Shown here: positions 1-64,000 of the stretch, one piece after another | How the letters are laid out: every line of letters starts with the position of its first letter | Position numbering within the stretch: position 1 is the first letter of the stretch | Assembly: GCA_965206675.1 (NCBI GenBank) | Contig: CBDBKL010000007.1 | Span: 226,338-290,337, forward strand | From: Bdellovibrionales bacterium | GTDB lineage: Bacteria > Bdellovibrionota > Bdellovibrionia > Bdellovibrionales > JAKFYE01 | Direction of reading: 5' to 3' | Length of the DNA stretch: 64,000 bases | Program-made: the position numbers and the translations under genes | The notes under the pieces: generated by a model | Database searches by the model: none | What the model was told of the DNA's origin: nothing | The model's input: only the letters and a program-made list of their open reading frames with translations

Positions 1-665
1 TTTTAGATGGAAAAGGCCAGATGGTTAGGTTGGGAATTGCCACGGCTTTGGGAGAAACTTATTCCTCAGAGCATGAAATAACAAAATCATTTTCTAATCC
101 AAATCTGGGAATGATATCGGCTTATCACTTAGCAAGTCCGGTTGTTCAAAGTGAAAATCCACCTAAGAACTTTCTTTTTGATAGCTTAGTATTTTCATCC
201 AATGCCAGTTTTGAAAGAAAGAGTATCTCTGATAGAATCAAGTTAGATCCTAGTGTCGATAAATTTAAAAAACTACCTCTTGCCATATCTGTAAAAGGTT
301 TTGTTAACAAGAAAGCAGATGGAAATAAAGAGGCCAGTGAGGATGTTGAAGGGAAGGAAGACGGCACAAATGAAGTCCTATCCAAAGAAGAAAATACAGA
401 ATTCAATATCGTTGTTTTCGGTGATAGTGATTTTTTAACAAATAAATTTTATGGGCTACAATTGAATAGAAATTTAGCTCTTAATGTCATTTCTTTTTTA
501 GCGAGTGACGATGATCTTATTAGCATTAGACCAAAGGATAGGCTGACCACACAGTTAACAATGACAAATACTCAAGCAAAGATTATTTTCATTGGCTTAG
601 CTATTCTAGCTCTTATCCCTTTTATCCTTAGCTTCGTTATTTGGTGGAGGCGGAGGGGAGCATGA
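1..665 (+). CDS. GldG-like ABC-transporter accessory protein, C-terminal part (5' end upstream of window)
   Basis: Frame is open from nt 3 to the window edge. VVFGDSDFLTN motif and one C-terminal TM helix as in the GldG/ABC-type uncharacterized transport family. Stop overlaps the next start (ATGA at 662-665). Confidence 0.6.
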   Translation, partial: LDGKGQMVRLGIATALGETYSSEHEITKSFSNPNLGMISAYHLASPVVQSENPPKNFLFDSLVFSSNASFERKSISDRIKLDPSVDKFKKLPLAISVKGFVNKKADGNKEASEDVEGKEDGTNEVLSKEENTEFNIVVFGDSDFLTNKFYGLQLNRNLALNVISFLASDDDLISIRPKDRLTTQLTMTNTQAKIIFIGLAILALIPFILSFVIWWRRRGA

Positions 666-2074
666 AGATTTTTAAATCTTCATCCCTACTTTTTTCCCTT
701 GTTGTTTTTACGGCCGTATATATTTACTTTTTTGAGTACAAAAAGGATAAAGACCAGGAAGCCTTTGAAAGGCAAGCCTCTCGAATTGTTAAATGGGATG
801 TGGAAAAAATTAAAAGTTTTATTATCAAGACAGAAAATAGTGTTTTGCATTTAAAACGCTTGGAGGAAAATTGGGAGATTGAAAGTCCTATAAATGATCT
901 CGCTGAAAATTCTATTGTTCAAAGCTTTTTGACTCAATTGACGGAAAGGCAATCAGAAGAAACTGTCAGAGAAGGGGAGGATATTGATTATTCTATTTAT
1001 GGACTGGAAAAGCCTACAAGAGAGATAACTTTTACTGATGAAAATGATGAAGAATTAAAGATTTATATAGGTGATATACAGGCATTTAACAGGAAGTTTT
1101 ATGTTCGAGTTGGAGATGAAAAAAAGATTTCTTTAGTTGGTGTTGATTTTCAATCTGTTATAGATAAAAAAGCCAATGATTTAAGAATGAAATCTGTCTT
1201 AAGAGAAAGTACAGATAAATATTCTGGTTTTAAAATAAACAGAAGGTTTGAGGGAAAATTTGAATCGTTTATTTTAAATAAAGAAAATGAAGATTGGAAA
1301 TTTGCCAAAGAAAAATGGGCTGTTGATACATCTGCCGTTAAAAACTATCTTAAAGATATAGAGGGAGCCTCTGCTATTAATTACCTTTCTGAAGATAAAA
1401 AAAGCTCTATAGCTAAAAAAGATTTTATGACGGAAAAGGAACTCTTTAAACTGATTTTTTTAACAAATGGTAATAAGGAGAGGGCGAGTTTAATAATTCA
1501 TGAATTGAATAAAGAAAGAGCTTATATCACTCACAGTGAAAGACCGACTGTTTATGAAATTTCTAATGCTACAGCTGAGGAAATTATGACAGATATTTTA
1601 CGTTTTAGAGATAAAAAAATACCCTTTCAATTTAATGGTGAAAATATTAATAAGATAGATATCAAAACGGGGTTAACAGAAATTCATCTTATTAAAGAAA
1701 AAGATAAATGGATAAGTGCTTTAAAAAGAGATCAAGTTGTAAACCAATCTAAAGTGGATGAATTTATAAATAAAATTAAATCATGGGAGGCCGCTTCTTT
1801 TTTGGGTGAAAAAGGGAGTATAGGGAAACAAAGGGGAAAAATTTCTTTAAAAGATAAGGAAGATGTTCTTATTGATATGACCTGGGGAGATGAAATTAAG
1901 GGCCAGAGAAAGGTAAAGACAAATATATATCCTGAATATGTGACTCTTAAGAATAGTGATATAATGAATCTTCCTATGCAAACCCTTTTTGAAAAAAAAG
2001 ATGAGGATTCAATAAAAAAAGATAAAGAAGATAAAAAATTATCTTCTGAAAATTCTCAAGGAGTGTCCTCTTAG
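662..2074 (+). CDS. DUF4340-like membrane-anchored protein (the usual partner downstream of gldG)
   Basis: ATG 662 is preceded by GGAGGGGAG and forms an ATGA overlap, so the track start 641 is less likely. N-terminal TM helix. The gldG then DUF4340 gene order is recurrent. Confidence 0.55.
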   Translation: MKIFKSSSLLFSLVVFTAVYIYFFEYKKDKDQEAFERQASRIVKWDVEKIKSFIIKTENSVLHLKRLEENWEIESPINDLAENSIVQSFLTQLTERQSEETVREGEDIDYSIYGLEKPTREITFTDENDEELKIYIGDIQAFNRKFYVRVGDEKKISLVGVDFQSVIDKKANDLRMKSVLRESTDKYSGFKINRRFEGKFESFILNKENEDWKFAKEKWAVDTSAVKNYLKDIEGASAINYLSEDKKSSIAKKDFMTEKELFKLIFLTNGNKERASLIIHELNKERAYITHSERPTVYEISNATAEEIMTDILRFRDKKIPFQFNGENINKIDIKTGLTEIHLIKEKDKWISALKRDQVVNQSKVDEFINKIKSWEAASFLGEKGSIGKQRGKISLKDKEDVLIDMTWGDEIKGQRKVKTNIYPEYVTLKNSDIMNLPMQTLFEKKDEDSIKKDKEDKKLSSENSQGVSS

Positions 2075-3078
2075 TGGCTCTTCGAAAAATTATATCTCGT
2101 TCTCCAACTCGAGTTGATTTGTCAGGTGGAACTCTGGATATCTGGCCTATTTCAGTTATGGTTCCCAATGCAAAAACTGTCAATCTAGCTATTGATATTA
2201 AAACAGAAGCTATCCTAGAAGAATTGGAAGGGAAAAATATTCTCATTCATATAGAGGGATTAGATTTTAAGAAGAGGTATAAAGATAGAGAAGAGTTATT
2301 AAAAGAGACAGATTCCAGGGCTCAATTTGCAGTTGGTTTATTTCAAATGTTTCCATGGACTTCGGGTTTATCCTTAACCTTAAGGTCAGAGGCTCCAGTT
2401 GGCAGTGGTCTAGGGGGAAGTTCGAGTTTGGCTATTTCCGCCATACAAGGATTTAAAAAACTATTGCATTTAAACTGGACGAAAATACAAACTGTTTCAA
2501 TAGCTAGAGATTTTGAGACGCAACTGTTGAAAACCCCAGCAGGAGTTCAAGATTATATCCCAGCTCTTATAGGCGGTTTATGTGAAATACACTATGAGTG
2601 GGGTGGGTTAACGTTTAAAAATATGGACATGGATATAACGGAATTTGATAAGAGGAGTTTTTTAGTTTATTCAGATAAACCGCATCACTCAGGACTTAGC
2701 AATTGGCAGATTTTGAAATCATTTATAGAGGGGGATCAGAAAGTTAAAAGAGATATAGAGGATATTCGAGATAAAACGCTAAGGGTGATAGAATTATTGA
2801 AACAACAGAATTTTTCTGAACTTCCAAAAGAATTTGAAAAATCTTTTCAAATTCGATCTCATTTTTCTGAAGAATCAAAAGATTTAGTGAAAATAAGGAA
2901 TGATGTTTTAAGCAGTGGGGCAAGTGCTGTTAAAATTTGTGGGGCAGGCTCAGGGGGATGCCTTTATGTTTGGTTAGATCCAAAAGACAAACAGAATGTT
3001 TTTGAGATTTGTCAAAAAAAATATAAAGTTTTAAATGTTTCCTCTGATGCCAAAGGAAATGTTGTTATTGAAGATTAA
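2074..3078 (+). CDS. GHMP-family kinase (substrate unknown)
   Basis: PVGSGLGGSSSLAISA phosphate-binding motif and C-terminal GAGSGG motif. GTG start overlaps the upstream TAG. Confidence 0.7.
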   Translation: MALRKIISRSPTRVDLSGGTLDIWPISVMVPNAKTVNLAIDIKTEAILEELEGKNILIHIEGLDFKKRYKDREELLKETDSRAQFAVGLFQMFPWTSGLSLTLRSEAPVGSGLGGSSSLAISAIQGFKKLLHLNWTKIQTVSIARDFETQLLKTPAGVQDYIPALIGGLCEIHYEWGGLTFKNMDMDITEFDKRSFLVYSDKPHHSGLSNWQILKSFIEGDQKVKRDIEDIRDKTLRVIELLKQQNFSELPKEFEKSFQIRSHFSEESKDLVKIRNDVLSSGASAVKICGAGSGGCLYVWLDPKDKQNVFEICQKKYKVLNVSSDAKGNVVIED

Positions 3079-3079
3079 T

Positions 3080-4027
3080 CTAGAAACCCAATAAGACAAA
3101 AGCTAAAATATTTCCCACAGCCAATAGGATGGATAATAGTTTTTTTGTTTTTTTGGGACCTATAGATTTAAGGTCTTCATTTGTAATTTGATTTAAAGAA
3201 ATATTTTCGGGATCTAGAGAGCTAGTTTTTATAAGCCTTTCTTTTTCTTTTGGAAAAGATATAAGAGTATGTTTTTTTAATAACTTAATGTCTTTTGCTT
3301 GGTTGATTTTTAAGACGCCTATTTTATCTTTGATTTTCATGATTTGTCCTTTTGCAAGGATATTGATTCTGGAACCCCCTTGGTAGAGGGGTTTTGAGTT
3401 TATTCTTTGAATTTCTATCCATTGTACAGGATCATTTTTTTTAACGTGTTGAAGGTGACGGATATCGGCTTTGGATAATCTTACCTCTCCTTCATCATAA
3501 ATAGTTTTCCCAATAAGTGGATCTAGAATTTGAAATGTTTGAAAAGGGATAGAAGCTAAAAAATCATCAACAAGTTTATTTAGAGAGGGTTTTAAATTTG
3601 ATGGGTTGAGTTTTGAAGAGAGTAGTAGAATATTTTGAGTCCAGAGTAGTTGACCATCATTTTTGAAATAAACTTTCATTGTTAGTTTTTTCTTCTTTAA
3701 ATGTGTTCTGATTATGATATCGGCGTTTAATTTTTCTGAAATTAAAATAACTTTTGAAGGTTTTAATTTATAAGAAGCAGATATGTTTTGTTTTGTGATC
3801 TCTTCCAAAGGGAGTATTGAAAATCTTCCATTCTCATCTAATCTTTCTTTTATATTTTTCCTTATCAAATTAGATAGAGATTTATATTTTGTTTTTATCA
3901 CGGGAGGTAAAATAGCTACTTTTTTTATTGAGTGGATATTCGCTGAAGATTTAAAGCTAATAAATAATATTAAAGATAGGCTTAGAAAGCCTACAGTTCT
4001 TTTTAAGAATTGAAATAAAGGGCCCAT
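3080..4027 (-). CDS. hypothetical exported/membrane protein
   Basis: Long ORF with an N-terminal signal-like helix and a C-terminal TM helix. No family recognised. Confidence 0.5.
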   Translation of the reverse strand: MGPLFQFLKRTVGFLSLSLILFISFKSSANIHSIKKVAILPPVIKTKYKSLSNLIRKNIKERLDENGRFSILPLEEITKQNISASYKLKPSKVILISEKLNADIIIRTHLKKKKLTMKVYFKNDGQLLWTQNILLLSSKLNPSNLKPSLNKLVDDFLASIPFQTFQILDPLIGKTIYDEGEVRLSKADIRHLQHVKKNDPVQWIEIQRINSKPLYQGGSRINILAKGQIMKIKDKIGVLKINQAKDIKLLKKHTLISFPKEKERLIKTSSLDPENISLNQITNEDLKSIGPKKTKKLLSILLAVGNILAFVLLGF

Positions 4028-4060
4028 ATCTTTTATTAATATAGAATTAAGAAAGTGTTT

Positions 4061-4088
4061 TTGTATAGGATAAAAAGCATGGTATAAT
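4061..4088 (+). promoter_or_regulatory. candidate sigma70 promoter with extended -10 (TGgTATAAT)
   Basis: TGGTATAAT at 4080-4088, weak -35 TTGTAT at 4061-4066, 50 nt upstream of ATG 4139. Confidence 0.45.
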
Positions 4089-4138
4089 TAACAAAAGTAA
4101 TTGTGAGAAAAGATTGAGCTATTTTTTGCAGAGGTTTT

Positions 4139-5182
4139 ATGTCTGATTGGAGAAAACGAGGTCGTTTTAGCGGTAATAGTGTCTTTTTTAGATACGTTCA
4201 ACCTCAATTGGAAAAACAATCTGATATTATTTATATATGGGATATAGATAAAACATATTTAGATACTCATTTTGAATCTCTAAGGGGCCTTATTAATACT
4301 ATAAGGGAAAAGGCTTTTCAAAAGCGGAATGTTCCAGGAACACGTGTTCTATTATCCGCTTTATTGGCAAGACACCAAGAAGAAGAGGCTTTTCCTGTCT
4401 ATTTTGTATCGGCCTCTCCACCTCAGTTGGAGGAGAAGATTCATACCAAACTAGAATTGGATGGAATAAAACCTTATGGTGCCTATTTTAAGGAAAGTTT
4501 GAAGGATTTAAAACCTAAGTCTTTTAGAAGATTGAACCGGCAAGTTGGATATAAATTACAGAGTTTATTGGATTTAAGAATGCGTTTGAAAGATAGTGTA
4601 GAGCAAATTTTATGGGGAGATGATAGTGAATCGGATGCTATTATATATTCACTATACTCTGATATTTGTTCCAAACGTTTAAAAGAATCTGAAATTAGAA
4701 AAATTTTAGATAATTTAGATGTAGAGAGCTTTCAAATAGATATTATTTTAGAATTACAAAAAAAAATACCTATAGAAGATCCTGTTAAAAAGATATATAT
4801 TAATTTAATCAATGATACAGATCCTGATTATTATTTAAAATATGGAAGAAGAATGCTGCCAACATCTAACACTCTTCAATTGGCCCTAGATTTATATCAA
4901 GATAAAAGAATAAATAAAACCCAACTTATACAAGTGGCTCAAGATATGATGACTAACTATGGTTTTATTCAAGATGAAATGTCACAAAGTTTTGACGATT
5001 TTATAGAGAGAAAAGTTTTAGAAAAGGAAATCATTGTTGAAACCTATGATATTTTAATGAAGAGTGAAATTTTTCCTTCCTACTATAAACACTATCCTAT
5101 ACCAGATGATTATACTGTTCCTAAACCTAATTTAAAAGGGTGGATTCCGGACTATATTGATTATTTTAATGATTTTCGATAA
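4139..5182 (+). CDS. HAD-like phosphatase, App1/DUF2183-like
   Basis: WDIDKTYLDT (DxDxT) and GDDSESD motifs, with spacing typical of HAD phosphatases. Confidence 0.45.
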   Translation: MSDWRKRGRFSGNSVFFRYVQPQLEKQSDIIYIWDIDKTYLDTHFESLRGLINTIREKAFQKRNVPGTRVLLSALLARHQEEEAFPVYFVSASPPQLEEKIHTKLELDGIKPYGAYFKESLKDLKPKSFRRLNRQVGYKLQSLLDLRMRLKDSVEQILWGDDSESDAIIYSLYSDICSKRLKESEIRKILDNLDVESFQIDIILELQKKIPIEDPVKKIYINLINDTDPDYYLKYGRRMLPTSNTLQLALDLYQDKRINKTQLIQVAQDMMTNYGFIQDEMSQSFDDFIERKVLEKEIIVETYDILMKSEIFPSYYKHYPIPDDYTVPKPNLKGWIPDYIDYFNDFR

Positions 5183-5958
5183 TTGAGATTTATAGGATAG
5201 TGAATAATAATAGGATGACCTTCAAAGGATTTAAATACTGTCCGTTCAATAACATCCATAATACATTGTTTAAGTTTTAAATCTGTTATTGTACCTCTAA
5301 TAAGACGTACAGAAGATGTCTTCCCATTTGGTCGAATTGTGAAATTTAAATGAATTTCCCATTTTTTTGTAGGATTTGTTTTAAGAAATTTTATGGAGCA
5401 TTTCTTTAGAAAGGATTCTCGTTTTATAAGGACATCTTTAATATATTCATTTGATAGAGATATTTTACTGATTTTTTCTTGAAAATTAATATTCATATTT
5501 TTAGCTTTTTCTATAGGTTTGGATTCAATATCTTGAATTTGTCCAGATTTTGAAATTATAAGGCGACCAGAAGAGCCGGAAGATAAAATTTTAAAATCTC
5601 CTTGGAAAAAGGTTATAAAAGAAAAATTTTGTTTTTTCTCAAAAAACAATTTAGAGTTTTGTTCAATTTCTAATTGGAAATTTGGAAAAATTTGAAGAAA
5701 AGCTTTTGAATCTTTTGAAGTCCTAAGTGTATCAAATTGTCTTAACTTTGTTTCGTCTTTTGCTTTATAATAGGTTAGACTTTTTTCTTTTTTAATATGA
5801 GCGTCTCCTTTGTGTGACTTTAATATTCCAATAACAGGACGTGAATCTTCAATTTTAAAATATTTTTGTATAAGTTGAAAAAGTTCTTTATTAAAAAAAA
5901 TAAGAATTAGAGCAAACATAAGAGCTGCAAATAATTTTATAGATTTCATTAAAATCAT
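5161..5958 (-). CDS. hypothetical exported protein with TonB-C/AgmX-like C-terminal domain
   Basis: N-terminal signal/TM segment. The C-terminal ~80 aa resemble a TonB-C-type fold by eye. Its 3' end overlaps the convergent gene by 22 nt. Confidence 0.4.
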   Translation of the reverse strand: MILMKSIKLFAALMFALILIFFNKELFQLIQKYFKIEDSRPVIGILKSHKGDAHIKKEKSLTYYKAKDETKLRQFDTLRTSKDSKAFLQIFPNFQLEIEQNSKLFFEKKQNFSFITFFQGDFKILSSGSSGRLIISKSGQIQDIESKPIEKAKNMNINFQEKISKISLSNEYIKDVLIKRESFLKKCSIKFLKTNPTKKWEIHLNFTIRPNGKTSSVRLIRGTITDLKLKQCIMDVIERTVFKSFEGHPIIIHYPINLNYRKSLK

Positions 5959-6019
5959 TCCTTATTTTACAATAAAAAAGCATTTTATAAAGATATATGT
6001 AATAACTCATATTTTACTC

Positions 6020-6179
6020 GTTTTGAAATATCTGAGAGAGAGCATTTCTAAAGGATTTCAAAACGCAGTTCTCTAAAGCGCAGGGCGTATCCTCGAAGAG
6101 GAGACGAGCCTGCGGCCTTTAGAGCTGTTTGAGGATTTGGAAGCCTTTAGAAATGCTCTCTCTCAAAGACGTTCAAAAA
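6020..6179 (-). repeat. Family-2 rod-hairpin repeat, copy 2A (core inverted relative to 2B/2C)
   Basis: Perfect 22-bp outer arms at 6033-6054 and 6144-6165. Inner core GCGCAGGGCGTATCCTCGAAGAGGAGACGAGCCTGCG is homologous to the reverse complement of the 53.8-kb and 61.6-kb cores. Confidence 0.85.
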
Positions 6180-6326
6180 CTTTTGTAAGACTATCTGTAC
6201 TCTTGGGTATGCCTCAATCGCTCCTTATTAGTTTTTATCAAAATCTACGCAAATAGAGTTAGCCTTCGATTTTTTTAGCGATATGACAAATATATATTAT
6301 GAACGATAAAGAGAAAAGACGTCTCT

Positions 6327-6662
6327 TTATTTAGGGATAGTCTCAGGGTTTTGTTTTTCTATTGGCGGCAATGTATCAGTTTTTGGTGCCTCTGTGCCTT
6401 GGGTTGGTGGTAGGGTATCGAGAGCACTTTTTGAAGTTGTGGCGGTAAATTTTGAAAGCATGATAGATGTGATGGCAAAAATAATAATAATGACCCGTGT
6501 GGCTTTAGTTAGTACATTTGTTGCCCCTGTTGCTCCTAAAATAGAATTTGAACTGGAGCCACCGCCAAAAGCTCCGAGACTTCCGCCCTTAGCGTCTTGC
6601 ATGAGAACAACCAGTATTAATAGGACAGCGATAATAATATGAACAACACCTAGGAATTCCAT
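6327..6662 (-). CDS. secG: preprotein translocase subunit SecG
   Basis: Two TM helices and the QDAKGGSLGAFGGGSS motif. Lies downstream of tpiA, as in many bacteria. Confidence 0.85.
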   Translation of the reverse strand: MEFLGVVHIIIAVLLILVVLMQDAKGGSLGAFGGGSSSNSILGATGATNVLTKATRVIIIIFAITSIMLSKFTATTSKSALDTLPPTQGTEAPKTDTLPPIEKQNPETIPK

Positions 6663-6732
6663 TTCATCTCCAAAATAAGGTCGTAGTATGGGAATCTATA
6701 AGGGGAAAGTCTACTTTTTGATAAGACATTAC

Positions 6733-7494
6733 TCATCGCGTTATGGTAGAGTTATTAATAATACGACTTAATTTTTGCGGGCTCAGAGATGCGCTTCCGA
6801 TTAAAAATCCATCGACATTCTCTATTTTTGCAATTTCTGAGCAGTTTTCTGGGTTAACACTTCCGCCATATAGAATATGTGTGTGTTCTGCTAAAAGTTC
6901 ACCACCGAGTTCATTTAAGTAAGATTTAATGACTTTGTGTGCATCAAGAATATGTTCTGGTTTGGCAACATTTCCTGTACCGATGGCCCAAACAGGCTCA
7001 TAGGCAATAATAATATTTTTCCCTTCATTAAAATGTTTCAAACCCATTTTGAGCTGATTGAGTAAGACGTCCTGTGTTTTTCTACCTTCTCTTTCTTCCA
7101 AAGTTTCTCCTATACACAGTATAGGAGTCATAAAGTATTTTTGTATGGAGTGTATTTTTTTTGAAATAGCTAAATCCGTTTCGCCAAATAGTCTACGGCG
7201 TTCACTATGACCGACAAGGACATATTCGGCTCCATATTCAGCTAAGATTTTAGGAGAGGTTTCTCCTGTGAAGGGGCCCGATTCCTCAAAATGGGAGTTT
7301 TGAGCACCCCATTTCATATAAGAGCCACTAAGGGCTTTTCGAATAACGGATAAACAAATAGTACTTGGTAATAAGATAACGTCTTTATGCACTCTGCGAT
7401 CAATAAGTCTTAAGAATTCTTCTATGAATTTTTCAGTTTCTCTTGGATTTTTGTTCATTTTCCAATTTGCTGTAAATAGTAATCGCTTATTCAT
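6733..7494 (-). CDS. tpiA: triose-phosphate isomerase
   Basis: ANWKMN, GHSERR and AYEPVWAIGTG motifs. Confidence 0.95.
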   Translation of the reverse strand: MNKRLLFTANWKMNKNPRETEKFIEEFLRLIDRRVHKDVILLPSTICLSVIRKALSGSYMKWGAQNSHFEESGPFTGETSPKILAEYGAEYVLVGHSERRRLFGETDLAISKKIHSIQKYFMTPILCIGETLEEREGRKTQDVLLNQLKMGLKHFNEGKNIIIAYEPVWAIGTGNVAKPEHILDAHKVIKSYLNELGGELLAEHTHILYGGSVNPENCSEIAKIENVDGFLIGSASLSPQKLSRIINNSTITR

Positions 7495-7507
7495 ATATAT
7501 TCTCCCA

Positions 7508-8695
7508 TTAGCGATTTCTTTTTAATGCTTCCAAACCAGGAAGAGATTTTCCCTGAAGGTATTCAAGGCTAGCTCCTCCTCCTGTAGAAATATGAGTTAT
7601 TTTTGAAGATAGGCCAGAGATATTAACAGCAGCAGCAGAGTCACCTCCGCCTACAACAGTAGTGCCATCGCTTTCTGCTAAAGCTTTGGTAATAGATAGT
7701 GTTCCCTGAGCAAACTCTTCTGTTTCAAATATTCCCATCGGACCATTCCAAAATACCGTTTTTGCATCTCTAAGTATATTAGAAAAATATTCTTGGGTCT
7801 TAGGGCCAATATCGACACCTATCCAATTTTCTGGAATTGAACTATTATTGGTTATTTTTTTAGCACCTGGATCTTTTAAGTTCGTAGCAATGATATGATC
7901 TTTAGGCAGATAGAGAGATTTTCCTCGTATTTTAAGGCGTTCTATAAGACTTTTTGCAACGCTTAGATTTTCTTTATCAACAAGAGAGTTACCAATAGAT
8001 ATTCCTTGTGCCTGTAGAAATGTATAGGACATAGCACCACCAATAATGAGTCCATCAATTTTATCAATTAGATTTTCAATGAGAATGATTTTGTCTTTTA
8101 TCTTTGAGCCTCCCATTACAATATAGTAGGGAGATTTGGATGTCGTCATAAGATGATTTAAATATTTTAATTCTTTTAAGATTAAAAAACCAGCGGCTTT
8201 AAGGGGCATCATTTTAGGTAGGCTTTCCACAGAGGCATGAGGTCTATGACAAACCCCAAAAGCATCATTAATATAAATATCAGAATAGCTGGACCAAATT
8301 TTAGCCAGTTTTTCTGAGTTTTTAGTTTCACCTTCTACGAATCGTAGGTTTTCCAATAGTATAATTTTGTTTTCTTTTAAGGATGGAATTAATGCTTTTG
8401 GGACATTAGAGTCAGGATCTTCAATCAGATGAATATCATATTTTGTACTTAAAAACTGTCCAATAGGCTCAAGGCTTAAATTTTTTCGATCTTCTTTAGG
8501 TCTTCCCAAATGAGAGCCTATAATCAGTTTAGCTCCTTGAGATAAAAGATATTCAATTGTAGGAAGGGATTTTTGAATACGAGTGTCATCGGTAATTGTT
8601 CTTTCTTTTAAAGGGACATTTAAATCCAGTCTCAGAAAGACAGCTTTTCTGTCAAATTTTAGATTTTCAAGAGTAGGAAGATCTGCAGGATTCAA
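7508..8695 (-). CDS. pgk: phosphoglycerate kinase
   Basis: Full-length PGK similarity (RLDLNVPL, GGGDS motifs). Confidence 0.95.
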   Translation of the reverse strand: MNPADLPTLENLKFDRKAVFLRLDLNVPLKERTITDDTRIQKSLPTIEYLLSQGAKLIIGSHLGRPKEDRKNLSLEPIGQFLSTKYDIHLIEDPDSNVPKALIPSLKENKIILLENLRFVEGETKNSEKLAKIWSSYSDIYINDAFGVCHRPHASVESLPKMMPLKAAGFLILKELKYLNHLMTTSKSPYYIVMGGSKIKDKIILIENLIDKIDGLIIGGAMSYTFLQAQGISIGNSLVDKENLSVAKSLIERLKIRGKSLYLPKDHIIATNLKDPGAKKITNNSSIPENWIGVDIGPKTQEYFSNILRDAKTVFWNGPMGIFETEEFAQGTLSITKALAESDGTTVVGGGDSAAAVNISGLSSKITHISTGGGASLEYLQGKSLPGLEALKRNR

Positions 8696-9696
8696 GTTCC
8701 TTGTGCCTCAATGTATTTTGTTAAATCTATCATGCGACAAGAAAAGCCCATTTCGTTATCGTACCAAGCTACAACCTTAAGCAAATGATCGCCACTAATG
8801 AGTGTAGATAATAAGTCGATTGTCGCACTAGCGGGTGATCCCATATAATCTACGCTTACAAGAGGATCTTTTTCAACTTCAAGAATGCCTTGAAGTGAAC
8901 CTTCTGCGGCTTTTGTTAACACAGAGTTGACTTGATCTACAGTAACGGGCTTTTCTGTGTGGGCAACAAAATCCACAAGGCTGACGTTAGGGGTAGGGAC
9001 TCTGACAGAAAAACCATCAATTTTACCATTCAGTTCGGGAAGAACACTGCCAACAGCGCGAGCGGCCCCTGTTGTTGTCGGTATCATTGACATAGCTGCG
9101 GAGCGAGCCCGTCTGAGATCTTTGTGATGAACATCTAAAATTTTTTGATCATTTGTATAACTGTGCACTGTTGTCATGAGGCCATTTAAAATTTTGAATT
9201 CTTTATGAAGAATATAGGCTACAGGAGCTAGGCAATTTGTAGTACAGGATGCATTACTAATGATGGAATGGGATTTGGTATTATATTCTGTATGGTTAAC
9301 TCCGTAGACTAAAACTTTATCTATGTCTTCTGCTGGTGCTGAAACTATGACTTTTCGGGCTCCAGCTGAAAGATGTTTTTCAAAATCTTTTTTTTCTTTA
9401 AAGGCTCCTGTACACTCTAAAATAATATGAGCGTCCCATTTTTTCCACGGGATATTTGAAGGGTCTCTTTCTGAAGAGACCGGAATCTTTTGACCATTTA
9501 TGAGAATAGCGGAGTCATCGTAGGATATATCAGCTTCAAGTTTACCATGAGAGCTATCATATTTTAATAAGTGAGCTATTGTCCGTGGATTGGATGTATC
9601 GTTTATTCCTACAATGTCCAAATGTTTCAATCCATGTCTGAAAATAAGACGTCCAATACGACCTAGCCCATTAATACCAACCTTAGGACGATTCAC
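8692..9696 (-). CDS. gap: glyceraldehyde-3-phosphate dehydrogenase
   Basis: INGLGRIGR NAD-binding site and SNASCTTNCLAP active site. 4-nt overlap with pgk. Confidence 0.95.
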   Translation of the reverse strand: MNRPKVGINGLGRIGRLIFRHGLKHLDIVGINDTSNPRTIAHLLKYDSSHGKLEADISYDDSAILINGQKIPVSSERDPSNIPWKKWDAHIILECTGAFKEKKDFEKHLSAGARKVIVSAPAEDIDKVLVYGVNHTEYNTKSHSIISNASCTTNCLAPVAYILHKEFKILNGLMTTVHSYTNDQKILDVHHKDLRRARSAAMSMIPTTTGAARAVGSVLPELNGKIDGFSVRVPTPNVSLVDFVAHTEKPVTVDQVNSVLTKAAEGSLQGILEVEKDPLVSVDYMGSPASATIDLLSTLISGDHLLKVVAWYDNEMGFSCRMIDLTKYIEAQGT

Positions 9697-9738
9697 TGAA
9701 AGACTCCTTTGTTTTGCTCAACATTATGTCGTGTGAAG

Positions 9739-10518
9739 TTAAAAATCAACTGTCCATTTAAAAAGTCGGTTTGCATTTTGTTCTGTCTGTTCCATTAAAT
9801 CACTCACATTTATTTGTAAAAGTTCAGCAACTTTTTCAGCTGTGTGTACTAGAAAAGCAGGTTCATTTTTTTTCCCTCTCATGGGTACGGGAGCTAGATA
9901 AGGGGCATCAGTTTCTAAATGAATACGATCTTTTGGTAATCGCCGCACAGTATCGCAAAGGTCATTTGATTTTTTAAAAGTAATAATTCCGCTAATAGAA
10001 ATGTCAAATCCCATATCTAAAGCATATGTTGCAAGTTCGTAGCTTCCTGTGAAGCAGTGCAAGAGCCCTGATACTTTTCCCCGAAATTCCTTTAAAATAT
10101 TTTTTGTTTCCGATTCAGCTTCTCTAGTATGGATTTCCACAGGCAATTTCAAATCATGGGCCAATTGCATCTGTCTCTTAAACACTTCATATTGAGTGGA
10201 TTTGGGTGAATGCTCGTAGTAGAAATCAAGTCCTATTTCACCAATGGCTATGACTTCTTTTTGTCTTTTTTCTTTAATAAAATCTTCAATTTTTTGATTA
10301 TAATCTTTGGCATTATGGGGATGAATACCTAAGGTGCATGTGACTTTAGGGTAATATTTTTGAGCTATAGAGAGAACTTTTTCGTGATCTTCTGGACACG
10401 TTCCTATGTTGATAAATCTCTTAACCCCTTTTGATTCAGCTTGAGATAAGGCTGTTTCAATATCAATATCTAACATGTGGAAATGTGTATGCACATCAGT
10501 CCATGGCATAGGAATCAC
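9739..10518 (-). CDS. TatD-family metal-dependent hydrolase
   Basis: DVHTHFH N-terminus and ETDAPYL motif. Confidence 0.85.
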   Translation of the reverse strand: MIPMPWTDVHTHFHMLDIDIETALSQAESKGVKRFINIGTCPEDHEKVLSIAQKYYPKVTCTLGIHPHNAKDYNQKIEDFIKEKRQKEVIAIGEIGLDFYYEHSPKSTQYEVFKRQMQLAHDLKLPVEIHTREAESETKNILKEFRGKVSGLLHCFTGSYELATYALDMGFDISISGIITFKKSNDLCDTVRRLPKDRIHLETDAPYLAPVPMRGKKNEPAFLVHTAEKVAELLQINVSDLMEQTEQNANRLFKWTVDF

Positions 10519-11467
10519 CTTTTAAGATATTTTTAGATGTTAACCAAAGGTTTTCAAGAGCTAATTGTCGATTGGTGGTTTGTTGAAGAGATTTTTCTGT
10601 CTCTATAGCTAATAATTCCAAATTTTCTAATTGATTTTTATCAAGTTTACTAAACTTTTTAATTTCTGATGTGGCATCAGCATGGTAAAGATATCTATTT
10701 TCTGAAGGAAAAACATAGATGTCTCTTAAAAATTGAATCCATATTTGAATAAGAAATTCTGTATTTTCTTTATCTTTTGCATATTCACCTAATATTTCCA
10801 AAGGTTTTAAAAGGTCATCATTAAAGAGCTGTGATATAAGTTTTTGAATGGATTTTCGAATTTTACTTTTTTGAGGATCTTTTAAAGCATTTGCTAGATC
10901 TAAGCGTCCCTGGCAGCTTTTGGCTATCCAATCAGGTAAATTCATGACCTGTTTTAATTCATTAAGATTGAGGGGCGCAAAATGTGTGATCTGAGATCGA
11001 GAACGAAGAGTGGGTAGAATATAATTTGGATTTGAAGTTATGAGGAAGAAATATGTACGGCTGGGTGGTTCTTCTAAGAGTTTTAAGAGTTTATTGCCAG
11101 CTTGAGGATTGAGTTTATGGGCATCATTGATAATAATTCCTCTTCCAGAACTTATATTTTTATAGGCTGTAAATCGGTGTATAGATCGAATTTCATCAAC
11201 TTTTATTTGCAGAGTTTCTGTTTGAATTTCCAAGAGGGATTCACTTTGTTGAAGAGCAATTCTTTGGCATTCAGGACATTTTCCACAAGGCTTTTTAGTT
11301 GACTCGCATACAAGAGCTTGGATGAAAGCATGGGCTAATAGACGTTTTCCAATACCAGAGGGGCCAACAAAAAGATGGGTTGTTGCTAATCTATCTTTTG
11401 CAATAGTGTTTAAGAAAGATTTTTTAATATGAGAATGTCCTACAATTTTATTTAAGAGGGGATCCAT
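10496..11467 (-). CDS. holB: DNA polymerase III subunit delta'
   Basis: GPSGIGK P-loop-like motif and CGKCPECQ zinc module. tmk-holB gene order. Confidence 0.8.
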   Translation of the reverse strand: MDPLLNKIVGHSHIKKSFLNTIAKDRLATTHLFVGPSGIGKRLLAHAFIQALVCESTKKPCGKCPECQRIALQQSESLLEIQTETLQIKVDEIRSIHRFTAYKNISSGRGIIINDAHKLNPQAGNKLLKLLEEPPSRTYFFLITSNPNYILPTLRSRSQITHFAPLNLNELKQVMNLPDWIAKSCQGRLDLANALKDPQKSKIRKSIQKLISQLFNDDLLKPLEILGEYAKDKENTEFLIQIWIQFLRDIYVFPSENRYLYHADATSEIKKFSKLDKNQLENLELLAIETEKSLQQTTNRQLALENLWLTSKNILKGDSYAMD

Positions 11468-12084
11468 TTTCTCCTCTCAAATTCTTTGAGGACAGCACTC
11501 AAAACAGTTTCTTTTGAGAGTTCTGCATTGATAACAAACCATGAATCTTTATTTTCTTTTGCCTGTTTTTCATAGCTTTCTAAAATTTTTTGATGAAAAG
11601 AAAAATCTTCTTTTTCAAAACGATCTTCTTTACGATCTTGGCGTCTTTTTTTGCTCTCTTTGGGATCTAATCTTAGCAGAACTGTTAAATCGGGGGTTAA
11701 ATTATGAGTGGCAAACATATTTAACCAGGAAACATCTTTTTCATTTAAACTACGGCCAGCCGCTTGAAAGGCCAGGCTACTGGCTATAAATCGATCACAG
11801 AGAACCCACTGTCCTTTTTTTAATTGAGGGCGGATAAGAGTGTCTACATGTTGAGATCGGATGGCTTCGTATAAAAGTAGCTCTGTTCTCGGTGTAGGGA
11901 TCTCTCCATCTGTTTTTAATAAGAAATGGCGAAGTTCTTCACCTAACTTCGTTCCACCAGGTTCTCTGGTGATACAAAATGGAACTTCATTATGTTTTAA
12001 TGCTTTGGCGATACCTTGAATAAGAGTTGTTTTTCCAGAGCCATCTAGACCCTCAAAAGCTATAAATCGCATAGGGCTTAGCAT
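11452..12084 (-). CDS. tmk: thymidylate kinase
   Basis: FEGLDGSGKTT P-loop and DRF motif. Confidence 0.9.
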   Translation of the reverse strand: MLSPMRFIAFEGLDGSGKTTLIQGIAKALKHNEVPFCITREPGGTKLGEELRHFLLKTDGEIPTPRTELLLYEAIRSQHVDTLIRPQLKKGQWVLCDRFIASSLAFQAAGRSLNEKDVSWLNMFATHNLTPDLTVLLRLDPKESKKRRQDRKEDRFEKEDFSFHQKILESYEKQAKENKDSWFVINAELSKETVLSAVLKEFERRKWIPS

Positions 12085-12327
12085 ACTTCTAGCTTAAAAA
12101 TCATGTCACGTTATTTTACTGATAAAAGTAAAAGTCATACTTTTTTCGATTTTTAAATTCTTTTTTTGAAGGGAGCGTTTCTTAAGAGAGTAAAAAATCT
12201 ATAAGTGGCATAGAAGTAACCTTGATTTCATATTAGGATTCTATTAAGATTTCTGAAAAACTGAGAGTTTAAAGAAGGTATAAAAGAGAAAGACAATTTT
12301 GAATGGTTTTCCTATTGAGGTATCAAA

Positions 12328-13236
12328 ATGACGCCAAATATTAAGAAAATTCTAAACCACTATGGATCGGACTCTCCGGGTGTTTTAAGTCAATTGGCAA
12401 AAATTTTAAACCATGGACGCCTTGGAGGCACAGGTAAAGTTGTCATTCTTCCTGTGGATCAGGGTTTTGAGCATGGACCGGCCAGGAGTTTTGCAAAAAA
12501 TGAGGCTGCCTATGACCCTTATTATCACTTTAAATTGGCTATTGAGGCGGGATGTAATGCCTATGCTGCTCCTTTGGGATTTCTGGAAGCAGGGGCAAGA
12601 GAGTTTGCAGGTGAAATTCCTCTCATATTAAAATTAAACAATTCAGATTCTCTTTTTACTCCTTCAGGTCCCATCTCTGCTGTCACAGGTTCTGTCGAAG
12701 CCGCTCTTAGATTAGGTTGTTCAGCTATTGGCTTTACAATTTATCCTGGCAGTTCCAATAGAAAATACATGTATGAGGAGTTTCAGAGGCTAGCAGAAGA
12801 GGCTAAAAGAGCAGGTTTAGCTGTTGTGTGCTGGTCCTATCCTAGAGGAGAGGGGTTATCAAAAAAAGGTGAAACGGCTATAGATGTTGTATCTTATGCG
12901 GCACAAATTGCAGCGCAACTGGGGGCTCATATTGTAAAAGTGAAACCGCCATCTTCACATGTTGAAATCAATAAAGCTATTTATGAGAATATTTCTATAG
13001 AGACGTTAGATCAGAGAGTTTCTCATGTTATGCAGTCCTGTTTTGAGGGAAAGCGAATTGTTATTTTTAGTGGTGGAGAAGCTAAGGGTAGGGAAGACAT
13101 TATTCAGGAGATTAAAAGCATTGCAAAGGGTGGAGGATATGGAAGTATTATGGGACGAAATGCCTTTCAACGTCCTTTTAAGGAAGCTGTTCAGCTTTTA
13201 AAGGACGTTATGGATATTTATGCAGGAAGTTTATGA
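12328..13236 (+). CDS. class I (DhnA/FbaB-type) fructose-bisphosphate aldolase
   Basis: LPVDQGFEHGP and IVKVK (Schiff-base Lys region) motifs. 4-nt overlap with lysS. Confidence 0.8.
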   Translation: MTPNIKKILNHYGSDSPGVLSQLAKILNHGRLGGTGKVVILPVDQGFEHGPARSFAKNEAAYDPYYHFKLAIEAGCNAYAAPLGFLEAGAREFAGEIPLILKLNNSDSLFTPSGPISAVTGSVEAALRLGCSAIGFTIYPGSSNRKYMYEEFQRLAEEAKRAGLAVVCWSYPRGEGLSKKGETAIDVVSYAAQIAAQLGAHIVKVKPPSSHVEINKAIYENISIETLDQRVSHVMQSCFEGKRIVIFSGGEAKGREDIIQEIKSIAKGGGYGSIMGRNAFQRPFKEAVQLLKDVMDIYAGSL

Positions 13237-14687
13237 CCAACACTCTTAAAATGGAAAAAAGAAAAAAGCTTCTTTCTTTAAAAAATAAAGGAATTGATAT
13301 TTTTCCTTATGAATTTACTCGTACTCATTCTAGTGAAGATCTTCGTAAGACATTTAAAGATTTAGAGACACAAGATGATCAAAAAATTCAAATGGCGGGT
13401 AGGGTTTTAACAAAGAGACCCATGGGAAAAGCTGCTTTTTTTACTTTTCAAGATCAAGAGGGAACATTTCAAGGTTATCTCAAAAAAGAAGATCTTTCTG
13501 AAAATGATTGTATATCTTTTGAGCACTTGGATATTGGTGATTTTGTAGGGTTAGAGGGTTTTGTTTTTAAGACAAAAAAGGGAGAATTGAGCTTAAGAGT
13601 TAAAGTTTTTAAAATATTGTGCAAAACATTGGAACCATTGCCTGAAAAATTCCATGGTCTGACAGATATTGAATTAAGATATAGGTATCGACACCTTGAT
13701 ATGGTGATGAATCCTGAAGTCCGAAAAATTTTTGTTACACGCCACAAAGTTTTTAAAGAGATTAGACATTTTTTGGATAGTCGAGACTTTTTAGAGATAG
13801 AAACTCCTATTTTACAACCTATATATGGAGGAGCTTTTGCTGAACCCTTTGTAACACATCATCGTTCCTTAGATATGCAACTTTATTTAAAAATCAGCCC
13901 TGAACTTTATTTAAAGCGATTGATTGTTGGAGGCTTTGATAAGGTTTATGACTTAAATCGAAATTTTAGAAATGAAGGAATTGATCGTTCTCATAATCCA
14001 GAATTTACAATGATAGAGTGGTATGAGGCTTATACTGACTATAATTATCAAATGAAACAGTTTGAAGACTTGGTTTCTACTGTAGCAGAGAGAGTGACTG
14101 GAAGTATGAAAATTAATTACCAAGGAAAAAGTATTGATTTTACTCCACCCTGGGAAAGACTTTCAGTGTATGAAGCTATTCAAAAGTATATGAATATTGA
14201 TGTCAAAGGTCTTTCTGATAAAGAACTTTGGTCCTGTGCTAAGGATAATGGAACCCTTTTGAAAGGGCCACCTTCTCGTGGAGAAATGATTTTAGAGATA
14301 TTTGAATTAGGTTGTGAAAAATATCTTTGGGATCCTGTTTTTATTAAAGATCATCCTATTGAATGTTCACCGTTGACAAAAAACCATAGAACGGAAAAAG
14401 GATTAGTTGAGAGGTTTGAACCTTTTGTAGCTTGTATGGAATTAGGAAATGCTTATTCTGAGCTTAATGATCCTATTGAACAAAGAGAAAGATTGATGGA
14501 ACAGAAAAAAGAGCAAACCCAAGGTGGTTTTATCCCTCCTTTAGATGAAGATTTTCTTCATGCTCTTGAAGTGGGAATGCCTCCAACGGGTGGCGTGGGT
14601 CTTGGTGTAGAGCGTTTGGTTATGCTATTAACAGATTCAGCTAGTATTCGTGATGTTATCCCTTTTCCTACAATGAAGATAAAGTGA
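13233..14687 (+). CDS. lysS: lysine--tRNA ligase (class II)
   Basis: FRNEGIDRSHNPEFTMIEWY motif 2 and GGVGLGVERL motif 3. Confidence 0.95.
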   Translation: MTNTLKMEKRKKLLSLKNKGIDIFPYEFTRTHSSEDLRKTFKDLETQDDQKIQMAGRVLTKRPMGKAAFFTFQDQEGTFQGYLKKEDLSENDCISFEHLDIGDFVGLEGFVFKTKKGELSLRVKVFKILCKTLEPLPEKFHGLTDIELRYRYRHLDMVMNPEVRKIFVTRHKVFKEIRHFLDSRDFLEIETPILQPIYGGAFAEPFVTHHRSLDMQLYLKISPELYLKRLIVGGFDKVYDLNRNFRNEGIDRSHNPEFTMIEWYEAYTDYNYQMKQFEDLVSTVAERVTGSMKINYQGKSIDFTPPWERLSVYEAIQKYMNIDVKGLSDKELWSCAKDNGTLLKGPPSRGEMILEIFELGCEKYLWDPVFIKDHPIECSPLTKNHRTEKGLVERFEPFVACMELGNAYSELNDPIEQRERLMEQKKEQTQGGFIPPLDEDFLHALEVGMPPTGGVGLGVERLVMLLTDSASIRDVIPFPTMKIK

Positions 14688-14690
14688 TTT

Positions 14691-15614
14691 ATGAGTTTAG
14701 AAGCTCGGGTTTATAAACGTTTAAAACCATTAAAAAACAGTTCAATTCTTATTGCTGTTTCTGGTGGTCGTGATTCGATGGTTCTGTTGGACCTATTGCT
14801 TCGCATTCAAGAAGGATTGGGGTTAAAAATTTCTGTTGTACACTGTCATCATGGACTGTGTTCTGATAAAAAAGTCGGTAAATATAGAGATCAAACCTGC
14901 TTTTTTGTTGAAAAAAAATGCATCTTTCTCAAAGTTCCTTTTTTTCTTGTTATGAATAAAGAAAAAGAATTGAGGTCAGAAGCAGAGATGCGTGCTTTTC
15001 GTATCAAATCTTATAAGAATGTTTTAGAGGAGCAAAATAGAGATTATATTTTCTTAGGCCATCACTGGGAAGATCAGCTAGAAACACGCTTAATACAACT
15101 TATCAGGGGAACGGGGAACTTAAAAGCTATGAAATTTTCTTCTCCGCCTTATATTCGTCCCTTTCTCACTGAAAGGATAATGGCCCTTAAAATGTACGCT
15201 GAACACCATCAAGTTCAGTGGGTGGAGGATCCGAGTAATCAAAATGTACAATTTTTAAGAAATTGGGTAAGATATAAGTGGCTAAAAGACTTAGAAGGTG
15301 AAAGAACTGGGGGAGTTGAAGCTCTTGGTCGATCTTTGGAACTTATTGCCAACATGTCTTATAAATATGAGCAAGAAGATAGGACACAGTTAGATCGCAA
15401 TTTGGATAGAAAAAAATTTATGTCTTTAGAGAGTGATATGAGAAGGAATGTTTTACACAAATGGCTGACGGGACGGGGATTTAGCTCATTTACCTTTTCT
15501 CAAATTGAGGAAGCTTTAAAACGCTTAAATCATTCTGCAAAAGAGAGTACATTTTATATTGGAGGGTGTCGCTGGACTATTGATGTACAACATATTAGAG
15601 TGGATCGGAATTAG
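14691..15614 (+). CDS. tilS: tRNA(Ile)-lysidine synthetase
   Basis: PP-loop VSGGRDS. Located upstream of ftsH, as is usual. Confidence 0.85.
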   Translation: MSLEARVYKRLKPLKNSSILIAVSGGRDSMVLLDLLLRIQEGLGLKISVVHCHHGLCSDKKVGKYRDQTCFFVEKKCIFLKVPFFLVMNKEKELRSEAEMRAFRIKSYKNVLEEQNRDYIFLGHHWEDQLETRLIQLIRGTGNLKAMKFSSPPYIRPFLTERIMALKMYAEHHQVQWVEDPSNQNVQFLRNWVRYKWLKDLEGERTGGVEALGRSLELIANMSYKYEQEDRTQLDRNLDRKKFMSLESDMRRNVLHKWLTGRGFSSFTFSQIEEALKRLNHSAKESTFYIGGCRWTIDVQHIRVDRN

Positions 15615-15639
15615 TCATCAAAGTCGATGACGTTTTTTT
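15614..15639 (+). terminator. rho-independent terminator-like hairpin after tilS
   Basis: GTCATC-AAAGTC-GATGAC stem-loop followed by G and T7. A fragment of it (AAAGTCGATG) is duplicated at 15851-15860. Confidence 0.5.
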
Positions 15640-15741
15640 GATTCGTATAAAGGAGGACTGTCGAAAAGGTATCAGATACGAGGCGTTCAAGCTCAAACCG
15701 AACGCAGGCGTAGTTTTTCCTACGTCGGAGTGAGTGTTTGA
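15638..15741 (+). repeat. Family-1 repeat, copy 1a (3'-truncated, lacks closing arm)
   Basis: TTGATTCGTATAAAGGAGGACTGTCGAAAAGGTATCAGATACGAGGCGTTCAAGCTCAAACCGAACGCAGGCGTAGTTTTTCCTACGTCGGAGTGAGTGTTTGA aligns to 1c. Confidence 0.85.
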
Positions 15742-15845
15742 TTTGTATTAGGAGGACTGTTGAAAAAGTGCCAGATACGAGGCGTTCAAGTTCAAATCGA
15801 ATGAAGGCGTAGTTTTTCCTACGTCGGAATGAGCTTTAATTGATT
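15738..15845 (+). repeat. Family-1 repeat, copy 1b (3'-truncated, more diverged)
   Basis: Joined to 1a through TTTGATT microhomology. Same block order, several substitutions. Confidence 0.8.
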
Positions 15846-15868
15846 ATAATAAAGTCGATGGAATTTTC

Positions 15869-16010
15869 TTGACTCGTATTAGGAGGACTGTCGAAAAGGT
15901 ATCAGATACGAGGCGTTCAAGCTCAAACCGAACGTAGGCGTAGTTTTCCTACGTCGGAGTGAGTGTTTGAGTGATTGCAACGAAGTAGATGATACCTTTT
16001 CGACAGTCCT
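15869..16010 (+). repeat. Family-1 repeat, copy 1c (complete; reference copy)
   Basis: Perfect 21-bp outer arms at 15884-15904 and 15990-16010 (AGGACTGTCGAAAAGGTATCA). Central hairpin GGCGTAG-TTTTC-CTACGTC. Confidence 0.9.
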
Positions 16011-16038
16011 TAGAGAACTTTGAAAGGATAAAGCTAGT

Positions 16039-18027
16039 ATGCGGACAAATCAAAAAACATTAGCTCTATGGGCCTTTATTTTTGTAGTTGTTATAGTGCT
16101 CTATCAAAAATATGGCAGAGAAATGAAAACAACAATTAGAGACTTTAGTCACTCTAAGTTCATGACGGCTGTAACTCAGGGTCATGTACAAAAAGTCACA
16201 TTTAATACTGAGACGGGTGAAATTTTTGGAGAGATGAAAGATGATTTTGTTAAAGAACACTATCAAGGAGCAAAACACTTTAAAATAGAGGGGAATACAA
16301 GTGATGAGGTTTATAAAGAGTTAAAGCAATATGGAATTACCCCTGATTATGTGCATTCTGATAATAAATCAATGTTATCGACACTCTTTTTAAATATACT
16401 GCCATTTTTATTTATTTTTATCATTATTTTACTTTTCATGAGACAGATTCAAATCGGTGGTGGAAGGGCAATGGGATTTGGTAAGAGTCGCGCTAAACTT
16501 CTTACTGAAAATAAAAATAAAAAGACCTTTAAAGATGTTGCCGGAGTTGATGAAGCAAAAGAAGAACTAGAAGAAATCATTCAATTTTTAAAAGATCCTA
16601 AAAAGTTTACCCGTTTAGGTGGACGCATTCCAAAGGGTGTTTTGTTAGTGGGACCTCCAGGAACAGGAAAAACATTATTAGCTAGGGCTGTGGCTGGTGA
16701 AGCGGGAGTTCCTTTTTTTAGTATATCAGGCTCTGACTTTGTTGAAATGTTTGTTGGTGTTGGAGCTTCGCGAGTTAGAGATTTATTCGAGCAAGGCAAA
16801 AAAAATGCTCCATGTCTTATTTTTATAGACGAAATTGATGCTGTCGGAAGGCATCGTGGCGCAGGAATGGGAGGGGGACATGATGAGAGGGAGCAAACTT
16901 TAAATCAATTGCTTGTTGAAATGGATGGATTTGAAAGTAATGATGGAGTGATTTTAATTGCGGCAACAAATAGACCTGATGTTTTAGATCCTGCACTTTT
17001 AAGACCGGGAAGATTTGATCGTAGAGTTATGGTGGGCAAACCTGATCTTAAGGGACGAAGTATGATTTTAGATGTGCATACTCGAAAGACACCATTAGCA
17101 AAAGAAGTGAGTTTAGAGAGAATAGCTAGAGGCACTCCTGGATTTTCAGGGGCTGACCTTGAAAATCTTGTAAATGAAGCTGCTCTATTAGCTGCTCGAA
17201 AAAATAAAAGAATGCTGGATATGGATGATTTAGAACAGGCTAAAGATAAAGTACTTATGGGAAGTGAAAGACGTTCTATGGTTATCAGTGATGAAGATAG
17301 GAAGATAACTGCTTATCATGAGGCGGGTCATACACTGGTTGGGAAAAAAATAAAAGGAATGGATCCGATACATAAAGTGACAATTATTCCTCGCGGGATG
17401 GCTCTTGGAGTGACACAAACTCTTCCTGAAGAGGATCGCTTGAATATGTCAAAACAAAAAGCAACCAATATGATTGCTTTTTTATTTGGTGGAAGAGCGG
17501 CTGAGGAATTAATTTTTGAAGATTTCACAACGGGAGCAGGTAATGACATTGAAAGGGCGACTGAAATTGCACGACGTATGGTCTGCGAATGGGGTATGAG
17601 TGATAAGTTAGGTCCTTTAACTTATGAAAAACGTGATGGACCTGTGTTTTTAGGAATGCAAGCAAACGATTCTAAGGAATATTCAGATGAAACAGCTTAT
17701 GAGATTGATAAAGAGGTAAAAGATCTTATTACGAAAGGGCATCAGCGAGCTATTCAAATATTAAAAGATAATTTGGATATTTTGAAAAATCTTGCAGAAG
17801 CTTTATTAGAAAAAGAAACTATTGATGGTGAAGAAGTTAACATGATTTGTGAAGGTAAAACTTTAGAAGATGTTGAGAAAATGAGAGAGCAAAGGATGAA
17901 AACTCTGGCTGAAGAATCCAAAATTAAAGAAAAGGAAGAAGAGAAGCGGTTACAAGAAGAGGCCAAAAAAAATAGTGAAGAAGAAGATTCAGGACCTGTT
18001 GGAGATCCTGGGCCTGTTACGGCATAG
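16039..18027 (+). CDS. ftsH: ATP-dependent zinc metalloprotease FtsH
   Basis: [11 protein letters not shown] Walker A, AAA module and HEAGHT zinc site. Confidence 0.97.
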
Positions 18028-18038
18028 TTCTTTTACCT

Positions 18039-18863
18039 TTGGGGGAAAACATTGTGTTTCAAAGGTTTTTAAATAATCTCAATTTAATGAAAGAAGCCTT
18101 TTATTTTGGCGATATCATAGATATTTTTCTTGTTTGGGTAATCGTTTATAAGGTTCTTCTTTTAATCAAAGAAACACGTGTCGTTCAAGTTCTGTCTGGT
18201 TTGGGTATTTTGACTCTCATTTATATTATGAGTATATGGTTTGGACTATTTACTCTGAATTGGCTTTTAGAAATATTGTTCAATAACTTATTTGTTATAG
18301 TTGTTGTTCTTTTTCAAAATGAAATAAGAAGAGCATTAGTTCATATTGGTAGAAATCCATTTTTTTGGAAAGTATCAGCTATAGAAGAAACGCAAGTTAT
18401 TGAAGATATAACGAAATCTGTTTTTCAACTTGCACAGAAAGGATGTGGGGCTCTTGTTGTTATAGAAAGAGAAATTAAACTGGATGAATTCATAGAAAGT
18501 GGAACAGAGTTGGACGCTCATGTTTCTGTCGAATTGATCAATTCTCTTTTTCAAGCTACAAGTCCTCTTCACGATGGAGGAATTCTTATTCGAAGGGGGC
18601 GTATATATAAAGCGGGATGTATATTACCTCTTACAAAGAGTACTTCAATAGATAAAAATTTAGGATTAAGGCATCGGGCAGGGGTTGGTCTTTCTGAGGA
18701 GACAGATGCTGTTATCATTATTGTAAGTGAAGAGAGTAGAGAAGTAGGACTTTCAGAGGGAGGAGAATTACAGTTAAAGTTAGATCCTATCTCATTAAGG
18801 ACAAGACTCTATAAATTATTCCGTTTAGAACAAAAATCTAAGGAATCTTATGAATTGGCTTAA
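18039..18863 (+). CDS. cdaA: diadenylate cyclase CdaA (DacA)
   Basis: Three N-terminal TM helices plus a DAC domain (DGGILI, RHRAGVGLSEETDA). Track start is TTG 18039. GTG 18054 behind GGGGG is an alternative. Confidence 0.9.
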   Translation: MGENIVFQRFLNNLNLMKEAFYFGDIIDIFLVWVIVYKVLLLIKETRVVQVLSGLGILTLIYIMSIWFGLFTLNWLLEILFNNLFVIVVVLFQNEIRRALVHIGRNPFFWKVSAIEETQVIEDITKSVFQLAQKGCGALVVIEREIKLDEFIESGTELDAHVSVELINSLFQATSPLHDGGILIRRGRIYKAGCILPLTKSTSIDKNLGLRHRAGVGLSEETDAVIIIVSEESREVGLSEGGELQLKLDPISLRTRLYKLFRLEQKSKESYELA

Positions 18864-19518
18864 GTGGATACAAAATAATGGTAGTTATAAAGTTGTTGCG
18901 TTATTTATAACACTTGTCTTATGGATAAGTGTTTTAGGGCGAAAAGAAGAAACAGCAGATAAATATATAGATATAGAATATAAGTTAAGAAGTAATAGAG
19001 CTATAAAAAACACTGTTGTTGATCAAATTATGTATAAAGTGGCTGGTTCTCGCCGATCTTTAACAAAATATATGGAAGAGGATTTAGAACCTATAATTAT
19101 TGACCTTACGGATGCGTCTTTAGGTCGTCGAGTTATTCAAACACCTACGGAAGGAATTGTTATTCCCTTTGGTACTAAAATAGTATCGGTTAATCCTAAG
19201 AGTATTATTGTCGATATTGATGAATTAATTGTAAAAAAAATTCCAGTGAAATTGACTTGGTCTGATACTTCTCCAGAGGAAATGGGTTATAAATTAGTGA
19301 GTATCAATCCTGAAAAAGTAAAAGTTGCAGGTGTACGAGATTCACTTTCGTTATTACAACATGTTCTTACAGAATCTATTGAATTAGATATTTTAGAACA
19401 AAATAAAAATCATGAGGATGGATTAACAATTGATATAAGAATTAGAGAAATTAACAAACCAGGAATTAAGGAACTAAAGGAAAAACAAGTTCAAGTTTTA
19501 TTAGAGAGGGTCCTTTAG
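18850..19518 (+). CDS. cdaR: CdaR/YbbR-domain regulator of CdaA
   Basis: N-terminal TM helix plus YbbR-like repeats. Conserved position between cdaA and glmM. Confidence 0.7.
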   Translation: MNWLKWIQNNGSYKVVALFITLVLWISVLGRKEETADKYIDIEYKLRSNRAIKNTVVDQIMYKVAGSRRSLTKYMEEDLEPIIIDLTDASLGRRVIQTPTEGIVIPFGTKIVSVNPKSIIVDIDELIVKKIPVKLTWSDTSPEEMGYKLVSINPEKVKVAGVRDSLSLLQHVLTESIELDILEQNKNHEDGLTIDIRIREINKPGIKELKEKQVQVLLERVL

Positions 19519-20870
19519 TGAAAAAATTATTTGGAACGGATGGTATAAGAGGTATAGCGAATCAATCTCCTATGACAATTGATGTTGCTACCAAAGTTGG
19601 ACAGGCCTTAGGGGCTATCCTTTTGAAATCATCTTTAGAGAAAAAAACAGGTTTTGTCCTCATTGGTAAAGACACACGGCTTTCTGGCTATATGTTGGAA
19701 ATGGCTCTGGCAAGTGGATTAAATTCAATGGGAATTCACGTTCAACTTGTTGGTCCTCTTCCCACTCCAGGGATTGGTTATTTGGCTCAAAATATGAGAG
19801 CAGATGCAGGCATAGTGATTTCAGCCTCTCATAATTCTTACGAATATAACGGCATTAAAATTTTTGATTCTAAGGGTTTTAAAATTACTGCAGAAATAGA
19901 AAATGAAATTGAGAATTTAGTTTTTAATGGTCAGTTAACTCTTTCAAATAGTGAAAACATAGGGCGAACTAGAAGAATAGTTGATTCTGCGGGAAGATAC
20001 ATTGTATTTGTTAAAAATTCATTTCCTTTAAATCAATTATTGGTAGGTATGCGTATTGTCTTAGATACAGCAAATGGAGCTGCTTATAAAGTAGGATCTG
20101 CTGTATTTGAAGAGTTGGGAGCTGAAGTTATTAAAATAGGGAGAGACCCTAACGGAAGAAATATTAATCACGAATGTGGAGCACTTTATCCGGAAGCAAT
20201 GGCATCAACAGTTAAAGAACACAGCGCAGATGTGGGTATTAGTTTAGATGGAGATGCAGATAGAGTTATTATGGCAGATGAAAATGGCTCTATTCTAAGA
20301 GGGGATCACATTTTGGCAATTTGTGCCATTCATTTAAAAGAACAGGGGGAATTAAAAAAAGACACTATTGTGACAACAGAAATGAGTAATTTAGGTCTAG
20401 ATTTAGCTATGAAGAAACATAAAATTAATGTCATAAAAACAGATGTTGGGGACAGGCATGTTATAGAAGAAATGAAATCAGGAGGGTACAGTTTAGGTGG
20501 TGAATCTTCTGGACATATTATCTTTTTAGATAAAACAACAACAGGTGATGGATTGGTAGCGGCCTTAAATGTTTTAAGAATTATGAAAGAGAAAAATAAA
20601 AAACTCTCAGAAGTTGCTTCTAATTTTAATGATGTTCCGCAGGTTATTAAAAATGTCAGTGTCAATGAAAAAGTACCTTTAGATCAAATTCCAGGTTTTG
20701 ATCAAAAAGTTTCAAAAATAAAAAAACTTTTAGCAGATAAAGGACGTCTTTTTATTCGATACTCTGGAACAGAACCTCTATTGAGAATAATGATTGAGGG
20801 TTCTGATTCTAAAGTTATAACAGAGTATGCTGATGAACTTGTAAGACATATTCAAAGTGAAATAGGTTGA
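19518..20870 (+). CDS. glmM: phosphoglucosamine mutase
   Basis: MKKLFGTDGIRG N-terminus, SASHN active-site serine loop and DGDADR motif. GTG start overlaps the upstream TAG. Confidence 0.95.
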   Translation: MKKLFGTDGIRGIANQSPMTIDVATKVGQALGAILLKSSLEKKTGFVLIGKDTRLSGYMLEMALASGLNSMGIHVQLVGPLPTPGIGYLAQNMRADAGIVISASHNSYEYNGIKIFDSKGFKITAEIENEIENLVFNGQLTLSNSENIGRTRRIVDSAGRYIVFVKNSFPLNQLLVGMRIVLDTANGAAYKVGSAVFEELGAEVIKIGRDPNGRNINHECGALYPEAMASTVKEHSADVGISLDGDADRVIMADENGSILRGDHILAICAIHLKEQGELKKDTIVTTEMSNLGLDLAMKKHKINVIKTDVGDRHVIEEMKSGGYSLGGESSGHIIFLDKTTTGDGLVAALNVLRIMKEKNKKLSEVASNFNDVPQVIKNVSVNEKVPLDQIPGFDQKVSKIKKLLADKGRLFIRYSGTEPLLRIMIEGSDSKVITEYADELVRHIQSEIG

Positions 20871-20873
20871 TAG

Positions 20874-21596
20874 GTGGCAAAAATTCGCTTAGGTGTAAAT
20901 TTAGATCATATTGTAACACTTCGCCAAGTTAGGGGCAGGCAGACAACCTATCCTGATCTTATATATTATATGAAAGAAGCGATTCGGGCAGGGGCTGATC
21001 AAATTACCATTCATTTGCGTGAGGACAGAAGGCACGTGAATGATAAAGATGCTCGAGAGATTATTAAAAAATCTTCAGTTCCTGTTAATTTAGAAATGGC
21101 TTTTACGAATGAAATGTCTCGTTTTGCCTTAAAGTGGAAACCTCAGTTTGTCTGTTTAGTCCCTGAAAAAAGGGAAGAATTAACAACTGAAGGGGGGTTG
21201 AATGTAAAGAACAGGACTAAAGGTATTGGGCGTTTAGCAGAAAAATTAAGAAAAAAGGGAATAGGATTAACAACGTTTATAGCTCCGAGTAAGAGTCAAA
21301 TTAAGGCTTCAGTTCTTTGTGGTGCTTCTGCTGTAGAACTTCACACAGGTCATTGGGTATCTTTTTCAGGAAAAAAGAAAAGAAATGAATGGAAGAAGCT
21401 AAGAGAAGCTGCTGTTATGGCTCATGAGATGGGATTGGAAGTTCATGCGGGTCATGGTTTAGACACTAAATCTTGTCGATTAATAAAAAAATTACCTTTT
21501 TTAGAAGAAGTTAATATAGGGCATTTTTTGGTTTGCGATGCTTTAAGAAAAGGATTCCAATCAAGCATTAGAGATATCATTGTTAGCTTAAGATAG
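20874..21596 (+). CDS. pdxJ: pyridoxine 5'-phosphate synthase
   Basis: LGVNLDHIVTLRQ and HLREDRRH motifs. GTG start. Confidence 0.93.
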   Translation: MAKIRLGVNLDHIVTLRQVRGRQTTYPDLIYYMKEAIRAGADQITIHLREDRRHVNDKDAREIIKKSSVPVNLEMAFTNEMSRFALKWKPQFVCLVPEKREELTTEGGLNVKNRTKGIGRLAEKLRKKGIGLTTFIAPSKSQIKASVLCGASAVELHTGHWVSFSGKKKRNEWKKLREAAVMAHEMGLEVHAGHGLDTKSCRLIKKLPFLEEVNIGHFLVCDALRKGFQSSIRDIIVSLR

Positions 21597-21687
21597 AATG
21601 ACCTAGGCTTAACACCAGTTTTTCACAAACACTTCAAGAAAAAAGAACAATTTTTCCGAACAGCTCATAGATCAAACGGGTATAACT

Positions 21688-22584
21688 ATGAGTTTAAAAA
21701 AAATTGTAGCTTTTGTACTCATAATTATTAGTCCTTCAGCGCAAGCTTATAACTTCCATGTCGATTTTCCTGTTACACCAAGTACCTCTAATAGTTCTTA
21801 TATTGCAAAATTATTTATTCCCGATTTGGGTTTAAGAAGCCAAAAAATAGATAAAAAGACATATCTTTTTATATTCAATAGGTTACAAACTCTTTTTCAA
21901 CCTGTTTTTCATGAAAAAGGGGAGACTCTCATTATAAATAAAAATTGGTCTGAAAAGTGGGCGAGTGCCTATAGTTCTAAAGAAGACAAAACAATTCATA
22001 TTGAAATGACGGGAGCCCTTGCTCGTCATCATGAAATGACTCCCTTAGGTTTTACTTTAATAGGTTGTCATGAGTTAGGGCATTATATTGGAGGCGTTCC
22101 ACATAAGACAAATAATGAAAGATCTGTTGAAGGACAGGCCGATTATTTTGCAACTTCAAAATGTCTTCGTATCTTCTTGAAATCATTATATTTCGAAGAA
22201 GCCAAACTATTAAATTTAGAGCAGTTAAATGCCACTGAAGAAGTGGCTAATCGCTGTGAGAGAAACTTTTCAACTTTAGCAGATCAAGCCATTTGTAGAT
22301 TAAGTAGTATGGCAGCGATGAGTTTAGTAAATGTGATTGCAGATATAAAAGGAGAGAGTTCTCCTCAATTCACAACACCAAGTTCTCATACGGTTCAATC
22401 TACACTGGCATATCATCCTGAAGTTCAATGTCGTTTGGACACATTTTTTCAAGGAGCTCTCTGTCATGTCGATGAGTCCATTTCTTTAGATAACGAAGAT
22501 CCTAATGTAGGAACTTGTAATCGAGTTAATGGAGATCAAGAAGGATTACGACCTCTTTGTTGGTATAAACCCCCTGCTATGTGA
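21688..22584 (+). CDS. secreted cysteine-rich HExxH protein (putative zinc metalloprotease)
   Basis: Signal peptide ending AQA, a CHELGHYIGG motif and many Cys residues. Confidence 0.5.
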   Translation: MSLKKIVAFVLIIISPSAQAYNFHVDFPVTPSTSNSSYIAKLFIPDLGLRSQKIDKKTYLFIFNRLQTLFQPVFHEKGETLIINKNWSEKWASAYSSKEDKTIHIEMTGALARHHEMTPLGFTLIGCHELGHYIGGVPHKTNNERSVEGQADYFATSKCLRIFLKSLYFEEAKLLNLEQLNATEEVANRCERNFSTLADQAICRLSSMAAMSLVNVIADIKGESSPQFTTPSSHTVQSTLAYHPEVQCRLDTFFQGALCHVDESISLDNEDPNVGTCNRVNGDQEGLRPLCWYKPPAM

Positions 22585-22585
22585 T

Positions 22586-22722
22586 AATGAGTAAAATCGA
22601 ATTCGTCTCGGTAAGGATGAAAGGAAAATATCCTCCCAAGCCTATGCGTTGAGGACATTTTAAGGGAAGACGAAGTGAGGTGCAATCATGTTTGTCATAG
22701 AAGGTGGTTTTGGGATAGGTTC
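22586..22722 (+). repeat. Family-3 repeat, copy 3a (left end degenerate; may extend into the CDS end at ~22570)
   Basis: Right part GGTGCAATCATG..GGTGGTTTTGGGATAGGTTC and internal GGTAAGGATGAAAGG match the other copies. Ends 7 nt before the tsaE ATG. Confidence 0.65.
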
Positions 22723-22729
22723 TTAATAT

Positions 22730-23155
22730 ATGGAACGGACAACTTTAAATTCTACAAAAGATCTTTGTCATTGGACTGAAAAATTCATAAATCGCTTAGG
22801 AACTAAGGATCTTATATTATTATCTGGGCCCATGGGAGTGGGGAAATCGGAATTTGTTAAATCGTGTTTAAAGTTATGGGATGTGGAAAATACGTGCTCA
22901 CCAACTTTTGCTATTCATAATATATATACAACGTCTCATAAGGGTGTTGTTGATCATATAGATTTATATAGATTAGAAAGCGAGACAGATTTAGAGTCTA
23001 CAGGTTTTTGGGATATCTTTGAAAAACCAAAAGGTACTGTTTTTATAGAATGGGCTGATCGGTTAAAAGTTAACTGGTCCCCTCAAGAATGGACTGTTTG
23101 GAATATAAGCCTTGAGTTTTTAAACGGAGATAAAAGAACTTTGACTTTAAGTTAG
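22730..23155 (+). CDS. tsaE: tRNA t6A37 biosynthesis ATPase TsaE
   Basis: GPMGVGKSEF P-loop, SPTFAI motif, ~140 aa. Confidence 0.85.
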   Translation: MERTTLNSTKDLCHWTEKFINRLGTKDLILLSGPMGVGKSEFVKSCLKLWDVENTCSPTFAIHNIYTTSHKGVVDHIDLYRLESETDLESTGFWDIFEKPKGTVFIEWADRLKVNWSPQEWTVWNISLEFLNGDKRTLTLS

Positions 23156-23283
23156 AATCTATCCCAACTTTGTGATGAAAACGAGTGAGAGGTAAGGATA
23201 AAGCAAAAAAGGCGTGCTTGGGGTACCATTGAGAGTGTTTTTTAATCGGGTGCCATCGCTGTCGTTGGTTTTGGGATGAGTTC
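23155..23283 (+). repeat. Family-3 repeat, copy 3b (complete; reference copy)
   Basis: Imperfect terminal inverted repeats GAATCTATCCCAAC...GGTTTTGGGATGAGTTC. Fills the convergent gap between tsaE and the 23289 gene. Confidence 0.8.
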
Positions 23284-23288
23284 TTGGT

Positions 23289-24284
23289 CTAACTCGCTGT
23301 TTTTAATGCAACAATTTTTTCTGCAACCTGTTTAGCAAGATTTTCAACATGTTTGAGTTGAAATTGTTTAATACGAGTTTTAGAAGCGCATCCCAAGAGA
23401 ATCCCATAGATTTTTTTATTAATGAATATAGGAACAAGTGTCATATGTTCTGGATATGACTCTTTCATCCAAGTTTTAAAAAACTCGTTATTAGAAGGAT
23501 TCGGTCGAGGTTGTCCGTGAAATGGATGTTTTGTTTTCATAACAATTCTAAAAATACCAGGTGAGGAGTAGTCTATAGGCTTTATTGTAGCCGGTTTTGA
23601 CCAATCTCCATGCCAATAGGAAGGTATGAGTGTCTTATTATGATATACGAGAATCATAGAACTATAGAAATAGTTCTGTGACCTTGTAAGAATTGTATCA
23701 AATATAGATTGGGCAGAAGACTTATTGGCATGTAAGGGTAAGATATTTGAGCGTGAAGGGGGAGGAGGGGCTTGTTGTATGGTCTTTTTTACACTTTCTT
23801 TTTGAGGTTTAGAGTGAAGTTTCAGCGAAGGGGGTTGTTGTTGCGCCCTTACCACTTTTAAATTTAAGGGAGGAGGTGATGATATTGGATTTTGAAGTTC
23901 TGGTCTCCATTTGGCCATAAGGGATGGGGGACACAAGATAAACTGCATACTTTGAGAGGGTTCTAAATCCTTTAGAGGTTCTAAACAGGCAATGAAAAGT
24001 TTATTTTTTCTCATAGCTAGGGGGAGAGCATGAAGAGGCCAATTTGATGAGTATTTTTCAAAAAGTGCTATTGGAGGTTGTTTTTTTTCAAAAAAATCTT
24101 TTTTCAGTACAGGAAGTTGATAAAAGTTCTTAGCCCATAAGAAATACTGTTTTTCATTGATTTTTTTATTTTGTAGGAGCCATAGAATAAATGGTTTATC
24201 TGGAGGACACTCTTTCTTCCAAGATTGTATATTTTCTGCTTTAATGCCAAGTGGGCTAGCCCATGGGTAATTGGATTCCATCAT
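23289..24284 (-). CDS. hypothetical protein (GspE-N/MshEN-like N-terminus, Pro-rich linker, GAF-like C-terminus)
   Basis: Long ORF. Domain guesses are by eye only (LPLAMRKNKLFIACLEP; TLVPIFINKKIYGILLG). Confidence 0.5.
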   Translation of the reverse strand: MMESNYPWASPLGIKAENIQSWKKECPPDKPFILWLLQNKKINEKQYFLWAKNFYQLPVLKKDFFEKKQPPIALFEKYSSNWPLHALPLAMRKNKLFIACLEPLKDLEPSQSMQFILCPPSLMAKWRPELQNPISSPPPLNLKVVRAQQQPPSLKLHSKPQKESVKKTIQQAPPPPSRSNILPLHANKSSAQSIFDTILTRSQNYFYSSMILVYHNKTLIPSYWHGDWSKPATIKPIDYSSPGIFRIVMKTKHPFHGQPRPNPSNNEFFKTWMKESYPEHMTLVPIFINKKIYGILLGCASKTRIKQFQLKHVENLAKQVAEKIVALKTAS

Positions 24285-24526
24285 ATCTTTATCGGAAAAA
24301 AGGTAAGATTTATTAAGAATCTACCTAGGAAAATAGATTTTTTTTGAATCTAAAAGAGAGGAAATAAGAAGGAAAATATCAAAAACATGGAAAAGTCTCC
24401 CCCTCTGTCTTCTTGGGGAGAAGAGATATGGAGAGCTGGTGGGGGTTAAGTATGAGGTTATTCAAGAGAGGGAGGATGGATATAATAAATTTTTCATGAT
24501 TTAGAGAGGAATAAAGATAAAGTAAT

Positions 24527-24552
24527 AACTACTAATTAATAGTAGTTTTTTT
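24527..24552 (+). terminator. orphan rho-independent terminator-like hairpin in a divergent gap
   Basis: AACTACTA-ATTAA-TAGTAGTT (8 bp) followed by T5. No annotated + strand gene lies upstream of it. Confidence 0.35.
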
Positions 24553-24652
24553 CAAAGAAGAGGTTTATTCAGAGAAAAAATCTCTTCTGTTGTATTCTTC
24601 TGAGGAAAAATGAGGCACCCCATATAGGGTTTGAAAAAGGAGGTAGAAAGTT

Positions 24653-25453
24653 ATGCACAAGGGTATTAAATCCATTGTTGCCTTTTTTTTTCTTCTTCCT
24701 ATGGAAAGGGGTTATACAGAGCCAGAATATGATTTTACCCTTCAATCGTTGACTTATACTTCCATCAATACGTCGGATCGATTTAAAGCAGATGGGATTT
24801 ATAGAGTTATTTTCAATACAAAACAGGATTTTTTAAAACTTAATGGGATATTTCAATTCGGCTTTCATTTACCACTGACCCATGAAAGCTCGAGCGTGCA
24901 GAGAGGGGATCTTGAAAATTTTTATTATAGTATTTATAGAACTCTTTATAGTTCTGAGAATAAAGAGAGCCATTTTAATTTAAATTCAGGGTTTAGTGGG
25001 TGGTTAGGGCTCTCTAGAGAATCTCGTCAGAGAGATTTATTTAGAGCCTCAATTCGACCCTTTTTAAGGCTTAGTTTTAAAACGGGGGCTTTTTTTACAA
25101 ATCAGACACTGCGTTTTGGCCATAGATTTTACAATCAGAGGATGAGAGCAGACGGTCAATCCCTTATTCCAAATGAATTCACTTCTATTACAGAATTGAG
25201 CTATTATCTTACAAAAAAATGGTCTTTTGATTTAACTTTTTTATATAACTATGGGATAACATTTCAGAATGTGGGGAAATCCGCTAGTATTATGGGGTAT
25301 TATACATCCTATCGAGTTGGAGATGATTTGTTAGTTTCATTAGGGTTAGAGACGCAAGACGATAACCTTATGTCTGATGGATTGAGAAGGCGAGTAACAG
25401 TTTTTGACCCTGGTGTTACTCAGTTTGTATTTGATTTGAGATTGAAAATATAG
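24653..25453 (+). CDS. putative outer-membrane beta-barrel protein
   Basis: Signal-like N-terminus, alternating beta-strand pattern, aromatic-rich C-terminal strand. 8 nt upstream of the large protease gene. Confidence 0.45.
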   Translation: MHKGIKSIVAFFFLLPMERGYTEPEYDFTLQSLTYTSINTSDRFKADGIYRVIFNTKQDFLKLNGIFQFGFHLPLTHESSSVQRGDLENFYYSIYRTLYSSENKESHFNLNSGFSGWLGLSRESRQRDLFRASIRPFLRLSFKTGAFFTNQTLRFGHRFYNQRMRADGQSLIPNEFTSITELSYYLTKKWSFDLTFLYNYGITFQNVGKSASIMGYYTSYRVGDDLLVSLGLETQDDNLMSDGLRRRVTVFDPGVTQFVFDLRLKI

Positions 25454-25461
25454 GTGGTTAA

Positions 25462-28400
25462 ATGCAATTAGGGAAACTCTTACCTTTTATATTGATGCCT
25501 TTCTTGGTGTTAGACTGCGCCAAGCCCTTAAATCATAGGTTTGTAGTTAATGGCGAATTAGAAAAACTGAGCGATAGCTATCGTCTTCAAAGAGATGAGC
25601 TAAATGGAAAACTGTTTCATTTTGTTCGAGGTATTGAAGATGCTGCCGGAGGAGAAAATACTCCCGTGTGGGCTATCCCTGGCTTTCATATTGATTTTGG
25701 ACTTGTGCGAGCAGAGCTTCTTAAGGATGAACTGCGCTTTTATGCTGTTGGTGAACCAAATGTACGCCCTGGTTATGAGCGCATTGTTGCTTCCTATGAA
25801 GTCTTAGACAACTATGATGTTGTAAGGGATGTTAACGATTTTGGTGAAACAATAAACCGTACTGTTATTAAAAGAGATCGCCCATGGAATCAAAGACAAT
25901 ATGTCTATGTGAATTGGGGGAACTTGCTAAATAAGAGTGGAAAAATTGTTACACAATTGTATTTCTACTTAGAATTAATAGAGGAGAATTCTCGTCAAAT
26001 TGGTGGGATTTCTCGAGATGAAGGTTATATTTCCTTTCTCACCGAATCCAGAGTCTATGATAAAGTGACTTTTTCATATTCTAATCCCGTTCAGGTGAAG
26101 TTTAGAACCCATCTTATGCCTTTTAAAGGTACAAGTGATTTTAAGGCCCATGAGTACACTTTTGAAGATTTTGAAAAATTTGGCTACTTTTTAATGTATG
26201 AAAACTATAATGATCCGGAAAAAGGCCCTTTAGATTCAACACAGAGAAAAGTTGCCAGAATATTTAATATCTGTGAACCTGGAACAGGTCGGTCTTGTTC
26301 TACAAATCAAATTAGATATGTTTTAAACAAAGGTTTTCCAGATCGTTATTTAGATCTTGCTCAAAAAGCCATTGAAGAGTGGAATGAAGTCTTTAAAAAA
26401 CAATTGGGACGTACAGATGATGTTGTAATTCTCGATACTAATGATCGAAGAAATGTTTCTGATCCGAGAGCTAATATGATCGTTTTATTTGAACCTGATC
26501 TACCTAATGTTCTTGGTAATATTGGAGGAGTTAGTCAGACAGTTGGAAACCCCAAAACAGGGGAGACTGTATCTGCACGAGCTACGGTGTATGCGGAAAG
26601 TCTTCGTAGACAACGTGGAGTTGTGGATTTTTTTATTGATTTAATATTAAATAACAACGATGAACAACCATTCTCAAACTATTCTCCCTATACTTTAGGA
26701 AGAAAGATAAGTGCAGAAGACTTTCTGAATCAAGCCAATACATTAAGAAAAAATTTAACTCTTTCTCAACCAACTATAAACTATTCTCGTTCAGTAGGGG
26801 TTAAAGAATTAATTTCTATGGTCGAAGATGTAGCTGAAAAATTTGAAATAACGGGCGATCCTTTAATGAACAAAAAAAGATTCATGAAGAATTATCCAGA
26901 ATTCTTTTCGCTTCCCAAATCGGATTATAGCTTATTGATTAAAAATGGACACAGTGAAGGGGGTATACTTTTAAAAGAAAAGGGACATCCCTACAATAGT
27001 TTTCTTGGACTAGAGGGTCTTCATATTTTGGCTCAAGATGAGACACCGTACGCAGGTATAGATAGAGAACAAAGACTTCAACTTGGAGAGATGGGTTTTT
27101 TACAGAAGAGACATGTCACTATGGCAAATATGGGAATTCATACCTCTGAATTTATTGATGAAGCTATCTTAAGATATATCCAAAAATATATGCAAAGGCA
27201 TGGCATAGCCAGTTTAGATAGGGCTCGCGATGTTATAAAAGATCGTGTAGAACGTGAGGTTTTTTATAGTCTTCTTCTTCATGAATTAGGACATAACTTT
27301 GGTTTAAGACATAATTTTTATGGAAGTGCAGATAAAGAACATTATACAGCTGAATACCATCAAGTTAGAGAAGGCTTAAGAAGAGGTGATCCTAGGATTC
27401 ACCCTTTAGATTTAGATACAATGGCTTATAGTTCCATAATGGATTATAAGTCTTCTTTCTATAGTCATAATGCCGGACTTGGCCCCTATGACAGTGCAGC
27501 TATTAAATATGGATACTTATCGAATATAGATAAGAGATCTGATTCTATTGTAAAAGCGAATTTTAAATTTTGTACAGATCATCAAGTTGGAGAAAATTTG
27601 TTGTGCAATCGTTTTGATCAAGGTTCTACTGTTAGTGAAGTCATTTGGCATATTATAGATCGCTACAAGAAAAATTATCTTAGAACTCACTTTAGAAATG
27701 ACAGATTAAATTATGAAAGACTTTTGGGTAGATTTATTAACGATTTAATAACTAGATATATGTTACCTATTCGTCGTGTTATTGATGAGTTCATGTTTAA
27801 AATGTATGTCGAAAATATTGGTTTTGTTGAGAATTCAGTAAGAGCTAATGAGGTTATTAATTTGTATAATTCTGAAGAGATAGAGAATGCTGGAATAGAT
27901 TTTTCTGATATGAGCACTCTCTATAAAGCTCTCATAAGAAACAATCAATATCTTGTTAATCCATCTTCTTATATTCCAGGTGGTTTTGCAGATATGATTT
28001 TTGCAAATGAATTAGCTTTTAAGTTTTTTGTTGATGTTTTAGGAACGCCAGAGCCTGGTGTTTTTGTAGCAGAGCAACTAAAGGATGGAACAAATCAACT
28101 CACTCGTTTAGGCTTTGGAAGAAGCATTGATGAACAATTAATGAATTTAGCCGAACATCGAGGCGTTGAGGATGCTAATGATTTTATTCATTCCAATAGA
28201 AATAGAATTGTTCAGTTAGGACCGGGTCTATCAGCTAAAAAATTATTTTCAACATATAATCCTCTTTCTGAAAGATTAGAGAGTTTAGGATATATTTATG
28301 ATAAAATCAGTGCGGAGATAGTACTAGGTGTTCGGGATTTAGGTGTTTTAAAATACAATAGAGTTAATTTTAATGGAAGTGCTTACCTTTGGCCCATGTC

Positions 28401-29340
28401 AGAGAAGATAGTATTAGGTCTTTTTAATAAATTAATCACACAGGACTCTAGAATAAGTACTATTGATATTACAACTTCTGATGGAAAAACAGAGCAATAT
28501 TTTGTTGAGGCAGGGTTATCTCTTGCTACACAAATTCAAGCTATAATTATTGGTTTGATTGATTTCGTGAGTTATGGAAACACTTCATTTGCAGATAAAA
28601 TGAGAATTTGTGACCTTGTTGATAAAGAGAGATGTAGAGACTCTGGCTATGGATCTGTTGAATTCGTAACTTCCTCAGGACAAGGTTTATTTAAGGCAGC
28701 TCAAACACGATCTTCAGATAGTATTGTTTATTCACTAGTGAGTAAAGGTGTAGAGCTTTCTAAAATTCAAACAGATCTTTTAGATAAAATAAAAAATGCA
28801 GATAAACATATTGCAGAACAATCTAAGAAACTAGAAGAAGTTCAAACAGTAAATCAACAGCTCAATGATGCCATTGATTCTGCTATTGGTAATTTTCATC
28901 TTGCTGAGGATTTGGATAAAGTTAAAAACTATTTAACATCTGAAGAATTACCTAAAAATGGAGAAGAAAAAAGTGTTTGGCTTGTAGCTAGTGATGCTAT
29001 GGAAAATTTAGATAAATCTAAGCCTTTGACTTTTTCTGAAAATATTGAACATATTCAAAAACAATATTTTGAGGCTTATAAAATTGTTTATGAATTAAAA
29101 AGAAGAGATATATCATCGAGCTTTCCACTGCCAATAACTGCTGAAATGTATGTGAATAGCCTTGATGATGTTTTAAAATACATGAGGCAAAGTCAGGAAG
29201 CTGTTTTAGCACCCATGTTAGAAACCTCTGAAGTTTTATTTGCTCCATATCGGATTGATAGTGTTGAAAGATCAATGCAAAGTATTGAAGGGGATTTAAC
29301 CATTGTTAGACAGTTTATGGAAATGTTAAACCTCAATTAA
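25462..29340 (+). CDS. large (1292 aa) secreted zinc-dependent metalloprotease (DUF4953/DUF5117-like)
   Basis: HELGHNFGLRHNF zinc-binding motif followed by SIMDY. Signal peptide. Coiled-coil-like C-terminal third. Confidence 0.7.
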   Translation: MQLGKLLPFILMPFLVLDCAKPLNHRFVVNGELEKLSDSYRLQRDELNGKLFHFVRGIEDAAGGENTPVWAIPGFHIDFGLVRAELLKDELRFYAVGEPNVRPGYERIVASYEVLDNYDVVRDVNDFGETINRTVIKRDRPWNQRQYVYVNWGNLLNKSGKIVTQLYFYLELIEENSRQIGGISRDEGYISFLTESRVYDKVTFSYSNPVQVKFRTHLMPFKGTSDFKAHEYTFEDFEKFGYFLMYENYNDPEKGPLDSTQRKVARIFNICEPGTGRSCSTNQIRYVLNKGFPDRYLDLAQKAIEEWNEVFKKQLGRTDDVVILDTNDRRNVSDPRANMIVLFEPDLPNVLGNIGGVSQTVGNPKTGETVSARATVYAESLRRQRGVVDFFIDLILNNNDEQPFSNYSPYTLGRKISAEDFLNQANTLRKNLTLSQPTINYSRSVGVKELISMVEDVAEKFEITGDPLMNKKRFMKNYPEFFSLPKSDYSLLIKNGHSEGGILLKEKGHPYNSFLGLEGLHILAQDETPYAGIDREQRLQLGEMGFLQKRHVTMANMGIHTSEFIDEAILRYIQKYMQRHGIASLDRARDVIKDRVEREVFYSLLLHELGHNFGLRHNFYGSADKEHYTAEYHQVREGLRRGDPRIHPLDLDTMAYSSIMDYKSSFYSHNAGLGPYDSAAIKYGYLSNIDKRSDSIVKANFKFCTDHQVGENLLCNRFDQGSTVSEVIWHIIDRYKKNYLRTHFRNDRLNYERLLGRFINDLITRYMLPIRRVIDEFMFKMYVENIGFVENSVRANEVINLYNSEEIENAGIDFSDMSTLYKALIRNNQYLVNPSSYIPGGFADMIFANELAFKFFVDVLGTPEPGVFVAEQLKDGTNQLTRLGFGRSIDEQLMNLAEHRGVEDANDFIHSNRNRIVQLGPGLSAKKLFSTYNPLSERLESLGYIYDKISAEIVLGVRDLGVLKYNRVNFNGSAYLWPMSEKIVLGLFNKLITQDSRISTIDITTSDGKTEQYFVEAGLSLATQIQAIIIGLIDFVSYGNTSFADKMRICDLVDKERCRDSGYGSVEFVTSSGQGLFKAAQTRSSDSIVYSLVSKGVELSKIQTDLLDKIKNADKHIAEQSKKLEEVQTVNQQLNDAIDSAIGNFHLAEDLDKVKNYLTSEELPKNGEEKSVWLVASDAMENLDKSKPLTFSENIEHIQKQYFEAYKIVYELKRRDISSSFPLPITAEMYVNSLDDVLKYMRQSQEAVLAPMLETSEVLFAPYRIDSVERSMQSIEGDLTIVRQFMEMLNLN

Positions 29341-30382
29341 TGGATGAACTCAATTCCTTAATATACTGAACAAATCTATCAATGTCCCTTTCTTGGGTAT
29401 CAAATGATGTCATCCATCGCACAATTTGTTCTTTATCATCCCATACATAAAAAAACGTGTGTTCTCTTAACTTTTTAATGAGTTTTTTGGGAAGTTTTGC
29501 AAATACAGCGTTAGATTCAACAGGATAAACAATTTCAATTTCAGGAATATTTTTTATAGAATGGGCTAGGTATTTTGCCATTGAATGGCTTTGTTCAGAT
29601 ATTTCTTTCCAGAGGTGATTTGATAAATAGGTTTGAAATTGAGCAGAAATAAAACGGTGTTTACTGGCAAGTTGTAGACCCTGTTTTCGGATAAATTTGA
29701 ATTCATTTTTAAAATCTGACTTTAAAAAAACAACGGCTTCTCCGAGCAAAAATCCATTTTTAGTTCCTCCTAGAGAAAGAACATCAACTCCAATATCTGT
29801 TGTTATTTCTTTAAACGTTTTATTAAGAAAAGTAACTGCTTGAGCTAATCGTGCACCGTCTAAATGAAAAAATAATTTATGTCGTTTTACAAAGTCAGAG
29901 ATCTCTTTTAATTCTTTCAGAGTATAAACTGTTCCTTCTTCTGTGGGTTGTGTAATAGATAGCAATTTAGGTTGCACATAATGTTGATCTCCAAGTCTTG
30001 TTATGACTTTTTCAAGATCTTCGACATGTAATTTGCCGTTACGAGTTGGTACTGTGAGCAGTTTGGAACCCATCCATTTTTCTGGAGCACCACATTCATC
30101 GCAATTCATATGTGAACTTGAAGAGCAGATAATAGCTTCATAGGATTTTAAAAAAGCACTTATACCCAGGACATTGGCGGCTGTGCCATTGAAGACAAAA
30201 TAGGCATTGGCCCTATCTCCAAAGTGCTTTTTAATGAGTTTTTGTGTTTGGCACGTGATTTCATCCATTCCATACGAAATAAGATGACCTCCGTTGACCT
30301 TTGTGATGGCTTCTAAAATTTGAGGATGAACTCCGGAGGCATTATCGCTTGCAAAACTGTGTTTTCTTTCAAAATCAAACAT
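29333..30382 (-). CDS. ltaE: threonine aldolase-family PLP enzyme (beta-eliminating lyase fold)
   Basis: FASDN N-terminus and LSLGGTKNG PLP-lysine motif. Stop overlaps the convergent protease gene by 8 nt. Confidence 0.7.
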   Translation of the reverse strand: MFDFERKHSFASDNASGVHPQILEAITKVNGGHLISYGMDEITCQTQKLIKKHFGDRANAYFVFNGTAANVLGISAFLKSYEAIICSSSSHMNCDECGAPEKWMGSKLLTVPTRNGKLHVEDLEKVITRLGDQHYVQPKLLSITQPTEEGTVYTLKELKEISDFVKRHKLFFHLDGARLAQAVTFLNKTFKEITTDIGVDVLSLGGTKNGFLLGEAVVFLKSDFKNEFKFIRKQGLQLASKHRFISAQFQTYLSNHLWKEISEQSHSMAKYLAHSIKNIPEIEIVYPVESNAVFAKLPKKLIKKLREHTFFYVWDDKEQIVRWMTSFDTQERDIDRFVQYIKELSSSIN

Positions 30383-30461
30383 AAGATTTTATAGTATAGC
30401 ATTTTTTATAATGCAGTTTATTTTGTCATATTTAAAAGTTTGTGCTATACGTCATGGACTT

Positions 30462-31607
30462 ATGAATTCTATTTATTTTGATAACAATGCGACAACTCCT
30501 TTTTTGCCTGAGGTATCAGAGTGGTTAAATACCCATTTATCTACTTATGGTAATCCAAGTTCTATTCATGAAAAAGGACGTAAAGCAAAAGCCATTTTAA
30601 GGGAATCTAGAACACTACTAGCTAATGTTATTGGTGCAAACTCAGATTTAGAAATTATTTTTACAAGTGGAGGTAGTGAAGCTAATAACTTAGCTATAAA
30701 GGGGATTTATTATAAATTAAAATCTAAGGGGCACCCCTGTCGTCATATGCTTTTGGGAGCGATGGAACATTCTAGTCTCATGAGCATGGTTCCTTTTTTT
30801 CAATCTCTTGGTGTAGAAGTTGAACTCATTCCTATTGATCGAGATGGTTTTGTGAATTTAGAACAATTTGAATCCCAATTGCGTGAAGAGACATTCATTG
30901 TATCAATGATGTATGCAAGCAATGAAACAGGAACTTTATTTCCTATAAAAAAAATGGCAAAAATAGCCCATAAGAAAAATATTCTTTTTCATTCAGATTG
31001 TGTACAAGGTTTAGGAAAAACATTGCTTTCTGTTTCTGACTTAGATGTGGATTTGGCTAGTTTTTCATCTCATAAGTTTTATGCTCCCAAAGGAGTGGGG
31101 CTTCTTTATGTTAAAAAGGGAATTGATCTGGAGCCCCTGATCCATGGTGGTGGTCAAGAACGATCTCGAAGAGGAGGAACTGAAAATGTTATGGGGATTG
31201 GTGCTTTTGGAGAGGCCGCACGATTAAAATTTCCAGAAAAAATAAAACAAATAGAAGCATTAAGAGAAAAATTGGAAGAAAATATTGTAAGCTCGATTCC
31301 TAATGTTTCTATTAATGGAAAAGGTATAGGGCGAGTCAGTAACACCTCTAATATGGTTTTACCAGATATAGACGGGGAGATGTTATTAATGAACTTGGAT
31401 CTAGAAAAAATACATGTGAGTACAGGGTCAGCTTGTAGCTCTGGGTCACAAGAACCAAGTTCGGCTCTCAGAGCTATGGGGTTAAGTGTAAAAGAGGCCA
31501 GATCTTCTTTAAGAGTTAGTTTAGGTTGGCAAAACACACAAGAAGAAGTAGAGGTTTTTTGTGAAAAATTATGTGCTATTGTAGAGCGTCTTAGGAGTTT
31601 AAAATGA
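30462..31607 (+). CDS. cysteine desulfurase (NifS/IscS family)
   Basis: IYFDNNATTP, SSHKFYAPKGVG PLP lysine and GSACSSG active-site Cys. ATG 30462 is preferred over track start 30411. Confidence 0.9.
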   Translation: MNSIYFDNNATTPFLPEVSEWLNTHLSTYGNPSSIHEKGRKAKAILRESRTLLANVIGANSDLEIIFTSGGSEANNLAIKGIYYKLKSKGHPCRHMLLGAMEHSSLMSMVPFFQSLGVEVELIPIDRDGFVNLEQFESQLREETFIVSMMYASNETGTLFPIKKMAKIAHKKNILFHSDCVQGLGKTLLSVSDLDVDLASFSSHKFYAPKGVGLLYVKKGIDLEPLIHGGGQERSRRGGTENVMGIGAFGEAARLKFPEKIKQIEALREKLEENIVSSIPNVSINGKGIGRVSNTSNMVLPDIDGEMLLMNLDLEKIHVSTGSACSSGSQEPSSALRAMGLSVKEARSSLRVSLGWQNTQEEVEVFCEKLCAIVERLRSLK

Positions 31608-32668
31608 AAAAAGGGCGAATTCTTGTCGCAATGAGTGGAGGCGTTGATTCTTCAGTAGCTGCTGCCCTTCTTAAAGAGGAGGGGTATGATGTCATAGGTA
31701 TGACAATGCAAGTGTGGGATTATTCTGAACAGGTTGAGGGGCACGGAACATGTTGCTCAAGTTTGGATGTGGATGATGCACGAAATGTAGCCGACCAATT
31801 AGATATTCCATTTTACGTATTAAACTGTGAGAAAAAATTTAAAACCTATGTGATAGATGATTTTTTATCAGAATATCTCAAAGGGAAGACCCCTTTGCCC
31901 TGTGTGAACTGTAATACATATTTAAAATTTGATCATCTTTTTGAGAAGATGAAAGAATTAAATTGTGATTACTTAGCAACTGGACACTATGCTTCGATTG
32001 AAAAGGATGAAGAGGGGCGGGAGATTTTAATCACCAGTGAGGATGGCAAAAAGGACCAAACATATTTCTTATTTACTTTAGAGTCTGATAGATTAAAATA
32101 TTTAAAATTTCCTATAGGGCATCTTAAGAAGGATAGAGTTAGACAGCTAGCTGAGAAATACAATTTATCTGTTTCTAAGAAAAAGGATTCAACGGGTATT
32201 TGTTTTGTAGGGAAACAAGGGTATTCAAATTTTATAAAATCCCAAATAGGTAGTGAAGAAAAAGGTTCTATTAGGAAATTTCCTTCAGGGGAAATTTTAG
32301 GCACTCATGCAGGTATACATAATTTTACCTATGGGCAGAGAAAGGGTTTAGGAATAGCTAGTGAAAAACCGTTGTATGTGGTTAAGATAGATGCTTCAAA
32401 AAAAGATGTTTGGGTAGGGGAGGAGGAACATCTCTTTTGTCAATTGGCTCAGGTTGTAAAATTTAACTCTCTATCACCTATTCATAGAAAAGAACGTGTA
32501 CGTGTAAAAATAAGATATCAGCATGAGGGTGCTTGGGCTGAGATAAAGAGTATTAAAGATGATAATGTTGTTTTTGAATTTGAAGAGCCTCAAAGAGCTC
32601 TCACTCCTGGGCAGGCTGCTGTTGCCTATCGAGATTCTCAATTGTTAGGCGGGGGATGGATCGTTTGA
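31604..32668 (+). CDS. mnmA: tRNA 2-thiouridine(34) synthase
   Basis: VAMSGGVDSSVAA PP-loop and DQTYFL motif. Confidence 0.95.
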   Translation: MKKGRILVAMSGGVDSSVAAALLKEEGYDVIGMTMQVWDYSEQVEGHGTCCSSLDVDDARNVADQLDIPFYVLNCEKKFKTYVIDDFLSEYLKGKTPLPCVNCNTYLKFDHLFEKMKELNCDYLATGHYASIEKDEEGREILITSEDGKKDQTYFLFTLESDRLKYLKFPIGHLKKDRVRQLAEKYNLSVSKKKDSTGICFVGKQGYSNFIKSQIGSEEKGSIRKFPSGEILGTHAGIHNFTYGQRKGLGIASEKPLYVVKIDASKKDVWVGEEEHLFCQLAQVVKFNSLSPIHRKERVRVKIRYQHEGAWAEIKSIKDDNVVFEFEEPQRALTPGQAAVAYRDSQLLGGGWIV

Positions 32669-33957
32669 AGACATACTCTATAGAAACTTTTGGTTGTAAA
32701 GTAAATACATATGATACGGGTTTGATTCAGAAACAGCTAGATGAGGCTGGATATACCTATGATACAAAATCACCAGAACTTTCTATTTTCAATACATGTG
32801 CGGTGACAGAAGAAGCGACGAAGTCAATTCTTAAGGCTATTAGAAAATATCGAAAAACTTATTTAAATAGAAAAATATTGGTGACAGGTTGTGGAGTTCA
32901 AGTTGACCCTGAAAAATATAAAAAAGAATTGGGCATAGATGTTCTTGTAGCTAATTCTCATAAAATGAACATAGTGGATATCATTAATGATTTTAATCAA
33001 GGAAAAGCTGAGAGACTTTATAGAAAAAATATTTTTAAAAAAGAAGATTTGGAATATGGAGGAGGAATAGAAAAAAATCATTCTCGCACCTTTTTGAAGA
33101 TACAAGATGGGTGCAATAGTTTTTGTTCATTTTGTATTATTCCATTTGCTAGAGGGAAAAGTCGTAGTTTAGAAATATCCAATCTTATAGAAAGGGCTAA
33201 TGTTTTATATACTCAAGGTTATCGAGAAATTGTTCTTACAGGGGTTCATATTGGAGATTATAGAGATGAGAATGGACAAAATTTAGATGATCTTGTGGAA
33301 GCTTTTTTATCTTTTACAAAGATACCAAGAATTCGCTTAAGTAGTCTTGAACCTATTGAAATTTCTCAACGCCTTTTGGAAATGTATTCTGATGAAAGAT
33401 TATGTCCACATTTTCATTTGAGTATTCAAAGTGCTAGCACAAAAGTTTTAAAAGATATGAAAAGGAAATATACAGAATCTGATGTACGAAAGTGCTTATA
33501 CAATATTGAAAAAAAAGTTAAAAATGCTTTTGTAGGGATGGATATTATTGCTGGTTTTCCTACGGAAACAGAGGAAGAGTTTTTAAACACACATAGGGTA
33601 TTGAGTGAAACTCCGTGGACACGATTACATGTGTTTCCCTATAGTGTTCGTCCAGGGACACGTGCTATGCGATTTGAACAGTTAGAAAGAGCTATTATCA
33701 AACAGCGCGCTAAAAAATTAAGGGATTTAAGCTTTGAGAGATTTCAACTCAGAACAAAAGAACAGATAGGTACTGTTAAAGATATCCTCACGTTTTCAAA
33801 GAAGGTTAAGGGTGGAGACGGTCTTTCTCATGATTACTGGCCTGTAAAATTAGAAAATTCCTTCAAGAAAAAAGAGAGATATAAAGTTCAAATATTTGAT
33901 ATTATTAATGAATTTTCCAAAGAGGGCCTACTTTTAGGAAAGATTCTTAGAGCTTGA
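32656..33957 (+). CDS. mtaB: MiaB-like radical-SAM tRNA methylthiotransferase (MtaB type)
   Basis: TFGCKVNTYD N-terminal domain and CNSFCSFC radical-SAM cluster. Confidence 0.8.
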   Translation: MDRLKTYSIETFGCKVNTYDTGLIQKQLDEAGYTYDTKSPELSIFNTCAVTEEATKSILKAIRKYRKTYLNRKILVTGCGVQVDPEKYKKELGIDVLVANSHKMNIVDIINDFNQGKAERLYRKNIFKKEDLEYGGGIEKNHSRTFLKIQDGCNSFCSFCIIPFARGKSRSLEISNLIERANVLYTQGYREIVLTGVHIGDYRDENGQNLDDLVEAFLSFTKIPRIRLSSLEPIEISQRLLEMYSDERLCPHFHLSIQSASTKVLKDMKRKYTESDVRKCLYNIEKKVKNAFVGMDIIAGFPTETEEEFLNTHRVLSETPWTRLHVFPYSVRPGTRAMRFEQLERAIIKQRAKKLRDLSFERFQLRTKEQIGTVKDILTFSKKVKGGDGLSHDYWPVKLENSFKKKERYKVQIFDIINEFSKEGLLLGKILRA

Positions 33958-34026
33958 CGAAATATAATGTGCCGCATTAATTTATAACTCCATGTGTGTG
34001 TGTTTTTTTAATTTTACTGGAGTCGC

Positions 34027-34719
34027 ATGATGTTTTTTCATTCTCTTGAGAAGCACTTAAAGTACCACTTTTTAAGTGAGGAGTTAGCTCTTACAGCTTT
34101 AACACATAAGAGTTATAAAAATGAAAAGAAAATAGCCTACGATAATGAGAGATTAGAGTTTCTGGGTGATTCTGTTTTATCGACAGTATTAAGTGAGTTG
34201 CTTATGAAAATTTATCCTGAAATGAACGAGGGAGAATTATCGAAGATGCGTGCCCATTTAATCAATGAGCGTTTCTTAGCAAAAATTGCAAATCAACTTG
34301 ATCTCCAGAGCTATTTAAAATTAGGTCATGGGGAAACACTTTCAGGTGGTCATTTAAAACCGCGGTTGTTGGCTTCTGCTTTTGAAGCGTTAATTGGAGC
34401 TATTTATTTAGATGGTGGATTTGAAAAAGCAAGGGATGTTGTTCATTTTATTTTTAAAGATAAAGTGAAAATACCCAAATTTGAAGAGAAAGAGGATTAT
34501 AAGACATACTTACAGGAAATGACGCAAAAAAAATATGATAAAGTGCCTACTTATAAAGTTTCAGAAGAGAGTGGTCCTGAGCATGAAAAAGTATTTTCTG
34601 TAGAGTTATATTTAGACAGCAAAGTTTTAGCCAAGGGTTCTGGAACAAGTAAGAAGCGTGCTGAGCAAGCGGCTGCTAAAATAGCTATTTTAGATTTAGA
34701 GGGTAAAAATGAGTTATAA
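34027..34719 (+). CDS. rnc: ribonuclease III
   Basis: ERLEFLGDSVL signature and C-terminal dsRBD. Confidence 0.93.
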   Translation: MMFFHSLEKHLKYHFLSEELALTALTHKSYKNEKKIAYDNERLEFLGDSVLSTVLSELLMKIYPEMNEGELSKMRAHLINERFLAKIANQLDLQSYLKLGHGETLSGGHLKPRLLASAFEALIGAIYLDGGFEKARDVVHFIFKDKVKIPKFEEKEDYKTYLQEMTQKKYDKVPTYKVSEESGPEHEKVFSVELYLDSKVLAKGSGTSKKRAEQAAAKIAILDLEGKNEL

Positions 34720-35602
34720 ATCAGGTTTTGTTGGTATGATTGGGCTGCCTAACTCTGGAAAGAGTACTCTCCTCAATAGTATTCTGAATCAAAAAGTATC
34801 TATAGTCACACACAAACCACAGACCACAAGGCGAAGAGTTTTAGGCATATACACAGAAGTAAAGTTACAGTGTATATTTGTGGATACCCCTGGGGTTATT
34901 GAAGCTCGAGAAGGGCTTAATAAATTCTTAGCAGAAGAGTATAAATCTGCTTTAAAAAAGAGCGATTTATTAATCGCACTATTAAATATAGATGCTCCAC
35001 ATTTCTCTCATTTAGAAAGAATTATTTCTCTTTGTGAAGAATCTAAAAAAAAGTGGTGTGCTGTGGTTAATAAAATTGATCTACCTTACCCAGAGAGAAT
35101 ATTAAAATTAGAGAATAAACTGAAATCATTAGATGTTAAATATGACTTTATTTCTACAAAGCGTAACTCAAGAGAGGCGGTTCATACAACCTTATCTATG
35201 ATCAAAGAAGACCTTCCCCCATCTAAATCACCTTTGTTTGCAGAAGATATTTATACAACTGAAACTCTAAGAGATATTTCGAGTGAAACAATACGAGAAA
35301 AGTGTTTTCTCTATTTAAAACATGAATTGCCTTATACACTAGCTGTTCGCATTCGTTCATTTAAAACAAAACCTCATATTATTTCTATATCTGCGGATAT
35401 TATATTGGGACGTGAGTCTCATAAAAAAATAGTGATTGGTAGAGACGGGATTTCTTTAAGAAGGATTGGTTTTCAAGCTAGAACAGAGTTGGAAAAGATA
35501 CTGGATAAAAAGGTGTATTTGGATTTGCATGTTACGGTTAAAACAGAATGGATAAAAAATAGACCTTTGATGCAGGAATTGGGTTATGAAGTTAGAAAAT
35601 AA
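34709..35602 (+). CDS. era: GTPase Era
   Basis: GLPNSGKSTLLN G1, DTPG G3 and KH domain. rnc-era order. Confidence 0.93.
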   Translation: MSYKSGFVGMIGLPNSGKSTLLNSILNQKVSIVTHKPQTTRRRVLGIYTEVKLQCIFVDTPGVIEAREGLNKFLAEEYKSALKKSDLLIALLNIDAPHFSHLERIISLCEESKKKWCAVVNKIDLPYPERILKLENKLKSLDVKYDFISTKRNSREAVHTTLSMIKEDLPPSKSPLFAEDIYTTETLRDISSETIREKCFLYLKHELPYTLAVRIRSFKTKPHIISISADIILGRESHKKIVIGRDGISLRRIGFQARTELEKILDKKVYLDLHVTVKTEWIKNRPLMQELGYEVRK

Positions 35603-36935
35603 AGTGATTATTATAGGTCGACCCAATGTAGGAAAATCTTCTTTGTTCAACATATTGACAAAATCTCGTAAAGCTTTGGTAAAAAATCAGCCAGGAGTGA
35701 CTAGAGATTTGCAATATGGTCAATCTGAGTGGTGTGGTAAAACATTTAACGTGATTGATAGTGGGGGATTAACTTTTTCAAAAGATATATTTTCTGACTT
35801 AATTAGAGAGAAAGTTAAATCTTTTATAAGCGATGATATAGAAGCTATAATATTTATGTTGGATTATAAATCTGGAATCTGTGCGGAAGATAGAGAAATT
35901 TTTAAAATCATTAAAAAAACGGGAAAGCCATTTATTATCGCTTTGAATAAGATTGATAGAGCTGAGGAATTTGAAAGTGCAAAATATAATTATTTTGAAT
36001 TTGGTCAATCTATTGAAAGTCTTTCTTGTGAGAGGCGTTGGGGCATTGAGAATTTATTAGATTGGGTTGTTAAAACATTACCCGGTCAAGAGAAAGAAGT
36101 TTTGAAAACTGATGATAGAATAACGTTATCTATTATAGGGAAACCAAATGTAGGAAAGAGTTCTCTTTGCAATTTTTTATTAGCTGAGGAGAGAATGCTT
36201 GTTTCCGATGTGGCAGGAACAACTGTTGACACTATTGCTTCTGAATTTGAGTTTAAGAATAAAAAATACAGATTATTTGATACGGCGGGAATCAGAAGAA
36301 AGGTGAAATCTGATTTAGAGATACTGATGACAATAAAGTCAAAAGAATCTTGGGAGAGATCGGATATTGTATTGCTTATCATAGATGGATTGGAGGGGCC
36401 TTCAGATCAGGATGCTCATCTGGTTCAATTAATTTTAGAAAGTCATAAAACAGTTATTTTAGTTGTTAATAAGGAGGATTTAGGAAGACAGCAGATTTCG
36501 GAATTTCGTAAAACCATAAGGGAAAAGATCAGTCAGGTTTTTCATTTCTTCCCTGATATTCCTATTTATTTTATCAGTGCCAAAACAGGTTCTGGTATTG
36601 AAAAGATGTTCCAGGGTATTCAAGCGCATTGGGAGAAAATAAACGTAAAGATAAAAACATCGGAACTTAATAAGTTTTTCTCTAATACGATAAGGTTAGC
36701 TCCTGCTCCTGTCTATGGTGTAAAGGATGTAAAGTTTTACTATTTAACACAGACAAAGCAGAGACCTCCTAGTTTTATTGCCTTTGCGAATTATCCTGAT
36801 GGAGTTAATCTTTCTTATCGTCGTTTTTTATCAAAGAAGATAAAGGAGAAGTGGAATTTAGATGGAATTCCTATAAGGATATTTGCCATGGAGCATCGAA
36901 AGAAAAATACTCTTAATTCAAAAAACATGATGTAA
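35586..36935 (+). CDS. der: ribosome-associated GTPase Der (EngA)
   Basis: Two tandem GTPase domains (GRPNVGKSSLFN, GKPNVGKSSLCN). Confidence 0.93.
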   Translation: MKLENKVIIIGRPNVGKSSLFNILTKSRKALVKNQPGVTRDLQYGQSEWCGKTFNVIDSGGLTFSKDIFSDLIREKVKSFISDDIEAIIFMLDYKSGICAEDREIFKIIKKTGKPFIIALNKIDRAEEFESAKYNYFEFGQSIESLSCERRWGIENLLDWVVKTLPGQEKEVLKTDDRITLSIIGKPNVGKSSLCNFLLAEERMLVSDVAGTTVDTIASEFEFKNKKYRLFDTAGIRRKVKSDLEILMTIKSKESWERSDIVLLIIDGLEGPSDQDAHLVQLILESHKTVILVVNKEDLGRQQISEFRKTIREKISQVFHFFPDIPIYFISAKTGSGIEKMFQGIQAHWEKINVKIKTSELNKFFSNTIRLAPAPVYGVKDVKFYYLTQTKQRPPSFIAFANYPDGVNLSYRRFLSKKIKEKWNLDGIPIRIFAMEHRKKNTLNSKNMM

Positions 36936-36949
36936 GCAATCAAACTTTC

Positions 36950-37086
36950 TTGATTCGTATTAGGGGGACTGTCGAAAAGGTGTTAGCTACGAGGCGTACA
37001 AACCGAACGAAGGCGTAGTTTTTCCTACGTCGGAGTGAAGGTTTGAGTGATTGCAACGAAGTAGATGACACCTTTTCAACAGTCCT
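36950..37086 (+). repeat. Family-1 repeat, copy 1d (complete, short-core subfamily)
   Basis: Same architecture as 1c, with GAGGCGTACAAACCG in place of GAGGCGTTCAAGCTCAAACCG. Fills the convergent gap der/OMP and ends 2 nt from the OMP stop. Confidence 0.88.
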
Positions 37087-37088
37087 AG

Positions 37089-37832
37089 CTAAAAGGATGT
37101 GCCGATGAATCCGAGCAAAGTTATAGCATCTCCGGGAAGTAGGAGTCCTGTCGGGCCTGTTTCAAGCCTAATGGGTTCAATTTCGTCTTCAATAGAAAAA
37201 TATTTATAAGTTCCTTCAAACCCTAAAAATATAGATCGCGATACGGGAAATTCAACTCCTGCTCCCATGGATACACCTGTTGCACTTTCTGTGTTTGTAC
37301 TAATGGAAGAGGGTAGTGAAAATGTTCTCCAAAATTGTAAAAAGTTAAACGTAACATAAGGATTTAATGGAGCTAATCCACGAGTCATGTTTTGAGTGTT
37401 AAAGAAATATTTTATCCCCAATGTAAAGTCATTTGAAGAGATATTTCCATTTTCTGGTATAGGACTTCCTCTTAAGTCAAATTCATGGTTGGAATAAACA
37501 TAGGATATATGTAAAGCTAATTTTAAATTAAAAAAGTAGGAAAGGAAAAACCCAATAGGTACATTTGGACGCCAGGCTTGGCCTAAGCGTTTAGTAAAGT
37601 ACTTATACCCTGATGCAATACCAATTTCGAAAAATCTTCCATGTCTAAAAAAATGTATATCTTCTTCTTCCTCAGCATCACCTTCAAAATCTGAATAATC
37701 GGTGAAGGGGTCATAAGCATCGATATTATAATCAGCAGGTTCATCTTGTCCTGACTGTGCTAAAAGAATAGAATTTGCTGAAGCCGAGTTTAAAAAGAAA
37801 ATAGTGAATACCAAGAAAAATAATCTTGTCAT
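37089..37832 (-). CDS. outer-membrane beta-barrel (OmpA-beta/porin-like) protein
   Basis: Signal peptide ending ANS, an acidic linker, alternating strands and a C-terminal F. Confidence 0.55.
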   Translation of the reverse strand: MTRLFFLVFTIFFLNSASANSILLAQSGQDEPADYNIDAYDPFTDYSDFEGDAEEEEDIHFFRHGRFFEIGIASGYKYFTKRLGQAWRPNVPIGFFLSYFFNLKLALHISYVYSNHEFDLRGSPIPENGNISSNDFTLGIKYFFNTQNMTRGLAPLNPYVTFNFLQFWRTFSLPSSISTNTESATGVSMGAGVEFPVSRSIFLGFEGTYKYFSIEDEIEPIRLETGPTGLLLPGDAITLLGFIGTSF

Positions 37833-37886
37833 TTTAAGTTCCCCTTATCTTTATGAGAAGATCTAAGCATATATACGTCCCTTAAA

Positions 37887-39074
37887 TTATGTATGTCGTA
37901 AATTTTTACATAAGTCACGAGTAATATTTTTTTGATGAGCCTCCAGTGTTCCACCACCAATTTCTAATAATTTTGCATCTCTCCAGAGTCTTTCAACTAT
38001 ATATTCTCCCACATATCCATAACCTCCTAAAACTTGAATGGCTCTATCAGCAATATTTTTAGCCGTAGTTGTTGCCACAAGTTTAACGCCATCTGAGTGA
38101 AGACGTTGGCCTCCTTTTTGAAGATCTATCTTGCGGGCTACTTCATAGACATAGGTTCGTACAGATTGAAGTTCTGCAAAACTATTGGCGATATAACTTT
38201 GGATTTGTCCAAAGTGAGAAAGAGATTTTCCAAAAGCTTTTCTTTCATTGGCATATTTAATCATAATATCTAAACTTCTTAAGGCGATACCTAAAGCTTG
38301 AGCTGCTAAAGTGATGCGTTCTATTTCTAAATTGCGCATCATATGTATTAAGGATTCGCCTTCTTGGCCTAACAGATGAGACTTTGGAACTTCACACTGT
38401 TCAAAAACAAGTTCTGCTGTATTTGAAGAACGCATTCCCAATTTATCGTAAATTTTTTGTCCTACAGAAAAACCTTTCATACTTTTTTCTATTAAAAATG
38501 TAGAAATTTGTTCTTCTTTTGTTTTTGCATAGACTAGGGAAACATCACAGGGTGTGCGGTTTTCATCAATAGATCCATTGGTAATCCACATTTTTTGACC
38601 ATTGAGAAGGTAACCATTGTCTTTTTTAGATGCTGTTGTGGACATGCCTAAAACATCTGTTCCCACAGAAGGTTCTGACATGGCCATTGAGCCAATCCAT
38701 TCACCACTGCATAACTTTGGTAAAAAATGATGTTTTTGTTCATCGTTGGCATTGATAAAAATATTGTTAACACACAACATGGAATGAGCTAGGTAGGCTA
38801 GGCCAAATCCGGGATCACTCTTAGAGAGCTCTTCATGTACAATGACAGCAGCAACAGCATCCATACCAGCTCCTCCAAAGTCTGGGGATACAGTGAGGCC
38901 TAAAATTCCCAATTGTCCTGTCTTACGAAATAAATCTATATTGAATTGTTCTTTTTTATTGTATTCATTAGCTTGAGGTTCTACTTCATTTTTAACAAAC
39001 GACTGAAGGGTATCACGAAGCATTTTGTGTTCTTCAGTGGGATTAAAAAGATCAAAAGTTTTCCATTCTGCCAT
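37887..39074 (-). CDS. acyl-CoA dehydrogenase (isovaleryl-CoA dehydrogenase-like)
   Basis: Full-length ACAD similarity (MWITNG, C-terminal EIGGGT). Confidence 0.85.
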   Translation of the reverse strand: MAEWKTFDLFNPTEEHKMLRDTLQSFVKNEVEPQANEYNKKEQFNIDLFRKTGQLGILGLTVSPDFGGAGMDAVAAVIVHEELSKSDPGFGLAYLAHSMLCVNNIFINANDEQKHHFLPKLCSGEWIGSMAMSEPSVGTDVLGMSTTASKKDNGYLLNGQKMWITNGSIDENRTPCDVSLVYAKTKEEQISTFLIEKSMKGFSVGQKIYDKLGMRSSNTAELVFEQCEVPKSHLLGQEGESLIHMMRNLEIERITLAAQALGIALRSLDIMIKYANERKAFGKSLSHFGQIQSYIANSFAELQSVRTYVYEVARKIDLQKGGQRLHSDGVKLVATTTAKNIADRAIQVLGGYGYVGEYIVERLWRDAKLLEIGGGTLEAHQKNITRDLCKNLRHT

Positions 39075-39087
39075 AAATATTGCCTGG

Positions 39088-40236
39088 TTATTGCAGTTCT
39101 ATTTTTGCAATAGTTTGAAGTTGCATATTACTTGTTCCTTCATAAATTTGTCCAATTTTAGCATCTCTATAAAATTTTTCGACAGGGTATTCTTTAACAA
39201 AACCATTTCCTCCAAAAAGGTCTATAGCCTGTGAACATATTTTTTCACTAGCTCTAGAGGCAAACAACTTTGCAATGGCAGCTTCTCGGAGAAATTGTTT
39301 TTTTGCATCTTTTAGGCGAGCTGCATTATATACAAGTAATCGTGCTGCTTCGAGTTCCATACGCATTTCTGCAATTTGTGCCTGGACCAATTGAAACTGA
39401 CTGATAGGTTTTCCAAATTGTTCACGATTTTTTACATATTCCACTGTAGCTTCATAAGCTCCCTGAGCGATGCCAACCATTTGGGCTCCAATTCCTATAC
39501 GTCCCTCATTTAATGTTTCAATGGCAACTTTATAACCTTTGCCTTCTTCTCCCACGACATTTTCTTCAGGAATAATACAATCTTCAAAGATAAGTTCACA
39601 TGTTGAACTGGCACGAATTCCCAACTTATCTTCTTTTTTTCCAATGGAAAACCCAGGGGAGTCCTTTTCCACTAAAAACGCTGTAATACCTTTATAACCT
39701 AATTCGGGATTGATATTGGCAAAAACAAGAAAGACATGAGCCTCTTTTCCGTTTGTTATCCATAGTTTGTTTCCATTGAGTTTCCAGCCATCAGAGACTT
39801 TTTCAGCTCGTAATTTTAAAGCAAAAGCATCGCTCCCGCTGCCACTCTCAGAAAGAGCATAGGCGGCAACCCACTCTGTTGCCATTTTAGGTAGATATTT
39901 TTTTTGAAGCTTTTGATTGGCCCATTTCAAAAGTGCATTTGTTACTAAAGTGTTTTGCACATCAACCATGACGCTTACGGAACCATCAACGCGACCTAAT
40001 TCTTCAACAGCTAAACAGGCCATTGTAAATGTACTGCCAACTCCACCAAGATTTTCTGGGGTTTCAATGCTCATAAGGCCCATTTCAAAAAGCTTTTTTA
40101 TAATATCAGAGTGAAATTCAGCAGATTCATCCATTTCTTTAACTTTTGGTTTAATTTCATTTTCGGCGAATAGACGAACAGCTTCTTTAAAGTCAGATTC
40201 TTCTTCAGTAAGAACTGTTAAAGGTTGCATTGTCAC
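39088..40236 (-). CDS. acyl-CoA dehydrogenase (short/branched-chain type)
   Basis: Full-length ACAD similarity (LWITNG, IYEGTSN). Confidence 0.88.
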   Translation of the reverse strand: MTMQPLTVLTEEESDFKEAVRLFAENEIKPKVKEMDESAEFHSDIIKKLFEMGLMSIETPENLGGVGSTFTMACLAVEELGRVDGSVSVMVDVQNTLVTNALLKWANQKLQKKYLPKMATEWVAAYALSESGSGSDAFALKLRAEKVSDGWKLNGNKLWITNGKEAHVFLVFANINPELGYKGITAFLVEKDSPGFSIGKKEDKLGIRASSTCELIFEDCIIPEENVVGEEGKGYKVAIETLNEGRIGIGAQMVGIAQGAYEATVEYVKNREQFGKPISQFQLVQAQIAEMRMELEAARLLVYNAARLKDAKKQFLREAAIAKLFASRASEKICSQAIDLFGGNGFVKEYPVEKFYRDAKIGQIYEGTSNMQLQTIAKIELQ

Positions 40237-40304
40237 TTCCTTCTATCTATTTATTGAATAATTCCTAGTAAGTGAAGAATGGGATATGCTAAGGTCTTGA
40301 GTCA

Positions 40305-40697
40305 ATGAATATCATAAGAGTTTTAATTGCTAAACCTGGGTTAGATGGACATGATCGGGGAGCCAAAGTTGTTGCCCGTGGTTTGCGTGATGCGGGATTT
40401 GAAGTTATCTACACAGGGCTTCATCAAACCCCAGAGATGATTGTTTCGGCAGCCTTAGAAGAGGACGTTGATATTATTGGCCTCTCAATCTTAAGCGGAG
40501 CCCATATTCCTTTGATTCAATCCATTCAAGAACTGATGAAAGCAAAAGGGTTTGAAAAACCGATCTTTGTAGGTGGTATTATACCTGAGAATGATGCGGA
40601 GCGACTGCGCCAATCCGGCGTAAAATCTGTCTTTGGTCCAGGGACATCATTGAGTGAAATTGTGGATAGAGTGAAATCTATCGTTAAAGAATCATAA
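40305..40697 (+). CDS. cobalamin-binding subunit of a split acyl-CoA mutase (methylmalonyl/isobutyryl-CoA mutase small subunit)
   Basis: [14 protein letters not shown] (DxHxxG B12 motif). 130 aa, stand-alone. Confidence 0.85.
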
Positions 40698-40711
40698 AAA
40701 ACTTTCTGTCA

Positions 40712-40812
40712 TTGACTGTGTTGCAATTGTTTTTACTCCGACGTAGGAAAAACTACGCCTCCATTCGTTTTGTACGCCTTGTATCTAACATTTTTTCAGC
40801 AACCTTCTTATA
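40712..40812 (-). repeat. Family-1 repeat, copy 1e (inverted, degenerate, no closing arm)
   Basis: The reverse complement reads ATAAGAAGGTTGCTGAAAAAATGTTAGATACAAGGCGTACAAAACGAATGGAGGCGTAGTTTTTCCTACGTCGGAG... Confidence 0.75.
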
Positions 40813-41044
40813 TAGACATTAATTATTAAAATGTAGAAAAAGCTAATCTGCTAAGGAAAGTCTAGCCCTTCTTTTTAATATAGGAAGATATGGCTAATGA
40901 AAAATTGTGTTTGAGACACGAGACACTAATGCTTCAAAAGGATATCATTCTCTAAAATCTGAAATTTCGATGAGCTTTAACATAAAAGTTTTAGATTTTA
41001 GAAATTAAATTTCACACCTATTTTTAATAACTTAGCCTCAAGTC

Positions 41045-41073
41045 TTGACAAACTACTAGTTTTTATGTAGTTT
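41045..41073 (+). promoter_or_regulatory. candidate TA promoter with overlapping operator palindrome
   Basis: TTGACA (41045-41050), 17-nt spacer, TAGTTT (41068-41073). 13-bp perfect palindrome AAACTACTAGTTT (41050-41062) plus a third TAGTTT half-site. Confidence 0.5.
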
Positions 41074-41087
41074 AGAGAGAGGCAGGG

Positions 41088-41414
41088 ATGGCGGTTAAAA
41101 AAATAGATTACTATGTTACTGAAAATGGCAAGGAACCCTTCCTTGAGTGGGTTAATAGTTTGGACATTGCTAGTCAGATTAGGGTTGACCGTTTTATCCA
41201 AAGAGTTGCTCAAGGCGGTGCTAAAAAGTCGATTAGAAGTTTAAAGAATGGTGTTTTTGAAATTAAAATTCCTCATGGATCTGGATTGAGAATATATTTT
41301 GGAGAAGTTGGAAACAAGTACATTCTTCTTTTAGTTGGTGGAGATAAAGGAACTCAAAGTAAGGACATTAAAAGAGCTAAAGAATATTGGAGTAATTATG
41401 GCAAACAGAAATAA
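41088..41414 (+). CDS. higB: type II toxin, RelE/HigB-like 'addiction module killer' family
   Basis: ~108 aa. The YVTENGKEPFLEW...GVFEIKI..GLRIYF pattern is typical of the TIGR02683-type toxin. Toxin-first order and a 17-nt overlap with the antitoxin. Confidence 0.8.
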   Translation: MAVKKIDYYVTENGKEPFLEWVNSLDIASQIRVDRFIQRVAQGGAKKSIRSLKNGVFEIKIPHGSGLRIYFGEVGNKYILLLVGGDKGTQSKDIKRAKEYWSNYGKQK

Positions 41415-41712
41415 AAGCTATGATGAAGTATTAGCAAGCAAATTTGAAAATCTTAAGTTTGCTCAAGGTTATTTGCTTAATATAGTTAAAAACGAAGGAC
41501 TTTCTATTGATGAAGCACTTTGCGAAACGATCAAGGCAATGGGGTTACAAAATTTTGCTGATAAATCTGATCTCTCTATCCAGGGAGTTTCGGACTTTGT
41601 TGCAAAAAGGCAGAAATGGAGTACAGATAAACTTTCGAAGCTCATTAACGAAGTCTTTAAGTTAAAAGTTAAACTGATTTTAGAAGTTCCAAAATCAAGC
41701 GAGGTCGCTTGA
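41398..41712 (+). CDS. higA: HTH antitoxin, HigA-like 'addiction module antidote' family
   Basis: ATG 41398 (MANRNKSYDEV...). ~104 aa with an HTH-like centre. Paired with the upstream toxin. Track start 41335 lies inside the toxin gene. Confidence 0.75.
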   Translation: MANRNKSYDEVLASKFENLKFAQGYLLNIVKNEGLSIDEALCETIKAMGLQNFADKSDLSIQGVSDFVAKRQKWSTDKLSKLINEVFKLKVKLILEVPKSSEVA

Positions 41713-42014
41713 ACTAGAATTTCTATATTATTATATTTAATCATAAATTTATTTTGTTTTTTATTCTTATTCTTATTGAGGAACAAAGGAGGTGGTAAAT
41801 ATATCAATAGTTATTAGTTGTACTCATGGAAAAAAACTGGAAAAAGGATATTAGAAATGCTCTGTAAAAATATTACCCCATCTTTTGTCTGGATAGCTAT
41901 TGGAAAAAATTCTCTCCTAGATATTCAATTTTTTTTCCAGAGCGCAGAGCGTATCGTGAGAAAGAGCAAGTTAATAATCAAACATAAAAGAGAAAATCGC
42001 ATAAAGAGCCAGAC

Positions 42015-42132
42015 GGACTTTTCAAAAAGCGTTAGATACGAGGCGTTCAAGCTCAAACCGAACGGTTTTTCCTACGTTGGAGTGAAGGTTTGAGTGATTA
42101 CAACGAAGTAGATGACGCTTTTTGAAAAGTCC
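42015..42132 (+). repeat. Family-1 repeat, copy 1f (complete arms with compensated sequence; central hairpin partly deleted)
   Basis: Arms CGGACTTTTCAAAAAGCGT / ACGCTTTTTGAAAAGTCCG form a perfect 19 bp. The core GATACGAGGCGTTCAAGCTCAAACCGAACG is conserved. Confidence 0.85.
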
Positions 42133-42183
42133 GCAGATACAATTAGTTGATTGTATAGCGGAGTTTATGTAACCATATAGGGT

Positions 42184-42837
42184 ATGGATCAAGATTTATT
42201 GTTAAAAATACCATTGTATTTTATTCCCTTTCTTTTCTCTCTGACATTTCATGAGTATGCTCATGGATGGATGGCTTTAAGACGTGGTGATAACACAGCC
42301 TTAATGTTGGGAAGGTTGTCTTTAAATCCCTTAGCTCATGCCGACCCTATCGGGACCTTTTTCTTTCCTTTAATTGCCATTATTATGCCCGGAGGATATT
42401 TTTTTGGTTGGGCTAAACCTGTTCCAGTCAATCCCAGAAATTTAAAGAATGAAAGAGTCGATATGTTTTGGATTGCGGCAGCAGGACCACTTTCCAATAT
42501 TCTTTTAGCTATCATAGGAGCATTTGTCTACGTGATATTAAATGGGCATATTGAAAATCTAGGACGGGCAGAGGTCGGAGAAGGTTTTTTCGGAGTGTTT
42601 ATCTTTATAAATCTTTTATTGGCAGTTTTTAATTTGATTCCGCTTCACCCTTTAGATGGAGGAAAAATTTTAGCACGTTTTTTACCTCATAATATCAATT
42701 ATCTTTTAGAACGGAATCAACATATTACAGGTATTGTCTTACTTGTGCTTCTTTTTACAGGTGGTTTAAGGTATATTATTTATCCTGTTTTTTATTCAGC
42801 AAATATTTTAATTTACGCAGCAGAATCTATTTTTTAA
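42184..42837 (+). CDS. site-2 protease family membrane zinc metalloprotease
   Basis: HEYAHG zinc site, NLIPLHPLDGG motif, polytopic. Confidence 0.8.
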   Translation: MDQDLLLKIPLYFIPFLFSLTFHEYAHGWMALRRGDNTALMLGRLSLNPLAHADPIGTFFFPLIAIIMPGGYFFGWAKPVPVNPRNLKNERVDMFWIAAAGPLSNILLAIIGAFVYVILNGHIENLGRAEVGEGFFGVFIFINLLLAVFNLIPLHPLDGGKILARFLPHNINYLLERNQHITGIVLLVLLFTGGLRYIIYPVFYSANILIYAAESIF

Positions 42838-42850
42838 GCGGAGCCTTATT

Positions 42851-43861
42851 GTGGAAAAAAAAATAAAACGCGTAATGAGTGGTATGCGATCAACAGGGCC
42901 AATGCATATTGGGCATTATTTTGGAGCTCTTAAAAATTGGCTTGATTTGCAGGAAAAACACACGTGTTTTTTTGGTGCTATGGATTGGCATGCACAAACA
43001 TCTCTATATAAAACTACAAAAACTGTAGATCCTTTTATTAAAGATAATATTGCGGAATGGATTGCATGGGGCTTGGATTTTGAGAAAAATTACATCTATG
43101 TGCAAAGTGGAGTTCCTGAAACACTTGAGTTGTATATGATTTTTGCAAATTTAACTCCTATGGGATGGCTAGAGAGAGTTACAACTTGGAAGGGTGCCAT
43201 TGAGGAGATGAAGCAAAAAGATATTTATAACTTAGGACGCTTTGGCTATCCTGTCTTACAGACTGCAGATATTTCTATAATGGAAGGTGAGTTGGTTCCT
43301 GTAGGGCAAGATCAGGTCGCCCATTTGGAGATATCAAGAGAGATTGTGAGACGATTTAATCGCTTGTATAAAGCACAATTGCCCGAGCCCAAGGCCCTAT
43401 TGACAAATACACCGCATGTAGTGGGTCAAGATGGGCGAAAAATGTCTTCAAGCTATGAAAACTTTATCGGCCTCACAGATGAGCCTAAAAAGGTGAAAAA
43501 GGCCGTCAATAAAATGGTAACTGACCCTCAGAGGGTAACCCGAGAAGACCCTGGAGAACCAACAGTTTGCTCTGTATACGCCCTACACAAGCTCTTTAGC
43601 TCATCTGAGGACTTAAAGTGGGTAGAAAGTGGCTGTCGTTCAGCAGGGATTGGCTGTGGAGATTGCAAATTAAAATTATCTAATAATATCAATAGATTAT
43701 GTGAAGAACCTCGTGAAAAGAAAAAAGAACTCTTGAATCATCCTCAACGTCTTGATTCAATAATTGCCGAGGGGTGTTATAAGGCTAGAAAAGTGGCTCA
43801 GGAGACGCTTAGGAAAGTTAAAGAAACTATGGGATTATATTTGAGTGGAGGAACAAGTTGA
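42851..43861 (+). CDS. trpS: tryptophan--tRNA ligase
   Basis: GPMHIGHY (HIGH) and KMSSS (KMSKS). GTG start. Confidence 0.93.
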   Translation: MEKKIKRVMSGMRSTGPMHIGHYFGALKNWLDLQEKHTCFFGAMDWHAQTSLYKTTKTVDPFIKDNIAEWIAWGLDFEKNYIYVQSGVPETLELYMIFANLTPMGWLERVTTWKGAIEEMKQKDIYNLGRFGYPVLQTADISIMEGELVPVGQDQVAHLEISREIVRRFNRLYKAQLPEPKALLTNTPHVVGQDGRKMSSSYENFIGLTDEPKKVKKAVNKMVTDPQRVTREDPGEPTVCSVYALHKLFSSSEDLKWVESGCRSAGIGCGDCKLKLSNNINRLCEEPREKKKELLNHPQRLDSIIAEGCYKARKVAQETLRKVKETMGLYLSGGTS

Positions 43862-44664
43862 TTCAAGTTGAGTTAGAACAGTTTGAAGGGCCATTGGGAT
43901 TGCTTCTTTATCTTATTCGTAAAGAAGAGATGGATATCTATGATATTCCTCTTCATCAAATCACTTCGCAGTACATGGATTATGTAAAGCGCATGAAAGA
44001 ACTCAATTTGGAAGATGTTGGGGACTTTATTGCAATGGCAGCGACTTTAATACATATGAAATCTAAAATGTTACTTCCTCAACATGGTGAAGACACTGAC
44101 GAAGAGGAAGACCCTAGGACAGACCTTGTACAAAAACTCTTAGAATATGAACAGTTTCAAAAGATATCAAAAGATATAGATAAACAGTCTTTAATTGGAA
44201 GAGATGTTTGGATTAGGGGACAAAATGAGGCTTTCATAGAAACAGAAGATAATACAATTATTCTTCAAGAAGATTCTCTTTTTACGTTAATAGGTATGTA
44301 CAAACGTATGGCTAAAAATTTAAAAGCCAATGTTCATAAAATTTTTAAAAAGACACAATCAATAGCTTCAAGAATTTTAGAAATGCAATTTGTTCTTCGT
44401 CCAGGGCAACGTAAAATGTTTTCAGAACTCGTGCCCGCATCTGATGGGAATAAAAAGTTAATTACATTTTTATCATTACTAGAATTGGCTAAAATGGGTT
44501 TTGTTAAAGTTTTTCAAAATAGAACTTATGAAGAAATCTATATAGAGTCTCAAAAAGCTATTCAAAAAGATATTATCAATGAAGTTGAGGAATATGAGTA
44601 CAAAGAAAAACCTGTTGATTTTGAGTTTTCAAATTTGGATTTTTCTGAAACAGGCGAGAAATAG
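43858..44664 (+). CDS. scpA: segregation and condensation protein A
   Basis: FEGPLGLLLYLIRKEEMDIYDIPL N-terminus. TTG start overlaps the trpS stop. Confidence 0.88.
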   Translation: MIQVELEQFEGPLGLLLYLIRKEEMDIYDIPLHQITSQYMDYVKRMKELNLEDVGDFIAMAATLIHMKSKMLLPQHGEDTDEEEDPRTDLVQKLLEYEQFQKISKDIDKQSLIGRDVWIRGQNEAFIETEDNTIILQEDSLFTLIGMYKRMAKNLKANVHKIFKKTQSIASRILEMQFVLRPGQRKMFSELVPASDGNKKLITFLSLLELAKMGFVKVFQNRTYEEIYIESQKAIQKDIINEVEEYEYKEKPVDFEFSNLDFSETGEK

Positions 44665-44700
44665 AAAGTAAAATAGGATAAAGAAAAGGTAAAAATTATT

Positions 44701-45597
44701 ATGGATAAAGATCAATTGATATCTATTATTGAGAGCGCATTGTTTGCAACAAATAAACCGTTAAGTCTGATATCTCTTCAGCAAATTTTTATTGATACTG
44801 ACGTTCAAAGGAAGGATATACAAGAAGCTATAGAAGATTATAAAAATATTTTAATGAAAAAAGATAGAGGTATAACTTTAGAGGAAGTTGGCGGAGGTTA
44901 TCAATTACGTACTAAACTAGAAAATAGAAACTATCTTAAAAAAATGACAAAAAAGAGACCTTTTAGGATTTCAGCTCCTGCATTAGAAGTCCTTTCCATT
45001 ATTGCCTATAAACAACCTTTAATTAAATCAAAGGTTGATGAAATTAGAGGTGTTGAGTCTGGTCATCTTCTGAGAGTGCTTATGGATAAAGGGCTGATAG
45101 GATTTGCTGGAAAGAGCGATTTACCTGGAAAACCTATTCAATACAAAACAACTCGCCATTTTTTAGAAACGTTTAGTTTAAAATCTTTAAAGGATCTGCC
45201 TACTTTGTCTGAAATTGAAGAATTATTACCGGATGGCATGGATACTCATTCTGAAGACTCATTGGATAACATTACTGATAATTTCTCTGTTCAAACGGAA
45301 AAAAGTTATTCTGAAGGTGAAGAAGAATTGAGTAAGATCGTCAATAAACTTTCTACGATTGACACATCAACTGAATTTTTCGAAGAGGAAAAACAAAAAA
45401 GAAAAGAAAAAAGAACAATGGAAAAGGCGCAAGATATCCGTGAAGCTCTCACTATTGGTTCAGAGGTCAGTGAGCGAGATATAAAATGGCTTGAAAAATT
45501 TGAAGAGAAGCAAAATGCTCCAAAGGATTCTGATGTTACACTTTCAACTGATGAGGATATTGAACCTAACACGCTGGAAAAAACACCAGAAATTTAG
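44701..45597 (+). CDS. scpB: segregation and condensation protein B (with acidic C-terminal extension)
   Basis: IIESALFATNKPLSL and the winged-helix pair. scpA-scpB order. Confidence 0.88.
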   Translation: MDKDQLISIIESALFATNKPLSLISLQQIFIDTDVQRKDIQEAIEDYKNILMKKDRGITLEEVGGGYQLRTKLENRNYLKKMTKKRPFRISAPALEVLSIIAYKQPLIKSKVDEIRGVESGHLLRVLMDKGLIGFAGKSDLPGKPIQYKTTRHFLETFSLKSLKDLPTLSEIEELLPDGMDTHSEDSLDNITDNFSVQTEKSYSEGEEELSKIVNKLSTIDTSTEFFEEEKQKRKEKRTMEKAQDIREALTIGSEVSERDIKWLEKFEEKQNAPKDSDVTLSTDEDIEPNTLEKTPEI

Positions 45598-45608
45598 GAA
45601 GGTCATTC

Positions 45609-46178
45609 TTGCAGCATTTATGGAAAATAGCTTTATCTTTATTTATTATTTACCATTGCTTGATTGTTTTTTTGTATCCTAACCGCATATCCTACCTTAA
45701 TGTTTTTATTCAACCCTACACCTTAGCCTACGCTAATCTAGTGGGTTTAAATACTCCTTGGCAGTTTTTCTCACCAGATCCAGGGCCAGCTTTATATTTA
45801 AAATCCTATATATTTAAAGATGATAAACAAATTGCTGAACACTTATTTCCAGATGAAAAAGATGTTTATTTTTTTCGTTCTATGTTTAATCGAAAAACAG
45901 CTGCCGCTCGATTCTTAATAAAATCTAAGGATAGAGCGGAAAGAATATTTATTCCTTGGTTATGTTCACTCTATCCAGAGGCAACTTCTATTAGTGTCCA
46001 TCAGAGAATAGTCAAAGTTGTGTCTTTAGCAGATGTTAGAGGGGGAGAGGAATTAAATCAAATGAATGAGGGTATGGATAAATATTTTGTAACAGATGAT
46101 TGTACCAAAGTTAGTAATTTTAAAGATTTTATAAATGAAGATAGTGGAGATGTTTTTGAAGATGAAAGGTCTTTTTAA
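45609..46178 (+). CDS. DUF5819-like membrane protein (usual partner of HTTM proteins)
   Basis: N-terminal TM helix and a NTPWQFFSPDPG motif. TTG start. Overlaps the next gene. Confidence 0.45.
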   Translation: MQHLWKIALSLFIIYHCLIVFLYPNRISYLNVFIQPYTLAYANLVGLNTPWQFFSPDPGPALYLKSYIFKDDKQIAEHLFPDEKDVYFFRSMFNRKTAAARFLIKSKDRAERIFIPWLCSLYPEATSISVHQRIVKVVSLADVRGGEELNQMNEGMDKYFVTDDCTKVSNFKDFINEDSGDVFEDERSF

Positions 46179-47097
46179 AGTGTTAAAAGAAAAATTGATC
46201 TCGGGCTTAAAAATTTGGAATCAATTTTGGTTTTTACCTAAAGGGACATTTACAGGCTCTTTATTTCGTTGTCTTGTCACATTTTTCATTTTTGTTTTTT
46301 ATTTTTCTCGTATCTTAGAATTTGAATTGTATTTTAGTGAATCTGGAATGCTACCATATAGTGCATTACAGGATATAGTTCCCCGTTTCTATCAAACTAT
46401 TTTTCCAATTTATCCATCTACGGAAGGGCTTCTTTTTTCCTACCATATATTATTTCTTTTTCTTCTTATTTTAATGATTCTTGGGTTAGGAGGTAGAGTT
46501 ATTGCCGTGTTGGCATTCTGTCTTCATATGATGTTTTTTCACCGTAATTATATGATTTTATATGGAGTTGATTTTATATCTAGTATAGCACTTTTTATGT
46601 GTATCTTTTTGAAAACAGATAATTATTTTACTGTGCTTAATTTTTTCAAAAAGAAAAAACAAATTCCCCATGGAGGAAAAGATTTAAAAGGTGATCTGTT
46701 ACATTCCGTAGGTTGTCGTTTACTACAACTTCAAATTATGTCTGTTTATGCCTATAGTGGTATGGAAAAACTCAGAGGAGCTACTTGGTGGCAGGGAGAT
46801 GCTATTTGGAATACGCTTGCCAATGGGCAATTAGCTAAGATTAATTTTAGTTTTTTAGCACATGTACCTTTAGTTTTAGTTCTTCTTACTTTCTTTACAG
46901 TTTTATGGGAACTGTATTTTCCTATATTAGTTTGGATTCCTAGAATTAAATATTGGATTTTAGGTCTTGGAGTGGTTTTTCATTTAGGAATTGGTTTTAT
47001 GATTAATATTCCATATTTTTCTATTTTAATGGTATTGAGTTATCTTATTTACTTAGATTATGATCGAGATCTCAGACAATGGTATAAAATATCATGA
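46135..47097 (+). CDS. HTTM-domain (vitamin K-dependent gamma-carboxylase-like) membrane protein
   Basis: Polytopic. LAFCLHMMFFHRNYMILYGVDF-type HTTM core. The start could be 46150 or 46162. Confidence 0.6.
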   Translation: MKIVEMFLKMKGLFKVLKEKLISGLKIWNQFWFLPKGTFTGSLFRCLVTFFIFVFYFSRILEFELYFSESGMLPYSALQDIVPRFYQTIFPIYPSTEGLLFSYHILFLFLLILMILGLGGRVIAVLAFCLHMMFFHRNYMILYGVDFISSIALFMCIFLKTDNYFTVLNFFKKKKQIPHGGKDLKGDLLHSVGCRLLQLQIMSVYAYSGMEKLRGATWWQGDAIWNTLANGQLAKINFSFLAHVPLVLVLLTFFTVLWELYFPILVWIPRIKYWILGLGVVFHLGIGFMINIPYFSILMVLSYLIYLDYDRDLRQWYKIS

Positions 47098-47997
47098 TTT
47101 TTTAATAAGATCAGTGAGTGCTTTATCGAGTTGAGGGTATTTGAATTGATATCCTGTATCTACTGCTTTTTGAGGTAAAACTTTTTGTCCTTTTAAGAGA
47201 AGAGATTCTCCCATTTCTCCTAAAGAGAGTTTTAAAATCCAAGATGGAATACTGAGAAAACTTGGACGCTGTACGATTTTTCCCAATTTTTTTGTAAAAT
47301 CCTTATTTCTAACAGGGTGTGGAGCTGTGGCATTTATGGAGCCTTCAACACTTTCATTATAAATAATATGTTCAAAGAGGCCAATAAGATCATCAATATG
47401 AATCCATGACATCCATTGTTTTCCTTTTCCTATAGAGCTTCCAAGATAGAATTTAAAAGAAGGGAGTATTTGGGTTAATAGGCCTCCATTTGAATCAAGC
47501 ACCAACCCTGTACGTATACAGCAAATACGGGTATTTTCTGCTTTATAAGCTGTTTTTTCCCATATATCACATAACGTATGAGTAAAGCTATTATCATTGG
47601 GCTCTGAAGTTTCTATAAATTCTTTATCATCATCATTTCCATAGTATCCTATGGCCGAACTGCTAATAAAAAGTTGCGGTTTTTTCTTTTTATTATTGAT
47701 GTAACTAACAAGTTTTTCTGTTATTTTCACTCGGCTTTCAAAAATGCTATTTTTCTTTTGCTGAGTCCAGCGTCCATTGGCAATAGATTCACCAGCTAGA
47801 TTAATAATAACATCGTAATCTTCTATAGCATGATTCAGGGAATCTATTGATTGAGCTTTACGTATTAAGGGATTATTAGATTTTTTTATATTGCGGGTGA
47901 GAATTGTAACTTGATGATTTTTTTTAATGAATTTTTCGGTTAGTCGAGAGCCGATAAAACCAGTACCACCAGTTATTAGAAAATGCATTATGGACAT
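47092..47997 (-). CDS. TIGR01777/YfcH-type NAD-dependent epimerase-family protein
   Basis: ITGGTGFIGSRL Rossmann motif and a DUF1731-like C-terminus. Confidence 0.8.
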   Translation of the reverse strand: MSIMHFLITGGTGFIGSRLTEKFIKKNHQVTILTRNIKKSNNPLIRKAQSIDSLNHAIEDYDVIINLAGESIANGRWTQQKKNSIFESRVKITEKLVSYINNKKKKPQLFISSSAIGYYGNDDDKEFIETSEPNDNSFTHTLCDIWEKTAYKAENTRICCIRTGLVLDSNGGLLTQILPSFKFYLGSSIGKGKQWMSWIHIDDLIGLFEHIIYNESVEGSINATAPHPVRNKDFTKKLGKIVQRPSFLSIPSWILKLSLGEMGESLLLKGQKVLPQKAVDTGYQFKYPQLDKALTDLIKKS

Positions 47998-48133
47998 CCT
48001 TTTTCAAAATTGCTTTCTATTTGTAGATTCTATCAAATATTTAAATTGTCAATAAAAGAAGATTATTTTATATAAAAAAATATATCTATTTTTTTATATA
48101 AAATAACAATATTTTCTGATAAGAATAAAAAAT

Positions 48134-48961
48134 ATGACACTAAAGCTTTTAAGATTTTTACCCAAAAAGTTAATAAGCTATTTTGTGGGTCGAGTTGTAC
48201 ATTTTCGTTTTCCAAATCCTATAGGACCTCTGAGTGTTAAATGGTTTGCTAAAAAGTATAAAATAAACCTAGAAGAGGCAGAAAAAAATCTCGATGACTA
48301 TAAGACCATTGGAGCTCTATTTACACGAAAATTAAAGCCGGGGGTCAGAACTATAGAAGATAGGGCCATTCATCCCTCTGACTCTCTATTAACTGAAAAT
48401 GGTCCTATTAGAGGCAAAACCCTTATTCAAGCCAAGTCTCATTTTTATAATACATCTGAATTTCTGGGAAACTCAGAATGGGGAGATCTTTTTAATGAGG
48501 GTGTATTTTTAACTTATTATCTTTGCCCCAGTGATTATCATCGTGTTCATTGCCCTATAAATGGGGAAGTTATGGCGGCTCGGTATATTTCTGGAACCCT
48601 TTGGCCTGTTAACGAATATAGTGTTAAAATGACTTCTAATCTATTTAGTATAAATGAGCGTTTTATAACCTTAATCAGGTCAAATTTAGAGTATGTTGCC
48701 GTTGTAATGGTAGGAGCTTTGAATGTTGGCTATATGACATCCAGTTATGATTCTGATTTTGTGTTGAAAGCAAAGCGGAAAAAAACTATTAATAAAACCT
48801 ATGAGCCTAAAAAGCCTATTAAACGGGGAGATGAGTTAGGTATATTCCACATGGGTAGTACAGTTATTGTTCTTTACTCAAAAGAAACTGAAGTCGCAAA
48901 GAATTATGAGGGTTTTGAGCATCGAACCGTACGATGGGGTGAAAGTTTGTTTGTAAAATAG
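48134..48961 (+). CDS. psd: phosphatidylserine decarboxylase proenzyme
   Basis: PSDYHRVH motif and FHMGSTV self-cleavage site. Confidence 0.9.
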   Translation: MTLKLLRFLPKKLISYFVGRVVHFRFPNPIGPLSVKWFAKKYKINLEEAEKNLDDYKTIGALFTRKLKPGVRTIEDRAIHPSDSLLTENGPIRGKTLIQAKSHFYNTSEFLGNSEWGDLFNEGVFLTYYLCPSDYHRVHCPINGEVMAARYISGTLWPVNEYSVKMTSNLFSINERFITLIRSNLEYVAVVMVGALNVGYMTSSYDSDFVLKAKRKKTINKTYEPKKPIKRGDELGIFHMGSTVIVLYSKETEVAKNYEGFEHRTVRWGESLFVK

Positions 48962-48988
48962 GATGATTTTCACATAGAATAAAATATT

Positions 48989-50053
48989 ATGAAAAAAACA
49001 ATAGCTTTAATTATGGGTGGAGAATCAGCGGAACATAATATTTCTTTAATTTCCGCTAAGAATATCTATCTAGGGGCAAATCAAGATCGTTTTAAAATTA
49101 TACCTATTGGCATCTCAAAAACTGGCGAATGGTATCTTATTACAAATATCTCCCTTTTTAAATCATTAGACACTTATGATGGTTTTGATATTTCCAAACA
49201 TGGAGATCCTATCTCTCTTATAAGGAAAGGTAGCCAGATTTTTGTAATGAGGTTAGAAACACAGGGGGTTGTTACAGCACTAGATGGAGCTTTTCCAATT
49301 GTTCATGGGCATAAGGGAGAAGATGGAAATTTACAGGGTTTTTTAGAAACCCTTGGATTACCCTATGTTGGAGCGGATACTTTAAGTTCTGCTATAGCTA
49401 TGGATAAGGACGTTATGAAAAGATTATTGTCTACCACTGATGGAATAAGAGTTCCATCTTTTCATGTCATTCAAAAGGGAGAGGAAACTTCTTATAAGGA
49501 AATATCTCAGAAATTAGGTGAAACTCTTTTTATAAAACCTTGTAATTCAGGATCTTCTATTGGTATAAATTGTGTTTCAAATGAAGAGGAATTTTCCAAA
49601 GCTTGCACTGAGGCTTTTAGATATGACTCCAAAGTTATATTAGAATCTTTTGTAAAGGGTAGGGAGATGGAGATCTCCATTTTAGGAACAGCAAAGCCAA
49701 GGATATCTCTGCCTGGTGAGATTGTTGTTTCAGGAACTTATTATGATTATGAGTCAAAATATCTAAAAAACACAGATTTAAGTATTCCCGCTAAGGTAAC
49801 GGAAGAGGAAAAAACTGAACTTCAAAATGCAGCTCTTAAAGCCTACAAAAGTCTTTGTATCAAAGGAATGGCTCGTGTGGATCTTTTTTTAAAATCAAAT
49901 GGTGAAGTTCTTGTTAATGAAATCAATACTCTTCCAGGATTTACACCCATCAGCATGTATCCAAAATTATGGGTTATATCAGGACTCAGTTATAAGGATC
50001 TTATAACTGAGCTTATTGATGAGTCTTTAAATCGAAATAGTAATTTTAAATAA
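48989..50053 (+). CDS. ddl: D-alanine--D-alanine ligase
   Basis: ATP-grasp fold. EHNISLIS, HGHKGEDGNLQG and NEINTLPGFT motifs. Confidence 0.93.
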   Translation: MKKTIALIMGGESAEHNISLISAKNIYLGANQDRFKIIPIGISKTGEWYLITNISLFKSLDTYDGFDISKHGDPISLIRKGSQIFVMRLETQGVVTALDGAFPIVHGHKGEDGNLQGFLETLGLPYVGADTLSSAIAMDKDVMKRLLSTTDGIRVPSFHVIQKGEETSYKEISQKLGETLFIKPCNSGSSIGINCVSNEEEFSKACTEAFRYDSKVILESFVKGREMEISILGTAKPRISLPGEIVVSGTYYDYESKYLKNTDLSIPAKVTEEEKTELQNAALKAYKSLCIKGMARVDLFLKSNGEVLVNEINTLPGFTPISMYPKLWVISGLSYKDLITELIDESLNRNSNFK

Positions 50054-50161
50054 TCCATTGCCCTCTATAAATTAAGTCAAACTAAAGAATTTTTGATAGA
50101 CTTTTCGGTTTCTTTATATTACTTCTAGTGTCTCATTGTTGTTTAGCTATTTTTAAAGGGG

Positions 50162-51244
50162 ATGGAATCTATGAAAATAGAAGAATCTATTTTTTATCGT
50201 GAAACTAAATATGTTAAAACAACAAACCTAAAATCTTTGTGTCTTTCAATACTATTATCAATATTTTTAACATCTTGTGGTGGCCAAAATGGAAGTATGG
50301 CCTATGACAAATTGAGAGTATTAGATAGAGAATGTGAATATCCACTCGATGCAGGAGAAGATATTACAGATTTTACATTTTCTGAAGAAGCCATAGAGGA
50401 AGGTCCTTTTGGAAGACCGTACAATACAGATTTTTTAGAAAAGATATCTAAAGCTTCTACACGAGCCACTTTAAATTTTGCTCATGCTTTAGGCATTAAA
50501 ACTGTAAAAGTAGGGGAATCAGATTCAAAATGTCAGTTGTTTTATTTTTTAGAAAAAGCCAGGGGAGAAAGTTTAAAGACTTGGACGACTATTGTAGATG
50601 GTGGGAGGAATCCAGCAGGTTTATATTTTTCCATAAATAGCTCTAGATCACTTCTACCTGTTGAACCTACAATTATTCTAAGGGTTGATTCTAACCGTCA
50701 GACATTAGTCCACGAATTAATGCATTATAATTTTCACAGGACCAAGACTTCAATGGCAAAAATTAATCAATGGGAACTAGAACATAATTATTCTTTAAGA
50801 AGGGAAGATCTTAACGTCAATCTTCAAGCCTATTTACAAAATAAAAATTCGGAAAACTTTGAAATTCTTGTAGAATCTATGACATCTGTCGTGTCTATTT
50901 TAGAAGAGTACTTATTGGAGGGAAGAGACAGTATGCTTGAAGAAGTTAGCATTGAATATATTCTTATAAAATCTTATCTAGAAGGCGAGTTGGAGTATGT
51001 TCCTGATAGTGTATGGGGTACCTATTCCTATATGTCTGGGAATGCCAATCTTTTATTAAGGACTTTTGTTGATCCAATAAAAAATATTATATCAACGCTC
51101 ATTAAAGATGCTGAGGTTTATTGGGAGCATAGGGAGCATATTCAAAGCTTATCTGAAGAAATTAACCGTTTTACATCTAGACTTCAAAATGTTTTAAATC
51201 AGGCAGAAAAGAGTATGAATTTGAAAAAGTGGGTTGGGGAATAA
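50162..51244 (+). CDS. lipoprotein with HExxH motif (putative metallopeptidase)
   Basis: Lipobox LTSC and a VHELMHYNF motif. No family recognised. Confidence 0.5.
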   Translation: MESMKIEESIFYRETKYVKTTNLKSLCLSILLSIFLTSCGGQNGSMAYDKLRVLDRECEYPLDAGEDITDFTFSEEAIEEGPFGRPYNTDFLEKISKASTRATLNFAHALGIKTVKVGESDSKCQLFYFLEKARGESLKTWTTIVDGGRNPAGLYFSINSSRSLLPVEPTIILRVDSNRQTLVHELMHYNFHRTKTSMAKINQWELEHNYSLRREDLNVNLQAYLQNKNSENFEILVESMTSVVSILEEYLLEGRDSMLEEVSIEYILIKSYLEGELEYVPDSVWGTYSYMSGNANLLLRTFVDPIKNIISTLIKDAEVYWEHREHIQSLSEEINRFTSRLQNVLNQAEKSMNLKKWVGE

Positions 51245-51245
51245 A

Positions 51246-51953
51246 TTATATTAAACCCTGATCTACTAAATCAGAGATATGGTATTCTTTGTTTTTTAAT
51301 TCCTGTTTAATTCTATTAATCTCTAAAACTCCATGAAGATAAGTTTCTCGTCCTAACACACAAGTACTCAATTTCAGGGAAGCCCCCTTTTCTTTGATAT
51401 CAATTTGGTGGTAGGCGTGACCTTCTAGAAATTCATCTGGTATTTTATATTCGTGCTTTTGCAAATGAGGATCTCTAATACTTTTAATATTTTTTTTATC
51501 AATAGAGAGAAAATTTGCTAAATTTATGGCTGTTTGAGGGACGGTATTTTTGCTCTTCTGGTGGCTTTCTATAATTGTGGAATTTTTAAAAAGATATCCT
51601 GATTTGCGAAGCATTGTCATAAATTTAATTATGGGAAGAGACAGATTTGGAGCTTCTATATAGGGAAAGTTCAGAGCACTTGGCAGTCGAGGTTCTTGAC
51701 CGCTTGACCCTTGAATAAGAAGAGTTTGATGTTCTTGGCAAAATGTAATGGCTTCCTGTAATTGTCTACCAGATCCGATATGAAGAAGTATCTTTGAAGT
51801 TTTGTGAGATAAAATGTCTTCTTGTTTATTTATGTTATTAAAAGAGATTGGAATTAGTCGTGTGTTGTATTCTTTGTCAGAAGTAGACTCAATTTTATCA
51901 AAAAAGCATTTTGCAAGCTGACCCTTTCCTACAATAATAACATATTCAGGCAT
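51246..51953 (-). CDS. divergent dihydrodipicolinate reductase (DapB)-family protein
   Basis: N-terminal Rossmann-like VIIVGKGQL. IIESHQKSKNTVPQTAINLA aligns by eye to DapB E-HH--K-DAPSGTA, but several signature residues are changed. Confidence 0.45.
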   Translation of the reverse strand: MPEYVIIVGKGQLAKCFFDKIESTSDKEYNTRLIPISFNNINKQEDILSHKTSKILLHIGSGRQLQEAITFCQEHQTLLIQGSSGQEPRLPSALNFPYIEAPNLSLPIIKFMTMLRKSGYLFKNSTIIESHQKSKNTVPQTAINLANFLSIDKKNIKSIRDPHLQKHEYKIPDEFLEGHAYHQIDIKEKGASLKLSTCVLGRETYLHGVLEINRIKQELKNKEYHISDLVDQGLI

Positions 51954-52005
51954 AACAACCTCATATTCTCTATTGGCGAGGTATGATCTTTGTCATAGAG
52001 AAGTG

Positions 52006-52081
52006 TGGCATCCCCTACGGGAGTCGAACCCGTGTCTTCACCGTGAAAGGGTGATGTCCTAGGCCACTAGACGAAGGGGAC
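52006..52081 (-). tRNA. tRNA-Glu (anticodon UUC), CCA encoded
   Basis: The reverse complement GTCCCCTTCGTCTAGTGGCCTAGGACATCACCCTTTCACGGTGAAGACACGGGTTCGACTCCCGTAGGGGATGCCA folds as a cloverleaf. Anticodon loop CTTTCAC. Confidence 0.95.
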
Positions 52082-52098
52082 AGTTCCTTATAATAAAG

Positions 52099-52176
52099 TG
52101 GTGAGCCGCCTTGGACTCGAACCAAGGACCCTCTCCTTAAAAGGGAGATGCTCTAACCAAACTGAGCTAGCGGCCC
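52099..52176 (-). tRNA. tRNA-Lys (anticodon UUU), CCA encoded
   Basis: The reverse complement GGGCCGCTAGCTCAGTTTGGTTAGAGCATCTCCCTTTTAAGGAGAGGGTCCTTGGTTCGAGTCCAAGGCGGCTCACCA folds as a cloverleaf. Anticodon loop CTTTTAA, 10-nt D-loop. Confidence 0.95.
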
Positions 52177-52200
52177 TCTCTTTCCATTTAGTAAAAACCC

Positions 52201-52229
52201 CTTGTATTGAGAAACTCCCTCAGTGTCAA
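52201..52229 (-). promoter_or_regulatory. candidate promoter of the tRNA-Lys/tRNA-Glu unit
   Basis: On the minus strand: TTGACA (52229-52224), 17-nt spacer, TACAAG (52206-52201), about 25 nt upstream of tRNA-Lys. The -35 abuts the left end of repeat 3c. Confidence 0.3.
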
Positions 52230-52232
52230 TAA

Positions 52233-52361
52233 GAGCCTATCCAAACTTGGTGATGAAAAAGAGCGAGAGCAAGGATGAAAGTAAAAAAGCCGTGCTGGGG
52301 ACATATTTTGGGGATATTTTTTAACTGGTGTAATCATCATCGTTGGTTTTGGGATAGGTTC
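52233..52361 (+). repeat. Family-3 repeat, copy 3c (complete)
   Basis: GAGCCTATCCAAACTTGGTGATGAAAAAGAGCGAGAGCAAGGATGAAAG...GGTGTAATCATCATCGTTGGTTTTGGGATAGGTTC. Lies between the purA stop and tRNA-Lys. Confidence 0.8.
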
Positions 52362-52374
52362 AATGCAGCGTAGA

Positions 52375-53709
<1,335 letters not shown>

Positions 53710-53757
53710 TTAATGAGTGTGTCAATACCTAAGATTTTATAATTTTAGAACATTACA

Positions 53758-53949
53758 AAGGGAGTTTTTTTCAGAGGGGTTCAAAAGCTCAGACAGTTCT
53801 GAGGGTTCGCAGCTCGTCTCTCCGCCAAAGGTTAAAACAGTAACTAGATAAAATTTGATTCAGTTAAACTTAAGAAAAACGGTTTCTAGCGGAGATACGC
53901 CCTGCGCCTCAGAAAACTCGTTTTGAACCCCTCTGAAAAAAACTCCCTT
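53758..53949 (+). repeat. Family-2 rod-hairpin repeat, copy 2B (with 63-nt apical insertion at 53826-53888)
   Basis: Perfect 29-bp outer arms AAGGGAGTTTTTTTCAGAGGGGTTCAAAA and its reverse complement. Core identical to 2C up to the apex. Confidence 0.88.
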
Positions 53950-53979
53950 CTTAACGCAAAAAAGAAAAATGGAACTTCC

Positions 53980-54115
53980 TTAATTCGTATTAGGAGGACT
54001 GTCGAAAAGGTGTCAGATACGAGGCGTACAAACCGAACGAAGGCGTAGTTTTCCTACGTCGGAGTGAAGGTTTGAGTGATTGCAACGAAGTAGATGACAC
54101 CTTTTCAACAATCCT
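53980..54115 (+). repeat. Family-1 repeat, copy 1g (complete, short-core subfamily)
   Basis: Near-identical to 1d. Its right arm (to 54115) contains the last three sense codons and the TGA stop of the 54105-55052 gene. Confidence 0.88.
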
Positions 54116-55052
54116 GGTACCATTTTTCTGTGGGTGGTAAGTGCCATTTTAGTTTTTTGTGTTTTAAGTAGTGGGTGATAGATTCTATGGCATCGGAAGT
54201 GGATCGTTGAAATGCTGTTTTTGTCTTAGCGGCACAGTGAGGGGTTAAGACAACATTTTTTAATTTAAGAAGTTTAGAATTGGAATCTAACGGCTCGTTT
54301 TCAAAGACATCAAGTCCTAATCCCATTAACTCTCCTTCCTTTAAAGCCATAAGAACGTCTGCCTCATTTAATAATTCTCCGCGAGATGTATTGATAAGGT
54401 AGGTCGTGTCTGGGATCCAATTTAGAGTTTTTTTATTAATGAGTTTTCTTGTTTTTTGAGTTAGAGGGAGATGAAGGGAAAGTATATCACTTTGTTTACA
54501 AACCTCTTCTAAACCGAAGCGTTGGACATTGGATTTTAAAAAATCAACTTCTTCTACGTAGGGATCATAGGCTATAACTTTCATTCCAAAACCTTGAGCC
54601 ATAGATGAAACCTTTTTTCCAATACGGCCAAACCCAATAATACCGAGTGTTTTTTCAGATACCGTTTCACCTAAAGGATGGCGAGCCGCCTTCCAATCTG
54701 TATTTTTTAAATTACGTTCAGGGATTTTTTTTATACAATTGAGAATAAGAGTCCATGTGTGTTCGGCAACACTGATAACATTAGATTCTGGCGTGTGACC
54801 TAAGAGAATGCCTCTGCTTTGTGCAAGATTTAAATTTATATGGTCAAAGCCACTTGTTGCAGTGATAATCAGTTTAAGATGAGGAAATAAATTTAAAAAA
54901 TTTTCTTCTACAAAAGTTTCGGTTCTTAAAACAAGACCATCTATATCTTTATAAGGTTTTGAAAGATCACGAATTTTTATAGATTTAATACAATTATGTT
55001 GAGGAATGGTTTCTGGAAATTTTCCTATCCATCCGATGGTTAATGAGTCCAT
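54105..55052 (-). CDS. D-isomer-specific 2-hydroxyacid dehydrogenase (phosphoglycerate dehydrogenase-like)
   Basis: GIIGFGRIGKKV NAD-binding site and the catalytic R/E/H pattern (TSRG, DVFENEP, TPHCA). Confidence 0.85.
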   Translation of the reverse strand: MDSLTIGWIGKFPETIPQHNCIKSIKIRDLSKPYKDIDGLVLRTETFVEENFLNLFPHLKLIITATSGFDHINLNLAQSRGILLGHTPESNVISVAEHTWTLILNCIKKIPERNLKNTDWKAARHPLGETVSEKTLGIIGFGRIGKKVSSMAQGFGMKVIAYDPYVEEVDFLKSNVQRFGLEEVCKQSDILSLHLPLTQKTRKLINKKTLNWIPDTTYLINTSRGELLNEADVLMALKEGELMGLGLDVFENEPLDSNSKLLKLKNVVLTPHCAAKTKTAFQRSTSDAIESITHYLKHKKLKWHLPPTEKWYQDC

Positions 55053-55054
55053 TT

Positions 55055-56194
55055 CTATTCTTTAAAACTCCAAGTTTCTTTAAATAAATGTTTTAGCTTA
55101 TCGACGTCAACATGATGACCGAGTTCATTTAAAACTATAGAAAGTCTTTCAAAAACATCCCAAAGGTTATTTTTTTTAATATCTCCGATATGACCTATTC
55201 TAAGAATTTTTCCTTTAAGATGGTCCTGTCCTCCTCCTATTGATAAATTATGTTCATTTTCGAGTTTTGTTTTTATTAAATTTCCATCTAAGTGTTCGGG
55301 AACCTTTAAGGCGGTTACAGATGGCGATGGGCTCTGTGGAAAGGATTCAAATCCTAGATAGTGTCCTAATTTTAAAGTTACATTTGATAGATTTTGACAA
55401 TAGGAAAAATGATATTCTAAACCTTTTTTTTCAAAATCATTAAGAACTTGAGCCAACGCTCTTATATGCAAAACAGCAGAACTAAAATGTGTTTGATAAA
55501 TTTTGTTAGCCTCTCTTTCTGCCTCTAGGTTAAAGTAAAAATTAGGTATTTTACCTTTAGATTGAATGGCTTTTTTAGAAAGAGAAATAAAGCTAACCCC
55601 AGTGGGGATACGAAAGGCTTTCTGTGATCCGCTGACGAGAATATCTATTTCCCACTTATCCATGGGAAGGGGAAGGGCACCAACGCCCATAATGCCATCG
55701 ACGATAAATAGAGCGTTTGAATTTTCTTTTGTAACTTTTGCTAAATCTTGAATGGGATTTAATACCCCTGTGCTTGTTTCACAGGCCTGACACATAACAG
55801 CTTTTATATTTTTTTCTTTTGCCAATATATTTTTTAAATCACTGGAAGAAGCAGCGTGGCCCCACTCAATCTTTTGTTCAAGGACATTTAATTCATAGGC
55901 CTTAGAAATTTTACTCCATCTTTCTCCAAACTTTCCGCCGGATAAAACAACCACAGTATCTTGAGGGCTTAAAGTGTTTGTTATGGCAGCCTCCATAGCT
56001 CCAGAGCCTGTTGCGGTGAGGATTTGTACAGGTTGTTCTGTTTGAAAAACAAATTTTAGCTTCTCAAGGACCTCTTTAAATTCTGATTTAAATTGAGATG
56101 TTCGATGGTGAATCATCGATTGAGAAAATGATTCATAGACGTTTTGTGGCATTTTTACGGGGCCGGGGGTCATTAAAAGGTATTCTTTTTCCAT
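55055..56194 (-). CDS. class V aminotransferase (serine-pyruvate/phosphoserine aminotransferase-like)
   Basis: LLMTPGPV N-terminus and SGSQKAF PLP lysine. ATG 56194 with a GAGAGG SD is preferred over the TTG track start 56206. Confidence 0.85.
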   Translation of the reverse strand: MEKEYLLMTPGPVKMPQNVYESFSQSMIHHRTSQFKSEFKEVLEKLKFVFQTEQPVQILTATGSGAMEAAITNTLSPQDTVVVLSGGKFGERWSKISKAYELNVLEQKIEWGHAASSSDLKNILAKEKNIKAVMCQACETSTGVLNPIQDLAKVTKENSNALFIVDGIMGVGALPLPMDKWEIDILVSGSQKAFRIPTGVSFISLSKKAIQSKGKIPNFYFNLEAEREANKIYQTHFSSAVLHIRALAQVLNDFEKKGLEYHFSYCQNLSNVTLKLGHYLGFESFPQSPSPSVTALKVPEHLDGNLIKTKLENEHNLSIGGGQDHLKGKILRIGHIGDIKKNNLWDVFERLSIVLNELGHHVDVDKLKHLFKETWSFKE

Positions 56195-56271
56195 ATAGCC
56201 TCTCAATGTATAATAGATGTGTATATCGGTCTAGCTTCATTTCTAAAACATTTTATGCTAATTTCTATTCC

Positions 56272-56838
56272 ATGAGATTCAAGGGAGTTTTTCTTCTTTT
56301 TTTCATATTTTTTGTAGGTTGTAGTTACCGTTTTGGAACTCATCAGAGACAACTTCCAGGAGGGCATAAAACTGTAAAAATTCCTCTTTTTAAAAACCAA
56401 ACACATTTTTCTGGAATAGAGCCTTACTTTACAAAGGCACTTATTAATGAGGTTTCAAGATCACAGCTAGCTCAAATAGAAAATGAGGGCTCCGCAGTTA
56501 CCTTTGAAGGAGAAATTAAGGATATTCGCTTTGTTCAAGGGGCAAAGTTTGATCCCAATAATCCCTCTGAATCTCATTTGTTAGAAAATACGGAATTGAT
56601 TAAAGAGTATCGAATTTATGTTAAGGTAGAAATCAAAGTCCGAAGAAATTCAGATGGCCAAATTTTATGGGCTAGAAATTTAGATGGTGAAAGACTTTAT
56701 GATGCACCACTTATTACTAGACTTATTATTAACTCAGCCTCAGCCACATATAATCATTCTGCGCGACATATTCATATTAATTTGCTGGCAAAAGATATGA
56801 TGAATAAAGCATATTCTCTTTTGACGGAGAATTTTTAA
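56272..56838 (+). CDS. lptE: LPS-assembly lipoprotein LptE-like
   Basis: ATG 56272 gives MRFKGVFLLFFIFFVGCSY (lipobox). ~188 aa. Sits directly upstream of holA, as in many proteobacteria. Confidence 0.65.
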   Translation: MRFKGVFLLFFIFFVGCSYRFGTHQRQLPGGHKTVKIPLFKNQTHFSGIEPYFTKALINEVSRSQLAQIENEGSAVTFEGEIKDIRFVQGAKFDPNNPSESHLLENTELIKEYRIYVKVEIKVRRNSDGQILWARNLDGERLYDAPLITRLIINSASATYNHSARHIHINLLAKDMMNKAYSLLTENF

Positions 56839-57827
56839 TGAAGACATGGCGATATTTAGAACAAAGCATTCAAAATGGTGAAATTAAGAATCTTTATTGT
56901 CTCTATGGAGAAGAAACTTTTCTTATTGATGAAGCCAAAAAGGCTTTGACTCAGTTAATTCTAGGAGAAAATCTATCAGAGTTTAATAGGGATGTGTTCT
57001 TTGGCCCAGAAACATCTTCTCAAGAAATTCAAAGTGCACTTGAAACTTTGCCTTTTATGGCTTCAAAGCGAGTTGTTATTGTTAATAATATTGATTTTAT
57101 GAAAACAAAAGAATTGGAAGCTCTTAAACCCCTTATAGAGAAATCAATAGACACATCTGTACTTATTCTCTTGGCTCAAAATATCGATTTGAGAAAATCA
57201 TTTTTTAAACTTTTTCAATCCAAAGGTATTGTTATTAAATTTGACAGGGTTTCTGAAAGAGATCTTCCTGTTTGGATTGAAACTTTAGTTAAAAAAGAAG
57301 GGGTTTCTATTGAAAGAGAGGCTTCTGAGCTTTTACAGCATATTGTAGGTCCTCATTTATTAGAAATGCGCAATGAAATAAAAAAAGTGGCTCAATTCAT
57401 AGGTAGCAGAAAACATATTCAACGGTCAGATATTGAGTATGTTGTTTCTAATACACGTGTTGAATCTATTTTTCAACTTATGAATGCTGTTGGGTTGAGG
57501 GATCGAACAAATGCTCTTATTCATCTCAATAAATTGTTAAAGCATGGAGAAAGTGTTTTTGGAATATTAGCTTTGATGGCAAGACATTTTAGAATATTGT
57601 TAGCCATTCATGAAGGTCTGCGTTTTGGATTTTCTAAATCTCAACTGTGTTCTCAAACAAAATTGCCCATGTTCTTTTTGCCAAAATATATTGATCAGAG
57701 TCGAAAGTGGAACTCTAATCAACTGGAAACATTTCATAAATTGATATTAGAGACGGATCAAATTTTAAAAAAATCTCCGCTTCGTCAACATTTATGGCTG
57801 GAAAATTTGATTGTTAAAACATGTTAA
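56838..57827 (+). CDS. holA: DNA polymerase III subunit delta
   Basis: ~330 aa delta-subunit similarity. lptE-holA order. ATGA-type overlap. Confidence 0.85.
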   Translation: MKTWRYLEQSIQNGEIKNLYCLYGEETFLIDEAKKALTQLILGENLSEFNRDVFFGPETSSQEIQSALETLPFMASKRVVIVNNIDFMKTKELEALKPLIEKSIDTSVLILLAQNIDLRKSFFKLFQSKGIVIKFDRVSERDLPVWIETLVKKEGVSIEREASELLQHIVGPHLLEMRNEIKKVAQFIGSRKHIQRSDIEYVVSNTRVESIFQLMNAVGLRDRTNALIHLNKLLKHGESVFGILALMARHFRILLAIHEGLRFGFSKSQLCSQTKLPMFFLPKYIDQSRKWNSNQLETFHKLILETDQILKKSPLRQHLWLENLIVKTC

Positions 57828-57911
57828 AAGTTATCCCAATTTTGTGATAAAAACGGGCAAGAATGAAAGCCAAAAAGGTGCAATCGCTGTCATTGGTTTT
57901 GGAATAGGCTC
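57828..57911 (+). repeat. Family-3 repeat, copy 3d (short form, internal deletion)
   Basis: AAGTTATCCCAATTTTGTGATAAAAACGGG...GGTGCAATCGCTGTCATTGGTTTTGGAATAGGCTC. Occupies the whole 84-bp convergent gap between holA and rpsT. Confidence 0.8.
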
Positions 57912-58175
57912 TTAAGACAGTTTATGGACAGCAGTGGCTAGACGGCTGATTTTGCGAGAAGCTTTATTGGAATGAAAACATTTCTTTTGGGCTGCTTTTC
58001 CCATTTTAGAGGTTAATCTGTGAAAGAGGTTATCTGCTGTTTTTTTATCTTTGTCAGTAAGGGCTTTTTGAAGCTTTTTTTCAATAGTTCGTACCTCAGC
58101 TATGAGCCTGTGATTTATTTTTTGACGCTTTAGGTTCTGACGAGCACGTTTTTCTGCTGATTTATGATTTGCCAA
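57912..58175 (-). CDS. rpsT: 30S ribosomal protein S20
   Basis: MANHKSAEKRARQ N-terminus, 87 aa, basic. Confidence 0.95.
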   Translation of the reverse strand: MANHKSAEKRARQNLKRQKINHRLIAEVRTIEKKLQKALTDKDKKTADNLFHRLTSKMGKAAQKKCFHSNKASRKISRLATAVHKLS

Positions 58176-58234
58176 TGTAAACTCCTCTAAAATAGTTTTA
58201 TAATGATGGGCAAGCTAACATAGTCCTTTTTTTG

Positions 58235-59824
58235 ATGCAAGGAGATGGAATCATCAAAGAGAAGAGTAGGGAAGTTTTTCGAGCGGCCTCGGCAATGGCT
58301 TTGGGGACTTTGAGCAGCCGTATTTTGGGTCTTTTAAGGGATGTCGCCATGTCGGCCTTCCTGTCTCGTACGATGACAGATGCCTGGCTTGTAGCTTTCC
58401 GCATTCCTAACCTTTTTAGACGCCTTCTTGGGGAAGGGGCTTTAAATGTCAGCTTTATTCCTGTTTTCACAGATCTCATTATTAAAGGGAAATCGGATAT
58501 GTCTGAGGCTGAAAAATTAGTAGCAGCTCTCTTTACCCTGTTACTTTCGGTCATTTCAACCTTGATTGTATTAATTCTTATTTTTGCAGAGGAAGTGGTT
58601 TCTCTATTTGCGCCAGGGGAAGCCTATATACAAGTTTCAGGAAAAGTGGATATGACCGTGAGATGGACTCGTATAATGGCGGGGTTTCTTTTCTTTATTA
58701 TTATATATGCCTATTTTATGGCTATACTGAATAGCTTAAAATCTTTCATCTTACCTGCACTAGCTCCTCTTTTTCTCAATATAGCTATTATTGTAAGTTG
58801 TCTGTTGCCTTTAGATCTCGTAGGAGATTTAGGCGATAGTGTAGCCTGGGCTGTACTCATTGGAGGAGCACTTCAAGTTGTTATTTTAATACCTCTTTTA
58901 AAGCGTAAGGGATTTTTTCCTCGACTGTCTTTTCAATGGAAAAATCCTGCTTTAATTCTTGTTTTAAAGAATATGTTACCTGGCTTTATAGGGATGGCTG
59001 TTTTACAATTAACAGTTATCGTGAACACACGGTTTGCCAGTGAACTTCCAGAGGGGGCCAATTCCTGGATCTTTTGGGCAGATCGTCTCTTAGAATTACC
59101 CCTATCTTTATTTGCAGTCAGTTTAGGGACAGCTCTTTTACCCACTCTTTCGGAACTTTGGTCTAAAGGGGAGACGAAGGAAATGGGAAAAACGACAGCT
59201 CAATCTTTAAATATGATTATGTTACTGGCTATTCCCTGTGCTGTAGGATTTTATTTTCTATCCCTTCCTATTGTGCAGGTTATATTTCAACGGGCTCAGT
59301 TTACATTTTTTGACGCTGTTCAGACCGCTTTGGTTTTACAGGTTTATGCAGGAACAGTGATAACATACTCATGGGTTAGGGTTTTAGCTCCTGCTTTTTA
59401 TGCTATAAAAAACACCTGGTATCCTGCTTTAATAGGAATAATCTGTCTTATTATTCATGTCTTTTTAGCCCCTCATTTTATGGAAATTCATGGATTAAAA
59501 GGCCTACCTCTTTCAACACTAATAGTTTCCTTTTTGAATGGATTATTGCTTTATTTGGGTTATCTGATTTTTATTGGATCCTTTCCTCTTTTATCTCTTT
59601 GCAAGAATTTTATGAAGTATATATTTGCAGCTTTTATTATGTCTGGAATTATCCAGCTGTACTTTCCTCTTTTTCAGTTTTTAGGAACGGGATTTATAGC
59701 TAGGGCAGGCTCCTTATTTTTTATCATTGGAGTTTGTATATCTGTTTATTTTATTGTTTTAAAATTTCTCAATGTAGATGAAGTTTCTCTCTTATATAAC
59801 CGTATTCACAAGAGATTTTCTTAA
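58235..59824 (+). CDS. murJ: lipid II flippase MurJ (MviN)
   Basis: SRILGLLRD N-terminal motif and ~14 TM helices. ATG 58235 lies directly after the TTG track start 58232. Confidence 0.9.
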   Translation: MQGDGIIKEKSREVFRAASAMALGTLSSRILGLLRDVAMSAFLSRTMTDAWLVAFRIPNLFRRLLGEGALNVSFIPVFTDLIIKGKSDMSEAEKLVAALFTLLLSVISTLIVLILIFAEEVVSLFAPGEAYIQVSGKVDMTVRWTRIMAGFLFFIIIYAYFMAILNSLKSFILPALAPLFLNIAIIVSCLLPLDLVGDLGDSVAWAVLIGGALQVVILIPLLKRKGFFPRLSFQWKNPALILVLKNMLPGFIGMAVLQLTVIVNTRFASELPEGANSWIFWADRLLELPLSLFAVSLGTALLPTLSELWSKGETKEMGKTTAQSLNMIMLLAIPCAVGFYFLSLPIVQVIFQRAQFTFFDAVQTALVLQVYAGTVITYSWVRVLAPAFYAIKNTWYPALIGIICLIIHVFLAPHFMEIHGLKGLPLSTLIVSFLNGLLLYLGYLIFIGSFPLLSLCKNFMKYIFAAFIMSGIIQLYFPLFQFLGTGFIARAGSLFFIIGVCISVYFIVLKFLNVDEVSLLYNRIHKRFS

Positions 59825-59869
59825 AAAATAAATGAATAAAATATAAAATAAAGCGGAAGCAAAGGGTAC

Positions 59870-61135
59870 TTATCTGTCACCTATGAATAGAGAATATCTT
59901 CTTCCAGAGGGATCTAAATAGGACCTCAACCATTCAATAGAAGGAGAATCGGGTTTAACATGTGCCCCAGCCAGGTCATAAACCAACTGATCTGGGGTTA
60001 ACTGTAATTCAACACTTTTAACCAAGCCCATCTCAAATCGAGCTAAAAGATCGGCAATATAACTTTTAACTTTCTCTAGTTCTGTTTTATTCATATCAAG
60101 TGATTTTCTCAAATCAGTTAGAGTGTTTATGTGATAAGAAGGTGGTGATTCATTAATTGGGTCTAGTAGTTTTTCTGTGCGTAGGATAAAAGCTAATATT
60201 AATTGTGCATTCCTCAAATAACCGATAAGGTGTTCATCTCTTGAAGTGTTATAAACTGCTGGTATAGCACTTTGAGATAAACTATGGGGTAGTACGTTTG
60301 AAATATAATTAACTATATCCAAAAAGTGTTTAAATTTTTGATGTACCAAATCTCTTTCAACAGCACCTTGTCTTAATACAAATTGACTCTCATTGGCTAT
60401 CCAGTCATTTAATCTCGCGTCTAGTTCTTCAAATGATAAGCTTTGTAAACTATCTTTAAGTTCTTTTAAAGATGTTTGATTATCAAACAGTTCAGGTCGT
60501 AAAGCTCGTAATCTTGTCTCTGAACTCAATCGTCCAAGAGACATAGATTCTAGAATTTGAAATGAACGTTTTGGTATAGGATGGTTATGCTCAGAAGAAT
60601 CCCAATGATTTTTATTCAGATCTTTCTTTTGTTCTTTATAAATAGTTCTTACAGCAATCATAAACTCTGGACGTTGAGTTTGAGGGTCTACTCTTAAGTT
60701 CTCAGTCAAGTGTGCTAAATCATGGAGATAATATAATGCTGCTAAACCTACTGGCATATTGCCTTCTGCAACGAGTGAAACCCATTCGTGATGGAAAAGT
60801 CCAGTTAGTTCAGAAAGTTTCCAATGATGTGCATTAGGAATTTCATCTATTCCTGGGCGAAAGTTTCTTAACTCTCCATTTCTTTCAACTGATTCAAATT
60901 CAATTGATGCATAGATGGCTTCTGAGTTTTTCAATTGTCCATCTTCAATCATTTTTGAGACTCTACGATTATACATCTCCAAAGGAACCAAAAGATTTTC
61001 TGGAGGGATTATTTTTCTACCTTTTATCCTAAACCCCAGTTTTAAAAGAGTTTGGACATGATCGCTGTTAAATTTCTCTTTTTCTAATTTTTGTAACGAT
61101 GCAGACCATAGATTAGTTCCTTTAATTTTTTGCAT
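59870..61135 (-). CDS. hypothetical protein (421 aa, no family recognised)
   Basis: Long ORF with ordinary composition. 14-nt overlap with the upstream lipoprotein gene suggests translational coupling. Confidence 0.6.
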   Translation of the reverse strand: MQKIKGTNLWSASLQKLEKEKFNSDHVQTLLKLGFRIKGRKIIPPENLLVPLEMYNRRVSKMIEDGQLKNSEAIYASIEFESVERNGELRNFRPGIDEIPNAHHWKLSELTGLFHHEWVSLVAEGNMPVGLAALYYLHDLAHLTENLRVDPQTQRPEFMIAVRTIYKEQKKDLNKNHWDSSEHNHPIPKRSFQILESMSLGRLSSETRLRALRPELFDNQTSLKELKDSLQSLSFEELDARLNDWIANESQFVLRQGAVERDLVHQKFKHFLDIVNYISNVLPHSLSQSAIPAVYNTSRDEHLIGYLRNAQLILAFILRTEKLLDPINESPPSYHINTLTDLRKSLDMNKTELEKVKSYIADLLARFEMGLVKSVELQLTPDQLVYDLAGAHVKPDSPSIEWLRSYLDPSGRRYSLFIGDR

Positions 61136-61370
61136 TTTGGCTTCTAAGTTTTTTTATAGTGGCTTTTTGGCCTTTGGGGTCTGTGATTCTTTGATAGAGT
61201 TTTCTGCTATAAATGCTACAAATATTGACCCGAGCAGGGTGTCGCATAGGGTTTGTGAGCTGTACACCTTTTTCAGGTTGTGTGTTCTTAAAGGTTGAGC
61301 AGCCTGAAAGTGTAAAAATCAGCAATATTAACATTATTTTACTAATGTGTTGCATTCGAAAGAACATCAT
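61122..61370 (-). CDS. small basic lipoprotein
   Basis: MMFFRMQHISKIMLILLIFTLSGC signal with an LSGC lipobox. Start 61370 (or 61355) is preferred over track start 61472. Confidence 0.5.
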   Translation of the reverse strand: MMFFRMQHISKIMLILLIFTLSGCSTFKNTQPEKGVQLTNPMRHPARVNICSIYSRKLYQRITDPKGQKATIKKLRSQNAKN

Positions 61371-61530
61371 AACCCTTTCAAAATGATGAAATAAATAACC
61401 ATAAGCTTTTTCGGAAAAATTGGAGGGAAAATTAAAATAAAAAGGGATAAGGAAGGATTCAGACAGTTTCAAAGGTCACAAGTTCGTCTACCTCACTTTC
61501 ATTCGGTATACGTTCTTGCTTTGAAAACCC

Positions 61531-61674
61531 GAAAGAGAGAACTTTTTTTTTTAAGACTGAAAAAAAGCTCAGACAGTTCTGAGGGTTCGCAGCTCGTCTC
61601 TCCCTTCGGGAGATACGCCCTGCGCCTCAGAAAACTCGTTTTTTACAGTCTTAAAAAAGTTCTCTCTCTCTTTC
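61531..61674 (+). repeat. Family-2 rod-hairpin repeat, copy 2C (reference copy)
   Basis: Outer arms GAAAGAGAGAAC-T10-AAGACTG / CAGTCTT-A6-GTTCTCTCTCTCTTTC. Core GCTCAGACAGTTCTGAGGGTTCGCAGCTCGTCTCTCCCTTCGGGAGATACGCCCTGCGCCTCAGAAAACTCG. Confidence 0.88.
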
Positions 61675-61703
61675 TCTCAAAAATATTTCACAATTAGGGA
61701 GTT

Positions 61704-62489
61704 CTAAACGACACTATTTTTAACGTCTTTCCAAAGCCCCTCAAGCTGTTCAGTGGTAAGGTTTTTAAAATCCCAACCCTTTTCTTTAGCTAGTTTTTGC
61801 ATATGTATAAAACGTTTTTCAAAACGTTGGTTCATATTTCGCAAAGAGGATTCAGCATCAATCTGGCAATGTCTAGCAACTTGGACAAGAGAAAATAGGC
61901 AATCTCCAAGTTCATGTTCAATAGATTTAGGATCTTTTGAGTGCATAGCCTCTTTCAGTTCTTCCAATTCTTCTTCTAAATCACTAAAAACTTGCTCATT
62001 GGAATTCCAGTCAAAATTAAATATTTTAGAAATTTTTCCAACTTTCTGAGAATACATGAGGGCCGGAAGATTTTTAGGAATATCGAATCCATTTTGAAAA
62101 TCGGATTTCTTTTCAGTAGCTTTTATCTGTTCCCAATTTTTTAGAACGTCTTCTGAATTGTTAACCTTTACATCACCAAAAACATGGGGATGGCGATTTA
62201 TCATTTTTTTACATATAGATTCCACAACATCATTAATATCATATTCTCCAGATTCTCTTGCCATTTCACAATAAAATACAACTTGAAGTAAGAGATCTCC
62301 TAATTCACTAATGATATCTTCTTTTTCTTTACTTTCTATAGCCTCCATCAATTCATACGCCTCTTCAATAGTATGGGAGATAAGACTTTTAGGTGTCTGT
62401 TCTTTATCCCAAGGACAACCTTGAGGCCCTCTCAGGTGTTTCATTATTTGCAAAAGTGTTTCAAAACTTCTTAGATTTTCATATTTCAT
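61704..62489 (-). CDS. mazG: nucleoside triphosphate pyrophosphohydrolase MazG
   Basis: Two MazG domains (EEAYELMEAI, ELGDLLLQV / ELGDCLFSLV). Confidence 0.9.
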   Translation of the reverse strand: MKYENLRSFETLLQIMKHLRGPQGCPWDKEQTPKSLISHTIEEAYELMEAIESKEKEDIISELGDLLLQVVFYCEMARESGEYDINDVVESICKKMINRHPHVFGDVKVNNSEDVLKNWEQIKATEKKSDFQNGFDIPKNLPALMYSQKVGKISKIFNFDWNSNEQVFSDLEEELEELKEAMHSKDPKSIEHELGDCLFSLVQVARHCQIDAESSLRNMNQRFEKRFIHMQKLAKEKGWDFKNLTTEQLEGLWKDVKNSVV

Positions 62490-62633
62490 ACAAAACCCTC
62501 TATTCTTGAAAAGGTGGAATCTTCAAAAAAAGGCTTATAAAATTGATATTTCTCCTTAAAAAAGAGTGTATAAAGAATGTGCATTTTTTTTCAAAAGAAT
62601 ATATAAGAGAGTCTACTTGAAGTCTATGTAGAA

Positions 62634-63116
62634 ATGGAACTTAATTTGCAAAAAACAAGTGTAGAGTCTTTTATGAAGGTAGAAATTGTAAAAAAAGTAA
62701 GACACCGTATTCCACGTGCTTTTATTCTTTCTTGGATAAAAAGTATAAAAAAAGAGTTAGTATTAAGAGGGGAATCTGAAGTCAATAAAGATTTAACTGT
62801 TGTTTTTGTGTCAGAAAAAGAGATTAAGACATTAAATAGAAAATATAGAAATAAGAATAAGACGACTGATATTTTAAGTTTTGATCCTCTTGAAAAGAAT
62901 TCTCTTGGAGAACTGGTTCTCTGTATGGATGTTTTAAAAAAGAAGTTCTATTCTTACTCGATACAATACGGAATTGGGTATATGATTTTACACGGTATCC
63001 TTCATTTATTGGGCTACTCTCATGAAGATAATTCTTCTGAGAGTCAAAAAATGTTCAAGATTCAAGATGACGTGTTTTTTAAATTATGTAAGGATAGGGG
63101 ATGGCCTCTTCCTTAG
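62634..63116 (+). CDS. ybeY: rRNA maturation endoribonuclease YbeY
   Basis: HGILHLLGYSHED zinc motif. The start may be 62673. Confidence 0.88.
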   Translation: MELNLQKTSVESFMKVEIVKKVRHRIPRAFILSWIKSIKKELVLRGESEVNKDLTVVFVSEKEIKTLNRKYRNKNKTTDILSFDPLEKNSLGELVLCMDVLKKKFYSYSIQYGIGYMILHGILHLLGYSHEDNSSESQKMFKIQDDVFFKLCKDRGWPLP

Positions 63117-64000
63117 ATTTTTCTGACATGAAAAATGCCATTGGCGTATTAAAGTCTGTTTCTAAAGACTTAAGGGGGTTTCTTTGAAATTGATTCTAAA
63201 AAGCAGGAACTTAAAGAGGTTCTTGTAAAATTAGAAGATCCTAAAATTTGGGAAAATACGACTGAAACGCAAAATATTAATAAAAAAAGAGTTTTTTTAG
63301 AGAAATCTATTGAGGAATGGGAGAGCTTTAATAATCGAGTGGAAGATATTGATGTGCTTTTATCCATGGCTCAAGAAGAAAGTGATGAAGACTCACTCGT
63401 AGATTGTTTAAAAGAAATTAAACATTTAGAAAAAGTAGCAGAAAACCTTGAACTGAAAATCCTATTTGATGAAGAGATAGACCCTAAGAACGCCTATCTT
63501 TCCATTCATTCTGGAGCTGGGGGAACAGAGGCCTGTGATTGGGTATCTATGCTATCTCGTATGTATCAAAGATATGCAGAAAGTCAGAATTATAAAATAA
63601 GCACTTTAGAAAGAACAGACGGTGAGGAGGCGGGGATAAAATCAATTACTTTTCATGTGGAGGGTCCCTTAGCTTATGGGTATTTAAAATCTGAGACAGG
63701 GGTTCATCGGCTTGTTCGTATCAGCCCCTTTGATTCTAATGCACGAAGACATACCAGTTTTGCGGCTGTTTTTACTTGGCCTGAAATTGATGAAAATATT
63801 GAAATTGAAATACGGACTGAAGATATAAAAGTGGATACATATAGAGCTGGTGGTGCAGGGGGGCAGCATATTAATAAGACAGATTCAGCCGTTCGAATGA
63901 CTCATACTCCAACAGGTATTGTTGTTCAGTGCCAAAGCGAGCGGAGTCAACATGCCAATAGAGACAAAGCTATGAAAATGCTCCGTTCTGCTCTCTATGA
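63101..64000 (+). CDS. prfB: peptide chain release factor 2, programmed +1 frameshift; 3' end beyond window
   Basis: Frame 0 runs 63101-63184 ([28 protein letters not shown]) and ends at in-frame TGA 63185-63187. The +1 frame from 63186 encodes [12 protein letters not shown]...SPF...[10 protein letters not shown]...[12 protein letters not shown] to the window edge. This gene is absent from the ORF track. Confidence 0.92.
63173..63187 (+). promoter_or_regulatory. RF2 autoregulatory +1 frameshift site
   Basis: AGGGGG TTT CTT TGA: an internal SD-like AGGGGG, 3-nt spacer, slippery CTT and an in-frame TGA. The geometry matches the E. coli site AGGGGG TAT CTT TGA. Confidence 0.85.

Follow-up and report, generated by a model that had tools for sequence, protein, structure and literature searches.

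The near-perfect hairpin at positions 6020-6179 of the window, the 64-kb stretch of DNA analysed here, is a copy of a family (family 2) that on balance is probably a clade-restricted, dispersed, non-coding palindromic intergenic repeat of the ERIC, bcr1, RPE and REP-BIME kind, and not an RNA gene. The family is previously undescribed. Its copies arise, flip in place, decay, get deleted and exchange between loci. The window belongs to an AT-rich bacterium (35% GC), whose closest relative in the collections is the MAG OZ220494.1 (Bdellovibrionales bacterium, 1.82 Mb; MurJ 81% and TpiA 79% identical); the relatives that follow reach only about 50% identity.

Copy 2A (160 nt) lies between secG (6327-6662) and an ORF of 265 aa (5161-5958), both on the minus strand, and obtained 95 bits with a covariance model trained on six short copies. 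The strand aligned in an earlier note on this DNA is called C-sense, and its complement, with the loop C-GAA-G and an A.G mismatch, R-strand; in 2A the C-sense is on the minus strand and the better-folding R-strand on the plus strand. The left outer arm (6033-6062) pairs with the right outer arm (6136-6165) over 30 nt with 93% complementarity. Both arms adjoin an internal loop, J1, of which one side (6063-6070) reads ACGCAGTT in 2A, with the R-strand family consensus CGAGUUYU, and the other (6125-6135) has the R-strand consensus RCUGUYUGAGCU and a C-sense complement containing TCARACAG. Inside the loop follow the stems P1, in plus-strand reading with the arms CTCTAAAG (6071-6078) and CTTTAGAG (6117-6124), and P2, with CGCAGG (6079-6084) and the 3' arm CCTGCG (6109-6114). 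P3 and the apical hairpin occupy 6086-6106 and read CGT-A-TCCTC-GAA-GAGGA-G-ACG on the plus and CGT-C-TCCTC-TTC-GAGGA-T-ACG on the minus strand. The earlier note had described compensated substitutions in P1 of this inverted copy, and these were recovered: in C-sense, CTCTAAAG (6124-6117) and CTTTAGAG (6078-6071) stand where 2B and 2C have TTCTGAGG and CCTCAGAA. Positions 1, 5 and 7 were altered in both arms (T-A to C-G, G-C to A-T and G-C to A-T) and all eight pairs are intact. If three of eight positions changed independently in each arm, the chance of hitting the same three pairs is 1/56, and it drops further once the identity of the bases must match too. A corresponding compensation proposed for the apical stem holds in comparison with 2C (TCCTC-TTC-GAGGA versus TCTCCC-TTC-GGGAGA), but not with 2B, which carries an insert of 67 nt and has no TTC triloop; the CGT and ACG beside the stem and the C.T mismatch are, as had been stated, retained in 2A and 2C. 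Equally correct was the description of the surroundings: 2A, 2B and 2C all have minus-strand genes as neighbours, and the core occurs in both orientations relative to the neighbouring genes.

A degenerate core pattern of 31 nt had exactly four matches in the 64-kb window, with 0.00 expected, one of them in a copy that had been overlooked before (2D). Copy 2B (53753-53954, plus strand, 65.6 bits) is a long form with outer arms at 53753-53786 and 53921-53954; between CTCC and GGAG, in place of the triloop, it carries a module X of 67 nt (53824-53890, plus strand) that is homologous to the apical module of long-form copies in the MAG (75% identity, 186 nt, compared with L007). Copy 2C (61531-61674, plus strand, 78.5 bits; core 61563-61642) is a short form beginning 29 nt past the mazG stop codon. 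It is directly adjoined by 2D (61456-61530, plus strand, 63.7 bits), an armless core with the helices P1 TTTCAAAG/CTTTGAAA, P2 CAAG/CTTG and apical TACC/GGTA; eight compensated pairs set 2D apart from 2C. Between 2B and 2C the core is 100% identical and the arms 41-46%, and the apices differ.

The unit is a rod of 140-200 nt with a core of about 77 nt, in which four short helices (P1, P2, P3 and apical) are separated by sequence-conserved unpaired nucleotides. On the R-strand the 5' half runs outer arm (30-36 nt)-AAARC-GAGUUYU-P1-CGCAGGG-CGU-A-U-apical stem-GAA, and the GAA loop is followed by apical stem-A-G-ACG-A-GCCUGCG-RCC-P1'-RCUGUYUGAGCU-outer arm-3'. The short form is capped by the triloop C-TTC-G or C-GAA-G, the long form by the branched module X of 62-75 nt, and both isoforms occur in the window genome and in the MAG. 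X is unlikely to have arisen as a transposon inserted precisely into the triloop, since it stands in place of C-TTC-G in the window and of the whole apical stem in the MAG; exchange between copies is the simpler origin. Within single copies the outer arms are 81-94% complementary. Between copies they are homologous and diverge fast, with only 28-46% identity (ungapped) against 75-100% for the core; between the two species the values are 28-41% for the arms and 75-88% for the core. The unpaired positions TCARACAG, AACTCG, CGTCT/ATACG and the triloop are nearly invariant. Pairing runs on into the flanks, so that the boundaries of the elements are not sharp. The units contain no conserved ORF, as the reading frame is shifted by indels in the apical stem; a small ORF spanning the core (KSSDSSEGSQLVSP and the like) was considered and rejected on this ground and for its similarity following that of the DNA. 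A K-turn was rejected for the internal loop, where tandem G.A pairs abut the outer helix and not a 3-nt bulge.

A scan of 185,579 species genomes, the window genome not among them, found true copies in OZ220494.1 alone (10 pattern matches). In the 13 pattern matches in other genomes the rest of the core was missing and the covariance-model scores were below significance; the JGI metagenomes and viral contigs scanned gave chance matches only. With 64 kb of the window genome and some 120 kb from the MAG to draw on, the covariance model recovered 17 copies (14 distinct) across the window and MAG loci; the MAG stretch orthologous to the window contains one more. The parts of the MAG examined hold at least 13 copies, arranged in tandem arrays (period 211, beside tRNA-Leu), in pairs and in mosaics with partial X modules, and identical copies are present at different loci. 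The family was seen in two or three genomes only. Every copy seen here is intergenic, with housekeeping genes as neighbours (secG, tpiA, purA, mazG, murJ). Several Logan contigs terminate inside repeats; the family fragments short-read assemblies. Rfam (release 15) at gathering thresholds detected only two tRNAs in the window, and at E values up to 10 it returned generic hairpin and miRNA-precursor matches far below threshold; resemblances to hammerhead, twister and group II domain 5 seen by eye had no supporting Rfam match. An IHF site was rejected likewise, the consensus WATCAANNNNTTR being unmatched by eye. Kinship of family 1 and family 2, suggested by motifs seen by eye, was discarded with local alignment scores within those of shuffles. 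A Pfam scan of 13 window ORFs detected neither a transposase nor a RAYT or recombinase. At the ends of 2A, 2B, 2C and the MAG copies no direct repeat indicative of a target-site duplication was seen by eye, the boundaries of the elements not being sharply defined. Scans of 2A, 2C and 2D revealed no embedded promoter-like site. The sole terminator-like site lies in 2C, the U-tract is not consistent among the copies scanned, and no promoter- or terminator-like signals are common to them.

Pairing is kept while the sequence varies in P1, P2, the apical stem and the outer arms of 30-36 bp. The earlier note's comparison of three copies would have been a coincidence if a larger alignment had shown mostly uncompensated stem substitutions; among the 14 distinct copies from two genomes this was not the case, 88.5% of the pair cells being paired against 27-51% in slid controls. 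Eleven of 21 core pairs were changed on both sides, and the core covariation score was 0.368 against 0.183 in shuffles, none of 500 shuffles reaching it. With the apex removed, the full-length alignment had 88.8% of the cells paired (slid controls 31-56%), double changes at 13 of 17 outer-arm pairs and a covariation score of 0.420 against 0.218 in shuffles, again with none of 500 as high; slid controls scored at most 0.23. The significance of these covariation scores is overstated, since the copies share ancestry and one of the alignments had been fitted to the model. At least six distinct haplotypes of P1 were found, each fully or nearly fully paired, and in the MAG copy L007 the P1 stem is broken and resembles a chimera of two haplotypes. 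Minimum free energy folds of both strands of each copy had z-scores of about -7 to -10. The interpretation given before, selection on structure and not on primary sequence, is partly sustained: pairing is maintained, but the primary sequence of the unpaired positions is conserved as well, and double substitutions are no proof of selection for a functional RNA, since template switching also yields compensated changes. During replication, template switching between the arms of a palindrome produces compensated changes and an inversion of the spacer in one event (PMC8794818, PMC8604942); it also homogenises the arms and gives multiple compensatory changes and loop inversion (PMC8794818, PMC8604942).

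Close strains were reached through members of protein clusters. At the locus downstream of secG, where the flanks are about 95% identical among three close strains, 2A is present in the window with its C-sense in gene direction. In a strain with 94% identical TpiA (L044, SRR23258159) the 2A-specific arms GAGAGAGAGCATTTCT.AAGG are kept and the inner part is inverted. The inversion is read from the final 39 nt of one short-read contig that ends inside the element, 37 of these 39 nt matching the window plus strand; the scores are 73 on this strand and 43 on the minus strand. In another strain (L046, SRR23238833) the element is gone, leaving GATTGAAATG joined to CTCTCC, the scar of a deletion between a pair of GAAATG direct repeats. 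At this site the MAG has a spacer of 134 nt and no element. In its region orthologous to the window, the MAG has a short copy downstream of mazG and half a relic upstream of purA, thus at the sites of 2C/2D and of 2B, in opposite orientation; such fixed differences between strains give no flip frequency. In this MAG copy downstream of mazG (L043a) the core is, moreover, inverted relative to the adjoining X modules, in comparison with the array L005. At the mazG site, two close strains carry either a family-1 element or a chimera of family-1 arms and a family-2 core, and the C-terminus of mazG differs in these strains, the repeat insertion having altered its last codons. The family reshapes the 3' ends of genes in this way, which is relevant to the annotation of uncultured Bdellovibrionales. 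The identical cores of 2B and 2C with their differing arms, and the MAG copies L003a and L010a with the apex as the sole difference, indicate that parts of elements are exchanged between loci. Decayed copies comprise L007 with its broken P1, the armless 2D, the truncated L005e, L020a with non-matching arms and a half relic at 3915-3975 of L043. Single copies are dispensable to the host. The earlier note had inferred a function independent of orientation, which is not supported here: 2A is deleted in SRR23238833 and missing in the MAG, and many copies are relics.

The two strands of the element are not equivalent. Contrary to the earlier view of a near-symmetric rod or a cruciform, the R-strand folds better in 12 of 14 copies, by 3-10 kcal/mol in the window and by 10-19 kcal/mol in most MAG copies, and DNA energy parameters gave the same direction of asymmetry. 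Distinct copies have 75 G.U pairs on the R-strand and 23 on the C-sense, an asymmetry that comes from few independent arm lineages, as many MAG copies share arms by descent; the core alone has 16 and 8. A replication-strand mutation bias was rejected as the cause of the G.U asymmetry: the R-strand lies on the inferred leading strand at five MAG loci and on the lagging strand at three, and the GC skew of the window is positive throughout, yet both orientations of the element occur on this one replichore. The bias suggests that one of the two strands, as RNA or as single-stranded DNA, is the one under constraint.

On this evidence the repeat would be shaped by two processes that are not mutually exclusive. 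The first would be a constraint on the single-stranded hairpin of the R-strand, tolerant of G.U or G.T pairs, where the hairpin may be needed for copying by some enzyme or for a role in the transcript, and where some protein, during copying or on the transcript, may recognise the conserved loops. A hairpin constraint on one strand fits the G.U asymmetry and a core that evolves slowly between the species. The second process would be template switching or arm-to-arm correction, which could copy a change from one arm to the other and so yield a compensated pair at once; switching from arm to arm would also invert the segment between the arms, and the observed flips fit it. The inverted 2A would accordingly be regarded as the product of a flip in place and not of an independent insertion. 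Several points speak against the repeat reading. No copying machinery was found among the 13 window ORFs and no target-site duplication was seen by eye, so the copying mechanism is presumed only. The centre is conserved here and the termini are variable, whereas MITEs and REPINs conserve their termini and vary in the centre. The conservation of the core requires selection for something, and this could be a host function. Textbook covariation coexists here with a dispensable and unstable repeat, hence compensatory substitutions alone are no proof of a functional RNA, and the secG locus, with both orientations and a deletion among close strains, offers a test bed for models of template switching and arm recombination.

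Among the other explanations, a host-beneficial cis-acting RNA in 3' untranslated regions or operon spacers, serving as RNase III substrate, exonuclease barrier, terminator or attenuator, is rather unlikely. In its favour, the helices covary, G.U pairs accumulate on one strand, and copies lie just past stop codons, as 2C does 29 nt after mazG. Within the lineage of the window, 2B, 2C, 2D and the L044 allele of 2A, which is flipped, have the R-strand in mRNA sense. ERIC and Correia elements influence the fate of mRNA and are a precedent for such an effect (PMC3184786). However, the R-strand is antisense for 2A of the window and at all tandem-gene loci of the MAG examined (L007, L009/L018/L010 and L020). 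Perfect duplexes of at least 30 bp are typical RNase III substrates, which favours a processing role, but close strains lose or flip copies, the orientation is not conserved and many copies are relics. The single terminator-like site, in 2C, and the inconsistent U-tract also speak against this explanation.

The reading of the earlier note, a double-stranded DNA structure working in either orientation, as a cruciform or a platform for nucleoid or topology proteins and selected as DNA, we consider improbable. Both orientations are tolerated and flips occur in place, the palindrome is long and near-perfect, and both strands fold far better than shuffles, with DNA parameters included. REP and BIME elements, moreover, bind gyrase and IHF. 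A cruciform, however, requires both hairpins, and the strands are 3-19 kcal/mol apart, one of them having overwhelmingly A.C mismatches; this asymmetry argues against selection for the duplex cruciform. The conserved loops are asymmetric and form no palindrome, in many MAG copies one strand has arms that are too imperfect, and the copies are dispensable.

Still less credit can be given to a multi-copy family of small RNA genes, in which each unit would independently produce a rod-shaped RNA with a protein-binding internal loop. The conserved loops, the covarying helices and the strand preference suit it, as do the two isoforms kept in both genomes and the R-strand of the MAG copies, which is often antisense to the neighbouring genes, as that of an independent unit could be. 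RNA genes do not typically show presence and absence, flips, chimeras and truncated relics, though, and the units share no promoter- or terminator-like signals, have no Rfam relative and are confined to two or three genomes. A comparably slight chance is left to a heritable invertible RNA switch, in which a flip would swap the strand version present in the flanking mRNA and so toggle its processing or stability, while the internal loop would dock a dedicated protein. It takes up the unequal folding of the strands, with their different loops (C-GAA-G and A.G against C-UUC-G and C.U), and proposes as docking site the nearly invariant internal loop GAGUU / CUGUYUGAGC. If true, it would be a new kind of phase variation, acting through RNA structure and not through a promoter. 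Least credible is a site-specific inverton driven by a dedicated invertase: although close strains have the segment between the inverted-repeat arms in either orientation at one locus, and one MAG copy has a XerC/D-like gene 430 nt away, the entire segment is itself a hairpin without a promoter inside, the ORFs scanned beside the window copies include no invertase, the arm sequences differ among the copies and thus offer no common recombinase site, and the Xer-like gene looks housekeeping and adjoins one copy only.

Compared with known systems, the dispersed palindromic repeat favoured here is not a new kind of system; it is an example of covariation without evident host function, and a structured repeat was directly observed to have flipped in place. 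Integron attC sites are not indicated, as no GTTRRRY was seen by eye at the boundaries and the flanks are housekeeping genes. With invertons the family shares inverted repeats around a segment present in both orientations, between strains only. As in structured RNAs in general, covariation is above the controls and G.U pairs are biased to one strand (75:23), at a significance that is overstated. The units are MITE-like in being short and non-coding with terminal inverted repeats, and in the presence/absence polymorphism at the 2A site (window, L044 versus L046, MAG), the termini nevertheless being their least conserved part. The template-switch model predicts stems with several compensated pairs and an inversion between the arms, both of which were seen (PMC8794818, PMC8604942); it is a mutational mechanism and not an element family, and leaves the unpaired motifs and the strand asymmetry unexplained. 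REP units measure 20-40 bp, with an unpaired GTAG or CGTC tag, a stem of 8-9 bp and a loop of 4-5 nt, the CGTC families also having A/T pairs at the start of the stem and a CCA-like tail, and in tagged REPs alternative complementary stem residues and G-T pairs suggest a function as single strand (PMC3733652). Family 2 resembles REP, BIME and REPIN elements in its palindromic units in mosaics and tandem arrays, their position downstream of genes and the CGTC beside the apical hairpin. Unlike in tagged REPs, this CGTC (C-sense ..CTCGTCT..) is partly paired, CGT forming P3 with ACG, the conserved unit has 77-200 nt, and the apical stem has 4-6 bp with a loop of 3 nt (TTC/GAA). The similarity to ERIC or IRU of Enterobacteriaceae (127 bp) lies in the imperfect palindrome, the intergenic location in either orientation, and presence or absence at orthologous sites. 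Size variants are a further likeness; in ERIC they come from internal insertions of about 70 bp. The two differ in taxon and sequence, and in family 2 the centre is conserved and not the termini. ERIC copies have a transcribed intergenic location and orientation-dependent effects on mRNA (PMC3184786), and ERIC-type copies have terminal inverted repeats, target duplications and a flanking TA (PMC3184786), none of which were seen here. Like the RPEs of Rickettsia, palindromes of 100-150 nt, family 2 occurs in a small (about 1.8 Mb), AT-rich (35% GC) genome, has no identified transposase and is restricted to a lineage; RPEs often insert in frame into genes, unlike family 2 with its intergenic copies. 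The bcr1 element of the Bacillus cereus group is about 155 bp long, is transcribed, shows compensatory changes and has a non-conserved distribution (summarised in PMC3184786). It differs from family 2 in its 5-bp terminal direct repeats and known transcription, and there is no sequence relationship. To our knowledge, flipping in place and short and long apical isoforms have not been described for bcr1. Like bcr1, family 2 is dispersed, non-coding and about 150 nt long, forms a long imperfect hairpin whose structure is kept by compensatory changes, varies in its distribution between close strains and includes some copies that are structure-less.

The hairpin-forming intergenic repeats of family 2 upstream of purA (copy 2B, 53753-53954) and downstream of mazG (copy 2C, 61531-61674) agree in their cores at every base: 53783-53823 equals 61563-61603, and 53891-53924 equals 61609-61642. 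Despite this identity the outer arms share only 41-46 % of their bases, and the apices are unlike, a 67-nt module in 2B versus a triloop in 2C. This combination implies that the core or the apex has been exchanged recently between the two loci. The position of 2C and the neighboring copy 2D is occupied by other repeats in close strains (contigs L050, 4552-4595, and L049, 3710-3739): one carries a family-1 element, another a family-1 arm joined to the core of a family-2 long form. The last codons of mazG differ correspondingly, the product ending in ..KNSVV* in the window and in ..KNK* in the close strains. At copy 2A (6020-6179), a 38-nt segment adjoining the arm (6167-6204) is present in the window and missing from a close strain (contig L044). 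It is bordered by an AAGAG/TTGAG microhomology and lengthens the 2A hairpin by pairing of TTTTGAA with TTCAAAA.

Family 1 is another hairpin repeat family of the window, with a unit of about 130 nt (AGGACTGTCGAAAAGG...CCTTTTCGACAGTCCT); sequence comparison did not support a relatedness to family 2. Three tandem units lie at 15651-16010, further copies at 36938-37086, 40732-40810 (minus strand), 42011-42133 and 53968-54115. In the apical hairpin, GGCGTAG-TTTTTC-CTACGTC, just one of the two strands forms a G.T pair. One family-1 copy lies immediately next to 2B; a 2-hydroxyacid dehydrogenase gene overlaps this copy with its stop codon. Short-read (Logan) contigs of close strains broke repeatedly within family-1 or family-2 repeats, at the end of L044 (9511), the start of L047 (1) and the ends of L049, L050 and L051; thus these repeats fragment the assemblies of this lineage. 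A third repeat of 130 nt (23154-23283 and 52232-52361, 72 % identity), with one copy in the tRNA-Lys/purA interval, pairs at its ends only and forms no rod.

Two ORFs of the window lie between murJ and 2D (59870-61472). One, of 421 aa, reached the threshold for no Pfam family; the other is small and lipoprotein-like. Both are missing from the orthologous region of the related genome OZ220494.1, where 365 nt separate murJ from mazG. At three loci of that genome (L009, 3964-4290; L010, 6229-6478; L018), family-2 copies are adjoined by a long (AACAAAAC)n microsatellite and by a paralogous gene for a secreted or membrane protein of 201 aa. The entire block of about 1 kb is duplicated there with identities of 100 % and 87 %. 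In the window, a Gp49/HigB-like toxin gene, assigned by PF05973, and an overlapping partner ORF (41088-41712) are flanked by the mutually inverted family-1 copies at 40732-40810 and 42011-42133. Gene pair and flanking copies may together constitute a small composite mobile unit.

Follow-up and report, generated by a model that had tools for sequence, protein, structure and literature searches.

Bacterial MITEs, in the definition used here (PMC2229807), are smaller than 200-300 bp and without coding capacity, carry terminal inverted repeats, occur in dispersed copies at sites that are filled in some strains and empty in others, have a target-site duplication or a TA dinucleotide at their ends, are A+T-richer than the genome and share their terminal repeats with a parent IS or transposase. 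The Correia elements (CREE/NEMIS) of Neisseria are non-coding and intergenic, measure ~100-155 bp and combine a conserved core with long terminal inverted repeats (26 bp and an IHF site in the core of the consensus); their transcripts form long hairpins, and strains vary in their presence or absence. The ends of Correia elements can create promoters for the adjacent gene, and their stem is a substrate of RNase III (PMC2649163, PMC2229807). The YPAL elements lack TA ends and are not A+T-rich (PMC2229807). Like the ERIC/IRU elements, YPAL/RU-2 elements, found in enterobacteria and Yersinia, are imperfect palindromes of ~127-168 bp, which are transcribed, intergenic, located near stop codons and present in either orientation. 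REP elements act as mRNA 3' stabilisers. The pneumococcal BOX/RUP and the E. coli REP/BIME sequences are small dispersed repeats, which form modular or tandem clusters with a variable number of sub-units, as seen for boxB of BOX and for BIMEs (PMC3049150).

Here, we describe an array of repeat units between tilS and ftsH in a bacterium of the Bdellovibrionota lineage. The units belong to a family that is a new, lineage-specific, non-coding, hairpin-forming dispersed repeat, and it is rather probable that the array is an insertion of the MITE/Correia/ERIC type, which was rearranged locally and in which the closing arm of the last unit bears the ftsH promoter. The family resembles Correia elements in the size, intergenic position, inverted repeats, core, hairpins and strain variation listed above; however, this likeness is purely architectural, with no sequence similarity noted. 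The two further differ in their host, in that no TA target-site duplication was detected here, in a ~25-nt one-sided 5' extension and in arms that are less conserved than the core. ERIC and YPAL elements are similar in size, palindromic structure, position near stop codons and orientation, and YPAL, being not A+T-rich, matches the G+C-richer element described here. In contrast, neither shares sequence similarity with it, the variable target-site duplications of YPAL are not seen here, and tandem truncated units are atypical of both. The tandem clustering of a small dispersed repeat is reminiscent of BOX/RUP and REP/BIME, but the modules of BOX and the units of REP are far shorter and regularly arranged in tandem, whereas the array consists of truncated copies of one long palindrome that are joined ad hoc. 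No RAYT or IS630-type partner was found.

The array and its repeat family

The window (the whole stretch of DNA that was analysed, 64 kb in length) is A+T-rich, with a G+C content of about 32-37% and a genome figure of ~34%. Its FtsH protein has its best non-self matches (~73% identical) in MAGs labelled Bdellovibrionales or Bdellovibrionaceae. The gap between tilS and ftsH measures 424 nt and contains, at positions 15638-16010, three head-to-tail, co-oriented repeat units, of which 1a and 1b are truncated and 1c is complete. The features of the locus are:

13233-14687, + strand: lysS, upstream of tilS
14691-15614, + strand: tilS, left neighbour of the array (TAG stop, 307 aa)
15614-15638, + strand: hairpin GTCATC-AAAGTC-GATGAC with a T7 run at the tilS 3' end, reported by a consensus terminator scan and holding the first AAAGTCGATG (15620-15629)
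15638-15741, + strand: unit 1a, with 5' extension (TTGATTCGTATAAAGG), 5' arm (15653-15674) and core up to GAGTGTTTGA, without 3' segment and closing arm
15738-15860, + strand: unit 1b, diverged, with 5' arm (15753-15772) and decayed 3' segment (15837-15860), without closing arm
15851-15879, + strand: second copy of the block of tilS tail and 5' extension (AAAGTCGATGGAATTTTCTTGACTCGTAT), a direct repeat of 15620-15648
15858-16011, + strand: unit 1c, complete, with 5' extension, outer stem, internal helices and apical hairpin
16022-16028, + strand: ftsH Shine-Dalgarno sequence GAAAGGA, conserved in relatives and outside the array
16039-16041, + strand: ftsH start codon, conserved in relatives and outside the array
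16039-18027, + strand: ftsH, right neighbour of the array
18039-18863, + strand: cdaA, 3' of ftsH
34027-34719: rnc, the RNase III gene, encoded within the window

The presence of three units, which a sequence-only reading of this DNA had proposed, is confirmed: Tandem Repeats Finder reported a period of 99 (87% matches, score 310), a direct-repeat search located a core of 84 nt three times (15651, 15750 and 15881, with spacings of 99 and 131), and nhmmer, using a profile built from the four complete family copies, recovered 1a, 1b and 1c with E-values of 1e-33, 2e-29 and 4e-57, respectively. Unit 1a is identical to 1c at 99/104 positions (95%; five differing positions), and 1b is about 84-88% identical to 1a. 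The nhmmer match for unit 1a spans 15622-15741, and the unit may in fact begin as much as ~12 nt upstream of 15638. Unit 1b matches model positions 26-149 of 177 (80.7 bits) and ends with ...CGGAATGAGCTTTAATTGATTATAATAAAGTCGATG, which aligns in register with the 3' segment of the element (19/26), so that in 1b just the terminal ~20 nt, the arm, are missing. Both truncated units had been read as stopping at GTGTTTGA without a closing arm; the loss of the closing arm applies to both, but 1b does not stop at GTGTTTGA, as it keeps the decayed 3' segment. Unit 1c possesses a perfect outer stem of 22 bp, in which 15883-15904 pairs with 15990-16011; it folds with -69.9 kcal/mol on the + strand (z = -9.4) and -58.9 kcal/mol on the - strand and scores 155 bits with the covariance model. 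A single 3' arm is found in the array (15990-16011), and the 23-nt 5' arm is identical between 1a and 1c, for which shuffles gave 0 matches, whereas that of 1b differs at 4 positions in 20 nt. In an inverted-repeat search, complementarity to the 3' arm amounted to 92% for both 1a and 1c and to 77% for 1b. The sequence-only reading had thus correctly delimited the array and described the sole closing arm in 1c, two near-identical 5' arms with a diverged third, and an array end 28 nt before the ftsH ATG.

Seven units of the family are found at five loci in the 64 kb, and no further units were detected there. A complete unit of ~130-155 nt consists of a palindromic body of ~130 nt and the non-palindromic 5' extension. 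Besides the array, the family comprises:

36937-37088, + strand: complete copy (copy 36950), which fills the space between two convergent genes, der and an OMP gene
40685-40830, - strand: degenerate copy without closing arm (copy 40750; 56.5 bits), after a B12-binding-domain gene
41979-42135, + strand: complete copy (copy 42000), which ends 49 nt upstream of an M50 peptidase gene
53968-54117, + strand: complete copy (copy 53980), antisense to its neighbour genes and overlapping the stop codon of a 2-hydroxyacid dehydrogenase gene

The contexts of these copies are mixed: they lie between convergent genes, upstream, downstream or antisense, abut or overlap stop codons and occur in either orientation. 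Such variety speaks against a dedicated role in cis-regulation. The four complete copies share an identical core block of 28 nt, and their arms, which are complementary in each of the four, are more variable than the core. The outer stem is kept through six both-side changes, a value reached by 0/500 shuffles; a single copy contributes five of these six pairs, and correction templated by the palindrome, or gene conversion, can produce such covariation of the arms without selection. Copy 42000 has diverged in both arms, which are still complementary, and lacks 8 nt of the apical hairpin.

The units share no conserved ORF and contain just short ORFs with TTG starts. The G+C content of the family element is 43-48% compared to ~34% for the genome. 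At the gathering threshold, Rfam gave no family match for the element and two tRNAs alone for the window, and the best Rfam matches in 15560-16060 (E = 0.65-4) were far below the thresholds. Three core patterns yielded 0 matches across GTDB genomes, JGI metagenomes and IMG/VR, and blastn of the element against plasmids and phages gave no match. Within the window, the arm sequence is present in family copies alone, and no transposase bearing matching arms was found there or in the public collections.

The window contains further repeats. A second palindromic family, which has no Rfam match, is represented at 53760-53950 and 61540-61665, with a degenerate third copy at 61453-61530. The core halves of the first two copies are 100% identical (41 nt and 34 nt), and their outer self-complementary arms, which look like bidirectional terminator hairpins with T/A runs, are entirely different; the copy at 53783 carries a 66-nt insertion in its apical loop. 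Furthermore, a 130-nt direct repeat with 72% identity is found at 23154-23283 and 52232-52361, one copy of which adjoins a tRNA-Lys/tRNA-Glu pair (52006-52176).

Insertion, strain variation and local rearrangement

The closest element-free comparison is provided by L005, a part of a 1.82-Mb metagenomic contig, which is ~80% identical to the window in DNA and has its genes in the same order. L005 has no element between tilS and ftsH, where 33 nt separate the tilS end from the ftsH start codon, and its 22 kb contain no copy of the family. Since this spacer measures 33 nt in L005 and 69-122 nt in more distant relatives compared to 424 nt in the window, the array represents an insertion into a short ancestral spacer. 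A direct repeat flanking the array was not found in a comparison with L005 alone; a TA dinucleotide adjoins the stem in two of the complete copies (1c and 36950), and the other two (42000 and 53980) lack it.

Sister contigs from two other samples are ~95% identical to the window where measured. The left junction of the array, including the 1a-specific TATAAAGG, is common to L007 and L008 from these two samples, and the right junction is identical in L006, which comes from one of the two samples and shares 95% DNA identity with the window over 5.6 kb. The L006, L007 and L008 contigs derive from short reads and all end inside the repeat. The other family sites vary as well. At the site of copy 36950, L009 (3741-4151; SRR23238833) contains, instead of the element, an ORF of 136 aa, in which a stretch of ~60 nt is repeated and for which Pfam gave no match, and copies 40750 and 42000 are missing from L010.

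Three further observations concern differences between strains. In the window, copies 40750 (- strand) and 42000 (+ strand) are mutually inverted and bracket a 1.2-kb strain-variable islet between the B12-binding-domain and M50 peptidase genes, which contains a Gp49-like (HigB-type) ORF at 41088-41414; in L010 (2435-7000), the islet harbors a TIR_2-domain gene and an 863-aa ResIII helicase gene but no family copy, and a possible arm remnant, cctttcgtccgcagata, is all that is left. A solo 40-nt fragment of the 3' arm and segment is present on the - strand after pdxJ in L006 (5620-5659; SRR23238833); it is absent from the window (21597-21690), where the spacer is unrelated. Finally, between strains with ~95% identity, the closing arm of the orthologous copy at the 2-hydroxyacid dehydrogenase stop codon (L011 3939-3988; window 54069-54117) differs at ~7/30 positions and by an indel of 2 nt, while the core adjoining the diverged arm is unchanged. 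This suggests that the arms turn over rapidly or that gene conversion takes place between subfamilies.

The insertion also affected the end of tilS. In L007 and L008 (6918-6951), tilS continues through the hairpin and nine codons beyond the TAG of the window to a TGA in the 5' end of the element, yielding a protein of 316 aa, and in the element-free L005 (9920-9967), TilS has 322 aa, with AAAGCTGATATTC at the hairpin position as tilS coding sequence. The varying tilS ends (307 aa in the window, 316 aa in the sisters, 322 aa in L005) therefore indicate that the repeat reshaped the TilS C-terminus. The hairpin had been taken for the tilS terminator; it is terminator-like, but the 6-bp stem is weak (-7.7 kcal/mol, z = -1.9), and the sequence is coding in two sister strains.

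The same stretch bears on the origin of the array. AAAGTCGATG is present at exactly two places in the 64 kb (15620 and 15851), both of which belong to a direct repeat of 29 nt with 83% identity and a spacing of 231, and the tilS-tail stretch is repeated within the array with 17/20 identity (4/2000 shuffles). As tilS reads through the hairpin in the sister strains, the AAAGTCGATG at 15620 is tilS-tail sequence, and its second occurrence within the 29-nt repeat means that the flank was duplicated along with a unit, which supports local illegitimate recombination. The sequence-only reading had proposed illegitimate or slipped recombination rather than three independent insertions, and it is upheld by the flank repeated inside the array and by a junction in short microhomology. 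The duplicated piece that it placed at 15851-15860 is real and corresponds to tilS-tail sequence. One detail needs correction: at the 1a/1b junction, the two parental sequences have TTTGA (4-5 nt) in common and not the 7-nt TTTGATT.

In addition, the tilS-tail stretch (AAAGTCGATG) aligns with the GAAGTAGATG segment of the element, and an unequal crossover at this GAAGTAGATG/AAAGTCGATG homeology would explain both alignments. According to the course of events that we propose, a single element would have inserted into the short spacer between tilS and ftsH in an ancestor, either at the extended -10 from which ftsH was then expressed or just downstream of it. Local recombination, illegitimate or unequal and in at least two steps, would subsequently have given rise to the two units without a complete 3' end that precede the complete unit. 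One step would have used the TTTGA microhomology, and the other would have joined GAAGTAGATG of the element to the similar tilS-tail AAAGTCGATG. The 5' extensions of 1a and 1c are ~70-83% identical compared to 95-98% in the core, so that an extra assumption is needed, i.e., gene conversion or selection on the tilS tail. Several scenarios fit the order of the duplication events, and none is clearly the most parsimonious.

A derivation of the 5' extension from a degenerate copy of the 3' end of the element (terminal redundancy, rolling-circle origin) was considered and rejected, as the alignments in three copies were no better than shuffles; the tilS tail alone resembles a 42000-type 3' end (0/1000 shuffles).

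The candidate ftsH promoter and the predicted pairing of the arms

In four relatives, the 130 nt upstream of ftsH contain exactly one TGnTAnnnT each, which ends 32-41 nt from the ATG (TGTTAGAAT at 41, TGCTAGATT at 37, TGCTAACGT at 32 and TGATATTCT at 40 nt), at a background of 0.5-1.5 such motifs per kb. This conserved motif is most simply taken as the putative ftsH promoter. The window contains one counterpart:

15990-15998, + strand: TGATACCTT, candidate ftsH promoter, the sole TGnTAnnnT in the 130 nt upstream of ftsH

TGATACCTT lies within the 3' segment and closing arm of unit 1c and ends 40 nt before the ATG in both the window and L006. The motif is conserved in the relatives and the single one here is located in the 1c arm, which places the predicted ftsH start near 16005, inside the last arm, with most of the array upstream of it. 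For a promoter of the extended -10 type, transcription would be expected to begin 6-9 nt downstream of the motif. The last arm of unit 1c would thus probably supply the ftsH promoter now, and the left flank GATGAC(G/A)TTTT, judged from the alignment, may be the decayed ancestral -10. The motif requires the minority arm variant GATACC, which is also present in the solo fragment of L006, whereas most copies carry GACACC, and the majority arm variant of TGATACCTT reads TGACACCTT. The -10 hexamer TACCTT is weak (3/6 matches), and with the TA-creating variant in one other copy, the position of the motif could be due to chance (roughly p = 0.01-0.03). On the + strand of the array or the 5' extension, no sigma-70 -35/-10 combination with at least 9/12 matches was found, and 8/12 sites occurred at background level. 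A perfect TATAAT at 15845-15850 was rejected as a promoter, as it has no -35 and no in-register TG.

Taken together, ftsH would be transcribed from TGATACCTT, which the closing arm puts at the ancestral distance of 40 nt from the ATG, and read-through from lysS-tilS may add to its transcription. The end of the element would thereby have captured or rebuilt the ftsH promoter in a Correia-like manner (PMC2649163). This would leave the array, mainly as passenger DNA, on the upstream side of the principal ftsH start, and in tilS read-through RNA the 22-bp stem could, by analogy, act as a stable 3' structure or as an RNase III substrate. It had been suggested that the array is either part of the ftsH 5' UTR or displaces the promoter; the UTR part is at odds with the predicted start at ~16005 inside the last arm. 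This predicted position is close to a start downstream of 16010, which the sequence-only reading had named as one condition for an inert array.

A different role would result if the array were transcribed into the ftsH mRNA. It could then be a conformational switch in the 5' UTR or intercistronic region, in which unit number tunes ftsH, e.g., through RNase III cleavage or accessibility of the start codon; we consider this unlikely. When 15600-16060 was folded as RNA, pairing of the closing arm with the 1a arm gave -153.0 kcal/mol, local pairing within 1c -150.9 kcal/mol and pairing with 1b -140.1 kcal/mol, and the ensemble shares of closing-arm pairing were 87-97% for 1a, 2-12% for 1c and 0% for 1b. 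The two main pairings are near-isoenergetic and differ in the predicted unpaired probability of the AUG (~0.68 vs ~0.05). Co-transcription of tilS and ftsH is plausible given the ancestral spacer of just 33 nt, the hairpin after tilS is weak, and the perfect 22-bp duplex resembles the RNase III target in Correia elements (PMC2649163, PMC2229807), with rnc being present. However, such competition is expected of any half-duplicated hairpin, the Shine-Dalgarno sequence is predicted to be unpaired in either state, family copies elsewhere are not leader-specific, and an equilibrium fold over 340 nt ignores co-transcriptional folding. The conserved extended -10 predicts a start in the last arm and hence an array outside the main ftsH mRNA, and if the start is placed at ~16005, arm competition becomes irrelevant. 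Competition of the 5' arms for one 3' arm, as the sequence-only reading had it, is plausible in silico on thermodynamic grounds but shows no sign of a role in regulation, and the regulatory interpretation is unsupported and partly contradicted.

The 5' extensions of 1a (15634-15646) and 1b (15737-15746) are complementary at 12/13 and 10/10 positions, respectively, to ftsH codons 3-6 (16045-16057; ACAAATCAAAAAA). By a rough estimate, such pairing is at chance level for a region of 520 nt, and it was rejected as meaningful.

Nature and meaning of the element

In several respects, the family conforms to the definition of bacterial MITEs: the element is ~130-155 nt long and has no conserved ORF, terminal inverted repeats are present as a perfect 22-bp stem in 1c and as complementary arms in 4/4 complete copies, with the 5' extension making the element asymmetric, and dispersed copies with filled and empty sites between strains are found (five loci; L005, L006, L009, L010). 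However, its G+C content of 43-48% compared to about 32-37% for the window makes it less, and not more, A+T-rich than its surroundings. No target-site duplication and no parent transposase were found, which leaves transposition putative. Moreover, the core is more conserved than the arms, the reverse of what is expected for terminal inverted repeats bound by a transposase, and this fits a structured RNA or single-stranded DNA element better.

The family could accordingly represent a multi-copy structured non-coding RNA or a structure-recognised single-stranded DNA site, with the array consisting of gene copies or pseudocopies, an invariant functional core and a stem that is needed just as structure. 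An identical 28-nt core next to arms that vary with compensation speaks for this reading, which would also accommodate the orthologous copy with ~25% arm divergence in a genome of ~95% identity, the better fold of the + strand (-69.9 vs -58.9 kcal/mol) and the conserved one-sided 5' extension, which could be a promoter or leader. Yet the 5' extension lacks sigma-70 geometry, no terminator follows the element, Rfam gave no match, copy 42000 has lost half of its apical hairpin, and copies overlap stop codons in either orientation relative to transcription. Moreover, all but one of the six compensatory pairs trace to the same copy, such pairs can arise without selection, by gene conversion or by correction on the palindrome, and the basis of the reading is four complete copies. 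Like the leader switch, it is an unlikely explanation.

Two more far-reaching proposals are, even when taken together, quite improbable. The first is a functional switch at ftsH, acting in RNA or in cruciform DNA, in which pairing of the 1a or 1c arm with the -10-bearing closing arm would possibly set promoter availability or leader processing, and gain or loss of units by slippage could lead to heritable tuning of ftsH. The second is a new structure-recognised recombination or RNA element, which would not be a MITE and to which the invariant core, the fast co-varying stem, the one-sided extension and the copies bracketing a toxin/defence islet could possibly belong. Finally, units 1a and 1b could have been created by misassembly of a multi-copy repeat, in which case the locus would have a single true element. 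This would fit the three short-read contigs from other samples, which all break in the element and none of which spans the array, but is very improbable, since the units differ (1b by 12-16%, 1a from 1c at five positions), two other samples have the 1a-specific TATAAAGG at their left junction as well and the junction sequences are unique.

For annotators, the tilS "terminator" and the long ftsH "leader" would be by-products of an insertion, and short-read assemblies of the lineage break at this locus. Something new would emerge just if arm competition or the conserved family core proved functional. If the favoured reading of a locally rearranged insertion with a promoter-bearing closing arm is true, a small palindromic repeat landed on the promoter of an essential gene and was tolerated because its own end rebuilds the -10; this would establish no new principle but would provide a useful annotated case for the under-studied Bdellovibrionota.

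Follow-up and report, generated by a model that had tools for sequence, protein, structure and literature searches.

In a textbook MITE, the transposase binds at the terminal inverted repeats, which are also the best conserved parts of the element. Correia elements are co-transcribed and their hairpins are cut by RNase III, and REP sequences and REPINs are mobilised by RAYT transposases (IS200-like HUH enzymes). Here we describe Family-1, a short non-coding hairpin repeat in a window of 64 kb (the whole stretch of DNA that was analysed) from an uncultured Bdellovibrionota-like bacterium with ~35% GC. In its architecture the repeat is closest to Correia/NEMIS and ERIC. It resembles the Correia/NEMIS elements of Neisseria in size (100-155 bp), in its long terminal inverted arms and nested-palindrome fold, in having length subfamilies that arise from internal indels and in its location at gene ends, and a Correia-like co-transcription and RNase III cutting may apply to Family-1 as well. 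It differs from them in that it lacks the TA duplication, includes a leader of ~30 nt in the unit, has arms that are less conserved than the core and belongs to another phylum; we know of no sequence similarity between Family-1 and the Neisseria elements. The likeness to ERIC/IRU concerns an imperfect palindrome of ~127 bp that is intergenic, transcribed (in the case of ERIC) and present in internal insertion/deletion variants, but the host lineage is another one and blastn found no sequence similarity in E. coli genomes.

Like REP sequences and REPINs, the copies of Family-1 are intergenic hairpins without a target duplication that form BIME-like head-to-tail clusters and in which structure seems to outweigh terminal sequence. 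The unit, however, is 3-5 times longer than a REP, and the apical hairpin GTAG...CTAC that the two have in common is a 4-nt coincidence at best. Integron attC sites (e.g., the Vibrio cholerae repeats) are also similar, being imperfect palindromes of 60-140 nt that abut upstream stop codons and conserve structure over arm sequence, and one Family-1 locus flanks a toxin-antitoxin cassette. In contrast to attC sites, Family-1 has neither R''/R' core sites nor co-oriented cassette arrays, lies mostly between housekeeping genes and is not accompanied by intI in the window; an assignment to attC was rejected because the core sites RYYYAAC and GTTRRRY are missing at its ends. In a PATE derived from IS200/IS605, separate subterminal hairpins at the left and right ends and insertion 3' of a constant target of 4-5 nt would be expected; Family-1 has one long hairpin. 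As in MITEs, the copies are small (100-160 nt), non-coding and multiple (seven in the window), and their presence is polymorphic at four places (tilS-ftsH, der/omp, B12/M50 and the 3' end of pdxJ); compared with the textbook MITE, Family-1 lacks a target-site duplication, has a one-sided leader and has a core that is far better conserved than the arms. Since the defining features of the named families that were tested fail or stay undecided, we file Family-1 under the general kind only: it is a previously undescribed family of small palindromic intergenic repeats that belongs to no named family.

Copies and anatomy of the repeat

Family-1 is present in seven copies over five intergenic loci (Table 1), at the places given in the original prediction, and no others were found in the 64-kb window by an nhmmer profile or a covariance model. 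The covariance model, built from four full hairpins, recovers the same seven copies as the profile, and the core motif TTTTCCTACGTYGGARTRA (19 nt) has seven matches when up to two mismatches are allowed, all of them exact (expected number 0.01, from 100 shuffles). In the repeat scan the copies fall into overlapping families. Together they amount to ~900 nt, i.e., ~1.4% of the window, and only four are of full length (1c, 1d, 1g and the variant 1f); 1d and 1g are 95% identical.

Table 1. Positions of the Family-1 copies and of associated features in the window
Feature	Position	Strand	Description
tilS 3' flank	15614..15641	+	immediately downstream of the tilS stop; terminator-like hairpin GTCATC-AAAGTC-GATGAC, then T7 (terminator scan)
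Copy 1a	15632..15741	+	leader, left arm and core; right part missing
Copy 1b	15741..15860	+	leader, left arm, core and degenerate right part to GATGG; no right arm
Copy 1c	15852..16010	+	full length; leader 15852-15883, hairpin 15884-16010, perfect 21-bp arms
Copy 1d	36938..37086	+	full length, short-core subfamily
Copy 1e	40702..40817	-	inverted, degenerate
Cargo between 1e and 1f	40818..41996	+	RelE/ParE-type toxin 41088-41414 and overlapping downstream ORF 41335-41712
Copy 1f	41997..42133	+	arm-variant; leader and arms diverged, arms still fully complementary
Copy 1g	53968..54115	+	full length, short-core subfamily

The unit of ~150 nt consists of a one-sided leader of ~30 nt (consensus AATGGAACTTTCTTGATTCGTATTAGG, strongly diverged in 1e and 1f), followed by an interrupted hairpin of 121-127 nt. 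The hairpin comprises, in this order, an outer stem of 21 bp whose ends read AGGACTG...CAGTCCT, a 3-bp extension, middle stems that are short (CAAACC/GGTTTG) and, at the apex, a 7-bp hairpin, GGCGTAG/CTACGTC, one of whose pairs is G.T. The middle stem and the central hairpin are present as predicted, and so are the perfect outer arms of 1c (21/21). The conserved leader had been predicted too, but only as a short prefix; it is longer (~30 nt) and part of the unit, so that the full copies start near 15852, 36938 and 53968. Every dispersed full copy carries this leader outside its left arm, and the inverted arms therefore seem not to bound the repeated unit. That the leader is a degenerate half of a right arm is no more than a lead, as the resemblance was significant only for the 1a flank and not for 1c, 1d and 1g.

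Two subfamilies can be distinguished, in agreement with the original prediction, by a 6-nt indel, TCAAGC, which is present in 1a, 1b, 1c and 1f and missing from 1d, 1e and 1g. Copy 1f has in addition an 8-nt deletion that takes out half of the central hairpin. A coding function had been excluded on the grounds of indels of 1, 8 and 9 nt; the sizes seen were 1, 6 and 8 nt, but the conclusion holds, because stops occur in all six frames of all copies, which supports the non-coding nature independently of the indels and rules out a coding function.

At the tilS-ftsH locus, 1a and 1b are right-truncated units that form a head-to-tail array with 1c. The junction between 1a and 1b is a TTTGA microhomology, and the end of 1c lies 28 nt before the start codon of ftsH; the corresponding distance from 1f to the start codon of the M50 peptidase gene is 50 nt. 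The terminator-like segment upstream of 1a also aligns locally with the right-hand portion of a unit like 1f (AAGTCGATGACGTTTTTT versus AAGTAGATGACGCTTTTT, 16/18, with a score reached by 0 of 500 shuffles), and this remnant is a second place with a 1f-type arm.

When folded as plus-strand RNA, the full copies reach -50 to -70 kcal/mol (z -5.6 to -9.0 against shuffles), which bears out the design of a dispersed, non-coding nested palindrome of the MITE/ERIC/Correia type, the likeness being architectural only. The plus-strand RNA is 4-11 kcal/mol more stable than that of the minus strand because of G.U pairs; as DNA, the folding z ranges from -4.4 to -9.6 and the strands differ little. No consensus of a sigma-70 promoter or an intrinsic terminator was found within the unit, and near it the only exception is the hairpin before 1a. 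A sigma-54 promoter in the leader was rejected by inspection, since the spacing and the GC dinucleotide are wrong.

Conserved core and covarying arms

Between 1f and 1c, 15 of 42 positions differ in the arms and 12 of 17 in the leader, but only 4 of 77 in the core (Fisher p = 3e-5 for arms versus core). REPINs show the opposite arrangement, with conserved arms (two inverted REP units of 20-40 nt) and a variable spacer. Six pairs of the outer stem show compensatory double changes, a number matched by 0 of 500 shuffles and by no slid control, although five of the six stem from the single copy 1f and there are only four full-length copies. Two features thus fall outside the usual MITE logic, i.e., a core that is conserved while the arms co-vary, and a leader on one side only. 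The first of them would point to recognition of the folded hairpin together with a sequence-specific core; alternatively, the arms may have been corrected with the hairpin as template while the core was homogenised.

Distribution in related genomes

The best named relatives are distant: for TilS and for a membrane protein they were Oligoflexia and Bdellovibrionales bacteria with only 34-38% identity, and a genome scan for close relatives based on Der returned only unrelated genomes (~40% identity). Three assemblies with syntenic DNA were available for comparison: a 1.82-Mb contig (ERZ24894574 ctg6886l; loci L002 and L015) with ~80% DNA identity to the window, and two Logan short-read assemblies, SRR23238833 (loci L001, L016, L024 and L025) and SRR23258159 (loci L021, L022 and L023), each with ~92% identity to the window and ~95% identical to each other.

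None of the three sites that can be compared is filled in the 80% relative. Its tilS-ftsH spacer has 33 bp, its der and the convergent outer-membrane gene share a 4-bp overlap without 1d, and its B12-binding and M50 peptidase genes are separated by a 275-bp spacer with no repeat; neither nhmmer nor the covariance model found Family-1 in 42 kb of this genome. The 92% strains contain the tilS-ftsH array, with two contigs that stop 49 and 72 nt into 1a and another that begins within the right arm of 1c (57/57 nt identical). Copy 1g is present in these strains as well, again with a contig that stops in the core, and in SRR23238833 its right arm carries 5 substitutions and a 3-nt indel. Copy 1d is absent (in SRR23258159, a 138-aa ORF lies between der and the outer-membrane gene instead), and so are 1e and 1f. 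Conversely, SRR23238833 has an extra, partial minus-strand copy after pdxJ (in L025), which the window lacks. As copies occur in the contigs of relatives, the family is not restricted to the window. The 138-aa ORF (L023 4741-5157) contains internal RQRQLKAV...RRSEERI repeats and has no match in Pfam.

Because sites that are filled in some relatives are empty in others, Family-1 is lineage-specific and insertion-polymorphic. As expected of a mobile or recently mobile element, its sites turn over on the time scale of species divergence. As all three outgroup sites are empty, with genes that abut or overlap, insertion in the lineage of the window is more parsimonious than at least three independent precise losses. 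The identity between 1d and 1g (95%) is above the genome identity of the 92% strains to the window. Altogether, four short-read contigs of the relatives end inside a Family-1 repeat, the expected effect of a multi-copy sequence on short-read assembly; by extrapolation, the copy number may be high across the genome. No consistent direct repeat flanks 1c, 1d, 1f, 1g or the copy in L025, their boundaries being uncertain by a few nucleotides, and the flanks diverge at the pairs of filled and empty sites compared. A tetranucleotide common to the sequences before the leaders of 1a, 1c, 1d, 1f and 1g was not found, and five loci are too few to exclude one.

Gene ends and genomic context

The genome is compact and each copy occupies a tiny spacer. 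Copy 1d fills the entire gap between the stop of der (36933-36935) and the stop (37089-37091) of the convergent outer-membrane beta-barrel gene, and the right-arm end of 1e abuts or overlaps the stop codon (40695-40697) of the B12-binding-domain gene. The right arm of 1g holds the stop and the last codons (YQDC) of the minus-strand 2-hydroxyacid dehydrogenase gene (54105-55052), whose ortholog in SRR23238833 is one codon longer, and the copy after pdxJ provides the TAG stop of that gene. TilS (14691-15614; L001 10001-10951; L022 8504-9454) has 307 aa in the window and 316 aa in both Logan strains; these strains have GAG where the window has TAG, which lets their tilS frame pass the terminator-like hairpin and end within the Family-1 leader, at a TGA. 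TilS, Der and the B12-binding protein differ from their counterparts in the relatives at the C-terminus, beginning exactly at the junction. Where Family-1 replaces the 3' end of a gene, the stop codon comes from the repeat.

The orientation of the copies relative to neighbouring transcription is mixed, so that no single role at the RNA level is indicated. Four of the five loci are in plus orientation, five loci being too few for a test of strand bias. Almost all 2-kb bins of the window (1-64000) show a positive GC skew, and the whole of it is probably part of a single replichore whose leading strand is the plus strand. The window encodes RNase III (34027-34719). No transposase (a Y1 enzyme of the RAYT type included), integrase or recombinase was found among its ORFs of at least 120 aa; most of these were scanned against Pfam, and for the rest the precomputed Pfam matches of their syntenic counterparts in the relatives were used.

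The spacer that separates the B12-binding and M50 peptidase genes is a hotspot of variable cargo (40697-42184 in the window; L015 5683-5959, empty; L021 1330-5896). In the window, the toxin encoded between 1e and 1f is of the RelE/ParE type (TIGR02683), and the overlapping ORF, which has no family match, presumably encodes the antitoxin; this cargo is missing at the matching site in both relatives. In SRR23258159, the spacer instead contains genes for a TIR-domain protein and for a type III Res-like helicase (PADLOC REase_III, E = 2e-270). This strain and the window become homologous again exactly at the terminal GTCCG of the 1f right arm (its last 5 nt), and the left boundary has no Family-1 element.

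Searches for known and related sequences

The original prediction regarded the sequence as unrelated to ERIC, Correia/NEMIS and Rickettsia RPE elements, and no match to a described family was present in Rfam or in the DNA collections searched. The exact core pattern had no match in 185,579 species genomes, the JGI metagenomes or IMG/VR. A second interior pattern gave one chance match in a coding region (JGI metagenomes) and none in IMG/VR, and three single matches of an arm pattern in IMG/VR were noise as judged by the nhmmer score. With blastn in "distant" mode, no Family-1 match was obtained in 5,426 complete E. coli genomes, plasmids and phages, and the arm sequence alone had no match in plasmids. 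A longer element with the same arms (AGGACTGTCGAAAAGG-type ends) was found neither in the window nor in IMG/VR or plasmids. Rfam gave no match to Family-1 at the gathering thresholds (the best sub-threshold score was 18 bits, compared with gathering values of at least 40), and only two tRNAs passed in the window. When concatenated six-frame translations of five copies served as a query for spurious ORFs in other assemblies, nothing scored. Full-text literature searches returned no Family-1 sequence strings and nothing relevant on Bdellovibrio and MITE or on the run accessions. As far as these searches show, no dispersed repeat family had been characterised before Family-1 in this uncultured, small-genome Bdellovibrionota-like lineage. 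In practice, the repeat breaks short-read assemblies, gives housekeeping genes new 3' ends and stop codons, and provides a marker for strain typing.

Mode of spread

The best explanation, which we consider probable though by no means certain, is that Family-1 is a non-autonomous, non-coding mobile hairpin repeat that is mobilised in trans and is confined to one small, uncultured clade of Bdellovibrionota-like bacteria. It has spread into the very short spacers that lie at the ends of genes, close relatives differ in which of its sites are filled, and its copies decay by truncation, internal deletion and the formation of head-to-tail arrays. Movement would depend on an enzyme encoded elsewhere in the genome. 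As the arms co-vary, the core is constant and the unit extends beyond the arms, such an enzyme would be more likely to recognise the folded hairpin and the core (an enzyme of the HUH/RAYT or IS200-IS605 style, or a recombinase) than two TIRs of the DDE type. After insertion, the repeat may be co-transcribed with neighbouring genes, and the transcript would form a long imperfect RNA duplex, including the 21-bp outer stem, as a putative substrate of the host RNase III or a barrier at the 3' end; cutting or blocking would probably take place at this outer stem.

The conservation pattern could also be accounted for if the copies were functional structured RNAs (stabiliser or processing elements in 3'-UTRs or intergenic regions, or small-RNA genes) that are kept by selection and are not selfish DNA. 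The core is far better conserved than the arms and leader, the changes in the arms are compensatory, the RNA of the plus strand folds better by 4-11 kcal/mol, and the copies lie at gene ends in a genome region that also encodes RNase III. Yet three of the seven copies have lost a stem (the right arm in 1a and 1b, half of the apical hairpin in 1f), their orientation to the flanking transcription is mixed, a promoter or terminator consensus in or beside the element is seen only in the hairpin before 1a, and Rfam has no match; moreover, the sites are absent from relatives in which the operons are otherwise syntenic and intact. We regard this alternative as unlikely. A purely passive origin, in which the repeats are duplicated locally, recombined or copied by gene conversion but served by no enzyme of their own, and in which strain differences reflect loss and not gain, would agree with the head-to-tail array between tilS and ftsH, whose junctions lie at TTGA microhomologies, with the lack of a target duplication and of a transposase in view, and with a homogeneous core, which gene conversion could yield. 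It is harder to reconcile with five unlinked loci across 38 kb, each precisely in a tiny spacer, with the three empty outgroup sites out of three, for which insertion is more parsimonious than repeated precise loss, or with copy 1d, which resembles the distant 1g at 95% identity and yet is absent from a close strain; we therefore hold it to be very improbable.

The cargo hotspot bears on another alternative, in which the repeats are DNA recombination sites, similar in function to attC or to the att sites of islands, that mark or mediate the exchange of accessory cargo and of which the solo copies are leftovers. The inverted pair 1e/1f, with the right arms pointing outward, brackets a RelE/ParE toxin-antitoxin cassette that is missing in the relatives, the same spacer of a 92% strain holds the TIR-domain and type III Res-like helicase genes, and homology resumes exactly at GTCCG, the end of the right arm of 1f; arms that are conserved in structure and variable in sequence are also typical of sites that recombine as folded single strands. 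However, cargo is present at only one of the five loci in the window, the others lying between housekeeping genes, the flanking copies are inverted and not direct, the ends lack GTTRRRY/RYYYAAC core sites, the window has no integrase, the relative lacks an element at the left boundary, and a deletion endpoint inside the arm accounts equally well for the GTCCG remnant. This alternative appears very unlikely to us, and we retain a non-autonomous repeat mobilised in trans as the preferred reading. A structure-recognising enzyme or a link to a hotspot of defence and toxin-antitoxin genes, if true, would be of mechanistic interest; otherwise Family-1 is one more intergenic repeat.

Other repeats in the window

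A second hairpin repeat, Family-2, occurs at 6033-6165 (minus strand), 53753-53954 (plus) and 61531-61674 (plus), with a half-copy at 61453-61493 and a copy in the 80% relative (L002 18108-18238), where, in contrast, Family-1 was not found in 42 kb; it has no match in Rfam. Its cores are 75-100% identical (100% between the copies at 53.8 kb and 61.6 kb), its outer arms of 25-34 nt are unrelated between copies and self-complementary within each, and 25 of 50 predicted pairs covary among four sequences. The copy at 53.8 kb carries a 67-nt insertion (53824-53890) exactly at the position of the CTTCG apical loop of the copy at 61.6 kb. At the orthologous site in SRR23258159 (L022 1-60, compared with 6033-6216 of the window), the core is reversed between the same arms, which is consistent with an inversion between the inverted arms, and in SRR23238833 (L001 1500-1560) only an arm fragment is left, as a result of either deletion or assembly collapse. 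A 7-mer shared by Family-1 and Family-2 (CGTATCT) was discarded as a link between the two, since it is expected by chance.

A broader reading would unite Family-1 and Family-2 in a class of hairpins that are handled as folded single strands, the core being read by sequence and the outer stem kept as structure. Such hairpins would also serve as recombination or boundary sites for defence and toxin-antitoxin cargo, as parts of a mobilisation or cassette-capture system that is undescribed in Bdellovibrionota and driven by a putative HUH-type enzyme or recombinase. We think this quite unlikely.

A third repeat is represented by two non-coding copies of 130 nt (23154-23283 and 52232-52361) with 72% identity and no match in Rfam. 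One copy lies after tsaE; the other is flanked by purA and a pair of minus-strand tRNA genes (52009-52176).

Follow-up and report, generated by a model that had tools for sequence, protein, structure and literature searches.

The palindromic repeats analysed here constitute a previously undescribed family of dispersed, non-coding intergenic elements, closest in kind to REPINs and ERIC sequences, and the element is the whole hairpin rod. Five copies, three of them full (A, B and C), one degenerate (D) and one truncated (E), were found in the window, by which is meant the whole 64-kb stretch (64,000 nt) of Bdellovibrionales DNA that was analysed. A folded single DNA strand of the element is probably handled by a putative enzyme or host factor, and it is considered moderately probable that the copies are non-autonomous, REPIN-like elements, recognised and probably mobilised as single-stranded DNA hairpins by such a putative enzyme.

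The window is AT-rich (32–38% GC) and encodes mainly housekeeping functions: envelope and membrane proteins (FtsH, GlmM, Ddl, MurJ, SecG), RNA processing and ribosome assembly (RNase III, Era, Der, YbeY), chromosome segregation (ScpA/B) and metabolism (TpiA, PurA, MazG), together with one toxin–antitoxin pair. No transposase, RAYT, integrase or gene cassettes were detected in it.

Copies of the element in the window

Copy A, a short form, occupies positions 61531–61674 of the plus strand and consists of an outer stem, an asymmetric internal loop, an 8-bp stem, the core and an 11-nt apex, TCCCTTCGGGA. The left half of its invariant core, TCGCAGCTCGTCTC (61587–61600, plus strand), pairs with the right half, GATACGCCCTGCGC (61612–61625, plus strand), except for a C.T mismatch and an internal loop of CT/CC. 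The covariance model R1 matched this copy at 61536–61670 (plus strand) with 124.5 bits, and its single-stranded DNA fold had a free energy of -39.6 kcal/mol (z = -8.6).

Copy B (53753–53954, plus strand; repeat family I6) is a long form with core and stems as in A. Its 34-nt outer stem is 94% complementary, and the covariance model matched it at 53779–53928 (plus strand) with 75.9 bits. The sole difference between B and A is a structured apex insert of 73 nt (53821–53893, plus strand), arranged as CCGCC-AAGG..-CTAGATAA-hairpin-..AAAAC..GCGG, which is a recurring long form and not noise. Core stretches of 41 nt and 34 nt were the same in A and B (repeat families D5 and D15). Copy C (6005–6183, minus strand) is a diverged short-form variant, with the core halves CCGCAGGCTCGTCTC at 6101–6115 and GATACGCCCTGCGC at 6078–6091; it was matched by the covariance model at 6032–6165 (minus strand) with 118.3 bits, its single-stranded DNA fold had z = -9.5, and its palindrome extends past the main stem through the pairing GTTTTTGAA/TTCAAAAC.

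These three GC-rich rod hairpins, A and B on the plus strand and C on the minus strand, had been proposed as copies of one element in an earlier note made from the sequence alone, and they proved to be real and to lie where it had placed them. Folding also reproduced all the pairings that it had listed (TTCTGAGG/CCTCAGAA, CGCAG/CTGCG and CGTCT/ATACG), as well as the C.T mismatch and the asymmetric loop (GCTCAGACAG versus AAACTCG). Its count of three holds for the full copies; D and E, which were revealed by sequence similarity and by the covariance scan, had been overlooked.

Copy D (61453–61531, plus strand; family D5, 61% identity) lies directly 5' of A and is a degenerate, core-only copy, matched by the covariance model at 61459–61531 (plus strand) with 21.9 bits (E = 0.013) and with a fold of z = -3.2. 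The stem TTTCAAAG/CTTTGAAA takes the place of TTCTGAGG/CCTCAGAA of A, four pairs of the 8-bp stem being changed on both sides and thus compensated, and CGTCT/ATACG and the loop TCAGACAG are retained. Copy E (approximately 41930–42010, minus strand) is partial and comprises the right core half, GATACGCTCTGCGC (41942–41955), and a remnant of a long-form apex (family D1); the left half is missing, the copy being cut where a Family-1 repeat (42011–42133) starts.

The covariance model was built from the window copies together with copies of a relative, and the whole 64 kb was scanned with the filters off. After A, C and B, the next real match was D, and the remaining matches were noise. Each copy has a defined polarity, since the scores of the window copies were far lower on the reverse strand. 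Allowing up to 3 mismatches, GATACGCCCTGCGC occurred 5 times in the window against 0.6 expected. Folded as single-stranded DNA, A and C reached z values from -8.6 to -10.1 relative to dinucleotide shuffles on either strand, and none of 200 shuffles folded as well. The density is 4–5 copies per 64 kb, every one of them located between annotated genes.

Core, apex and outer stems

From the outside to the centre of the element, the outer stem is followed by an asymmetric internal loop whose sequence is conserved, then by a short stem, the core and the apex. The two core halves, YCGCAG(G)CTCGTCT and GATACGCCCTGCGC, showed no variation in about 25 copies, which came from metagenome contigs and about seven assemblies; within the core the C.T mismatch is fixed and a small internal loop is present. 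Neither CGCAGCTCGTCTC nor GATACGCCCTGCGC, the halves taken singly, is self-complementary; a local CTCAGA..TCTGAG hairpin was observed only in the left arm of some copies. The apex between the halves varies from 8 to 74 nt across the family, short forms having 8–12 nt, long forms 72–74 nt and two other subfamilies about 33 nt. Since the apex is variable in length, only folding would unite the two halves, and the unit read would be a hairpin and not a contiguous duplex site; from this we infer a core that is a 27-base two-part hairpin, recognisable solely in the folded strand.

The long apex of copy B was homologous to the long apexes of a related complete chromosome, OZ220494.1 (alignment A3). 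They share the single-stranded runs CTAGATAA and ATAGAAnAAAC and two small covarying hairpins. Because the apexes are homologous between the genomes, the short and long forms represent alternative modules of one family.

The outer stems had been regarded in the earlier note as specific to each copy. Their sequences do differ and are self-complementary within each copy, as it had stated, but they are not unrelated: homology links those of A, B and C, which align column by column (alignment A1), and all short-form copies of OZ220494.1 bear the outer stem GGAAGAGTTTTTCTGAAGGCTTCCAAAAG. In alignment A1, double-sided changes were present in 10 of 34 stem pairs; shuffles gave 2.2, and none of 500 reached as high a number. 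Ninety-eight percent of the cells were paired, compared with 28–56% when the partner was slid, and one-sided changes affected 2 cells against 14 for double changes. About 20 nt located 5' of the stem (TTTTTAAGAnnnTAAGT) are also common to the copies. Because the stems align with each other and with those of the relative, and their differences are compensated, a host origin is unsupported for the window copies, whose outer stems are, as judged from these alignments, not host-derived. The proposal of a mobile core inserted into pre-existing host hairpins did not stand against these homologous stems and compensated changes.

Distribution, orientation and evolution of the family

To delimit the family, 185,579 species genomes were scanned for the pattern CTCGTCTC-N(5-35)-GATACGCCCTGCG, which returned 29 stretches. 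All the real matches among them belonged to metagenome-assembled genomes (MAGs) named 'Bdellovibrionales bacterium'. The other stretches were set aside; they were single matches in unrelated, mostly high-GC genomes and were devoid of the remaining features of the element. A scan of metagenomes added four contigs, which define subfamily 3. The richest source was OZ220494.1, a complete chromosome of 1.82 Mb whose proteins share 76% (MazG), 83% (PurA) and 79% (TpiA) identity with those of the window, and which holds at least 20 copies in the 8 loci retrieved from it; extrapolation would give about 100 copies per genome. So far, the family has been seen solely in a clade of small (about 1.8 Mb), AT-rich genomes of Bdellovibrionales type.

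The earlier note had recognised no known family in the sequence, and the collections agreed with it, as no match was obtained in Rfam or in phage, plasmid, viral and Escherichia coli collections. The core pattern had no match in viral contigs, copy A had none by blastn in plasmids and phages or, with 11-base words, in 5,426 E. coli genomes, and the core strings returned no record from the full-text literature, nor did the literature on Bdellovibrio repeats.

Copies everywhere lie between annotated genes, and a few palindromes in other MAGs enter the neighbouring reading frame by a few to some tens of bases. In OZ220494.1 they form tandem clusters with a period of 137–143 nt and a conserved linker (..TCTCAGTGGCGTAAAT..), in which a full hairpin is followed by the linker, by a second unit devoid of the outermost left arm and often by long-form units.

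The orientation of about 20 clusters was compared with the replication strand, inferred from local GC skew as a proxy and calibrated in the window (skew = 0.110 + 0.106 x coding bias, r = 0.83). With the coding term removed, the sense strand of the element lay on the inferred leading (G-rich) strand at 13 of 14 informative loci, and this was so for 8/8 of the OZ220494.1 loci with intact copies. A calibration-free estimate of the skew agreed at most loci. Discordant orientations were observed for the diverged variant at locus L035 of OZ220494.1, for L012 (calibration-free estimate), for window copies C and E and, weakly, for the remnant at locus L036 of OZ220494.1. The window itself is split 2:2. 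Binomial estimates of the strand bias ranged from p of about 0.008 to about 0.08, according to the treatment of ambiguous loci. In this small sample, the elements thus appear to favour one replication strand in their orientation. The lagging strand is copied from the G-rich strand, which is transiently single-stranded.

Relative to genes the orientation was random: clusters between co-directional genes were sense in 8 cases and antisense in 7, and the asymmetric core was conserved in both. This bears on a structured RNA, which we consider unlikely: the copies would be a multi-copy sRNA gene or a cis-acting mRNA element (stabiliser, processing site or terminator), with the rod, its loops and the optional apex domain selected at the RNA level. 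The strong fold, the compensated stems and the conserved unpaired loops are in accordance with an RNA, as are the optional structured apex domain, common among RNAs, and the GC-rich island within an AT-rich genome. The minus strand of copy A also contains a weak terminator-like hairpin followed by T7, about 120 nt downstream of mazG; with this one weak candidate in A and none in B, a role as intrinsic terminator is not a general feature. The mismatches speak against selection at the RNA level, because those of the arms outside the core comprised 12 G.T and about 18 A.C, with no excess of wobble (G.U) pairs on either strand, and double changes prevailed over one-sided ones. Rfam, at E values up to 10, gave only generic microRNA-hairpin and other chance matches, and only two tRNAs reached the gathering score in the window. 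Nothing resembling a promoter was detected at copy A, and near B there were two consensus matches, as many as chance predicts. The tandem arrays, the presence or absence of copies between genomes and an orientation that tracks the replication strand also argue against an RNA. Because of the lack of a G.U excess, the random orientation relative to genes, the absence of promoters and the replication-strand bias, the element is probably read as folded single-stranded DNA rather than RNA. The earlier suggestion that the whole rod is under constraint is thus retained in its DNA version, with which the homologous stems and compensated changes agree, while its RNA version is not favoured.

If the copies are REPIN-like elements handled as single-stranded DNA, an enzyme supplied in trans would recognise the folded core on one DNA strand, and the recognised strand would lie on the lagging-strand template during replication. 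Such an enzyme would most plausibly be a single-stranded DNA transposase of the HUH/tyrosine type (RAYT or IS200/IS605 TnpA) and would copy or move the element. The complementarity of the arms could be kept by selection for folding, by replication template switching within the palindrome, or by both. In the 348 kb searched by tblastn with an approximate RAYT probe, which constitutes a weak test, no RAYT or TnpA was found, and the 421-aa gene adjoining A and D belongs to no Pfam or NCBIfam family.

The persistence of sites was compared between the window and OZ220494.1, which are syntenic along mazG-murJ-holA-lptE-serC-like-2-HADH-purA. The site downstream of mazG is occupied in both, by A and D in the window and by a variant in OZ220494.1 (L035, 6876–7004), and that upstream of purA holds a long form in both, represented in the window by B and in OZ220494.1 by a truncated remnant (L036, approximately 3715–3810). 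Occupied sites match one to one within this syntenic block of about 20 kb. At both shared sites the element points in opposite directions, relative to the gene, in the two genomes, so independent insertions or an inversion between the arms would be needed. Downstream of secG, the position of copy C in the window, the spacer of OZ220494.1 is 133 nt long and free of the element. The same site is occupied by C in a relative of 94% identity (Logan SRR23258159, L037), apparently inverted: its left arm, GGATTTCAAAGCGCAGTTCT, matches the complement of the right arm of the window copy, in a contig that stops within the element. Immediately after mazG, another close relative (L034) has a Family-1 repeat. 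As judged from these comparisons, some sites persist over long divergence, gain or loss occurs at others, and the centre may at times be inverted between the arms. The elements of L014 and L017 have flanking genes syntenic with the window, but their positions are not orthologous. The search for empty sites proposed in the earlier note succeeded to the extent that the site downstream of secG is empty in OZ220494.1; no clean empty site, defined ends or target sequence was established. Neither target-site duplications nor conserved termini were found at the boundaries of 16 copies.

The core is identical although the host genomes share only about 45–60% identity over syntenic protein-coding regions (tblastx segments). 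Such identity over this divergence is unusual for selfish repeats and fits a host function equally well. The copies could accordingly be non-mobile DNA sites, selected in the host for structure-specific binding or processing by a chromosomal protein such as a topoisomerase, a nucleoid protein or a replication or recombination factor, an explanation regarded as distinctly improbable. Besides the core, its supports are the occupation in OZ220494.1 of two of the three window sites, one to one within the block, the replication-strand bias and the lack of a transposase nearby. It is contradicted by the tandem amplification with its period of 137–143 nt, by the secG site, filled in the lineage of the window and empty in OZ220494.1, by the tolerance of decayed or truncated copies (E, D and the L036 remnant), and by the presence in one genome of subfamilies with different apex modules.

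Subfamilies 2 and 3, from other MAGs, form palindromes of 166–362 bp, whose arms could not be aligned between most copies up to the boundary of the central module. The start of these arms falls on the stop codon of a housekeeping gene or a few codons into its reading frame (examples are the genes for BacA, MiaA, FtsY, a rhomboid protease and a PspC-domain protein), and those of L007 and L031 take in 22–82 nt of reading frame. Both observations would be expected if only a central module of about 70–100 nt were mobile and the arms were local DNA, either pre-existing hairpins or inverted duplications of the flanks. We hold this to be very improbable. The window arms are homologous to each other and to those of the OZ220494.1 copies, and in compact genomes any insertion abuts genes and reading frames can enter elements by chance. 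Arm pairs exceeded z = 3 only for L007/L012 and L007/L021 (z = 3.5–3.9), all from one MAG, and L007 and L012 also have the most similar central modules. Similarity in both arms and modules favours fast-evolving arms carried by the element. Moreover, arm mismatches were concentrated at the outer ends and not near the centre, contrary to the prediction of outward growth. Arms formed as inverted flank duplications or by outward growth of the palindrome were set aside in view of this similarity within one MAG and of the outer ends being the most degenerate. On the simpler reading, the element carries the arms with it, and these change about ten times faster than the centre without losing their complementarity.

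Template switching at imperfect inverted repeats is described as making the repeats more perfect (PMC7202029), and the same process could be the cause of the arm complementarity observed in this family. A further proposal, quite unlikely in our estimation, has been termed the 'palindrome keeper': the core would be read by a putative single-stranded DNA enzyme conserved across an order-level clade, and a hairpin-templated, replication-coupled process would keep the arms (up to about 180 bp) self-complementary while they become unrecognisably different from copy to copy. In some lineages this process may draw in adjacent host sequence, gene ends included.

A classical MITE derived from a DDE-type IS and moved by cut-and-paste through terminal inverted repeats would have the inverted-repeat architecture, small size, non-coding nature and multiple copies of the family, but it is extremely improbable, as the termini are the least and the centre the most conserved part, target-site duplications are absent from 16 copies, no related element occurs in phage, plasmid or viral collections, and the window contains no transposase.

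Significance and comparison with known systems

With this family, a new repeat system resembling REPINs and ERIC is added from a branch of the predatory Bdellovibrionales that is uncultivated and has small genomes, and its short invariant folded core provides a handle for finding the protein that reads it. The pattern of a centre frozen at about 50% protein identity between hosts, with arms that evolve about ten times faster and are still paired, is unusual, and offers a natural test case for the tolerance and upkeep of long palindromes in bacterial chromosomes. If true, the process proposed to keep the palindromes would be a mode of repeat evolution undescribed for REP, REPIN or MITE elements. 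On the practical side, the repeats break short-read assemblies, as in the close relatives L034 and L037, whose contigs end inside them, and they could be used as strain markers.

REPINs are characterized by two invariant inverted blocks with a variable spacer, a single-stranded DNA hairpin and frequent compensatory changes (PMC3116915), and their clusters are built of units of a 5' flank, a REPIN and a short flank (Bertels and Rainey 2011, PMC3116915). REPIN–RAYT systems are described as vertically inherited over very long times (10.1101/2022.05.22.493013). They usually include one cognate RAYT gene, present as a single copy with the repeats on its flanks. The present elements resemble them in the two invariant inverted blocks, the less conserved spacer and the folding of the whole as a long hairpin, as well as in the compensatory changes, the dispersed extragenic copies, the tandem clusters of flank, element and flank, and the long persistence. 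They differ in that their sequence is unrelated and their invariant blocks lie beside the apex, with the fast-evolving part outside, whereas the conserved 16-mers of REPINs are at the ends. Their halves are not short palindromic REPs and have no GTAG-type 5' motif, an optional structured apex of 33 or 73 nt is present, and the core is identical across a far deeper divergence than is usual for REPs.

ERIC sequences are imperfect intergenic palindromes of about 125–130 bp, found in both orientations and with insertions of about 70 bp at fixed internal positions, and their conservation across genera is unusually high. The likeness to the present family includes the length, the long variants with internal inserts, the cross-genus conservation and the occurrence in both orientations. 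The two differ in host clade and have no sequence similarity (no match in 5,426 E. coli genomes). To our knowledge, neither a replication-strand bias nor an invariant two-part core has been reported for ERIC. Such ERIC/IRU elements of Enterobacteria and Vibrio are reportedly those treated by Sharples and Lloyd in 1990, Hulton in 1991, and Wilson and Sharp in 2006.

With the IS200/IS605 family, and with PATEs, its palindrome-associated derivatives, the elements share imperfect hairpins of one strand, the lack of target-site duplications, an orientation bias towards the lagging-strand template and the lack of terminal inverted repeats in the transposase-binding sense. IS200/IS605 elements have two separate subterminal hairpins and cleavage tetranucleotides, whereas the present ones form one long rod with undefined ends. 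The orientation bias of IS200/IS605, with the lagging-strand template as the active strand, is said to have been reported by Ton-Hoang et al. in 2010.

Integron attC sites are similar in that structure prevails over sequence, fixed mismatches or extrahelical bases mark one strand, and the terminal structure ranges from a few to about 100 nt. The boundaries of the present elements show no RYYYAAC/GTTRRRY boxes, and their neighbours are housekeeping genes, with no integrase or cassettes. Finally, the conserved part of the present elements is central, whereas that of attC sites is basal.

Surroundings of copy A and other repeated sequences

Copies A and D of Family 2, a palindromic intergenic repeat, are adjoined by a 421-aa ORF on the minus strand (59870-61135), for which no family was found in Pfam or NCBIfam. 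OZ220494.1, the complete chromosome of a relative, lacks this ORF in its orthologous mazG-murJ interval, and so the ORF is either a lineage-specific insertion or a gene lost in that relative. On the minus strand, copy A carries a terminator-like site (61568-61583; CTCAGAACTGTCTGAG followed by CTTTTTTT) with the mazG stop codon about 120 nt upstream; copy B has no equivalent site.

A hairpin without the Family-2 core, nearly pure A/T, with 29-nt arms and a 4-nt loop, was observed at 48054-48115, and thus long AT-rich hairpins also occur without the element. A Family-2 element of the long form in OZ220494.1 is followed, roughly 100 nt further downstream, by a long (GTTTA)n microsatellite (L013 3370-3500). 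A third intergenic repeat (130 nt, 72% identity, core GGTGCAATCGCTGTCGTTGGTTTTGGGAT) was located at 23154-23283, 52232-52361 and 57877-57913, one copy adjoining the tRNA-Lys/tRNA-Glu pair (52006-52176). Comparison of window positions 47092-51953 with OZ220494.1 (L036 5873-9299) shows an inversion, with respect to purA, of the block that carries a 360-aa ORF and the genes for Ddl, phosphatidylserine decarboxylase and an epimerase. The breakpoint of this rearrangement is close to the tRNA genes and repeats.

Family-1 repeats and gene ends

Family 1, a second repeat family, is a hairpin of about 150 nt (AGGAGGACTGTCGAAAAGGTGTCAGATACGAGGCG...), present at 15651-16010 (three tandem units), 36938-37086, 40732-40810 (minus strand), 42011-42133 and 53968-54115, and in a close relative at L034 3700-3739. 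One Family-1 repeat end overlaps the 2-hydroxyacid dehydrogenase stop codon (54105-54107) and supplies that gene's terminal ...Asp-Cys-stop; the same repeat end provides Asp-Cys-stop to mazG in a 94%-identity relative. Because the repeat supplies this ending twice and truncates Family-2 copy E, Family 1 looks recently mobile, and gene ends seem to be its landing sites.

Short-read contigs of close relatives stop exactly within Family-1 or Family-2 repeats (L034, end 3739; L037, end 9511). Assemblies are broken by these palindromes, which may be under-represented in MAGs.

A toxin gene between Family-1 repeats

Within 40732-42133, two Family-1 repeats in inverted orientation flank a gene-poor stretch containing a RelE/ParE-type toxin gene (41088-41414, TIGR02683) and its probable partner ORF (41335-41712). 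Judged from this arrangement, the stretch and its flanking repeats resemble a small composite mobile unit.
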